This document shows positions 1 through 64,000 of a stretch of DNA of 64,000 bases, in pieces. The first letter of the stretch is position 1, and each line of letters starts with the position of its first letter. Below the pieces are notes generated by a model. That model had not been told where the DNA came from. It ran no database searches and saw only the letters and a program-made list of their open reading frames with translations. The DNA comes from Amoebophrya sp. A120 (Eukaryota > Protista > Dinoflagellata), in the NCBI GenBank assembly GCA_905178155.1, contig CAJINV010000009.1, positions 558,001 to 622,000 on the forward strand, written 5' to 3'. The position numbers and the translations under genes are program-made.

Positions 1-14163: not shown

Positions 14164-15059
14164 GAATATGCATGGTATGGTCGTTTTTCAAACTTTTCCA
14201 AAAACTGAATCAGGAGGGTGTGATGCTTTCGCATGAGCTCTTCGTTTTTCAAATCCGCATGCTATGGTGAGACTTTTTTGGTCGCGCGCCTATTCCGCAT
14301 GGTGCGCTGCGTTTTTGTTTTTTCGAAGGCCATTCCACTGGGATGGTGTGCAGGTTTTTGCAGTGCAACCGGAAAATTTTGTAGCAAACCACTCAGGATG
14401 CTATGGTGACGTTTTGTTTTTTGTTACCCATTTTGGACGCAAGCAAAGAAAATTAGGAGCCGCTCGGGGAAGATAGACGATATCAATGAAAAAAGTAAAA
14501 AGTTTCGAAATCAATAAATTAGTATCTTCAATAAAAACAAAAAGTTGTCGGAAGCTGATTAGAAAGCTGAGCAACTTTTTTGAATACGTCAGTGCTGTGC
14601 TTGATGCAAAAAAATAACTCAGTGATCAGTACAATCCGCAGGGCATGCTGCATATTGAAGAACACGACGTGCGGTATTAAAAAGACAAGAATAAGAAAAC
14701 TGTGCCTGCTCCACTTTCGACCATCTTACGACTTTCTTAATACCCGCTCTCATCGTTATGAATGTTTTGCTCATGCAAAGGCACAACAAAAACAAGATTT
14801 TCCGGACCAGCTTATATCATCGCGTCAAAGATATGCACTTCTTTGTTGCGATCATGAGTAGCTCCGGGTCCTAGAAAAAGATCGATTTTCGGTCACCATA
14901 GTTTCTTAGCTGCGTCTGGTTTTATGAATCCAGAGTGTAGCTGCTTAGCTATGGAACACAACACTACTGCAACGTTTTCTCACAACAGCATCCACCATCT
15001 CGTGTAGCTTTTGCTTCAGTCAGTGGCAAAATTAGGAATAAAATGCATTGAAGTATATT

Positions 15060-15103
15060 TTTTGCCCGAGTCAAGTATTTAGCAGTGCATATTCTGGCTA
15101 CCC
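15060..15103 (+). promoter_or_regulatory. U6-type upstream element preceding SRP RNA
   Basis: TTTTGCCCGAGTCAAGTATTTAGCAGTGCATATTCTGGCTACCC. Confidence 0.75.
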
Positions 15104-15129
15104 AGAAGCGAGCTTCCTCCCTAGTGTAA

Positions 15130-15282
15130 GAGTCGGTCCTCTCCAAGAGTACAGTCGGTAAGGGGTCCACTGCGTAGGCGGTGGCTTCCTGGCTGATAAT
15201 GACTTCCGCACCGCCTCAGGCTGGCAACAGAGCAGGGAGAAGGAGGCGCTGCGCTCAGTGGAAGGATAGCCGGCTCGCTTTT
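15130..15282 (+). ncRNA. 7SL: SRP (7SL) RNA, short form (S domain only apparent)
   Basis: Helix 8 motif CAGG-CTG-GCAA-CAG-AGCAG. Helix 6 GGGGTCCACTGC-GTAG-GCGGTGGCTTC with a GNAR loop. Helix 5 GAGTCGGT/GCCGGCTC. Followed by T-runs. The 5' end could extend to ~15105. Confidence 0.85.
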
Positions 15283-15351
15283 GGTTTTTTTTTTGCCGTG
15301 TAGCTACTTTGGCACATTGGTACACTTCAGCGGCTGCAGTTCGTAGCAGGC

Positions 15352-15422
15352 GCGCCAGCGGTTCAGTGGTGGAGAACAACGCTCCGAGTGACGCAGCCTC
15401 GGTTCGAATCCCGCCTAGTGCA
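15352..15422 (+). pseudogene. Degenerate tRNA-Gly-like pseudogene
   Basis: 71 nt with a D-arm (GTTC/GAAC), GGTTCGAATCC box B and GCGCCAG/CTAGTGC acceptor, but broken anticodon and T stems. Sits directly before the tRNA-Gly array. Confidence 0.6.
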
Positions 15423-15549
15423 GGTTTTCGAAAACTGGGGACGCAGCGAATTTTCTCGGTGTTAGCGTTAGGCTCTTTTAAATTTCTCTCTTTGCCTCTC
15501 TGTTCTCGGAATCTCTTGTCCAGGCTCAGCTGTCAGTGGGAGAGCAGCA

Positions 15550-15620
15550 GCATCAGTGGTTTAGTGGTAGAATACGTCGTTGCCATCGACGTGACCCGGG
15601 TTCGATTCCCGGCTGATGCA
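15550..15620 (+). tRNA. trnG: tRNA-Gly(GCC) copy 1
   Basis: GCATCAG...ACGTCG-TT-GCC-AT-CGACGT...GGTTCGATTCC...CTGATGCA cloverleaf. Confidence 0.97.
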
Positions 15621-15734
15621 AGTTTTCAAAAATACCCCGACGCCCCCGCACGGCTTTCCTCGTTGTTTCGTTTGAGTCTTTTCCTTGCCACTCTCTCCTC
15701 AAATTCCGACTCGGTCGCCATCTAGGTGGCGACA

Positions 15735-15805
15735 GCATCAGTGGTTTAGTGGTAGAATACGTCGTTGCCATCGACGTGACCCGGGTTCGATTCCCGGCTG
15801 ATGCA
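15735..15805 (+). tRNA. trnG: tRNA-Gly(GCC) copy 2
   Basis: Identical to copy 1; T5 follows. Confidence 0.97.
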
Positions 15806-15952
15806 TTTTTCCGAAATTGCGCGCCGCCGACGCCAACAATTTATCCGCTGCCTGTTTCGCTTGAGTCATACATTCAATCAGTTGCCCGCTTTGCTACTCG
15901 CTTTCTCCTCGAAATCTCTTGCCCAGGTTCAGCTGTCAGTCTGCAAGCAGCA

Positions 15953-16023
15953 GCATCAGTGGTTTAGTGGTAGAATACGTCGTTGCCATCGACGTGACCC
16001 GGGTTCGATTCCCGGCTGATGCA
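15953..16023 (+). tRNA. trnG: tRNA-Gly(GCC) copy 3
   Basis: Identical to copy 1; T5 follows. Confidence 0.97.
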
Positions 16024-16166
16024 TTTTTCCGAAACTGCGCGACGCCAACGCCAAGAATTTCTTTGCTCCCTGTTTTGCTTGGGTCATTCAGTCGCTCGCT
16101 CTCTTTGTTCCTCGCTCTCTCCCCGAAATCTCTTGCACGGGGTCAGGCGCCAGTTTTGAAACAGGA

Positions 16167-16237
16167 GCATCAGTGGTTTAGTGGTAGAATACGTCGTTGC
16201 CATCGACGTGACCCGGGTTCGATTCCCGGCTGATGCA
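16167..16237 (+). tRNA. trnG: tRNA-Gly(GCC) copy 4
   Basis: Identical to copy 1; T-run follows. Confidence 0.97.
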
Positions 16238-16381
16238 TTTTTTGCGAATTATGCCCGACGCTAAGGATTCCGATTTCCTCGGTGCTTGGTGTGAGTTTCA
16301 GTGCCTCTTGTTGCGATTACCTCCCTCTCCCTTTGCTTTAAATTTTCTTGCTAGGGGTCGAGCGCCATCCTTTGAGCAGCG

Positions 16382-16452
16382 GCATCAGCGGTTTAGTGGT
16401 AGAATACGTCGTTGCCATCGACGTGAGCCGGGTTCGATTCCCGGCTGATGCA
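16382..16452 (+). tRNA. trnG: tRNA-Gly(GCC) copy 5 (U8C and one variable-loop change)
   Basis: Two substitutions relative to the other copies; stems intact. Confidence 0.88.
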
Positions 16453-16595
16453 TTTTTTTGCCAATTATGCCCGACGCTAAGGATTTCGAGTTCCTCGGTG
16501 TTTGGTGTGAGTTTCAGTATCGCTGTTTGCCATTGCTGCTCTCCCCTTACTTGAAATTTTCTTGCTAGGGGCCGGACGCCACCAGTTGGGTAGCG

Positions 16596-16666
16596 GCATC
16601 AGTGGTTTAGTGGTAGAATACGTCGTTGCCATCGACGTGACCCGGGTTCGATTCCCGGCTGATGCA
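16596..16666 (+). tRNA. trnG: tRNA-Gly(GCC) copy 6
   Basis: Identical to copy 1. Confidence 0.97.
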
Positions 16667-16809
16667 TTTTTTTGCGAATTATGCCCGACACTGAGGATTT
16701 CGATTTCCTCGCTGTTTGGTGTGGGTTTCAGTGTCGCTTTTTGCCATTGCCGCTCTCTTCTTACTTGAAAATTTCTTGCTAGGGGCCGAGCGCCAACCTG
16801 TGGGCAGCG

Positions 16810-16880
16810 GCATCAGTGGTTTAGTGGTAGAATACGTCGTTGCCATCGACGTGGCCCGGGTTCGATTCCCGGCTGATGCA
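16810..16880 (+). tRNA. trnG: tRNA-Gly(GCC) copy 7
   Basis: One variable-loop substitution. Confidence 0.95.
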
Positions 16881-17015
16881 AGTTTTCGAAAATGCCCCGA
16901 CGCCCCCCAGGGCTTTCCTCGTTGTTTCGTACGTTTGAGTCTTTTCTTTGCCGCCCTCTCCTCGAATTGCTTCGCTTTGGGTCCAAACTCGGTCGCCATC
17001 TAGTATGTCGCAACA

Positions 17016-17086
17016 GCATCAGTGGTTTAGTGGTAGAATACGTCGTTGCCATCGACGTGACCCGGGTTCGATTCCCGGCTGATGCA
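17016..17086 (+). tRNA. trnG: tRNA-Gly(GCC) copy 8
   Basis: Identical to copy 1. Confidence 0.97.
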
Positions 17087-17114
17087 TTTTACAAAAAAAA
17101 TTGCCGCGTGGGTT

Positions 17115-17160
17115 TTTTTCTCCCGAATTCGGTATTTAGCAGTACGTAATCTGGCTACCC
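17115..17160 (+). promoter_or_regulatory. U6-type upstream element preceding orphan RNA
   Basis: TTTTTCTCCCGAATTCGGTATTTAGCAGTACGTAATCTGGCTACCC. Confidence 0.7.
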
Positions 17161-17185
17161 ACTAATACCGACCCCTCCTCAATAC

Positions 17186-17330
17186 GTAGGCTGGAAGCCT
17201 CTCCGACTTCGGTCGCGCGAGGCTTGCTCGCCGTGACGTTGTCATCGCTCAAGCGGGGCACTCACAAATTAGCGCGAGCCGCTCCTCCTCGCCAGCCGGG
17301 GGTCCGCAATGACTTTAGAACTACACTTTT
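17186..17330 (+). ncRNA. Unidentified ~145-nt structured RNA (putative Pol III transcript)
   Basis: Starts 26 nt after the U6-type element and ends in TTTT. Hairpin AAGCCTC..CGAC-TTCG-GTCG..GAGGCTT; stems GCTCGC/GCGAGC and GGCTGG/CCAGCC. Confidence 0.55.
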
Positions 17331-17493
17331 ATCGCGCTGCAGGTGTAGGAGCTCCTACTGCTGATTGACCTATCCGCTTCTGCATACTGAAGATAACGAT
17401 CGTGTAAGGCATGCAGGGGAACTTAGTTGGCTCCTCTCCGCGTTCATCCCCCCGAACCTTTAAAGACCGGCAGCCAGACGATTTTTTGCAGCT

Positions 17494-17566
17494 GCCCGGT
17501 TAGCTCAGTCGGTAGAGCGCCAGGCTCTTAACCTGGTGGTCGTGGGTTCGAGCCCCACATCGGGCG
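17494..17566 (+). tRNA. trnK: tRNA-Lys(CTT)
   Basis: GCCCGGT...CCAGG-CT-CTT-AA-CCTGG...GGTTCGAGCCC...ATCGGGCG. Confidence 0.97.
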
Positions 17567-17678
17567 ACTTATTTTGCGCGCCTGAGATTGATGCACGGCT
17601 TTAGCTCGATGCTCGCAAGTGCAAATGGTCACCCTAGAAATAGAGCGATCTGCTCAACGCGGTGGACTAGGGCCATCA

Positions 17679-17751
17679 GCCCGGTTAGCTCAGTCGGTAG
17701 AGCGCCAGCCTTTTAAGCTGGTGGTCGTGGGTTCGAGCCCCACATCGGGCG
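17679..17751 (+). tRNA. trnK: tRNA-Lys(TTT)
   Basis: Same body as the CTT copies; anticodon arm CCAGC-CT-TTT-AA-GCTGG. Confidence 0.95.
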
Positions 17752-17899
17752 GCTTTTGCGCGCCTGAGATTTAGGGCACCAGCTCGATGGTGGCAAGTGC
17801 TAGCGCAAATGATCTCTTTAGAGTGTGGGCAGCTTATCGTCCTTGGATACGTGGGCACACAAGCAGCAATCAGTTCAAACCGGCGGGCAACGTTCCGCA

Positions 17900-17972
17900 G
17901 CCCGGTTAGCTCAGTCGGTAGAGCGCCAGGCTCTTAACCTGGTGGTCGTGGGTTCGAGCCCCACATCGGGCG
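17900..17972 (+). tRNA. trnK: tRNA-Lys(CTT)
   Basis: Identical to the 17494 copy. Confidence 0.97.
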
Positions 17973-18098
17973 ACTTTTGCGCGCCTGGGATTTACGCGCT
18001 CAGCTCGATGCTGGCAAGTGCAAAAAGTAACTCCGGAGTAGGTTGGGATTATCGTCCTAAAGCAGCAGTCTCGACCACGTAGCAGAGTGTTTTCGTTA

Positions 18099-18171
18099 GC
18101 CCGGTTAGCTCAGTCGGTAGAGCGCCAGGCTCTTAACCTGGTGGTCGTGGGTTCGAGCCCCACATCGGGCG
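18099..18171 (+). tRNA. trnK: tRNA-Lys(CTT)
   Basis: Identical to the 17494 copy. Confidence 0.97.
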
Positions 18172-18353
18172 TCTTTTGGCGACGGTGCCTGCGCTAGCGG
18201 CGACGCGGCCGCGAGGTGATCGCGTCGGTGCGTAATTGGTCCGATGGAAAAAAAAATACGGCGTCGTCCTCGTGGGGCCGCCCCAAAATAAAGACGAACG
18301 CACACACACTCCTATTGATTCGCATAATTTTACGAACACCTGTCACTCTACAG

Positions 18354-20858
18354 GTACAAAAATTGGAATCGCGCTTGCTACTTGCTGCAGAAGTGGAGCA
18401 CCGACTGGGTGGAGGTGACTGCAGATTTTTACGAAGCGCAGGAGTTTACACCCATCCTGGAATACTACGACAACAACTACGTGACGAACTCGCGGTTTGA
18501 CTACCGCGTGTATGCAAACAACAACGTCCGCGGGCCACCGATCCAGTACAGCGACACGAACGCCATGGTCACGGGACCTCTGTCATACCAGCCACTGTTC
18601 AACGTGATTTCGACCAGCTACGACGAGCTGCACGTGGAGTGGGAGTTGCCGAACAAGATCAATCCGAACTACTTGCCCCTGCTGAAGTACCACATCTACA
18701 TCGACAACGTCCTGGAGCACGTGATCGAGGACACGGGTGTGACCAGCTACACGCTCTGGAACTGCAAGAACGGAAAGGTCTACGACATCGTCGTGCATGC
18801 GGTGAACGCCGCCGGCGAGTCGCGGTACTACCGGGACAACATCATCGGGGACCGCTCGCTCCTGAAGCGCACGGACTACTGCGCGCGGTACCCAAGCCGC
18901 ATGGCTGAGCCGTACGTGGTGGACAGCGAGTGCCGCCCCGCTTCGTTCTTTCAGCTGAACCCGGAGACCACGTTTGAAAATTTCGTCCGGATCGGTTGGA
19001 CACCCCCCGCGGACACGGGCGGCCGTCCCTTGCTCGGGTACCGCCTGCAGCGCGAGCCGCAGGGGATCGACGAGGGGCCGACCGGCGGCCGGTGGGAGCA
19101 CGACCCGCTGGAGTTCTACCACTGGGGGCCGATGAGCCCCATTCCGATTTTCCAGTTGGAATTTCGGGACAAGAAGGACATCCAGCTGGGCGACGTTCTG
19201 AAATACCGCGTGTTTGCCATCAACGGGCAGGGGGGCGGGGAGCGCTTTTACGAGGGCATCATTTCCGACTGGGTTACCACACAGTGCTTGGAGATCCCGG
19301 TCAGCGGCCCGACCAGCGTCACGCGCGACGACCCGCCAATCTCCGACACGCAGATCGTTTTGAACTGGTACGACGACCCGAACGGTAAGGACCACAGTCG
19401 CACTTCGGGCTACAACATCCACATCTACGACGACGTGTCCGCTCGCTGGTCCTTCTTGCACAGCACGCACAATTTCCCGCAGGTGAACACGTACACGGTG
19501 ACGAACCTGAACCCGAACTACCGCTACGGGTTCCGGTTCTACCGCACCACGCGGACGAACAACGCGACCACGCCCACGGAATGGAGCTTCAACACGCGCT
19601 TCATCGCGTCCCGACCGGACTTTTCGTTTTTGTACTTGGAGGACAGCAACCTCTTTCTGCAGCTGGCGCCGCCGAAAAACAGCACCGCGGGGGTGGTGTT
19701 CAACTACCTCGTCGAGCACGACGGGGGCGAGCTGGAAGACTACTTGCGGGGCTTGGGTCCGAACGTCAACAACAACAGCTTCTACTTCTTGAAGAACACG
19801 ACCTACGTGATTCAGGAGCAAGACTACGCCCCGTTTTTGAAGTACACGCAGACGGCCGCGGGGGACCAGGTCGTGATCGCAGTGCCGCTGACGACGGAGC
19901 AGATTTCCAAGAAAGTTCTCCGGGTGCGGGTGCGGGTCAACAACTCCGAGGGCTTGAGCGAGCCCTCCATCGTGAAGCGCGTGGTTTTGACTGCGCAGAA
20001 GCGGTTCTTCGACGCGTTGGTCCTGCGGAAGAACCAGGAGCAGCTCTTTGCGGACCAAACGACCGTCGAGCAGTTTGACGAGAACCGGATGCTGAACGTG
20101 ATCGACACAGACAAGGCCAGCACGAAGAACCTCCTCTACTCCAGCGCGCAGGCGGAGGCGATCTTGCCGGATTTGGAATCCCGCGGACGCGAGTCACGGT
20201 CCGAGCGAGATGCCGCGGTTGGATCGCCGTACTCGGTGAACGAACCCAGCGCGCCGAAAAACTTGGCGGAGTTGACGATCGTACCGAAAAGCGACCGCGT
20301 CTTGCTTTCCTGGGGGGAGCTGCCGGACGAGGCGACGAAAATCACTTTTCTGGAAAAGAATTACCTCACGTACAACCGCTCGGGGCAGACCTTCCAGTTC
20401 CTCGCCCGCTGCGCCGGCGAGGGAGTGAAGGACCAAACCTTCGCGGACACGGATGTGATCGCGGGCCAGACGTACGAGTACCGCATCGTCGTGATTGACC
20501 GGTACTCCGATTTGGTTCTCCGGGACGATATCGAGCAGTTCCGAAGGTTGAAAGCCGCCCTGTACGGCACGGCGGATCCCAAGGAGCTGAAAGACTACCC
20601 TTTCTACCCGATGCCCGGGAGGAAGGAGGGAGAAATCATCACGGTGGTGGCCGGCGATGTGCCGCAAAAACCGGCGACGCCGACGCGGTGGGAACGGGTC
20701 AACGCCACCGCGATGGTCGTGGGCTGGGCCGCGGCGGCAAACGTCGACAGCCGGCTGCACGGCGGGGAGCCCTTTGTGGAGCACGTGCTGGAGATTCTGG
20801 TGGAGGAGTTGACCGATGACGAGATGAACTACGTGGAGGAGTTGTACAGCAACCCGGT
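18354..20858 (+). CDS. Exon 3 of giant protein (FN3 repeats)
   Basis: ORF 18382..20892; FN3 motifs such as WTPPADTGGRPLLGY and YRVFAING. Confidence 0.88.
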
Positions 20859-20859
20859 T

Positions 20860-21027
20860 TATGCATTGCAGCAAAACTATTGTACTAAGTAAAAGTCGCA
20901 TGACATCCAATTGGCTCCGCACTTCTAGAAACGTAACTTGTAATCCTGGTGTTGAAGTAGAATGTTGCCATGCATGATTGCATCAATTACTACGAGCACG
21001 GTACTAGAACTTGTTTTGCAATGCATA
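20860..21027. mobile_element. Introner/MITE-like intron, TIR family A
   Basis: TATGCATTGCA...TGCAATGCATA; TSD decayed (CGGTT/CCGCC). Removing 20859-21028 restores the frame. Confidence 0.8.
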
Positions 21028-21028
21028 C

Positions 21029-21382
21029 CGCCTACGGAAACCTCTTCAACGTGCAGGGCACGGTGATATCCGCGGACGAAGTGGATGCGAGCAAGTTGAA
21101 CGTGGTAACCGCGTTGAATGGAGACCCGGACAATTTGGTGAACTTTGGGTATACGACGGAGCAGCTCAACCAAATGGCTGTGGACAGCGAATACAACTTG
21201 AAGGTGGAAGGCCGGAACTTGTCCCTGATCAACCCCAAGGAGATCCGGCAAATGCCCAGATCGCTGCAGACGCAGTCGTCTGGGGCGAGTGGTAGGACGG
21301 AAAAGATGGGCAAGACGAGCTTCTACCTGAAGCTGAAAAACACGAATTTAGAGTTGTTGCACAGTTTGCGCGACCCGAGCCT
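21029..21382 (+). CDS. Exon 4 of giant protein
   Basis: Central part of ORF 20970..21440, between two introners. Confidence 0.8.
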
Positions 21383-21383
21383 G

Positions 21384-21520
21384 TATGAATTGCAAAAGTA
21401 TTGTACTCGTATAAATGCATTACAAATTTGCTCAGCATGAAAAATAAAATTTGTAATGCTAATTTACCTTAAGCAAGAGATTTGTAATGCGTGACTGCAA
21501 TTATACTTTTGCACAGGATA
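21384..21520. mobile_element. Introner/MITE-like intron, TIR family A
   Basis: TATGAATTGCAAAAGTAT...ATACTTTTGCACAGGATA; perfect TSD GCCTG; gives GT-AG intron 21383-21521. Confidence 0.9.
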
Positions 21521-21521
21521 G

Positions 21522-21563
21522 CCTGAACCAGATGTACGCGTACGAATCAACGAACGCAGCGCG
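21522..21563 (+). CDS. Exon 5 (42-nt micro-exon, LNQMYAYESTNAA)
   Basis: Open segment between two introners that links the exon 4 and exon 6 frames. Confidence 0.7.
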
Positions 21564-21564
21564 G

Positions 21565-21826
21565 TATCAACTGTAAAAATGTCTGGGTCCGGAAGGATGC
21601 AAGGTTTGTCATGCACACTTTGCATGACTCCTGAAGTTTGTGACGCAGGCTCTAGCATCACAGATTTTGTGAGGGCTTCCTGATGCCTATACTGCATGAG
21701 AAATGCCCTCTCGCCGTTGCAAAAAGTGGACCTCTTTTGCAGTTCACGCAATACAGATTTTTGTAGAATCCAAATTCAGCATCACAAGTTGCATCCTTCC
21801 AGACCCAGACACTTTTGCATTTGATA
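21565..21826. mobile_element. Introner/MITE-like intron, TIR family B
   Basis: 38-bp TIR TATCAACTGTAAAAATGTCTGGGTCCGGAAGGATGCAA with 4 mismatches; perfect TSD CGCGG. Confidence 0.92.
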
Positions 21827-21827
21827 C

Positions 21828-23383
21828 GCGGTGGATCACGGTCTACCGCGGGAGTGAGCGGTCCGCCCTGGTCTCGAATTTGCTCCCCGGTCGCGCGTAC
21901 CAGTTCCGCGTGAAGACGAGAAACCGGATCGGAATCAGCACGGAGTATTCGGAAATCTCCTTTCTGCGCACCTCCCAGGCCCTGCAGCCGCCGCAGAACG
22001 TGCGCGTCGTGTGGGCGCACTGCACGATCCCGGGGTTCGACAAGTACTGCAATCACTACGTGGATGGGGACACGCTGCCGCCGCGGATGTTTCTCCAGGA
22101 AGCGTACGCGACCCAGCCGGAGCACAACGAATGGCAAACGTGGACCATTCCCTTGATGTCGAAGTACGACGCCTGTGTCGGCTTGACGTGGGACCAGCAG
22201 ATCGAAGACCACGACAAAATGTGTCCGATCGACGTCTACGAGGTGAAGCGCGAAGATTCGCTCTGGTCGAACACCAGCTACCAGGAGGGCAATTACCAGT
22301 ACGTCCCGAGCACGGAGGGGCCAGCGGCGCCGTTACCGACGAAGACTAGCTTGGTGAGATACAATCAGGAAAACTTCTACATTGACAACTACCCCAGCTC
22401 GCAGGTCCTGGCCCACAGTGACTCTCTTTTGCAGTCATCGCAGTCCCAAGGATTGATGTCTTCCTTCCCGCAGACCTGTTTCCGCACCGAAACAGCTTCG
22501 GATTCCGAGTTCCCACGGGCGATCAACATGAGCTACTCTGTGCGCGTGAAGAACTGCCACGGCTGGAGCGAGCCCGCGACCATCCGGGTGCCCATCGGCA
22601 ACGTGCCGCAGCGAGTGTGCAAGCGGTGGAAGCGGCCGCTGTGCGAATCGGCGAAATGGTACAACTGTCAGTACGAGTGCGTCCTGGACGGTTTGTTCGG
22701 CCGCGCCACGAGCGACACCGGTGTGTGGTTCGAGTGGGTGCCGTACGAGTTCGCGGAGATCGAAAACTACGACAAATCGGAGGCGCTGCATCTGTTTTAC
22801 AAGGGGGCGACGTTCCAGGAGCAATTGATCGGGCACAAGGACCCCAACGCGCTGCTCGGCTACCAGCTGTACCTGGACGACGGACGGGGCGGCCCCTTTC
22901 ATCTCGAGTTCGACGGCACGCAGCGCGGCAACCGCATGACGAACAACACCCTGGTCGAGGGTCTGACGGCTGGCCGGATCTACCGGGCTTATGTCGTCGG
23001 GGTATCCTGGAACGGCGTCGGCATGCGCGGCGAGATCTTGTACTTTCCGATGATGCGCCCGCCGGGAAGGCCGCTGGAACTGTCGTACACGAGGCTTTCA
23101 ACAAGATCTATCACCTTGCAGTGGAAAGGGTCGTCCGTGCCATTCCAGGAGCTAGCGCCGCTGAAATACCAACTGATTCTCTTCTCCAAGCGCACCAGGC
23201 AGGGGACGTACGAAACGTGGTACGCGATCGACGTGCCGGGGACGTTCTTCGGTCCGGAGACCATGTTCAACTTGGAGAATGACAGAACCTACCAGCTCAA
23301 GATCGTCGGTGTCAACACGCTGGGCACGTTTTCCCAACCTTCCGCTCCGGTGTACTACCTCGCGAGTAACGTTCCGTCCTTCC
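21828..23383 (+). CDS. Exon 6 of giant protein (FN3 repeats)
   Basis: ORF 21703..23451; LLPGRAYQFRVKTRNRIG, GYQLYLDDGRGG. Confidence 0.88.
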
Positions 23384-23384
23384 C

Positions 23385-23542
23385 TACGCCCAGAAAAAAA
23401 CCCATCCCAATGCCAATCCATTGTGGCTGCATGCAACAAATCATGAAATAGTAAATTAGAGCTCTTTTTGTCATGCGAAGATGGATGCTGGCAAAGGCAA
23501 AGCCAAGCCATGCTAACGGCGCGGGGTTCTTTTCTGTGGATA
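23385..23542. mobile_element. Introner/MITE-like intron, TIR family C
   Basis: TACGCCCAGAAAAAAACCC...GGGTTCTTTTCTGTGGATA; TSD TTCCC/TGCCC. Confidence 0.82.
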
Positions 23543-23543
23543 T

Positions 23544-26500
23544 GCCCCTCCGGGGACAACAAAGTGTGGCGCACAGCGTCGAACCGCACGTCTGTGACCC
23601 TCCGGTGGGTAACCGTCAGTCGTGGTGACATTGGCGGTAACGTGGAAATCTTCGACAGCAAGGAGTCTTGGGGATTTCAGGTTTATGTGTCCGATGAGTT
23701 CAATGCGACAAAGTGGATGGCGTGCGACTACTACGGGGAGGGGAACGACAGAACCACCTGCGTTACCCCTTACACCCATCCTCTCACTTGCGGAATCATC
23801 TACAACTTCTGGATCGGGATAAGGTCCATTGTAGGCCTTTCCATCCTGCCTGTGCAGCCGCACCTGTCCTTCCGGCTGACAGTGCCGCCAAGTGAGCCCC
23901 GCAACCTCCGCGTGATCACGACTTCCATGCGCACGATCAAGATCGCCTGGGACATTCCCTCCACTCCGGGTTGTGAGAAGCTGTTCCAATACCGCATCAA
24001 GCGGCTTCCCCACAACCACGCTTCGACCGACCCATCGTTCCAAGTCGTGGCGAAATCGCTGACCGCGGACCAGGTAACGGACCAGAACGCGTTAGCGCCG
24101 CCCCAGGAGTACACCGACAACGGCGCTTGCGGGACGAGTCAGGGGTGCAGTTGTTCGGATGATCCGCTGGAAAATCACTGCTTCATCCCCGGAAGGATGT
24201 ACCAGTACCGAGTGGAAGCACGTGGCGCGGTTTTGGACGACACGGGCGGGCAGTTCGACGGGCCAGCCGGGTATTCCGTCTCTTCCAACACGATCACAAC
24301 GTACGCAGCGAACCGCCCGTCGGCTCTGGGCAGCCCGCCGCAATGGACGTTCTCGAATCGCACGACGATCATCATCCGGTGGCAGGGGCTCACGGTGGAC
24401 AACATTTTGAACTTTTTGCCCGTCACGAGCTACAGCCTGTACATGGCGTCGGGAATCGCCGATCCCTTCGTCTTCCAAGGGAATTACACCGGCACCGAGG
24501 CGGTTATCCACGGACTATCTGGCGGGGGTACGTACCGCTTCTATGTGAAGGGTGTGAACGCGCTCGGCGAGGGAGATCCGTCAGCGGAAGCTTGTATCCT
24601 GGCTTCCGACCGGCCAGAGCCGCCGCTCGAGCCGACCGTCACCACCCCCGGGATTACGAATACGTTCAAATACTATCCATATCTCTCCGCAACCGCGACG
24701 GTCCGAGACATTCGGTTCCGGTTCACCACCATTTACGACGGAACCGTGCACGCCTTTGTGGTTTCGAAGCAGACGGAAATCGATTATGACCTCCCCCCAC
24801 TAATCCGCGAAGACACGTTGGGAACGCAGGATCAGTTCGGGCTCGGCGGCAAATTTTGCCGGATCAAGTACCAATCCGTGCAAGCGAATGTGGAGGAGGA
24901 ACTGCATCTCGGTCGAACCTTGGACGCCGATGGTTGCCTGCTCGAGTACGGGCAGGGCTACCACGCGTTCATCTACCTGACCAGCGATATCGTGGATCTG
25001 ACCCTCGGTACACAGCCACCGCCGAACAAACTTGGGACGGTCATGCGTGTGGCGTTCACCGTGCTCGACGGCAAATCCAACGCGTTTGCGTTGAATCCAC
25101 GGATCTCGGGGGATATGACTACGAGTGGCGCAACGCTAGAATTCCAGCCCCTCGGGAGCGGGTTCGCGTGGGCGGCGGTGTACCCGGCGTCGCAGCTGGT
25201 CTCGCTCGCGGATGTGAAGAATCCCGATCCCGGCACCGTTCGCGGCTCCTCCGCTTGCCGGTACAACAAGAAGCCGATCTCCCCCAGAATCATGTCGTGG
25301 CCGTTCGCGGACTGCGGGCTGGAGGAGCGTCAGGAGTTCAAAATCTACCTCTACGCGTCCGGAATCGGCGGGCACGACGACGGGACGCTGGCGGAGATTT
25401 CGTCGCAGGCGAAAGCGACCTCGAACAGCTACTTGAACCTGCCCGCCTTCATCGGCACCGCTTTTGGGTACGGCGTCAACATTGAGTTCACGCCTGCGAA
25501 CTCCGGCTTCGTCTGGTTGCAAGCCGTGGCGGACCCCAATGTCGTGTCCACGCAAGTGATCAAATACGAGCCGAATTCTACGTTTTTCTCGGCAGCGAAC
25601 AATATGAACGGCTACCAGTACGTCGGTTTCGGCGACCCGACGCAGTGCGCCGTGTTCAACCAGGCGGTCACGGCCAATACGAGGGTGGTGATCCAGTTGA
25701 AGAATTGCAAGTTTTTTTCCGGCCCGCTCTACTACGTGTACGCGTACGTGCAAACCCCGTTCGACGAGATTCCAAACCCGGCTCCGGGCATCATCCAGTC
25801 TGCCGACGGCACGATGGCCGCGCCGGTCAGCTTCTACGTTCCGCTTTCGAACGAGTACCGCTTGGTTCCGCGTGTTTCCCAGACCAGCATCACCGGTGAC
25901 GGGTTCAGTTACGACGTGCAGAGTTATGTGACCGGATTCCTGTGGTCCATCGTTGTCCGCTACGTGGATCGGAGCTACTACATCACGCCCGCGACGATTG
26001 CGTCCTTGAAAAACCGGTTTCTGGGCGTTGGCGGCACCAGAAACGTCACCCGGAACTGTGCCCAGAACGAGGTGCCAATCACCGGCGGGCAATCTTACAG
26101 CTTCAACTTGATCGGGTGCGAGTTTGCGCCCGGGGCGACTTACAGTCTTGTCGTGTACGTGGAAAACGTGAACAAGTACGGGGACGGGCAGCTGTCCGAG
26201 CCGCAGGATTTGCAGGTCCCCTTGACCAACTGGTTTTACGAGTCGCCGACTCTCGTCGCCAAGGCGGAGTCAAATTTGCTGCAAGTAAGTTTTGTCCCCG
26301 CGGCCTCTGGCAGGATTTGGTCGATAATCACTCCGAGGATGTCGCTGCTCACAGCGGACGGGGTGCAGATGGGCGCAAACTACCTCGCGGAGTCGCAGGG
26401 TTTGGATGTGCCGATGGAGAATTTGGAAGCGTTTTACAACGTTTTGTCCTACAAGGGGTTGAACATTTTAGACTTCGCGACTTCTCCGGTGAAGCCCTTC

Positions 26501-29500
26501 GACGTGAAGACGAAAAACTTGAAATTCGCGATCGCCGGGAGCTCCGGCACTGCAGTCACCAACACGACAGAGGACACGGAAGACAACGACTACCTGGCGT
26601 ACTACGAACTCGTGAAAATGCAGCAGCAGGCCAGTGCGAATGGTACGGCCATGAACATCACCACCGAGTTCTCGCCATTCAGAACGTGTTGGGTCAACGG
26701 CTTGGTGGTTACCAGAACCGCGACAAACTACCAATCGCCTGTCTCCATGTCGATCCGGGACTGCGGACTCGCCTATTCCACTGTGTATGAGCTTTGGATG
26801 TACGCAGAGAACATGGACGACACCACGGACGGCTTTCTCTACCGTCTGAGCTTCCGCACGATGCCGAGCAACGAGCTGGTGCAGGTTTTCAACCGCCAGC
26901 AGATCATCACGGGCTACGTGCAGAACACGAGACTAGCGCCCGTCACGGAGCAGGCCTACAGGGATTGGGAGGAGACGAATTTAGTCGACACGTTTGGCGT
27001 GAACCGAACTGGGAACGAATCCACGGTCGATGGAACCTATTTCGGTGGCGTCGTGAATTCCACTCCGGGCCCACCGGAGAATTTCACCTACGTGTGCATG
27101 CAGTTCAACCGGACGGACGACTACAGCATGGCGGAAGTTTCCGTGACGGAGACAGAAAGTGGAACTGGTCTGATTACGAAACTGAAGTTGCTCACTACTG
27201 ACTTGCAGTTGGGGCAGTACGTCGACTCGAGTGCAATTGTCTCCGCGGATCAGCCACTTACGACGATCGGGGAGTACGAGTACGTGAACACGACGAAATT
27301 CTGCGCAAATTTCACGCCCCCGATCTTCGAATACTTCCGGCCGCAGGTGTTCCAAGACCCGATTTACGGCACGACGGGAACGACAACAGGCGACGCGCTG
27401 CTTTCCGACGACACAAACTACGTGGGTGTCGACCGAAACAGTCAGTTCGGGTTGGACGTCAGCTTGAAGCCGGCCATGAACGGAAAACTGTGGGCGTTTG
27501 TGGTCGGCGAGGGGAACTTCACCAGGGTGACGAGAGGCACCATGAAGTCCGGGACGTATTCCTCGACAACCTATGACTTAGGGTATGAAGTTTCGCAGTA
27601 CATCAATTCTGCGGACTGCAAGAAGCTCGGGATTCCGATCACGGCAAATCCCGACCCGGCGAATTTCACGACAGTGAGACTGACCAATTGCCGGATGAAC
27701 ACTGTTTGGCTTAACATTCCCTACGATTACCGGCTGGTCCTGTACATGGAGAATGACCAGGGCAACAACGACGGCATTTTCTGGTTCTCACAGTTCCGCG
27801 CACTGATGCGCACACCGACCGCACGGTTCAATCGGGAGCGTTTCATCCACCTAGCGGAGACTCCAGGGCAGCAGATGATCACCTTCAAGTATCAGCACTT
27901 GAACCGTCTGCAGGAGTACGCGCGACTGTCCCAAGTGCCGAACAAGTTCTCCTTCTGGGAACAAAAACGCCCCTTCCAGGTCGGTAACCAGTGCCACAAA
28001 GCGGCGTTCCGCGAGAAGATCCCGCAGCCGCAGACGGACCAAATCATCGAGTTGAACGACTGCCGCATCCCGGTCGACACGCACATGCAGTTTTTCATCT
28101 ACCTGGAAGCGTGGGACGATCCGACCTACGGCGGGTGGGCGACGCAGGCGTTCGATGTCGTGGTCGCGAGCCGGAAGTCCATCGGTTTCGGCATGTCGCC
28201 CTTCCTGGGAAGGATGGACGTGTTTGGAACGTCGTTCGTCGATGGCAGTGGCGCGGTGAGCACGGACGGTTTCCAGGTTTCCTTCCGGACCAAGGATCGC
28301 ACTGGCTACTACTGGATCAACGTGATCAACCACGTGATTGGCGATCAGGCCTTGCCCTATGACCAGTTTCTCCGCGGATTCTACGGGGACAGGTACGGGG
28401 TCTTGATTGACGACATCACGGCTGGAACCTACGCGCTGGGTGCGGCCACGTGCAAGCGCTTCGAGCAGTTCACGCGGAACGACGCGATTGAGGTGGTGGA
28501 TCTGGAGGGGTGTAACCTCACACCGGGGGAGCTCTACTACGTGTTCGTCTACATTCGGGCCGGCGCCACGGGGAGTGCGGACACGTTGGAGGGTTACGTT
28601 GGTCAGAGGATCCCGATCCGAATCCCGGTCACCAACAGCTTTGAAATCCCCGCGTCCATGGAGTGGTATAATGACCACCCAGCGTATCAAATTTTGTCCC
28701 CGTCAAACCCGTACATCACCGAGTCCGCGACCGGGGACGGGTTAAAGTTCGCGGCCAACGTGACCGCGAACGGCTTCATGTGGGCTGTTGTGACCACGCC
28801 GGAATTGGCGGCGAATGTGACCATCTACAAAGTGGACGACGTCAAGCGGAACTACATCGGCCTCGGGTCGAGCATTTTCTGTACCGTCACCCGGTATCCG
28901 GTGAACACGGCCACAAACCCGCACGAGTTCACCTTGAGCAAATGCGACCTGCTCTCTGAACAGACCTACGCGCTGATCGCCTACGTCACGGACTTCACCG
29001 AAAAGGGCGGGGGTTTGTCTCGTGCGATCAGTTTCAAAGTCCCAGTCACCAACTACTTCACGATCTACCCGGCGATCGCGGCCACGGTGGACGACGTGCA
29101 GCGTCGCGCGGTTGGCTACTTTTACGATGAGCAGATCAACAACGCGTTCCAGATCTACTACCCGAACCAGGTCGCGACGATGGAGCAAGATTTGCAGTTG
29201 GGGTACCAGATCAAAGCCGCGAGAGCAGTGGTCACGACGAACCAGCGCTTCACGTTTCTGTTTGAACCCAAGTTCAACGGGGTGATGTGGGCGAGGTTGT
29301 ACGACCAGTATTTGGCTTTCACCCCGACCATTCGGGATGTGCAGTTGGGCAACCTTGTACCGGTCGGGAACCAGCAGAGCTGTGCGTTGAATGCACAGAC
29401 AGTGGGGAACTCTCTGACAAAGTTCCACTTCTCTGATTGCCGGATGTTCTGGAAGACCCCCTACACACTCTGGGTGTATCTCGAGGATATGAGAGGAAAT

Positions 29501-31622
29501 CGCGACGGTTCGAAAACGGAGGCGATCAACGTGACCACGCCCGCGAGCAACGACTTCATCGACTCGCCGGCGTTGACTGCGCGGGCGGTTTCGGACACGG
29601 TGAGCATCAGGTTCTCTGCGGAGAAAAAGGGTGTCTACTGGTGTCAGGTCACCGAAGAGAAGGATTCGCCATTGATGGACGACTTCAGGCTGAAAAGAGT
29701 CACCGACGTGCTCGTTGGCAACCCGAACACCTGCGCGAAGTTCGCGCAACAGGTTCCCGCACAGACCATGGTCTCCTGCGTTTTGACGGGGTGCAATTTC
29801 AACGCCGAGAAGTTGTACACGGGCTTCATCTACCTCGAGGATGAATTTGGTGGGGGCGACTCTACGACGGGGACATTCCAATCGGTGCCGATCACGCTGT
29901 CCGTCAGCAACAGTTTTGCAAAGAACCCAACGCTAACTGCCGGTGTGGAACCAACGAGAGACGGACTGCAGGTCGACTTGCTTCCCTCAGGCGCGAGTGG
30001 GAACTTGTGGGGCATGTTTGTGCGCGCCGCGGTGGCAGAGTTCGTCACAAGAGATTCTTTACTGCAGTTTGTGAACGCGCAGGGCACCACCACCTGTCGT
30101 GCGGAGCAGTTGCCGCTGACCAGTAACACGGTCGTTACGAGACTTGCGTTCTCCGGTTGCTCCTTCTCTTTTGCGGAGTCGTATCGTGGCTGCTTCTACG
30201 TCGAAGGGCCTGGGTTGAACCGTGATGGTGTGCTGTCGACCTCGCTGTCCTTCGCCTTGACAACCTCGAACGCCTTCTCTATCGCGCCCACGGTTTTGTC
30301 GAACCGAGGACGGTTATCTGTCGACCAGCTTCAGATTCGTTTCCGAACGCAGAACCCGGGGAAGTTCTGGCTGAAGATCTTCTACGGCAACAATGCGAAA
30401 GCGGACGTGCGGATCATGAAAAGAGAGGAGGACGTGTTGTATTCGCCAAATGTCGTGAAGCGTGCGACGACGCGGCAGCCGTCGGTCGCGGAATTGGCAG
30501 CGATTGACACGAAACTAGAGGAAAACGCAATTTTGGAGGCGCCGTGCCGTTTCTTGAATCAGGACATCGACAACAACCTTCCCATGTACATCCTGCAAGA
30601 CTGCCTGCTTTGGTACGAGACCAGCTACATGATCTTCGCCTACATTGAAGACTCCGGCGGCAACAACGACGGGCGGATTTCCACTCCGATCCCCTTTTCC
30701 GTCTCCTTCTCGAACAGTTTTGTCTCGGTGCCAGCGTTAACCAGGACCCCTTTCGAAAACTTCGTGGAGTTGAAATTCACACCGCTAAATTCCGGCGTCG
30801 CTTTCGCTTCGATCGTCGAGGAGTACTTGATTCCGCAGCTGTCCCCGGAAAATATTCAAACGGCGGGGAATTGCCGACTCCCAACCACTGCGGTTTTGTT
30901 CAACCGCGTCGAGACCCTGCGGTTTGAGGGCTGCAACCTGCTCCCCGCCATGGTGTACGGTGCGTTCGTTTACATTGAAGGATCACGCACTTTCAACGAT
31001 GGGCAGGTGTCCGCCGTGGATTTCGAACTTCCTCTGGCGAATGACTTGCTCTTGTCCCCGCCCGAGATCACGAACCTCGATGCTGACGGGTTCACGCTGG
31101 TGTTCGTGCCGACATTAGATGGCGTTGCCAAAGTCGTGATTTTGCCGAAGACGGGCGTGTCAAGCCAAGAGATCGCGATGATCGAGTCGTCGAACCGCAA
31201 TACCGCCGTGGCGCAGCTGCAGGTTGCGGAGGAGAACATTGTACAGCGGAGGTGCATCCTGAGCAACATCAAAGTGCAGAAGTACACCAGGACGTCGCTC
31301 CAGTTCGCGAACACGATTAACGGAAACCGCGTTTCCATGGCAATCGGGAAGGCGACGAAGACCCCGTATGCGCAGATGAAGGAAACTTGCAAGGGGGAGA
31401 TCACCTACGAAAACGGTTTGCCCTTTGTGAGCCACGATTTCCTGCAGCCCGCGTCGGAGTACACGATGTTCATGTACCTCGACGGGCCGGTTGCTGCGGG
31501 GAGCGGCACCCTGGTGCGCGTGGACCAGAAGCTGCTACCGGCGAACAAGCTCCAGGGGCCGCCGGTCATCTACGAGCAGTCCAGCGCGGGGCAGAACACG
31601 GTGAACATCACGGACATCGCGA
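23544..31622 (+). CDS. Exon 7 of giant protein (FN3 then two-Cys repeat array)
   Basis: ORF 23468..38422, first part. Confidence 0.9.
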
Positions 31623-31623
31623 A

Positions 31624-31738
31624 TATCCAGGAAAAAACACCCATCCACATCCAATTTGAATTTGTCATGCAAAACATACATAAAATTCTGTGCTTGTCAT
31701 GCAAAAAATGGATGTGGATGGGTTTTTTTCTGCGGATA
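31624..31738. mobile_element. Introner/MITE-like intron, TIR family C (in frame, stop-free)
   Basis: TATCCAGGAAAAAACACCCATCCACATCCA...TGGATGTGGATGGGTTTTTTTCTGCGGATA; perfect TSD GCGAA; closely similar to 38388-38496. Confidence 0.9.
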
Positions 31739-31739
31739 G

Positions 31740-34700
31740 CGAAAATCACCTCGACGGGCTTCGCGTTTGAGTTTGAAACGACGAGGTCGGGACGATTTTG
31801 GTTTCGAGTGTTCGAAGAGCGCGATCCGGTGTTTGACCTGTTCGAGCGGGACTTGCTTTCCCGACTGGGGCACACGAGGTCCAGCTTGATGAAGGAAACC
31901 ACTGCAGCCGAGACGTACGGTTGCAAACTGGCGCCAACGCTGGACACGACAATAAAGTCCGACGACGCGAATGCCGGCCTGCTCAACAGTATGAGGGGGG
32001 AGACGCTGATCAAGCGGGAAATCACGAATTGCGCGCTCACACCGGGCGTCGTCTACTACTTCGCACTGTATATCGAAGACGACGGGAGTTCCGGCGCGGT
32101 CGGCGTGGTGTCCACGTCGGTTCGCATCGTGGTCGAACCGACGAACTACTTCTCGATCGTGCCCAGGATCGTCGACGGCACGATCGCGGATCTGCAGTTC
32201 GCAGCGACCCGGGACGGCTTGGCTTTTGTGCGACTCGTTCCTTTCCAGCAGGTTTCCTCCGTCACACCGGAGTCCATTGTGGCGTACGCGGCTAACTCTA
32301 TGGGCGAGGACGTGTCGATCGAAGTCCTCACAACTTCGACGACCTCCACCACTGTAGTTTTCGCCGCCACAACGACGACCGCCACACCAGCTGACGCGAA
32401 TGACACCAACGCCACGGACGACACTGGTGCCACTTCCTCTAACGAAACCAACGGCACTGACAGCCTTAATGCCACGAACGGAACCGCGAACGCGAGTGCA
32501 GTTCAAACCGCGTACAACCTATCGGCGCCCATCCCCGTGACCAATCAAACCGCACTGCAGTGCTGCGGCGAGTTCCTTGCAGACATGCAGGCGAATTCAG
32601 TGTACGAGTACAAGTTCTCCGAGCGGGTACGCTCGGAGTTGATCGCTGGCGAGACGTACCGCATTTGCGTCTACGTTGTTGACAAGAACGAGCCCGGGAT
32701 CGGTTTGTTGACGTGCGCGATCTCGATTTTGGTCCCTCTGTCCAAGTACATTTTGACGGCGGTCCCCAGACTGCCTTCCTTCACGGTGGACGGTCTCCTC
32801 GTCGACTTCACTCTGAAAGAGGATCCCTTCGATTCCTCCCGGGCAAAGGCCAACGTGTGGCTTGCGGTAGTGGAGTCGGCTTTCGTCGCCACGGCGGACA
32901 AGCAGGAGATTATCACGAGGATTTCCGCGGAGTACAGAAATCCAACGCTGGCGTCGGTGGAGACGAGCTCGCGGGCAATGATTTCAGTGTTGGCCACGAC
33001 CCCGGACGACAACTACGGCTTTCTCCCCGTCTCCAACGCGACCCAGTGTGTGGAGTTCCGGCCGGAAATCGCGGCGCTCGTTCCAACGGTGGTTCGGTTG
33101 TCGAACTGCCGGCTGAATCCTATGAAGCTCTACACCGTCTTTGTCTACGCCGAGGACACGACTTCCACTCGCGCGGGTGACGGTGCGTTAGCCACAGTGC
33201 AACTACCTAAAGTCCCGGCGAACCGCCATCCGGAGTTCGCGAAGGACGCGAAATTGCAGGGCAACGCGATTCCCAATCGAGTCACGGTGGCGTTTGAAAC
33301 GAGCGAGCCGGGGGCTGCGTCGCTCTTCTTGTACGACGAGAAAAAGGTGGACGACAAGCTGGTGTCCGTGTGCCCGGCGGTGGAGCGGAGTCCCATATCT
33401 TCGCAGAACACAGAGGAGCGGCTCTCAATACAGAATTGCAACTTGGACAAAGGGAAAAAGATCGACGCGGTGGTGCGCTTGGAGCCGGTGCACGCGCCAA
33501 CCGGGATTTTTCAGAAGATTTCCAGCCCCTTTTTGGTGCAGAAAAAAGCCAACTTTTTCAACCAGCCGCTACTCCTGATGGAGACAGCGCAGAACCTGGA
33601 CATCCTCCGGGACGAGGCGAGCAACTTTGACCGGCACGGGCTAGACAATTTGGACTACTTGGAGCGCGCGTGGTCCGCAAACCTGCCACAAGAGTACCCA
33701 TTCGATTTCGGTGGCATGTCCATCTATGCGTTATCGAACCAAACCCAGACCTCGCCAGAGTACATGTGGGGGCTCCTGGTCCCAGCTGCGACGACCGGCG
33801 ACGAGTTGACTCTTCTGATCCAGTCCTTTGCAAAAGAGGTAGCGGAGGGGAAAGTGAGCTTCGTGCATCCGTTTTCTGGTAGAAAAATGACTAGCGGTGG
33901 TAGTGCTCCTTCCTCCAGCACGGCAACTGCTGCGTACTCAGCGTCATCTTCCGAGGACATGATCCAGATAGAGGTCAGCTCGGAGCCCGATGCTTCAGAG
34001 GACGTCGTCGAGTCTTACCGCGAAATCACGCAAGAAGGATCTGATGTCTCGGTCGAGGGTGCCACAGAGCCGGCGTTCTCTGTTCTCGATTCCGGGAAGG
34101 GCTGCATCGTCCGACAGCGAGTCGTCCACGCTTTCACGGAACAGAAAATCCCTCTTCCGGCGACTTGCGACCTGCTGTACCAATCGCCAGAAACGTGGAA
34201 AGCGTATGTCTACGCTGAAGATTTCGAGGACGCAAAGTTTCCGGACGGAAGTCTGGCCGAGGCGGTGGTGGTCAATCCAGTAAGCTTGAACGTATCAATG
34301 ACCGGAGTTTCATCTTCGTCTGATCCAGACTCCGACGGTGCTTCTGCGGTCGTTCTTTCCCGCTCCGATTTCCCTTCGGAGCAAGAAATCAATCGCTTCT
34401 TCCAGCTTCCCACGCTGGCCGCCATTGACTTGGAAGCGGGTTGGATCGACGTGACGCTCAACACGACACGGGGCGGATCAGTTAGGATCGTTGTGGAAGA
34501 AGTTTTGGTCTTGAACACCAGCAGCAGTGCGGTGAACAGCAGTGCTAGTAGTTCTACTGGAAATACTACTTCCTCAGGCACAGGCAACTCCGAAAGTAAC
34601 TCGTTCACCCTGACTCCGACGACCATTTACGCCCCGGGTCTGAACTTGACTAACACGAGCTCGGTGGTTTGCTTTGCGGACAAAACGATCATCACGAGCT

Positions 34701-37700
34701 TCTACATACGACTGCGGCTCGAGGGTTGCAATTGGAAGTACAGCTCGGCATACCAACTGAAAATGTACTTGGCGAATGTGCCGGAGCAGAAATTTGTGGA
34801 AGGAAAAGCTCCAGACTTCTCGCACGATTTCACCACCGCGGGCAGTAAGGCGATCGTTGATGGTACCGAGCCGACTGTGAGCTACAGCGTCCAGAACAAG
34901 ACAGTGAGCTTGGAAAAAATTCAATTCGACAACGATCTGGGGACGACAGATTTGTTCGTGTTAATCACGGAGCACGGTGCAGCTCTTTCTTCGACAAGAA
35001 TGATCCCGGCTGCTACTGTAACCAGTGAATTACCAGTGAGGCAAATCATGATTCAGGAATTTAAGAATTTCGCGTTGACCAACTTTGACGATTTGTCAGC
35101 AGCAGTAAATGGGACACACGTCGGGAGTTCGAACGCCAGTCTGGCGGCCGGGGCTCCTTCTCTTCCAAGCCTGTCACTGACGTCGCCGAAGCCAGAAACT
35201 AGCCCTGTCAACTACAAGGTCATTTGTGGAGGATACTACACCAAGTTCGCCACGGGCGCTGCCGCGGCTGGAGCGATGTCGGGCAGCGGTTCCGGCCTGT
35301 CGATTGAAAACTGCGACTTGAAGCCCGACACTGAGTACGTGCTCACGTACTACGTGGAGAGAAGCGGCGTTGAACTGTCAGGCACAACCTACGAGGACAC
35401 AATCAAGATTGTGCCGACAAACGTGCACAGCAGGATGCCGCAACTGTCCGGCACACCGACACTGGACGTCGGGATTCCCGTTGAGTTCAATTTTCTCGCC
35501 GGCAGTGCGATTTTAACCCAAGCGGTTATCGAGAGGCTAGACAACGGTGCAACTTGCTCGCTGCGGAACCCACGAAACGTGACCAGTATGCTGTTGGAGG
35601 AGCAGGTGGTCACACAGGTTGGCGGTGGCATGGGGACGTACAGTAGTAGCAGCGCCGGTGCAGGAGCGTATGGATCGAATTCAGGTAGTTCCTCTTCGCA
35701 CAGCGGCCATGCGATGGCCGCCTCCTCCTACCGTCGCCAGCTGCAACAGCGCTACGCGATCGGCCCCAAGGAGCGCGCGTCCGGTGTAGATTTGACCCGC
35801 GGCAACTCTTTCGCGTCGAACGCAAACACGTGCCAACCGGATGCAAACCGGGCCTGCGGGGACTACGTGGCCAGTAGGTACTTCGAGGAGGAAGACGAGC
35901 AGACGAAAAGGAGAGTGATCCGAGCCAACGGGATCCCGAACCACCGGTACCACGTCGGCAGAGTGACGGTGAATCCGAATCAGGTCTGCGAACAGGGACG
36001 GGAATTCTCGTTGCCTTTGAACCCGGTGAAGCAGGCAAGCATGACCGAAACCAATATGGGGATCATCGGGATTCTGAAGACGGGCGCTTTCCTCTACAAC
36101 CACCTTTCAACCCCAAATGGAGAAAACGATGTGGCTGTGGTGATGGAAAAAGATTCTCTGGACACCTGTGGCGGTCACGCGGACCCGACTTGCAGCTACC
36201 ACTTGCACGAAGTGAAGAAAACGGATAGCTGCAGCTACGATTGCAGCAACGAAGACTGTCAGCTGATCGGGTACTTGCTTGATGGGTTTCCGCTGTACAG
36301 TAGCTGCAAAGGGTTACAGTCTTGCTACCAGCTGAAGAGCAACAGCGCGACGGCCGATGGAATATCGGGCGACGACACGAGCGACTACGAGTTTGTAAAA
36401 ACTGCGAGCTGCGACTTGGATGAAGCGAACGGATATGACTTTACGGGAAAAGAAATCCTGGATAACACAGGCAAAATGATGACTGGGTACGCCTATGTCG
36501 CGACCGACGCCTACCCGTATGTCATGCCCAAGTTCGCTGGCTACGTCGACACGGCGCTTAACCTCCGCACTATCGACGAGCCGGCCACGATCCCGCTAAA
36601 TCACGAAAACTGCCACGACACGCAGCAGTTTGGCGTTAGTGCTATGCGACCCATGAGCGAAGTGACCGGGGAAGTAGGAATCGCGCCAATTCTGCAGCAA
36701 GACTTGGACATCCAGGAGAAGGGATCCGATGTCGCGAAAGTGGTCGGCACAATGCAGGAACCCGCGATCGCAGACGAGCACAGCAGGATGCGCAGCAGCA
36801 CGGAACTTGTGTACCGGTACTCCGCTGCTTTTCCTCTCTCGGACTTCGATTGCGGCCTCGACTTCTTCACTGAGGTCATGATCTCCAGCAGCGGCAACTC
36901 TTCTGCGTCAGCAGTGCAGACGTACCGGGAATTTGCCATGAAATTCTACGTTGAAGAGTATCTCCCTGCGGAAACCTCCACGGGGGGCGTTGCTCCGACG
37001 CCGACAGACGCGCTGCACTTCTCTGCATCTACTGGCCACTCGACGAAATCCTACGGTGGGCAGTGGTCCTCGCCGTTTTTGGTCGTCTTCAACCCCCAGA
37101 CCGGCCCGGCGTTCGCGAGAAACCCCGTGCTGCTCGACGCCGGGAACTTCATCGCCAAGAACAAGGTCGGGGTGCAGTTTTCCGTGAGGACTTACGGGCA
37201 TGCGAGCGTGTTTCTGGTGCCGAAGTCGAAGACCGTCGTTTTGTCCGAGCATGGAAGTGTGGACTTGACTGCGACAGACGTTGCGACGCAGGAGCTGATG
37301 AGTTTGTACAACGTGTCCTTCACAACTGCGGACGAGCTGAATGTGTACGCCTCCGCGAGTGAGACGGTGCCGAAAGATGCTGCTGCCGCTGCAGGAGCAG
37401 CAGTACCTGGAAACAACTCCACCGCAGCGTCCCAGAGTCCGAGCCGTCACTTGCTTCCGATCCAACTTCGGCAAATGCTAAGTCTGGAAGGGATTTGCGA
37501 GGACACGGAGCGGCCGGTCTTCGCGAACGTTCTGTACACGGTGCTACTGATGAACTGTGATATCAAGTCTGGCGTCGAGTACATGCTGTTTGTGTACTTG
37601 GAAACGAAAACAACCGTGGCAGCGACAAGCGCAGCATCAACTTCAAGTTCTACCGCTCGACAGCTTGCAGGAGCGCCAGGCCTCGCATCATCTTCGTCGT

Positions 37701-38386
37701 ACCTCGACTACTACTTGCAACGCAGGATACTGCAGGACAGCGGTGGTACAGCGGATTCCAACTCTACCGCGTCAGACGGAGACACTACAACAGTCACCGC
37801 GTCTTTGATGTCTGGTGGATTATCGGTAAACCCGTTTTTCAGCAACGACTTTCTCGTTACGCCGCATTTGTGGCAGACGCCGAGACCAAACTACGTTTGG
37901 ATGATGCTGGAGCCCGCACGAAAGATCGGCAGAATGTGGCTGCTGATCGTGCCGAAAAAGCGCATTGGCGGTTCCTACTCCGCGCGGAATTTGACGCACG
38001 ACGAGTCCTTCGGGGAGGTGGTGGTAGATGTGTTGGTTTCGGGTTCCTCAAGTGCAACAGGTGCAGCAGCGAATTCAAATTCTTCCATGCAAGACGACGA
38101 GGCGGTGTCCGTGGAAAAGCAAACTTTTCTCTTGAACCGGGAAAGTGTCAAGCAGCTGCTGGCGAACATGGTTTCGATCTCCGATCCGGTGTATGTTTCG
38201 CAGCAAATGGAGTACGAGAATTTCGACCTCGATATTCCGACGGCGAGGAAAGAAATCTTCTACTCTACGAACGCAGACTTAAACATCACGACGAGTGTGG
38301 GCGGGGGCGATGGTGGAGCAACTACATCTTCAAGCGCTACTTCGATGCAGCTCTTGCCCATGTGCGGTCTCGCCAACGTGGAGGTT
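31740..38386 (+). CDS. Exon 8 of giant protein (repeat array, Ser/Thr-rich linkers, YHYH-like domain ~35840-36550)
   Basis: ORF 23468..38422, second part; NGIPNH...GHADPTCSYHLH...GYLLDGFPLY...CDLDEANG. Confidence 0.9.
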
Positions 38387-38387
38387 G

Positions 38388-38496
38388 TATCCACAGAAAA
38401 AAACCCATCCACATCCAATTAGTGATGCAAAACACGTATCAAATCATGTGTTTGTCATGCAAAAAATGGATGTGGATGGGTTTTTTTCTGTGGATA
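38388..38496. mobile_element. Introner/MITE-like intron, TIR family C
   Basis: TIR TATCCACAGAAAAAAACCCATCCACATCCA perfect at both ends; perfect TSD GGTTG; GT-AG intron 38387-38497. Confidence 0.93.
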
Positions 38497-38497
38497 G

Positions 38498-41400
38498 GTT
38501 GACCGCGCTTCCGACGACGGCGAGTATCACACTGTGCCGATCCGGCACTGCGATTTTGCGGATAACGAGGAGTATGAAACTTTTGTCTACCTTGAGCAGG
38601 GCATCAACGGCACCGAGTCGGTCGGGTTGACGGCTTTGCACCGGCAGGTGCTGCAGGATGTGCAAATTGCCGTGAAAGAGGCCAGCAGCGACTTCGTCGA
38701 CTTCCCCACGGTGTTGCCGAGAACGGAGATCGACGAAGTCACGGGGTTTACCGTCATCGACCCCGCTTTGGGCGAAAATGGCCTGCCAACGACGCAAAAG
38801 ATGGAATTTTCCGAGGGCTTCAGAATCCAATTCCGGGCTTCCAATCCAGGGCGTGTGTGGGCGTCGGTGATTTTGAAAAAGGATCTCGACAAAGTGTATG
38901 ACGAGTCGATCCAGCAGAAGTTCGGCTTCTTGCACTGGAAGAGAAATTTGCTGCAACTGAGCCAGGGGGACAAGAGCTTCTGCCAGTACTTTGGCGAGTA
39001 CTTCCCGACGTTGCCGCCCTACGACCCAGCTGTTGTGGCGTTCGATTCTGGCTTTAACGAGACAAACTTCACGGATACTACTGATGTGAGTACTGATGGT
39101 GCGCCACCAGATGAAGATAACAGCACTACTACTGGCGTTCCCACGACGTCTACAACCACGACCACCACCATCACCGCGGTGCGCAGAGTCATCCATCAGT
39201 TCAGCAACGGAACAGTGGAACTCGGCTTTTCCAAGTGCGAACTGCTCGTCCGCTCCGAGTACTTTGTCGTTGTTTACATCGAGGACATTCAGGGACTGGC
39301 GGACGGGGTGATTGCGCCGCCCGTAAATTTGGAAGTGCCTTACTCCAATCTCTTCGTCAACGCGGACGACGATAGCTTCGCGACGCGAGCGCAGGTGCTG
39401 GTGCTGGATTCAACGGTCGACTTCGACACGGCGGGTGCAGCAGCAGCAGCAGCAAGAGCTTCCACCTCCGGCGTTGAACAAGATTCCTTCCAGTTGAAAG
39501 CAGAGATTACGAATGAGTATTTCGCAACTGAGCAGGAACAAATCATCGCTCGTACTCCGAAACCGACGGTCGACATCGACGAGGATGTTCTGGTCCTTCT
39601 CTCCGGCACTGCCCGCTCTCCGCGGCTGGAATTTCTGTCCACGCCCAACGCCCTGGACGTCTCGGTGCGGTACCGACTGCTCCGCCCCAACGGAAACCTC
39701 TTTGCCCGCGTCTCCGAGATCCCCTTTCTGCAGCAGAACGCGCTGCGAATCATTGAAGAAAACTACGCGACACAGGAGAACGCGGTTTTGTCGCTGAAGA
39801 ACCGAACGGCGGACGAAACCTGCCCGGGGGTCTTGTACCGGCACGACCACAGTTTGGCTCCGAGTGGGTCGGTGGTGACAAGCGGTAGTGCGGCTGTTGT
39901 TGTGAACAGTACCAGCAACGCGACATCTTCCGCAGCCAATGTGTCCGCGCAGCTCGCCGGCATGGATTCCGACAATTCCGAGGATGTGAACGTGACGGTG
40001 GTCGATCCTACGACAGTTGTCACCACTTCCACCCCGATGCCGTTTCAGAACACCTACTTCAGCCTGCAGTTTCCCTACTGTCCCGGGCTCAACGCGTCCG
40101 ACACGGGGGCGAATTCGGCCGGGTTAGTGTACCTTTTGGAGGTGTACGCAGAGGAGGAGCAGCAGTCCGCGATCGTGGTCCAGGGGGAAACCTTTCTGGA
40201 CGACTTTGCGTACAAGGCGAGCATCTTGGATGAGCAAGCACTGTATCACTCCCAACCAGAGTTGACGATGAACGGGAAAAACATCTCCAACGCGTTGCTC
40301 CTCGCTGACAACTACACCGAGGGCGTGAACGTCGAGCAAATGACCAACAAGCCTGTGCTGAACACGGGACAATTGGAGCGGGTTCTCTTCACGCCGAAGC
40401 AGGTCGGCGCGTTCACCCAGGCGCCGTTTATCTTCGTGGAGGAGATCACGGTGAACGGTATCCGGTTTGAGTTCACCACGCGAAGGGACGGCATGCTCAC
40501 TGCGGGGCTCGTGAAGCAGACGGAGTTTTCGCTGTACCTGGAAACCTTGAACGCCACCGCGTACTTCCAGGGCGCGAAAAAGGACTGCCAGCGGCACTTG
40601 TCCAAGGTGATCGCGGACGTGAAGAACATTCAGTATTTTTACAACTGTAAGCTGGAAATGGGCAGTGAGTACTTGCTGGTCGTGTTGATCACGGAGACAA
40701 ACGACGAGGTCGGGTTGCTCCCAGATTTGGACAACTACTACAAGGTGATGACGTCGAATTTGACTTCTCCCCTGCAACGAACCACGATGAGCGACAACCG
40801 GCTGCTGTGGTTCGATTTTATTCGGGAGAAGTATGGATCCGGGGACATGCGCCAGCTATCCAAGATGAAAGACGCGACCGGCGTTGAGAAATTGTGGATT
40901 GACAGTCTGGGCTCTGCTTTGGCGCTCGCTACCGCAGTGCCGCAGCCTGCATCCGATATGGCAGCTGCGAGCGCGATTACTTCTGCGCAGCAGACTCTAC
41001 AACCGGCGCCACAGGACATGCAGGACCTGTTCGCCAGAACGAATCCCGAGTACGGCGAAGTGGAAGCGACTTCCTACCTGAAACGCCGCTACCACCCCTG
41101 GATTCTGGAAAAGGCGACAGAGGGCACGTGGAACTACGCCCCGTTCGTCGTGCAGAAGCGCCCCAGTTTGGAGTTCGCCGTCGACCCGTCCGTCGCCAGC
41201 AAGGACGCGGTAAGGTCCGGAACTCTCCCCGTGTCCTTTCAGCTGACACTCCCCTCCGCGCTGGACGGAACCAAAGTGGATCTGTTCGCTGGCGGGCTCG
41301 GTTTCGTCTGGGTCTACGTGTTCGACTACTTGGACAATTCCATTTTCGACATCATCAACAACATCATGGCAACTTTACCCGAAAGCGCGGACGACGGGCT

Positions 41401-42450
41401 GAGCTCGAACGATACGAATGACACGACCAGTAGTGGCGGTAGCACGTCCTCTCGTTTGCTGCAAGAAGCTGCAACTTCTTGGACCGACACAGTCCGTTGC
41501 TTCGTCCAGAAGCTTCCCGTCGACAACTACACCATGATTGTGAACCTGCCCAACTGCACGCTGCTCGCAAACGCCTCCTACGACGTCTATTTTTACGCCG
41601 CGAAGTCCGAGCAAGAGGCCGGCTCGCTGTTTGTCCGGACTTTTGGGGTGTCGCCCAGTAACGAGTTCGTCGCCTACCCGCTGGTAGACACGACAAAAGG
41701 GACGGGGCAATTAGGGATCTCTATTAAGTTGAAGCAGGCCGGATACGTTTGGGCAGGTTTGTTCCACTGCGTCGCGGATTTGACGTGCAACGTCGATGCC
41801 TTGACAAACCCGATTTCCCTGAAAGCGATTTTGGATGGGACGATCGCGAGTCCGAACTTGATCGTGGGCGGCAGCACCTGCGCGCTGAACGGAAAGCTCA
41901 TCGGCACTTTGTCAGGAACAGCTACTAGTAGCAACAGCAGCGCAAGTAGTACCTCTGTTGTTGCTCTCGCGAATCAGCACGAGTCGGAGGAAGTCACCTT
42001 GGTCTGTAAGGGGTTGGAGGCGGCGACAACGTACGCGATCGTCGCATATGCGGAAAACGCCATGAATTTCGACGATGGAAAGTCGTTCGGCCCGGTGGAC
42101 GTGATTTTCCCCGAGACGGCGAACTTCCTGGTTGAGTTCCCAGACTTTGCGCACGAGCTGGACAGCGACCCGTTTGATCATGACTTGTCGACTGTGGGCG
42201 ATTTAGGGGTTCTGTTCCGCGATCAGTTTTCTTTCCAGTACGACGGAAACCACTCAGACGCGCGAGTGTTGTTCTGGGCCGAGTCGAGCACGGGGAACCA
42301 GGACAAGGTAAACATTCAGAATTACCTGCAAGATGGCGCATTTGACACAAACGACACGAATGTGTTTTGTTTGTTCGATCGGCAGCTGGAGTCGCTTATG
42401 GAAGGAGAAGAAGGAAGCGTCAGACGGATCGCTTGTTGGCTCGATGATCT
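38498..42450 (+). CDS. Exon 9 of giant protein (repeat array); 3' end uncertain (donor 42390 or 42451)
   Basis: ORF 38534..42454 extended upstream to the introner; gtaagc at 42451. Confidence 0.85.
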
Positions 42451-42796
42451 GTAAGCAAGATGATGGTTGATATATAGCACCGTCGTGCGTAATCTTAAGC
42501 ACGAGGATACTACGTGCATGATTTGTATCGGCCACAGTACCGTCGGGGGTAAGATTACTCAGCACGGTGTGAGGATTTCAAACTTTTTGTGTGCATGAGA
42601 GCGTCGCGAATAACGATATGCGCGATGGTGTGTTTCGCAATAAAAGACACACTTCACCGAGCCGTGCAGTACACCGCTGTGCAGGAGCATGCTTTCAGTT
42701 ACACTTTCATATGAACTTTGCTGAAGCAAGTATGATCCTCGTGATGTATATCTAATTTTTCCTTTTTGCAGCACCAGAATACGCCAGCTTCTGAAG

Positions 42797-42973
42797 GCGC
42801 TTTCGTCTCCTTTCACTTTTCATACTTTCCTACAAGTTCTACCAGTCGAACAACATTATTTCGACCCAAGACTTCAACGTCACAGAAAACCGGTCCAACT
42901 ACACGAACTTCACCGACGAAAATGGTACGATCGAAACACAAGAGACGATCAACCAATTCAGCTACAGTTACAC
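42797..42973 (+). CDS. Exon 10 (5' end uncertain, 42797-42837)
   Basis: Coding-like frame ...FYQSNNIISTQDFNVTENRSNYTNFTDENG...YSYT joins exon 11 in frame. Confidence 0.6.
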
Positions 42974-42974
42974 G

Positions 42975-43157
42975 TATGCAACAGAAAGTGCCATTTCCCG
43001 TACATGGACAATAAACTGCGTTACACAAAACTTTTTCAACTTACTACTCGTGCTGAGTGGGTGTGAGATTCTTGATGAAGTTGAAGAAAAGTTTGTCATG
43101 TTGAAAGTGAAACTGCATATTCAAGTGAAGTGCTGTACGGGAAATTTCCAGTGGATA
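42975..43157. mobile_element. Introner/MITE-like intron, TIR family D
   Basis: TATGCAACAGAAAG..ATTTCCCGTACA...TGTACGGGAAATTTCCAGTGGATA; TSD ACACG/AGACT. Confidence 0.8.
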
Positions 43158-43158
43158 A

Positions 43159-46122
43159 GACTGTGACGAATATCACAAACCCAATCAACTTGACCGCGTA
43201 CCTGGAGGCGAATCGAAGGAACGTCACGCTGTCTTGCGGCCCAAATGTGTTCAAGTTCTGCGAAACCTACACCGCGGTCCTCTACGTGGACGCGGGTCGC
43301 GCGAACTACTGGGATGGGAGACTGTTTAAAAGAACCTTCACGCTCCCCTGCAGCAACGAATTCCTGCCGCCGGGCAGTAGTGCAGCAGCGACCACGATGA
43401 CGACGGCGGGACAGGTATCCGGTAGCTCCTCTGGCGGGACGGAACAGTTCTTGCAAATCGACCTATTGACGCAGGAAGGCGCGAGCGTGAAGTTCAAACC
43501 GGTGAGAGACGGAAAAATCTGGATCGCGGTGGTGGACCCCTTGATAGAAAATTCCGGGGTGTTTTCGACCGGGAAGGAGCTGATTCAGTTTATCAACAGC
43601 AGGAACAGCAGCGCTGGACTGTCTAACACTGCCTTCGCCGGGACAAACGGGACGCTGTTTCATCCGAAGTGCGCGCTGCAGGCCGATTGGGTTCTGGGTG
43701 GGAGTGGCTCAGCATCAGGTAGTTCAGCATCTGACGACGATAACTCTACGAACGACACCAGTACAACCACGAGCAGCAGCGGAGCTGCAGTGCCGGACGA
43801 CATGACGTCGTTGCTTCCCTTTGACGTCACGGGCTCCGAGCTGACTGGCGTCAACTTGACCAAGTGCAGCTTCCGCGCGGACCAGCCGTACACGATTTAC
43901 GCCTATGTCGCGGACACGAATGGGCTGGAGATCGACGGCACGCTGATCGCGCAGAACATCACCGTGCCCAGCTCTAACTCCTTCACCGCTGGCCCGTCTC
44001 TGGTCCGCATGGCCCCGATCAACGAGCAGAACAGCGTGCTCAAGACCATGCTGAACATTTCCGTCACGCCGGAGCGGTCTGGATTTATCTGGGCTGTGGT
44101 CTTGCCAGAAACGTCGTTGCCGACCAGCTCCCACTCCGGGTTTGATTTGGATACCGAGAACACAAGTCAACCACTGTTGTACACGACCGCGGTTGGCGGG
44201 AGTGCGGAAGCGGTGTCCTACGTCAACTACGAGGACGCGTTGTACTGGAACATTAAACAGCTAGCGGCCGACAGTTCAAAAGGCGTGAAAGCGGACAACT
44301 CCGTGGGCACTGCTCCGTCTGTCTTCTCTTTCCCGCCGGTAATTGCAAATTGCTCCATCGCGGCCGTTCCGGTGGAAGTGTCGATTGAGCTGTTCTTCAC
44401 GATGAACTGCCCCTTGATCCCTGAAAAGATGTACAGGATGTACGTGTACATCGAGGGAGTAGCAACCACCACTGACGGCTACAGCACCTACAAAAGGGGG
44501 CTGCTGTCCGACAAGATTGAGCTCGCGCAGCACTACAGAGAAAGAGTTTCCAACGCGTTTGAGCTGTTCCCGCGTTTGCTCGACGCGAGCACGCAGGACC
44601 GGATCTTCTTCGAGATGCGCCCCCTGATCGACTCCTTCGCCTGGGTCAAGGTTCTGCGGTACGAGACCGCGGTGCAGAGTGGCGTGATCTCCAAGGCGTT
44701 AGATATCGGGAAGAACTTCACGCGGTACAGCTCTCTGGACATCCTGACCATTGACGACATCAAGGCCGGCGTCGCGACGAGCTTGTGCGAGCTGAAAAAA
44801 CTGCCGTGGGCGACAAGCCTCTCTTCCTGGACGCTGACGAACTGCAATTTGCTGATGGGGGAGCGGTACGTGCTGTTCGTGTACGTGGAAAGCTTATCCG
44901 GCATGTCGTTACCGACCATCACGAGTGGCACTTTGACAAATGCAACCGCAAGCAGTGCTTCCGACGACGGCAGCAAGAGCAACGACACCAACAGCACGAC
45001 TGACGACGACAACTCGACGGGGAGATTGCTCAGTGACATACTGCTTCAGGCGGACCAACAACCTCACAAGGTGGAGCCCACGTACGAATACGTGGAGTTC
45101 ATTGGGCCTCTGACGCGCAAACAGGCGCGCGGCCTAGAGCCGATTCCAGAGCGGGTTCGTCGCGTCGTGCCGTCGTCGCTTCGGGAATACGTAGACCCTA
45201 GTACCCCAGCTGTTGCTGCGTCTGCAGGTCCCGCTATGTTCGACAAAGACTTCCAGGATAACTTCTACGGCCAGCGGCGACAGCTCAGTAGTGCAACTCC
45301 AGTCGCGGGTCTGATGGGTCCGGCCATCATGTTCCGACCTACGTTTTCTAACAGCTTCAAGACCAAACCCTACCTCCCGCCCAACTTGCAAACCACCGCA
45401 AACAGCATTTTCGTCACGTTCCAAGCCTCCGAACCGACGGGCCGCGCGTGGATCACGGTGGTGGACCCGCTCCTCGGGCCGGGTGGCTCTAGTCTCCGTA
45501 AGGGGAATGCTGCGAGTTACCAGTTCGACGAGGCCGCGCAGTCTCTGTCCACGCCGGTGACCACAGCGGTAACTTCGCTCTTCCCTCCAGACCACACGCT
45601 GGACGATTTGCTGCAAGCCACCCCGCACAGCTGCTTGATCTCCAACCTCGCGATTGACGATTCCCTGCAGACAGTGGAGTTGAAGGATTGCCAGCTTCTC
45701 GCGGGCCAGAGCTACGAGGTGAAAGTTTACATCCAGGATAGTATGAAAGGCGTCTTCGACGGCATCATGTCGGAATCGCTGGAGGTGAACGTTCCCTACA
45801 GCAATCGGGTCCAGAACATCTTCCTCCAGTACCCCCTACCAGCGACGACACCGAACGCGGATGGCTTAAGCCTTACCTTCGTGCCTTCCTCCAGAGCGGG
45901 GGTCGCGATCGTGAACATCCAGCCGAAGGAGAACGCACGGACAGCCACAGTGGAAACGGTCCGCGCTTTTGCCGGGGCTCTCGGCGATCCCGTGACATGT
46001 CGGAAGACGAACGAGCCACTGCTTCAAGCGGGCGTGACTCTGAACGACACAACGACGCCGGTTTTGTTCTCGCTGTCCAACTGCCAACTGGAGTCGTACC
46101 AGGAGTACGCTGCCATGGTGAT
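43159..46122 (+). CDS. Exon 11 of giant protein (repeat array)
   Basis: ORF 43130..46177. Confidence 0.88.
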
Positions 46123-46123
46123 G

Positions 46124-46432
46124 TATGGATGTGTCAGGTTTGAAATCGTCAAAGTTGAAATAGTTTGCCATACATAAAACGGATACCAGTTAGACCTACA
46201 GTTTGTATTCGGCGCATGACAAATTTTCCCGGTCCTGGAAGCGAGTCTGTCATGCGGTTTAGGGCAAAAGAGCTGCCTTCTGTCATGCTAGTCAGAAGTC
46301 CAATTCTTGACCCTTACCAGGACTATAATCTGCCTCCCGTGCGTCCTCTGCAATAGAGCCACTTTTTGTAGTCGCATTTTATGCATGACAAATCATCTCA
46401 ACTTTGACGATTTCAATCCTGACACTCCCATA
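46124..46432. mobile_element. Introner/MITE-like intron, TIR family E
   Basis: ~44-bp imperfect TIR TATGGATGTGTCAGGTTTGAAATCGTCAAAGTTGA; perfect TSD TGATG. Confidence 0.92.
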
Positions 46433-46433
46433 T

Positions 46434-48752
46434 GATGCTGATCGGGGCGGACGGAATGATCGAGGGCGCGGTCTTGTCTTCTCCGCTGTACTTCAAAGTC
46501 AACCCCTCGAATGTGTTCATTGGCGCACCGGTCATGTCTTCGACGCCCACCCGAGACACGGTGAAAGTCACTTTCGAGTCGCAAAACGCGGGCGCGACCT
46601 TCATTTACGTGGTGCAGCAGGCCGTCGCGATCTCGATCGCCGACAGCAAGGCCTTGATCGCCGCCCAGGGCCCGCCGAGCTGCCAGCTGCAGGAGGTCGC
46701 GATTGTGAAGGGGGGAAACACGTTTGAGATGACAAGTTGCACCCTTGCGTCAGGCAGTAAGTACAAAGTCGTCGTGTACATCGAAACGAGCTACGCGACG
46801 ACCTTACAAACCATCAATGGCGTGCAGAGGTCCGCGAACGACGGGACGTTGACGTTTGTGAATTTCGAGCTCGATTTCGCAGCGTCGAATACGTTTCTGC
46901 TCTACCCAAAACTAACTTCAGTCCCGACCTATCGGGGGGTCGAGTTCCAATTTTCCGCGGAGTTCACCGGGTACTACTGGGCGCACTTCTCGAAGACGCT
47001 TTCCTGTCTCTCCGGGGCCGAGATCACGCAGGGGGCCTACCAACAGAAAAACGCGATCCAGCGGATTCCGCGAGTGCAGACCATCGAGCAGTTCTTGGCG
47101 AACAGTCAGAATCCCAATGTGACGATGACGTCGATCACGGTGGATGGCTGCATCAAGACGGCAGTCCCGGTTACGACCCCTGGTCTGATCACCGCGAAAA
47201 TGACCGATTGTGCGTTCAGCTTTAACGTCACGTACCATTTGGTGGTTTATCTCTCTGGCCAGTCGCAATCCGACGGCGTGGCGGCGCCGCTGCCGATCGA
47301 GATCGTCGTGCCGCCGAAGTCGAATGTGTTCTTGCAAGAGCCGGAATTCTTGCAAACCTTGTCAATGTGCTGCGTCGGTATTCAGTTTCAAGGTTCCCAG
47401 CCTTCTGGGCGCGCGTGGGTGAATGTGGTGCTGAACGACAAAATTCCCTACATCAACGTCAACACGATGAAAGGCTTACCGAACACCTTCGCCGGCGCGG
47501 AGCTCACGATGGCAGCCATGCAGGTCGGCAACCCGACACAGTGCAGTTGGAGCGGCCGGGCGATCGATGATTCGGTGCAAAACGTCCGACTGGAGGGGTG
47601 CAACTTCGCCGAGAACGGCATCTACGCCATCTTCATCTACATCGAAGATCTCGACGGCAGAGGGGACGGGTCCTTCTTCGGCCCCATGGTGCAGCGCGCG
47701 CCGCGCTTTCCGGTGGTCTCCAACGAGTTCCAAGTGTGGCCCCACTTGCTGACCGAGTCGACCAGTGGGCCTGGCGGGCAGACGATCCGATTCACGCCGC
47801 TGTACGACGGACTCTACTACGTCTTGATTGTTCACATGGACGACAAGCACCGCGTCTCCGTTAACACCTTCAAAAACGCCATGGTGGACTACGAGTATCC
47901 CGATGCGGACCTGTTTCCGAACTCCGAAACCACGTGCCGCGCGAACCGCATTCCCTGTGTGGGCGGACAGCAAATCACGTTCCAGATGGAGCTGTGCCGC
48001 CTGCGCATGGGTTTTGACGCCCAGATCTACTACCTCTACGTCTTCGTCGAGGGACCGCCCTTAGGGGATTACGGCGCACTGCCGGGCACTCTGTCCTGGC
48101 CGATCAAGCTGGTCGAGGAAAACATGCAGGTCACCTGGGCGGGCGACGGCGCGCCGATCGCGTACGGCACGCCGACAACCCGCGGGTTTCAGTTCTCGCT
48201 CCGGCCACAGATCGTCTATTCCCAAACCGCATTCCGGAACGGCCGGACCCCGACACCGACCCAGGGAGTGGGGTTGTGGGCGGCGATCTTCCCGTCGACA
48301 ATTCTGTCGGACCTGCAAATCGAGTACGACATCATTCTGCCGGATTTCACCATGCCGCGCGCCGTGAACTTCTCTGCTACTTCGGGCTGCGGGTACTGGG
48401 AGCACCCCATCACCGCGTTCGACGTGCGGTCGCATTTCGAATTCAAGAACTGCTACCTGCCCCCGGGGCAGCTGTACACCGCAGTCTACTTCGTGGCGCC
48501 CATTGGGCAACTCGCGGACAACTACAAGGGGGCGCTCGCGGTGACGAAGATCTCCCCCGTGGTGAGGGAAAGAAGCAACGCCTTCTACGTCGCTCCGTAT
48601 GTGTACTTCGTGAACGCCACGCAGCTGATTCTCCGCTTGAAAGCCGAGCACTCCGGCTACGCGTGGGGTGCGGTGGTCGAGATGTCGGCGCTGAACGACA
48701 CGACGCAGAAGGTCGTCCGCGACCGGCCCTACAGCTACGCGATTGGCGGCAC
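46434..48752 (+). CDS. Exon 12 of giant protein (repeat array)
   Basis: ORF 46432..48807. Confidence 0.88.
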
Positions 48753-48753
48753 G

Positions 48754-49050
48754 TATGGATGTGTCAGAGTTGAAATCGACAAAGTTGAAATAATTTGCCA
48801 TGCATAAAATGGAACCCAGTTTCCAAGTGGCGCATGACAAATTTCGGTGGTCCCTAAATCCAGTTTGTCATGCTGTTTAGGCAAAGAAGAGCGATTTTCT
48901 CATGCTACTTTAGGAGCTCGATCTGTAATCCCAAACAGGCTGACAATCGGCCTCACTTGCCTGCTCTGCAACACACGTGCCTCGGGTCATGCATTTTATG
49001 CATTTACAAATTATTTCAACTTTGACGATTTCAAACCTGACACTTCCATA
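48754..49050. mobile_element. Introner/MITE-like intron, TIR family E
   Basis: Same TIR as 46124; perfect TSD GCACG; GT-AG intron 48753-49051. Confidence 0.92.
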
Positions 49051-49051
49051 G

Positions 49052-49171
49052 CACGTGCTTCTTCGAGGGTCCGATCATCGGACAGGACAACAGTGATCAG
49101 CACAGCTCCTGGACTTTGAACGACAAGTGCCCGATCCAATCCGGCGTCAGCTACTTGTACTTTGCGTACGT
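49052..49171 (+). CDS. Exon 13 (TCFFEGPIIG...KCPIQSGVSYLYFAYV)
   Basis: Supplies both Cys and the terminal Tyr strand of a repeat unit; in frame on both sides. Confidence 0.8.
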
Positions 49172-49172
49172 G

Positions 49173-49435
49173 TATCAAATGTAAAAATGTCTGGGTCTGG
49201 AACATTCTAAACTTGTGATGCTGTCTCTGGATTCTGAAAAAATTTGTATTGCATGACCAGCAAGAGGACTCCAGTTTGTGCTATGCGGAGAGGTCATTTC
49301 TCATGCTGTAGAGGCATCACAAAGCGCTCTAAAAATCTGTGATGCTACGGCATGCATCACAGACGTCATGGGTCATGGAAAATATGCATGACAAATCTAG
49401 AAATCTTCCAGACCCAGACATTTTTACATTTGATA
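49173..49435. mobile_element. Introner/MITE-like intron, TIR family B
   Basis: Perfect 30-bp TIR TATCAAATGTAAAAATGTCTGGGTCTGGAA; perfect TSD ACGTG. Confidence 0.93.
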
Positions 49436-49436
49436 A

Positions 49437-49931
49437 CGTGTCCGGTCCGAACTTGGACACTTACGGCCGCATGTCGCTCGGGCACGAATTCTCGCACAAG
49501 TTCAACACGGTGTTCATCCGCGTCGCCTGGTTCCAGGGCATCCACCACACGGGGGGTAGTCGGATTGACTACTACCGGGTGTACTTGAACGGCACCCTGG
49601 AACAGCAAACGCCGTATATCGAGGGGGTGTCGGAAACGGGTTATTTGGATGTGTTATGCATTCTCGGGCGGTTTTACGACGTTGCGGTCTCTCCGCGGAA
49701 CGCCATCGGCTGGTCCAATTACTTGTCCACCCCTGCCCGAATCCTGTGCGCGGAGCAACCGTCGTTGCCGCGCAACGTGCGGATCGCGGAGGATGCAGCC
49801 TTGCGAACGCCCACGACACTGCCTCTCCGCTGGGACGTGCCGCTGTTCGACGGCGGTACGCCGATCACAGGGTACCGGGTGTACAAGACTGTCGGCACAG
49901 ACGAGTCGCTTGTGTACGACGATAGCTTCAA
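49437..49931 (+). CDS. Exon 14 of giant protein (FN3)
   Basis: Part of ORF 49339..50301; WDVPLFDGGTPITGYRVY. Confidence 0.85.
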
Positions 49932-49932
49932 T

Positions 49933-50063
49933 TATCTCCCGAAAATTAACCATCCCCAGCCCCCAATTTTTCATTCGAGACATGAGGCAAAAGTAAAATC
50001 GGCAGCTTTTCTTCTTTGCCATGATGCAAAAAGTGGATGGGGATGGTTAATTTTCAGGGAATA
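49933..50063. mobile_element. Introner/MITE-like intron, family C-related
   Basis: TATCTCCCGAAAATTAACCATCCCCA...TGGGGATGGTTAATTTTCAGGGAATA; TSD TCAAT/CCAAT. Confidence 0.88.
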
Positions 50064-50064
50064 C

Positions 50065-52235
50065 CAATGCCTACGGCGACCGGTCTATCGACGCGATTGT
50101 CGTCCGCTACCGCGTGTCCGCTATGACGGACTTCGGGGAGTCTGGAAAAACCATCCCGCTCACTGTCGAGCTGACTGCAGTGCCGCGCGCGCCGGCACGC
50201 GTGAACATCACGAGAGGCGGTTTGTCTGCAGTGATCATGCGGTGGGAGATCCCGGAGGATGGAGGCAGTGGCGTGCTTGGCTACGAAGTGGTGAAGGATG
50301 AAAAAGTGGTGCTGTACCCGCCGCAAAACGCGTTCTTGATGGAGCCGTTCGTTACGGAGGTGACTTCCGAGACATTAGAGCTAGAATTCAAGATGAACAT
50401 GTCTGCCGGTTCGGTCTACGTGATGGCGCGGCCGCTGATCAACGAGTTTCCGCAGGCCCTCTCCCTGAAACTGGGCCCCGTGGAGACGCCCGACGAAATG
50501 CTCGCAATCTTTGACAACGTGACAACGACGTACATCCGGCCGAACCCGCTCGGTCCCGGGATTTTGCCGGACATTGTCGTCTCCGACCCGCCAGGGATCA
50601 AGAAAATGGCCTACACGCCAAACGCCGTCGGCACAGTGACCCACCCGAGAGAATCCGTCGCTTGCGTCTTCAACGAGACCTTGGTGGAGAACCACGAGAA
50701 GTACACGACCTCCAACGGAACGCTGACCGGCACAGCGTTGGAGCAGTTTGCGCAACAGGTCGAGTTCGATCCGGTGATCGTAAACATCAAGCTAGAAAAC
50801 TGCGACTTCGTCCCGGATATCGACTACGAGGTCTACATCCTCGTAACGGACGGGAAAAATTACAACCACGAGCAAACCAAGCGCTACCCGGTGTTCTCGC
50901 GGAATTTGGTTTTCACCGGGCCGCCGGCGCCCTTGTCCAACGAGTTCTTCTCGCTGCCGGAGTTGAAGCCGGGCTCGACCATCACCCGTGAGGGCACGAC
51001 GATCCGCTGGAAGATGCGGCAAAACGCGACCGCCTGGGTGGTCGTCGCGCCCGCGACCGAGTCTGTGCAGGTGCAAGGTGCGTACGAGATGAAGCAGTTC
51101 CTCGGGCACGCCGGGAAGGGCAGTGCTTGCTTCGGGGATAAGAAACCAAGCTTCCTGCAGCAGTCCTGGCTTTCGCCCGACGTGAACGGCACGAGCGCAC
51201 AGACGACGCAATGGAACCCGCCGACACCCACGACGAAGCCTAGCTTTGACACCTTGGCTTACGTGGAAGTCACTTTGACTGGGTGCGACTTCCAGATGGG
51301 CGTGGAGCACGTCGTGATGGTGTACATTGAGGACACCTACGCGTACAACAACCCCAACACGCCGAAGCTGAACACGCAAGGGCAATTTTACAAAATGACG
51401 AGAACCCTCGGCATCCCTGCGTTCATGAACAGCTTCGAAATAATGCCGGGTCTGACGAAAACCATTTCTCTCGACGACAGCAACAACGGCTTCGACATCG
51501 CCATCCACCCACGGCAGGCAGGCAAGCTCTGGGTGTGGATCATGCACCGGCACTACCCACGACTGCCGGCGCAAACGCCGACAAAGTTTCCCTTGCCGCT
51601 GATCAAGGGGATCCCGGAGGGCGAGGTCTCGCCGTTTCCGTTCCGGCAGGCAAACGGGCTGGCAAGCACGAATGCGCAGTGTCTGAAAATCAACGTTGAC
51701 GTCCCTGCAGGGGCGCAGCTGGTCCGGCTGGCGAACTGCGGGCTGCAGGGGAATTTGCTCTACTACCTGTATCTCTATCTAGAAACGCCAGAGCAGGCGG
51801 GGTCGACGCTTATGCGGGGCGAGCTGGTCGGCGGTCTTCCACTCATGCCAGCGGGGGTCGATCGTGTGAACTTCTTCACAAAATTGCCCACGATCGTCAC
51901 CTCTGGGGCGCAGGACATCACGTTCCAGCTAAACGTCAAGTTCACAGGCAAGCTGTGGGCCTACGTCCTCCCCGCGTTAGAAGCTCGCTACGTCGACGGG
52001 AACGCGATTCTGACACTTGGTTCCGCGGGCGCGGCGGACACCAGCCGCGCGGTCGGCGACGCGAACACGTGCCAGATCAAGGGGCAGACGGTTTCCGTCC
52101 CAGCCGGCGGCGTTCCGATCGAAATCAAGTGGACCAACTGCGGGCTTTTGTCCGGAATTGAGTACAGGATCGCCGCACTCATTTCCGACACTGCGGCCTT
52201 AACCCGGTCGGCGACCAGTAGCATTCTCTACGAGA
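50065..52235 (+). CDS. Exon 15 of giant protein
   Basis: ORF 50114..52294 extended upstream. Confidence 0.88.
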
Positions 52236-52236
52236 A

Positions 52237-52387
52237 TATGCAATACAAATTTCCCGTACATGTACAAAATGCATCACAAATTTCACCAATTTAGAGCGTA
52301 AAACTTGTCATGCTAAACTAGGATCGAAGCCAAGTTTTGTCATGCGGAGACCGCATTTGTACGTGTACGGGAAATTTACTGTGTATA
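52237..52387. mobile_element. Introner/MITE-like intron, TIR family D
   Basis: TATGCAATACAAATTTCCCGTACATGTACAAA...TTTGTACGTGTACGGGAAATTTACTGTGTATA; perfect TSD GAGAA. Confidence 0.9.
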
Positions 52388-52388
52388 G

Positions 52389-53458
52389 AGAACGAGATGC
52401 CGCTGTTCTACGTGCCGACTTCGTCCGTCACGTTCGTCCAGGATCCAAAAATCTCGTCCGCGCTCTACAAGCCAAAGAGCCCGACGATCGTGCAGGACAT
52501 GTCCGTCGGCCCCGAGGGGGCTGAGATTCGCCAAATCGACAACACCCTCTCCCTGCAGGCGAATGTCGGCTTGATCACCAAGGAAGGCTTCAATATCACT
52601 TTCGCGCTGAACGACAGCGCGACAGTGTTCAGTTTCATCACGACCGAGGACGAGTACACTAACTACAACCTAGACACTGTCTCGGATGCCACGTTGGCGA
52701 CGTACGTGACGAACACTTTTACCAATAGAACCCTGTCGCTGCAGTACAACAATTACCTGATCACGCCGCTGACGAACCGCAGCTCCTGCTACCACGGACC
52801 GTTGAAGTACGAGAAGACGCGGACTGGTCAGTTGGAATTCCTCAGTTTCAGCAACTGCGGTTTCGAGCAGGATCTGACGAAAACCTACCGCTTCTTTTTC
52901 TACGCGGTCGGCCCGAGTGGCGGGCTGGGGTCCTTCGTCCGCGGGGCGCCCTTGTCCATTGCGGAGCCGCCACTGGAGACCATTTCCGGCTTCGAGTCCA
53001 ACCCGGTGGTGATTGTGGCGAAGAAGGAGTTTGGGAACACCAACCGAGGGCTGTTGAGGGCGAACACAACCGACAAAGACTACGAATTCATCGGGTTCGA
53101 CGGGCTGTCCGCGTTCATGTCCGTTGCGGTTTCCGCGACCAAAGAGTACAAAGTGGTGTTCACCGTCTCCCGGACCATGCGGGCCTGGATCCACGTCGCG
53201 AGACGGGTGAAGCACGAGTTGCTCTACCTGAAGCACACGGACACTGTCGTGGAGGACATTTCCTTCGACGATTTGATCCGCGGGTACCGGCAGGCGGGCG
53301 GAACCCAGTGCCGGGTCGAGGAGGAGATCATTTACTACGGCAAGTCGGAATTCGATTTGAAGTGCGAGGAGCTGAATTTCGGGATCTACGAGGTCCGTGT
53401 CGCCGTGCAGGACATCGTGGACTTGGAGCGGCCGGGCAGGATTGCTTTCGCCGGGATC
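52389..53458 (+). CDS. Exon 16 of giant protein
   Basis: ORF 52337..53539. Confidence 0.85.
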
Positions 53459-53459
53459 A

Positions 53460-53646
53460 TATCCTGTGCAAAAGCATCGTACTCGTACGTAGTAATTGCA
53501 GTCATGATGCATGACAAAGTGTGTCGCACTTCTGTTTAGCGTGACAAATCTGGTTCCTTAGATTATTCAGCATTACAAATTCCATCTTTCCTTCTGGAAA
53601 AATTTGTAATGCTATTTCCACTAGTACGATACTTTTGCAATGGATA
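53460..53646. mobile_element. Introner/MITE-like intron, TIR family A
   Basis: TATCCTGTGCAAAAGCATCGTACT...AGTACGATACTTTTGCAATGGATA; perfect TSD GATCA. Confidence 0.92.
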
Positions 53647-53647
53647 G

Positions 53648-54149
53648 ATCATCTCGGTCCCCTACGAGGTGCCGACCATTGACACGGTGAATCTGCAGTA
53701 CAAGGACCAGTTCCTGTACCCGTTCTACGGCGTGCAGCACATCTACCAGATCCGGGCGGTGAACCGGTTAGGCGTCGGGGTGAATTCTATGCCGTCCGTG
53801 CCGATTCTGTCCGCCGGACCGCCGCCCCCGCCGTTTCTGCGGGTCGTGAACCGGACGTCGACGCAAATCGCCTTCGGCTGGGGCACGCCTTTTGACAACG
53901 GCGCGACGATCGCGGCCTACGCCGTGTACCGGGATAACATCCGGGTTTTCTTCGGCATGGAAAATGCGTACACCGATACCAATGTTCTTGGTGGTATCAC
54001 GTACAACTACCGCATTTCCGCCTGGAACGCGGCGGGGGAAGGCGAAAGGAGCAAGGAGTACGCGATTTCTTCCTGCCGATTACCGAACAAGCCCGCGGAC
54101 TACAAGATCCAACACGCGTACAGTGGGTTTCGCCTCACGTGGACCATGC
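53648..54149 (+). CDS. Exon 17 of giant protein (FN3)
   Basis: ORF 53669..54184; YNYRISAWNAAGEG; donor C|gtatgc. Confidence 0.85.
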
Positions 54150-54350
54150 GTATGCAGGGAAGGGTGCTGAGCTTGAGTGTTTAATACTCTGATTGTGTTT
54201 TTTTATCTGGGATCGAGTTCCAGTCCCAGTGTTTAGTTTAACACAGACATCATTCATCGGTGTTGTACCCGAGCCCAACTGGAGGGTTTTTCTGGGGAAC
54301 AACGGCGTGGGCAGCGCAGCTTCGCGCACTTTTTTCTTTTATTTTCATTT

Positions 54351-54395
54351 TTTTTGCCCGAATAGGTGTGTTTAGCAGAGCTATTCTGAGCACCC
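54351..54395 (+). promoter_or_regulatory. U6-type upstream element, array copy 1
   Basis: TTTTTGCCCGAATAGGTGTGTTTAGCAGAGCTATTCTGAGCACCC. Confidence 0.7.
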
Positions 54396-54420
54396 GGGTC
54401 CACGCTTGCGCACTTCAGCA

Positions 54421-54645
54421 GTGGCGCGGGTAGCACTGAGACCGACGGGTCGTGTGCAATCCTGTCATATGCGCACGCCCAAGAGGTGGTCCTGCGGGTG
54501 CGACGCTCTAGGGACTGATCATCCCAGTGAGAGCGACGCAGTGCGAGGAGCCGCCGACAGATCTCTGGCATCGGATGCGGCGATATGATGGCGACCCCCC
54601 AAAGACCAGAGATGCTCCGACAGTCCGCGCCCGGGCGCCCTTTTT
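54421..54645 (+). ncRNA. Unidentified structured RNA family, copy 1
   Basis: GGCGCGG/CCGCGCC closing stem, conserved internal blocks, T5 terminator. Confidence 0.75.
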
Positions 54646-54744
54646 GGTTCTTTCGGCGGACTTCGACAGCGGGGACAGAGAGATGGTTGACAGCCATTAA
54701 ACGCATTCGATTGCGTTTGTGGCTTTTTCGTTTTATTTTGCTGG

Positions 54745-54788
54745 TTTTGCCCGAATGGATGTGTTTAGCACAGCTATTCTGGCTACCC
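54745..54788 (+). promoter_or_regulatory. U6-type upstream element, array copy 2
   Basis: TTTTGCCCGAATGGATGTGTTTAGCACAGCTATTCTGGCTACCC. Confidence 0.72.
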
Positions 54789-54813
54789 AGTTCTGGGCTT
54801 GTGCAAATTGTCA

Positions 54814-55076
54814 ATAGCGTGGGTAGCGCAGATATCTGAGCACATCTGTCATATCCGCACGCCAAGCGGCGACCTCGACAGCCCAGATCAATGGACTTGT
54901 CTGAACGTCGGACTCAATCCGACCGGACACGAGGGGCTGCTGGTCCTGCGGGTGCGGTGCTTGAGGGATTCGCGACCCCGATGAGAGCGACGTGGTGCGA
55001 GGGGGCCGCCTCCAGATCTCTGACGGTCGGCGAACGGCCAGAGATGCCCCGACAGTCCGCGCCAGGGCCCTTTTTT
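54814..55076 (+). ncRNA. Unidentified structured RNA family, copy 2
   Basis: Same conserved blocks with a long variable insert; T6 terminator. Confidence 0.75.
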
Positions 55077-55321
55077 CTGTGTCTGGGCGTTTTCTGGGGG
55101 TGCTGAAATGTAGGATACAAGACCGAGCTGTGGTTGTGGACTTGCGTGTCGACTCTAATTGTGTTTTTTCATTTCTGGATCGCATTCCAGTGTTTAGTTT
55201 AGCACCGACATTGACATTCTGATTCTGGGTCGTGCCCACCCTGTGGGTTTTTGTTTTTTTGGGGACCAATGGCCTAGGCAGCGCAGCGTCCGTCGCGCAC
55301 ATTTTCCATTTATTTCCCTGC

Positions 55322-55366
55322 TTTTTGCCCGAATGCGTGTGTTTAGCAGAGCTATTCTGGCTACCC
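55322..55366 (+). promoter_or_regulatory. U6-type upstream element, array copy 3
   Basis: TTTTTGCCCGAATGCGTGTGTTTAGCAGAGCTATTCTGGCTACCC. Confidence 0.72.
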
Positions 55367-55391
55367 CGGTCTGCGCTTGCGCCGGTTGGCA

Positions 55392-55624
55392 ATGGCGCGG
55401 GTAGCATTAGAATGCAGTCCTGTCATGTGCGCACGCCAAACCTTCCTTTCTGCGCCTGCCGCAATCCTGATCCGAAACCGCACTTTCCCTGGTCCTGCGG
55501 GTGCGCCGCTTGAGGGATTGATCACCCTGATGATAGTGACGTAGTGCGAGGGGCCGCCGCAAGATCTCTGCGAGCGAGGTGACGACCTTCGAGCCAGAGA
55601 TGCCCCGACAGTCCGCGCCTTTTT
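55392..55624 (+). ncRNA. Unidentified structured RNA family, copy 3
   Basis: Same conserved blocks; T5 terminator. Confidence 0.75.
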
Positions 55625-55733
55625 GGTTTTATTTGGCGGCTCGCTGCGCCGGGGAGGGAAAAACGCCCGGCATCCCGTCCGCGCTTTTCTGTCAGATTTG
55701 TAACTCAGAACGTTTTTCGTTGTTCCTGCTCGA

Positions 55734-55758
55734 GGGTTTCGCCTCACGTGGACCATGC
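55734..55758 (+). repeat. 25-nt exact copy of the 3' end of exon 17 (54125-54149)
   Basis: GGGTTTCGCCTCACGTGGACCATGC at both places. Confidence 0.85.
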
Positions 55759-55831
55759 TTGGTTGCCTGCGTATGTGATGGAAATAAAGTAGGCTGAGGA
55801 GCTTGCTTTTGGTTTTTCATTTTTTTCAATG

Positions 55832-55880
55832 TTTTTGCCTGGTATGGAGTCAGTGTTTAGCTTAGGTATTCTGGCTACCC
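55832..55880 (+). promoter_or_regulatory. U6-type upstream element, array copy 4
   Basis: TTTTTGCCTGG..GTGTTTAGCTTAGGTATTCTGGCTACCC. Confidence 0.68.
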
Positions 55881-55905
55881 TATTTTAGGGATGTTCTCCT
55901 TGGCA

Positions 55906-56125
55906 CAGGCGCGGGTAGCACGAGTAGTTGTGCAGAACTGTCATAGCCGCACGTCGAGATCCCTCGTGCGAGCCACGAGGGTTCGGTCCTGCGGGTGCGA
56001 CGCTCGAGGGGTCACAGACCCCGATGAGGGCGATATAGTGCGAGGGGCCGCCGTCAGATCTCTGGTATGCCCACCTATGACCCCGGAGAGCTAGAGATGC
56101 CCCGACGGTCCGCGCCCGGGTTTTT
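55906..56125 (+). ncRNA. Unidentified structured RNA family, copy 4
   Basis: Same conserved blocks; textbook kink-turn CGCTC-GA-GGGGTC/GACCCC-GAT-GA-GGGCG; T5 terminator. Confidence 0.75.
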
Positions 56126-56366
56126 CTCGCTTCTGCACCGGGGTAGGGGACAGACGAGATTTCGGGCAGCCCGCGAGCGCTTTTCGTGTGTTTTGTTCGC
56201 TCAATCCGAGTGTCTTATTTTATCCTCTGTGGACTTAGACTGTGTCAAGGAATGCGCTAAGGTTACTGAAAACGCACGGACAGTAACGAAAAACGCTAGC
56301 GCGAGGAACAGGCACGGCGCGGGGATTGGTCTTTAGTTTGTCCACGTTTTTGCATTTATTTCTTCT

Positions 56367-56411
56367 TTTTTGCCCGAGAGCCTGTATTTAGCGGCGATAT
56401 TCTGGGTACCC
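56367..56411 (+). promoter_or_regulatory. U6-type upstream element, array copy 5
   Basis: TTTTTGCCCGAGAGCCTGTATTTAGCGGCGATATTCTGGGTACCC. Confidence 0.7.
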
Positions 56412-56436
56412 TGTTCGCGCCTTGCGCATCTAGGCA

Positions 56437-56669
56437 GAAGCGCGGGTAGCACAGAATGTTGTGCGAAACTGTCATGTCCGTGCGCCGATTGAGAGCCGGA
56501 TGCTACCTGCGTCCCCAGCATGGCCCGGCCCTGCGGGTGCTCACCAGAGGGACTAGCTATCCCGAAGACGGTGATGCAGCACGAAGGGAGGCTGTCGATA
56601 GCCGTATCACCTGCTTGGCAACGCAATTGCCACAGAGATCCCCGGACAGTCCGCGCGCGCGCGCATTTT
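56437..56669 (+). ncRNA. Unidentified structured RNA family, copy 5 (divergent)
   Basis: Compensatory changes CGTGC/GCACG and CACC/GGTG; T-run terminator. Confidence 0.7.
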
Positions 56670-56839
56670 GTTTTTGCTTGGCTGCATGGCAAGAAATTGA
56701 TAGCGACCCTGTTTCCGGCGCGCGCGATGTGTCTTCAGCTTGTTCTACAAGTACAGCTGGCCGCTCTTCTTATTCAAGCAAGGGGGCATCGTCATAGTGC
56801 CCGAGAGTGGTCCTTGCCCAGGAGCTGCAGAAACAACAA

Positions 56840-57079
56840 GGCGTGGGGATTTATTCGGTACCTCGCGGGGACAAGAGTCGAGCGAGAGTCCGGTCCTGCG
56901 GCGGCGACGCACGAGGGGTTCATTAAAACCCTGAGGACGGTGGCGCAGCAGGAGGGAAGGCCTTCGGCTTCGCCACTTTTCCAAACCACGGCTGCGCGAC
57001 CAATCACCCTGCCAGGCCAGCAGCGCTCGCTGCCTCAGAGATGAAGCTTCACAGTCCACCGCGCCCGCGCGCCCTTTTT
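56840..57079 (+). pseudogene. Degenerate copy 6 of the RNA family (plus an extra 3'-end fragment at ~57140-57179)
   Basis: Keeps GGTCCTGCG, the kink-turn hairpin, CAGAGATG, ACAGTCC and T5. Only a TGCCCGAGAG remnant of the upstream element remains. Confidence 0.55.
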
Positions 57080-57340
57080 CGCCCTTTGCGAATCTCGAGT
57101 GGGAAAGGAACTTTCCAGCTGTGTGGCAGGGACAAATGCCAGTGAGATCCCCGACAGCCCACGCTCGCGCGCGCTTTTTCGTGTTTGCGCGTTTTCTATT
57201 GTGACAGTGCGCTTCTGGTAGCTCGGGTGGCTTGGAGCACGGGCATAGCGTGGGACGGTCACGGTCCTCCGCATTTCTACAATTTTCATTCGCCCAGCTC
57301 TTTTCTTTCATGTGTGTTTTTCTCTGCAGAAGTGTTTTGA

Positions 57341-57385
57341 TTTTCCCCCGAAAGTGGGTATTTAGCAAAGATGATCTGACTACCT
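57341..57385 (+). promoter_or_regulatory. U6-type upstream element, array copy 7
   Basis: TTTTCCCCCGAAAGTGGGTATTTAGCAAAGATGATCTGACTACC. Confidence 0.62.
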
Positions 57386-57410
57386 AGACACGGGCTTGCC
57401 GCTCTGAGCA

Positions 57411-57636
57411 GTAGCACGCACGGGGAGCACACATACGTGTGCACTCCTGCCTTGAACGCACTGGATTCCCTCACTGTAAGTTGCGAATCGACGGACAGGG
57501 CGAGGCCCAGTCCTGTGGGTGCGACGCCTGAGGGTCTAATCAATCTGCTGACGGCGACGCAGCGTGAGGGGTCACGAAGAACTTGGAGACAGAAGTCAGC
57601 AAGGACTTCGAGACCCGGCGGCCCGTGCGCTTTTTT
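57411..57636 (+). ncRNA. Unidentified structured RNA family, copy 7 (most divergent intact copy)
   Basis: Covarying stems GCACGGG/CCCGTGC, CTGCC/GGCGG, GGGTC/GACCC and CGCC/GGCG; T6 terminator. Confidence 0.68.
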
Positions 57637-57788
57637 AGATTCGTGTCAACTTCGTTTGTCACCAAGGTGTGTCTGCTCTTGGGCTCTCGCCTTCTTAGGT
57701 TCAACCTCATGGCTGGCGCAGGTTGAGAAATTTGTTTCTCCACCTCGTCTTCAACAGAAGGCAACTCAGCACCATTTTCCTCGCATAC

Positions 57789-60700
57789 TCCCTCCGTCCA
57801 ACGCCTGCGAGATCATGTCCTTCAAGGTCTACCTCGATGGCACTGTGATCGACGAAATCAGTAGCCTGCGGTCCAAGCGCCCTCCCTTCTACTACGAAAT
57901 CTCCGCTGCGAAGAACAATCTTCTTATTGGTCAGAAGTACAACATCAGCCTGGCTTCCAGCTCCCAGGGTGGCGAAAACGCAGCTGCGTCGGAAGAGAGC
58001 TTTGTCGTCCCGCCGACCGTCGGGCAGAATGTGCTCGGTATTCACGAGCAAAGGCCGAATAGCATCGTGCTGGAGTTCTACTTGGAGGACGACGGCTACG
58101 CCAATTCCTACCCGAGCTACAGCACCGGGCTCGGAGAGTCGCAGCAACTGCCCTCGGAGCCGACAAACGTGACGCTGAACAAGATGGGGCACGCGACGAT
58201 CCACAGCTACGAGAAGATCGAGGAGACGCAACACCGGACGGTGTGGTACAACCAGGACAGAAACGAAAATTCGCTTGTCGCGAATCTGTACTACGAGAAG
58301 CGCTTCGTCGGCAGTCATAGCCTCGCGAAGGTGCCGAATCTGCAAATGAAAGAGACGGACTCGCACATCCATCATTCCTCCGTCGACGGGCCACGGATCC
58401 CCTTCGACGAACTTCCCCCCGCACCGCCAATGGACCCGCCGTTCGAGCGGTTCCCGCCCGTGCCGGAGTACCGGGCGTTGCGAAGACTGAGCTACCACAG
58501 TGGTTCGGGCTACGGATACAGCACACCGACACCGACTCCAACGCCGAGCTACTCCCCCTCCCCAGTCCCGGTTTCGAGCCCTTCGCCTGCCCCGGTGTAC
58601 AGCGCACCAACGCCCGTACCGACGACGACGGCCGTGAGCTCCTCCGGCAGTTCATCTAGTGGCTCCACCGGCGTAGCAACCACGGGGGGCTCTTCTGCGA
58701 GTAGGACCACCGTGCTCACTTCGTCGTCTGAGTTGGAAGCGCGCGCGCAAATGCAAACGGAGGACACGATGTACTCGGTGTTGCCGCCGGCGAGTGCCAG
58801 CTTGCGCCAGGTCGTTGCATCGACCGGCACAGCAGCTTCTGGAACTAGCGCGTCCGCTGATCAGCGGGAAACCCTTGGCAGTCTCCTCCCGGACTTCACC
58901 TTTCACGCTGTTGATGCCCGGGGAAGCTCCGTCGACTTCCGAACCCATTCGACTGTGGAAGAGGTGAGAGTTTCAGATGCGCTGGACTCGATTTCTCTGT
59001 TCATCGAAAACGAGCAAGTGCGCGAGAAGCACCTCGCCCGCGCGAAGCAGCGCTTCGCGTTGCAGGTGCAGAACTTGGATGTCAAGGGCCCGACGGACAA
59101 GCAAACCGAGATCAACAAAGTGCCCAAAAATCTGCAGTACGTGAACCCGCGGAAGGAGCTGAACGTGGCGCCAAACGTGTTCGCGAACGTGAACCAAACG
59201 GCCGTGTTCACCAATCCGAATTCGAAAACTTTGGAATCCCTAACCGAACTCCTCGACCCATCGCGCGTGTACAAGTCCGCGATCGTCCCGGACAGCACTG
59301 TTTCCCCGGTTGCTGTGTCGGGTTTGAAAACCATCGACACGCTGGGCAACTACTTCAACCCCGAGGGCATTGAGCAGTTCCAGTCCATCGGCAGGCTGAA
59401 GCAGCGGGGCAAGTCGCAGGCGAATCACCCGTCGGGGTTGAGCTACCGGAAGGACACGATCTTGGAGGACAGTTTGGAGACTGTGAAACTGAACGAAGAC
59501 CCAGACGAGTTCTTCACGGAGGGGATCAATCCCTTCGCCAGGTCGCAGTTGGTGAAAATGGGCCTCTTGTCTCACGCGCTAACGAACGACGGGCACCCGG
59601 CCGACACGTTTTTCGACGGCGATAAATCTCGAGTAGCTTCTGTCCGACCGTCGAAGGTGCTCACCCCGAAGCCGGCGACGTCTCGCGTCCCCGACCGGAG
59701 GATAATCCGGGTCAGGATGGAGATTTTGGATTTGGAGTACAAGCAGAAATACTGCTTCAAAGTGTTTGGCAAGAACCCCAAAATCCCGAATGACGCCCTG
59801 CACTCCCCCGAGATCTGCGCAGTCTCCGCCCCGGCCCCGGAATTAACCTACGTCGACCTAGTCGCGAACGAGGAGGGCCAGACGCGGGCGAACCAGTTCC
59901 GCGTGAAATTCCCGCCGGCGAACGGGGACGACGTGATTGGCTACGAGGTGCAGGCACTGTACAGGTCGGGACCAAGGAACTTGATCGACAACAGTGTGCA
60001 GCAAGAGAATCTCCTGAAGAAAATCTCCCGGGTCGTCCCCTCGGAAAAAACTCGCGACATTCCGCTCTCCTGCGACTACATGCAGGACGTGTACGAGAAG
60101 GTTTCCGTCCGCGGGATTTCTTCCACGACCGGGTACGGCCGCCCGCAGGTGTTTCGAAATGTTTCCTGCACTTTGAAACCGGAGGTGTACCCGCCGCGGA
60201 TCCGGCATACGAAGCTGATCAAGAACAACGGGGAACAACCCTACTGCCAGCTCACCGTCGACTTTGCGCCGGCCAAGGGAGACGGGAACGCGGTCTACGA
60301 GTACAGTTTGTATTTGAGACCGTCAGGGACGATCGAGCCGTTCAGGTTAGTTGGGATGGCGACACGGAAGCCGGATTACGACCAAGTGAAGGCCATCATG
60401 CTCGCGGCGGCGAACGAGAAAAACACGGTGTTGCTGCCGGATTTGGACTACGTGAGAGACATGCTGGCGAAAGCGCAGGAGTCGGAAGCACAAGGGTCTT
60501 CTCGCAACATCTCTCAACCGATCGACTACGAATACAGAAAAGCGGAAACTTACGGCCCGTACAAGTACAATTTCACGACGGGAAAAGCCGGGCTGATTAT
60601 CCCGCGGCTTTTACCGAACGACACGCGCGAGTACTGGTACCAGTTTGTCAGCTCGTACTTGGACAAGTCCGGCCAGGTCGGGGCAAATTACGGCGGATCG

Positions 60701-63700
60701 ACGAACGTGAAAGTCCCGACCGATTTTCTCTACGACAACACCGTCTCCACCGACAACAAGATCGCGATTGAGTCCATCGCCGAGGTCACGCCGGACTTCA
60801 CTTCCTCCTACGAACAGCTAGAGAAGGAATTGGCGCGCCGCGACACGTACGAGCAGCACGAGTCGGACAAGGAAGTGGAGGAGGGAAGGGAGAAGCAGCA
60901 GGTGCTTGCGCAGCTGAAATTTTCCAAGGCCTACAGCTACGACAGATCTCTACTGCACCAAATCACGGTGATGGAAAGACTTCCACTAAGAGGGAATAAC
61001 TTGAACAGCTACAAGTTCTCGTCGGAATCGGTGGTGCAGAAGTACGACGCCTTTCTCGTCGCGGCCGGAAAGATGGGGCGCGGGATTTCGGAAAAAGTCG
61101 AGCTAGCCTGCATGAACATCCCGTCGAAGCCGCTGAGTGTGCGGGTTTCCGACTACGAACCGAACGACCGCCGGTATGTTCAGGTCGATTGGGACGAGCC
61201 GGCTTCGGACGGCGGCTCGCCGATCACGGCGTATGAGGTGTTTGTGAACAACAAATTCGCCGTCCGGACGATCGTGACGCGGGCTTTCATCCCCATCGCG
61301 AAGTTTTTCCAGCACGAAAAAGCCTACGAAATCGTCGTTACCGCGTTCAACGCCATGAATGACGCAGCGATGCGGACGGGGGACAGTCTGCCCGACGAAG
61401 ACGGAATTCTGTTCAATCAGCACGACCCGGCGCACGCGGAAGGCAGAGACTACGCCCCAGCAGTCTACCCGGCCGCGAAGCAGGTTCCGGTCAAGGACGC
61501 CCCTTCGGGGGATCGCAGCCGCGGGCTTTCCGCGTCAGATCCCGTGGCCTGGTACGCGATTCTGCGGCAGACGATCAAGGCTCCGAAGGTGTACTGTGCG
61601 GATTTGTCGGAAAACTATCTGAAGATCAATTTTGAGACGGTCCGGGTGGATGGCGGCGTGGAAACCGCGATTTTCGAGGTTTATGTCCTGCACTTCGAGG
61701 CGTCTGCGATTCGCGAGCGGCTGATCTACTCCGGTCCGAGGAACTACGTGGAGCTGTTTCAGCTCACTGAGGGTTTGGAATACAACTTTCGCGTGCGCGC
61801 GAAGCTTGGGAGCGATGGCCTGTGGTCGAAGTTCACGGAGTTCGCGCAGGCCCCGTGCGGCTTGCCGTCCGCGCCCACGAACTTGCGACTCGAGCTCTAC
61901 AACCGGTCCACGGTGAGCCAGGAACTTTTCGAGTCGAAAGGCGTCCACTTGACCTGGTCGCCGTCGCGTGAATCCAACGGCTGCAAGGTCGATCGGTACT
62001 TGATTTTCGGCATTCACACGTACCGGCCGGACGCGAAGGAGCTGCTGTTCACAAGAGACGAACGACACAGCCACTACCGTGAATTCCTCGGCTTCACCTC
62101 GTTCAACGAGTTCTACTTCACGAACGACGACCGGGTGCGGAAGGGGGAGTCGTGGCAGTTTGCCGTGTTTCCGGAAAACGCGAGGGTCCGGACTGGGCAG
62201 GAACAGATTCTCCCCAAGTTGAAGATCTACCACCACTATCCGAACGCCCTCAAGTTCGACTGGGCGTATTTGGACGACAAAACTTACTACGCCTTCGGCA
62301 ACAGCTATGTAAAGACGAGTAAGAAGCCCGCGCCGCGAAAGGGCGTGGCCGGGTCGAACGCGAACTACTATGACACGCGGCTGAAATTCGGCGAAAACAT
62401 CCTGAACGAGCAGCCGGAGGGAATTCCCGCGAACCTCGGCGCGCAGCCGTTGTCGGACCCGGTTTATGCCCAAGTTTCCACGGTGCAGGCGCTCAACACC
62501 GGACTGGCAGAAACCGGCTACGTGCACCCGGGCTTCAACCAACAGACGTTCGAGCGTCAGTGCATCGCGATTCCGGAGAAGAAGAGCTGCGGCACCAATA
62601 TCGAGTCGAAATACTCGGAGAAGATTGTGTTGGATCGCAACCCGGACGGGACGCCGTTGCGGGTCCGAGAGATTCTCACCAACGGCATTCCCAACCACGA
62701 GTACGACAATGCCGTCGAGGAGACGAATCCGACGCTGGCCTGCGAGCAGCCGACAAAGTTCCGGCTGCCTCTCTACCCGAAGGTCGAGTACCACGGCATT
62801 CACACGAAGGTGGGCGAGATCACGGGGATTCTGCGAACGGGAGGCTTTGTTCTGAACCACCGGCAGCAGCACAACCCGACCTCGACGTTGGAGAAGACAA
62901 CGAAGGGCGTCGCGATGCACATCTCGGTCGAGGGCAAGCTCCTCGACACCTGCAACGCGCACAGCAACTACTACTGCCACTACGGCTACCACTCGTTCGT
63001 GAAGCGCGACGAGTGCGCGCCGGACTGCCAGTGGCGGCCGTGCAAGTTGATCGGGTTCATGCTGGACGGGTTCCCCATCTATTCGCAGTGCCAAAATCTG
63101 AAGTCCTGCTACCACCTGAAACTGGTGCAGGAAGACGGGGTGTACGGCGACTCGATCTCCGACTTCGTCTACGACCCGGTCGGCGAGAGGTACGGGAAGC
63201 CGTGCGACCTGGACGACGCGAACGGCATGGACTTCACGGGCAAGGGCATTCTCGACAATTTCGGGGTCGAAATCGCGGGCTACGCGTACGTGGCGACGGA
63301 CGAGTACCCTTTCGTGCCCCCGATGTTCCGCGGCGTTCCGGTGAAGTACGGGAGCGTGGATTACCACGACATGGACGACAGTCGCGACATTCCGTGCAAC
63401 TCGCCCGTGCTGTGCCCGAAGGACGTGACCGCGACGGACCACTTCAGCGACGAGGAGCTCGCGGTCGCGATGACGCACGGCTGGACCAACGTGACGGACT
63501 ACTACCCGCTGCGGTACGAGGACCACGATTCGTACCTGATGCCGTACGTGGTGCCCACAAGCTCGCACATTTCGTCTTCCGGGGTGTTGTCCACGACGAA
63601 AAATTTGCTCCCCTACCACGGCGAGTCGGTTCCGAGTCCGATCGACTACTACGTGCTGGGGCAGCAGCTGGATGACGCGTTCAACCAGCAGTACACGTGG

Positions 63701-63901
63701 CCCGTGCCGGCGCACAGCGCGGTCACTCTGGCGCTGCTGCCGGACGCGCCGCGGAACGTGCGAAGGGTGTACCCGCCGGACACGTTCGCCACGGAGTTCT
63801 GCACGTTCGAGAACCTGATGAACTACAAGGTCGAGCCCTACACCGTGCCGGTCAACGACAGCAGCTGGAACTACTTCAACACGATTGAGTCCTCGAACAG
63901 C
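57789..63901 (+). CDS. Exon 18 of giant protein (FN3 repeats, Pro/Ser/Thr linker, second YHYH-like domain ~62560-63340); gene probably continues past the window
   Basis: ORF 57437..63910 from LPPSNAC onward; WDEPASDGGSPITAY; NGIPNH...YGYH...GFMLDGFPIY...CDLDDANG. Stops mid-FN3 at candidate donors gtatgg (63902) or gtgaga (63907). Confidence 0.88.
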
Positions 63902-64000
63902 GTATGGTGAGAAGGAGGGAATGGGGTGGTGTTTCTTTGCATATACTTTGTACGGTGTCAACACGTGCCGGATCAGCACGACGGCGCTCTCGGAGTCGAA

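Follow-up and report, generated by a model that had tools for sequence, protein, structure and literature searches.

A tandem family of putative Pol III scaffold RNAs with a predicted kink-turn in Amoebophrya sp. A120

A single 3.6-kb introner-type intron of Amoebophrya sp. A120 holds an array of six intact RNA genes and one decayed copy. The preliminary description of this DNA proposed a promoter-driven multigene family with a constant scaffold and variable segments; the upstream elements, the T-runs, the shared fold, and the lack of a matching Rfam family all support that proposal. The explanation we favor, with about even confidence, is that these are scaffold RNAs of a new class, likely transcribed by Pol III, with a kink-turn (K-turn) that would be bound by a Snu13/L7Ae-type protein in a nuclear RNA-processing particle, and that they are not guides.

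Genes, host intron, and transcripts

The six intact copies had been described as lying behind an element shared with U6 and SRP RNA and ending in T4-6, and this holds up. We located the upstream element (USE, ~45 bp) by a profile scan of both strands of the window, by which we mean the whole 64-kb stretch of DNA analyzed. The scan finds exactly 10 strong copies, all on the forward strand and scoring 38.0-65.9; the next-best score, 10.4, is a 1-base shift of a true site. These 10 sites precede U6, SRP RNA, two other unannotated RNAs (12807, 17184), and the six array copies. A CA dinucleotide places an A at +25 from the last USE base in 6/6 array copies, U6 and SRP RNA likewise have a purine at +25, and each array copy ends in a T-run. 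The features are as follows:

13985..14030, + strand: reference USE before U6 (U6 at 14056-14161)
15058..15103, + strand: reference USE before SRP RNA (Rfam SRP match 15129-15276)
54150..57791, + strand: host intron, an old introner-type element, placed by in-frame ORF join and repeat alignment
54351..54395, + strand: USE of copy 1, profile score 60.3
54420..54645, + strand: copy 1 RNA gene, T5 at 54641; K-turn arm 54504-54535, with U at the 2n position
54744..54788, + strand: USE of copy 2, profile score 61.5
54813..55076, + strand: copy 2 RNA gene, T6 at 55071; 78-nt insert; K-turn arm 54958-54989
55322..55366, + strand: USE of copy 3, profile score 65.9
55391..55624, + strand: copy 3 RNA gene, T5 at 55620; K-turn arm 55507-55538
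55836..55880, + strand: USE of copy 4, with its 5′ half (CCCGAA) altered and lost; profile score 38.0, lowest of the ten
55905..56125, + strand: copy 4 RNA gene, T5 at 56121; K-turn arm 56001-56032; folding z -2.2
56367..56411, + strand: USE of copy 5, profile score 56.4
56436..56669, + strand: copy 5 RNA gene, T4 at 56666; K-turn arm 56542-56573; last hairpin rearranged
56840..57079, + strand: copy 6, decayed and without a USE; core retained, as is the K-turn pattern (56908-56942); T5
~57140-57179, + strand: isolated 3′-end fragment of a further (eighth) copy, T5; repeat family D4
57341..57385, + strand: USE of copy 7, profile score 49.4
57410..57636, + strand: copy 7 RNA gene, the most diverged, T6 at 57631; K-turn arm 57525-57556; folding z -4.85

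The predicted RNAs of the six intact copies are 216-258 nt long with a GC content of 61-66%. A U6-shared element, a fixed start distance, and a terminator of at least four Ts are hallmarks of type-3 promoters, and the shared element and T-runs suggest that the array genes are transcribed by Pol III; each copy would be read from its USE, start at the fixed +25 position, and end at the T-run. In USE, start distance, and T-run the genes resemble U6 and the type-3 telomerase RNA genes of plants, ciliates, and stramenopiles (PMC8287931), from which they differ in their unrelated RNA body, the lack of a telomere template, and their multigene tandem layout.

The host intron runs from TAT at 54151 to ATA at 57787 within a terminal inverted repeat of ~23 bp (54150-54171 / 57765-57788), and the 5-bp duplication at its ends has decayed. 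The flanking ORFs carry Pfam fn3, making the host a giant FN3-domain gene, and they join in frame under a -1/+4 rule that also fits 7/7 of the window's better-preserved elements, those with a repeat score of at least 10. The inverted repeat and the in-frame join thus support the earlier placement of the array in an intron, the splice join itself being a prediction from sequence. The element is of the same type as the introners reported for Amoebophrya (PMC7789003); in contrast to ordinary introners, it is old and enlarged and carries the array as cargo.

The array copies appear to yield discrete transcripts, as had been expected. Five contigs from run X4, likely an RNA run although its type is a guess made by the software, align end to end with 0 differences, each wholly inside one copy: 54427-54639 in copy 1 (depth 30.9), 54829-55015 in copy 2 (5.6), 55402-55619 in copy 3 (28.8), 56450-56642 in copy 5 (34.6), and 57426-57625 in copy 7 (15.5). 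They begin 7-16 nt past the predicted start and stop 1, 2, 6, 24, and 56 nt short of the T-run, strand and exact ends not being readable from contigs. X4 gives zero cover on copies 4 and 6, the spacers, and the flanking exons; for copies 4 and 6 this fits the altered or absent promoter element, without proving silence. The transcript support comes from one run of one study, and none of the runs that contain the sequence is recorded as RNA. The region is spanned by one contig in DNA run X1, possibly the source of this DNA, while run X3 gives 8 patchy records with indels, which we read as low-coverage DNA. Runs X8 and X9 have 0 aligned contigs, and raw-read runs X5, X6, and X7, in which the organism's presence is not established, have 0, 0, and 2 aligned reads.

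The predicted fold and the kink-turn

The copies had been proposed to keep one fold through compensatory changes. Indeed, all four examples quoted are present in the sequence, and RNAalifold, run on a plain MAFFT alignment of the six paralogues without our input, recovers a nested three-junction fold whose main helices agree with our hand-registered model and which leaves the K-turn positions unpaired. In the RNAalifold register, 95.1% of 264 cells are paired and 11/45 pairs show double changes, counts drawn from six paralogues only; the hand-registered model pairs 230/240 cells, with double changes in 10/40 pairs. This level of pairing and covariation is reached by 0/500 shuffles, with the counting tool's own caution that related sequences, such as these six paralogues, can beat shuffles; slid registers pair 30-53%. 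Copies 5 and 7 contribute 9/11 double-change cells.

By comparison of the copies, the GC-rich helix P1 would close the 5′ and 3′ ends, as in RNase P and MRP RNAs, after a leader of 3 nt (7 nt in copy 7). Junction 1 would join P1, the first hairpin, and P3; junction 2 would join P3, P4, and the last arm (P9); and junction 3 would join P4, the variable insert, and the K-turn arm. The near-invariant block noted earlier, GGTCCTGCGGGTGC, is exact in 4/6 intact copies, with one difference in copy 5 and two in copy 7, and the copy-specific insert before it, given as ~10-80 nt, measures 8-78 nt.

Single-copy folding argues against the proposed fold, since it does not favor the model: z is near 0 in 4/6 copies (copies 4 and 7 being the exceptions), and the constrained model lies 11.8-18.3 kcal/mol above the minimum free-energy fold in 6/6. 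Below the K-turn arm, the helix can be drawn in either of two registers that are equally good, P5 fails in copy 7 in the common register, and P9 forms 3/5 pairs in copy 5. GCGG of the conserved block could also form a candidate 4-bp pseudoknot with the linker that follows P9: it pairs in copies 1-4 and, with a double change, in copy 7; it fails in copies 5 and 6.

All seven copies, including copy 6, carry the K-turn pattern (defined in PMC5061560), in which a 3-nt bulge and then G.A and A.G pairs separate two stems; the bulge lies on the 3′ strand in 7/7. A motif scan finds it in 6/6 intact copies versus about 0.016 matches per 220 nt elsewhere. Copy 1 has an A.U variant, which is known from Kt-23 (PMC5061560, PMC2790904). 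The 3b,3n pair is G.C or G.U in 3/6 intact copies and U.U in copy 3, and 3b is C in copies 5 and 7; according to PMC5061560, the G.C or G.U class folds poorly without protein, whereas the 3b=C class folds with ions. This pattern is a new observation, overlooked in the preliminary description, and on sequence grounds it is a concrete basis for reading the RNAs as parts of RNPs, as had been proposed. It is likely to serve as a docking site for a Snu13/L7Ae-type protein, and the RNA is therefore likely to be the backbone of a particle; the K-turn would bend a short terminal hairpin and provide the protein's entry point. A Snu13 orthologue (entered as 'Snu113', NP_004999) is listed for both Amoebophrya strains in Table S6 of PMC7789003. 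The Snu13/15.5K RNPs (U4, U3 box B/C, box C/D snoRNAs) likewise place tandem GA pairs after a 3-nt bulge, and the protein-dependent 3b,3n class to which PMC5061560 assigns U4 is found in several array copies. The array RNAs differ from them in having a single internal K-turn, no U6 pairing, no terminal C/D, and no free 5′ domain.

Conservation follows the gene boundaries. Mean identity over 15 pairs is 0.75 for both the scaffold and the USE, compared to 0.55 for the upstream and 0.53 for the downstream flank, with shuffles at 0.50-0.55; these sequence comparisons show that selection acts on the scaffold and the promoter. The upstream flanks of copies 1 and 3 are alike in 128/158 aligned columns, so part of the likeness of these two copies reflects recent duplication. 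Copy 6 was correctly called decayed: it lacks the upstream element, the first hairpin, and the 5′ strand of P3 and retains a core scoring 65.9 bits with a model built partly from copy 6 itself, where the best non-member in the window scores 11.5. The family would evolve by tandem duplication and loss, with the three variable segments as peripheral helices tolerating insertions.

The array shows tandem duplication with decayed copies (copy 6, the 3′ fragment) and sits inside the inverted repeats of an introner-type element. We would also see this if it were a selfish or degenerating repeat, such as a SINE-like element or the cargo of a transposon, with a structure that serves its own replication. 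We regard this as the least probable reading. The promoter is external and would not travel with a retroposed copy; A or B boxes occur in 0/6 copies and there is no tRNA call, which also disposes of a tRNA-derived SINE; and the flanks decay while scaffold and promoter are retained. Both the RNA bodies and the intron ends are at single-copy depth in DNA run X1, where one other contig matches the core at 51/63 bases.

Known families and alternative readings

Rfam 15 covariance models give no match to the array at gathering scores, while U6, SRP, and the tRNAs of the same window match strongly; at E 1-10, the array and copy 4 alone give chance matches only. Together with the failing hallmarks of U1, U3, U4, RNase P/MRP, SRP, telomerase, SL, and SINE RNAs, this agrees with the earlier view that no known family fits. 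Neither a rotation of a TTTAGGG or TTAGGG telomerase template, nor the SRP54 motif of SRP helix 8 with its GNRA loop, nor the DinoSL exon is found in any of the six copies; the true SRP RNA lies at 15129. We considered whether the 5′ end might be an Alu domain and rejected this, as CTGTC forms part of P3, where compensatory changes back the pairing, and the Rfam SRP models are silent. The local SRP RNA is itself without an Alu domain.

The K-turn of the U4 5′ stem-loop has its bulge on the 5′ strand, opposite to the array in 7/7 copies, and U4 and U4atac were rejected on pairing as well: the conserved block against U6 is within the shuffle range in 6/6 copies (30th-51st percentile), and the cofold gain with U6 is not below the 6th percentile. 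For U1, there is a 3-nt leader instead of a single-stranded 5′ arm, no excess donor pairing, no U1 motif, and an Sm motif in 0/6 bodies. A U1 Sm site and terminal hairpin beyond the T-run do not fit either; the sequence there is unconserved (identity 0.53 vs 0.52 shuffled).

The outer layout of RNase P and MRP RNAs comprises a closing helix, a variable first hairpin, a K-turn arm for Pop3/Rpp38, and a variable last hairpin. The array RNAs resemble them in size, type-3-like promoter, closing helix, K-turn arm, and sites of length variation in the peripheral hairpins, and could descend from them with the outer architecture kept and the catalytic core lost or rewritten; L7Ae-family proteins do bind K-turns in RNase P (PMC5061560). 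This origin is improbable in our view: CR-I or CR-V motifs are found in 0/6 copies, there is no P2/P4 pseudoknot, bulged U, or linker before the P3 3′ strand, and no Rfam RNase P or MRP model matches at E up to 10.

It is very improbable that the array RNAs are far-diverged U3-like or box C/D-type RNAs that work in pre-rRNA processing by way of an internal K-turn. The canonical stem lies toward the loop, as it does in box C′/D′ and U3 box B/C, copy 3 has TGATGA on the bulged strand along with its U.U at 3b,3n, and the size fits U3. Against this, a full box C is present in 0/6 copies, the ends are closed by a GC-rich helix with no terminal box C/D pair, there is no free 5′ domain, and no Rfam U3 or snoRNA model matches.

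GT-AG ends are absent from most Amoebophrya introns, and the U1 proteins are retained although the U1 snRNA is missing (PMC7789003). The RNAs might be guides or adaptors, the constant scaffold presenting the variable segments or the GGUCCUGCGG block to introner ends or other RNAs in place of U1. The constant-plus-variable layout and the position of the block, outside the main helices in the RNAalifold register, are compatible with this idea, which the pairing tests leave unlikely. Neither the six copies nor the block show excess pairing with 8 donor and 8 acceptor introner ends, measured against 115 (donor) and 81 (acceptor) exon sites; the largest gap, copy 3 at acceptors (-14.4 vs -12.2), is below that of the SRP RNA control. 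Against U6, SRP, two unknown RNAs, and two tRNAs, the block gives 0/36 results below the 13th shuffle percentile. The 5′ leader is only 3 nt, and 7/11 variable segments of 16 nt or more, when folded on themselves, pair at least half of their bases. The best antisense matches of the 17 variable segments are at chance level in the 64-kb window, the extent of the search, so within it these data do not bear out the guide function or the antisense targets suggested earlier. A 14-nt match of the copy 4 last loop (0/60 shuffles; 1/17 segments) is in sense orientation to coding sequence at 9218, and we discounted it.

A related idea, which we also consider unlikely and marginally more so, is a new small nuclear RNA class of Amoebophrya splicing, in which a Snu13-type protein would sit at the K-turn and a rigid scaffold would read paired introner ends by shape and place the cut at a fixed distance, with diverged paralogues tuned to different introner families; the RNAs would replace U1. 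Within the scaffold reading more generally, our own division makes a splicing-related role somewhat the likeliest, pre-rRNA or pre-tRNA processing nearly as likely, and a regulatory or decoy particle the least.

Amoebophrya is an intracellular parasite, and the RNAs could act in the infected host, as decoys or as precursors whose variable hairpins yield small RNAs; the U6-promoter microRNA loci of Cuscuta are a precedent (10.1101/2022.07.06.498962), and the occurrence of the USE on many other contigs would suit such a system. We give this reading as little weight as a U3-like RNA. The variable arms are short, irregular, or branched, unlike microRNA stems, conservation is mostly in the complex scaffold, and the contigs are near the full length of the copies.

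An analogy exists with the Class I RNAs of dictyostelid amoebae, described in PMC7919456 as a multigene family restricted to its lineage, whose members follow a conserved upstream element (DUSE), with a compensated 5′/3′ closing stem, a short conserved block (an 11-nt motif), and a variable remainder. There is no sequence relation, and membership was rejected: Class I RNAs are ~60 nt, AT-rich, and have one stem (PMC7919456), whereas the array RNAs are 216-258 nt and 61-66% GC, with three junctions, a K-turn, and no Rfam match.

Exact-pattern scans of metagenome and viral contigs, which are blind to diverged relatives, find no homologue outside the Amoebophrya genome. A degenerate core pattern has 0 matches in viral contigs and occurs in 5 stretches of metagenome contigs, which we judged to be chance because the family's flanking helices are absent in all and several lie inside open frames; by the same kind of scan, the USE pattern matches prokaryote genomes 57 times, always singly, which is close to what chance predicts. 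Passages and supplement part I of PMC7789003 describe no such RNA, and we found none in the literature searched, which left out most subscription journals.

Uses of the family and its upstream element

To our knowledge, eukaryotes have seldom yielded a new class of mid-size structured RNA. For the puzzle of Amoebophrya RNA processing, the family supplies candidates by name, a protein partner that can be tested, and a search model. Independent of the family's function, the ~45-bp USE is a handle for listing all snRNA-type genes of the genome, a list that could reach the missing U1, RNase P/MRP, U3, and telomerase RNAs. It is also a candidate U6-type promoter for guide-RNA expression in the Amoebophrya group. 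Two further unannotated RNA genes already lie behind it in the window, and the element recurs on many other contigs.

Upstream element, boundaries and transcripts

A profile scan found exactly 10 strong sites for the ~45-bp upstream element in the 64 kb, all on the + strand; they precede U6, SRP RNA, two unannotated RNAs and six array copies (1-5 and 7). The element of copy 4 has no 5' half, and copy 6, which is decayed, has no element at all. In 6/6 of these array copies a CA dinucleotide has its A 25 nt beyond the end of the element (+25), a position that is also a purine in U6 and SRP RNA, and a run of four to six T closes each copy. The predicted RNAs of copies 1, 2, 3, 4, 5 and 7 are 221, 258, 229, 216, 230 and 221 nt long. 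The type-3-like promoter layout of these genes is of a known kind, as excerpts of PMC8287931 describe it. We also observed that the element's last seven bases (54782-54788 in copy 2) are the exact reverse complement of bases close to the RNA 5' end (54821-54827 in copy 2) in copies 2, 3 and 4, with 6/7 positions complementary in copy 5 and 4/7 in copies 1 and 7; this may be chance.

In the DNA sequencing run X1, a single assembled contig spans the whole stretch at a depth of 43.3 and so covers the array region in one piece; X1 may be the window's own source. Surplus depth occurs only in the bins with the elements of copies 2, 3 and 4 and the core of copy 2. Among the 8 records listed of 47, six match the element alone on other contigs, and the element is therefore in use at many other loci; one matches the core at 51/63 bases, from another contig of 2.9 kb, which makes at least one further family member elsewhere likely. 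The X1 records matching 54735-54792 and 55322-55370 place the element on many other contigs, where the sequence around it is unrelated; dozens more RNA genes with a promoter of this type are therefore likely to exist in the genome.

A second run, X4, which is likely RNA, gave five contigs, each lying inside one copy and aligned over its full length with 0 differences. Their starts fall 7-16 nt downstream of the RNA starts predicted at 54420, 54813, 55391, 56436 and 57410. Among the 8 X4 records listed of 26, these are the five in copies, and the other three match the neighbouring introner. Strand and exact ends cannot be read from the contigs, which come from one run; they are good but single-run evidence that discrete transcripts from the array copies are likely.

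Table. Contigs of run X4 within array copies (copy; position; depth; end relative to the T-run)
Copy 1; 54427-54639; 30.9; 2 nt before
Copy 2; 54829-55015; 5.6; 56 nt before
Copy 3; 55402-55619; 28.8; 1 nt before
Copy 5; 56450-56642; 34.6; 24 nt before
Copy 7; 57426-57625; 15.5; 6 nt before

Conservation and predicted fold

Mean identity over the 15 copy pairs is 0.75 in the 122-nt scaffold (0.64-0.86) and 0.75 in the element; it is 0.55 in the 120 nt upstream, 0.58 in the 27-nt spacer and 0.53 in the 80 nt downstream, with shuffles at 0.47-0.55. Copies 1 and 3 also have their upstream flank in common, the trace of a younger duplication. The array genes are real, under structural selection, uncatalogued and likely expressed; that they are a selfish repeat is highly improbable.

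Given the six intact copies in a plain MAFFT alignment, RNAalifold predicted 45 pairs, 11 of them with double changes. The fold pairs 95.1% of 264 cells, compared with 30-53% in slid registers, and 0/500 shuffles match its paired fraction or double-change counts. A hand-registered model pairs 230/240 cells, with double changes in 10/40 pairs; 9/11 double-change cells are in copies 5 and 7. These figures come from six related paralogues and from structures derived from the same sequences. All four compensatory changes named in the preliminary description are present in the predicted fold. In the core alone, with copy 6 included, 91.8% of 98 cells are paired (reached by 6/500 shuffles), and the number of pairs with double changes was equalled by 163/500.

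In the predicted nested fold, helix P1 joins the ends, and within it lie a short first hairpin, P3, P4 and, last, an arm (P9) whose tip varies; P4 would close a junction that holds a long arm as well as the variable insert. As the near-invariant conserved block contains TGCG twice, the helix below the long arm can form in either of two registers. Folding z-scores for single copies 1, 2, 3, 4, 5 and 7 were -0.33, -0.43, 0.01, -2.2, -0.34 and -4.85, and the fold model lies 11.8-18.3 kcal/mol above the minimum in an energy model that omits K-turn and protein contacts; single-copy folding is against the proposed fold or neutral.

The long arm has one pattern in 7/7 copies: stem, GA, GGG stem, loop, stem, 3-nt bulge, GA, stem. 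The bulge is GAT in three copies and GAA, GAG, GCT and AGT in the others. This predicted kink-turn (K-turn) has the standard pattern set out in excerpts of PMC5061560, and copy 1, with U at 2n, corresponds to the Kt-23 variant as portrayed in part of PMC2790904. A motif scan matched the homologous site in 6/6 intact copies, compared with ~0.016 matches per 220 nt outside the array; one further, chance-like match overlaps the 5' end of copy 4. The 3b,3n pairs are G.C (copies 1 and 4), G.U (2), U.U (3), C.A (5), C.C (6) and C.U (7). By the rules in the excerpted PMC5061560, G.C and G.U (copies 1, 4 and 2) fold poorly without protein, and C.A, C.C and C.U fold in ions. The signal for obligatory protein binding is therefore mixed across the copies.

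Identity and possible role

No Rfam 15 family matched the array at gathering scores, and none was credible at E up to 10. Patterns for the hallmark motifs of U1, U2, U4, U5, RNase P, MRP, SRP and SL, and for telomerase templates, box C and tRNA boxes, were absent from 6/6 copies; the sole hallmark present was the four-letter box D word, in 4/6. The array RNA fails membership of every family tested. Descent from RNase P/MRP is distinctly unlikely and a U3-like RNA very unlikely; some far-diverged known RNA, of whatever kind, is unlikely in a milder degree. Within the window a covariance model recovered the seven copies and no others (their 65.9-84.5 bits are by construction; the next best score is 11.5), metagenome, viral and prokaryote collections scanned by pattern yielded nothing beyond chance matches, and literature searches found no description of the array RNA. 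Dictyostelid Class I RNAs, as excerpts of PMC7919456 present them, are alike in family logic but differ in size, composition and fold. The array probably represents a new RNA family, which may have a scaffold role.

The preliminary description had also raised guide or adaptor RNAs as a possibility. Pairing of the conserved block with U6 and five other local RNAs was no better than in shuffles, antisense matches of the variable segments within the window were at chance level, and for none of the copies did pairing with eight introner donor or acceptor ends exceed that seen in controls. These comparisons lend the idea no support, and a guide or adaptor for introner splicing seems quite unlikely.

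In eukaryotes, K-turn particles of the Snu13 type take part in splicing (U4) and in ribosome or tRNA maturation (U3, box C/D, RNase P), and for this reason nuclear RNA processing is our best guess. In the working we propose, Pol III would transcribe each array RNA from the shared element, a Snu13/L7Ae-type protein would bind the predicted K-turn, and the RNA would act as a particle scaffold for nuclear RNA processing, with its variable helices peripheral; we regard the whole as evenly poised between right and wrong. Amoebophrya encodes both Snu13 and Prp31, according to Table S6 in the excerpted PMC7789003. That the RNA instead passes from parasite to host has a precedent in Cuscuta (part of 10.1101/2022.07.06.498962) and is, like the U3 reading, very unlikely.

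Predicted host intron and neighbouring RNA genes

FN3 and YHYH domains lie in one giant plus-strand gene, or a run of co-oriented genes, in the window. The co-oriented ORFs (2017-63910, +) total ~17,000 codons, with single ORFs of 3,600 and 4,991 aa, and the FN3/YHYH ORFs suggest that introners divide a single giant gene for a surface protein; a protein search gave two relatives for the YHYH part, with identities of 35-38%. The window's introns are mostly TAT...ATA inverted-repeat elements, matching the Amoebophrya introners of the excerpted PMC7789003 and making that lineage likely for the window, and the best repeat pair scores at least 10 at 7/13 ORF junctions. With one cut a base ahead of the element and the other four bases past it, a rule checked on the window's junctions, the ORFs joined in frame at 7/7 of these. 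The element hosting the array runs from TAT at 54151 to ATA at 57787; its terminal inverted repeat is ~23 bp long and its duplication has decayed, and the in-frame join under the same rule predicts an intron at 54150-57791. The final 25 bases of the exon upstream (54125-54149) recur without any change inside this intron at 55734-55758, between copies 3 and 4, where the surrounding sequence is diverged; directly after them comes a degraded version of the left end of the element.

Introns of the giant gene serve as hosts for RNA genes. One of them (13760-18350, +) holds U6, SRP RNA, eight tRNA-Gly(GCC), four tRNA-Lys and the 17184 RNA in tandem. Details of three RNA genes of the window are:
17115-17330, +, the 17184 RNA, unannotated, ~143 nt, preceded by the element and ending in T4
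12737-13013, +, a second unannotated RNA preceded by the element, ~202 nt, ending in T5, without an Rfam match
15128-15283, +, SRP RNA, Rfam model positions 101-249 of 299

The 17184 RNA has a predicted four-way junction and 3' hairpin, a topology that recalls U1 but without an Sm site or U1-70K loop. Its 5' arm would be 3-5 nt at the usual element spacing, it showed no consistent pairing with eight introner donors, and it has no Rfam match. The RNA at 12737-13013 has one K-turn scan match, at 12926, and is a candidate for a diverged U3-type RNA. SRP RNA starts at +25 from its element, has a T-run at 15279, and appears to comprise just an S domain, without an Alu domain. A tRNA-like stretch at ~15345-15425 (+), ahead of the tRNA-Gly array and called by neither ARAGORN nor Rfam, is possibly a decayed tRNA gene.
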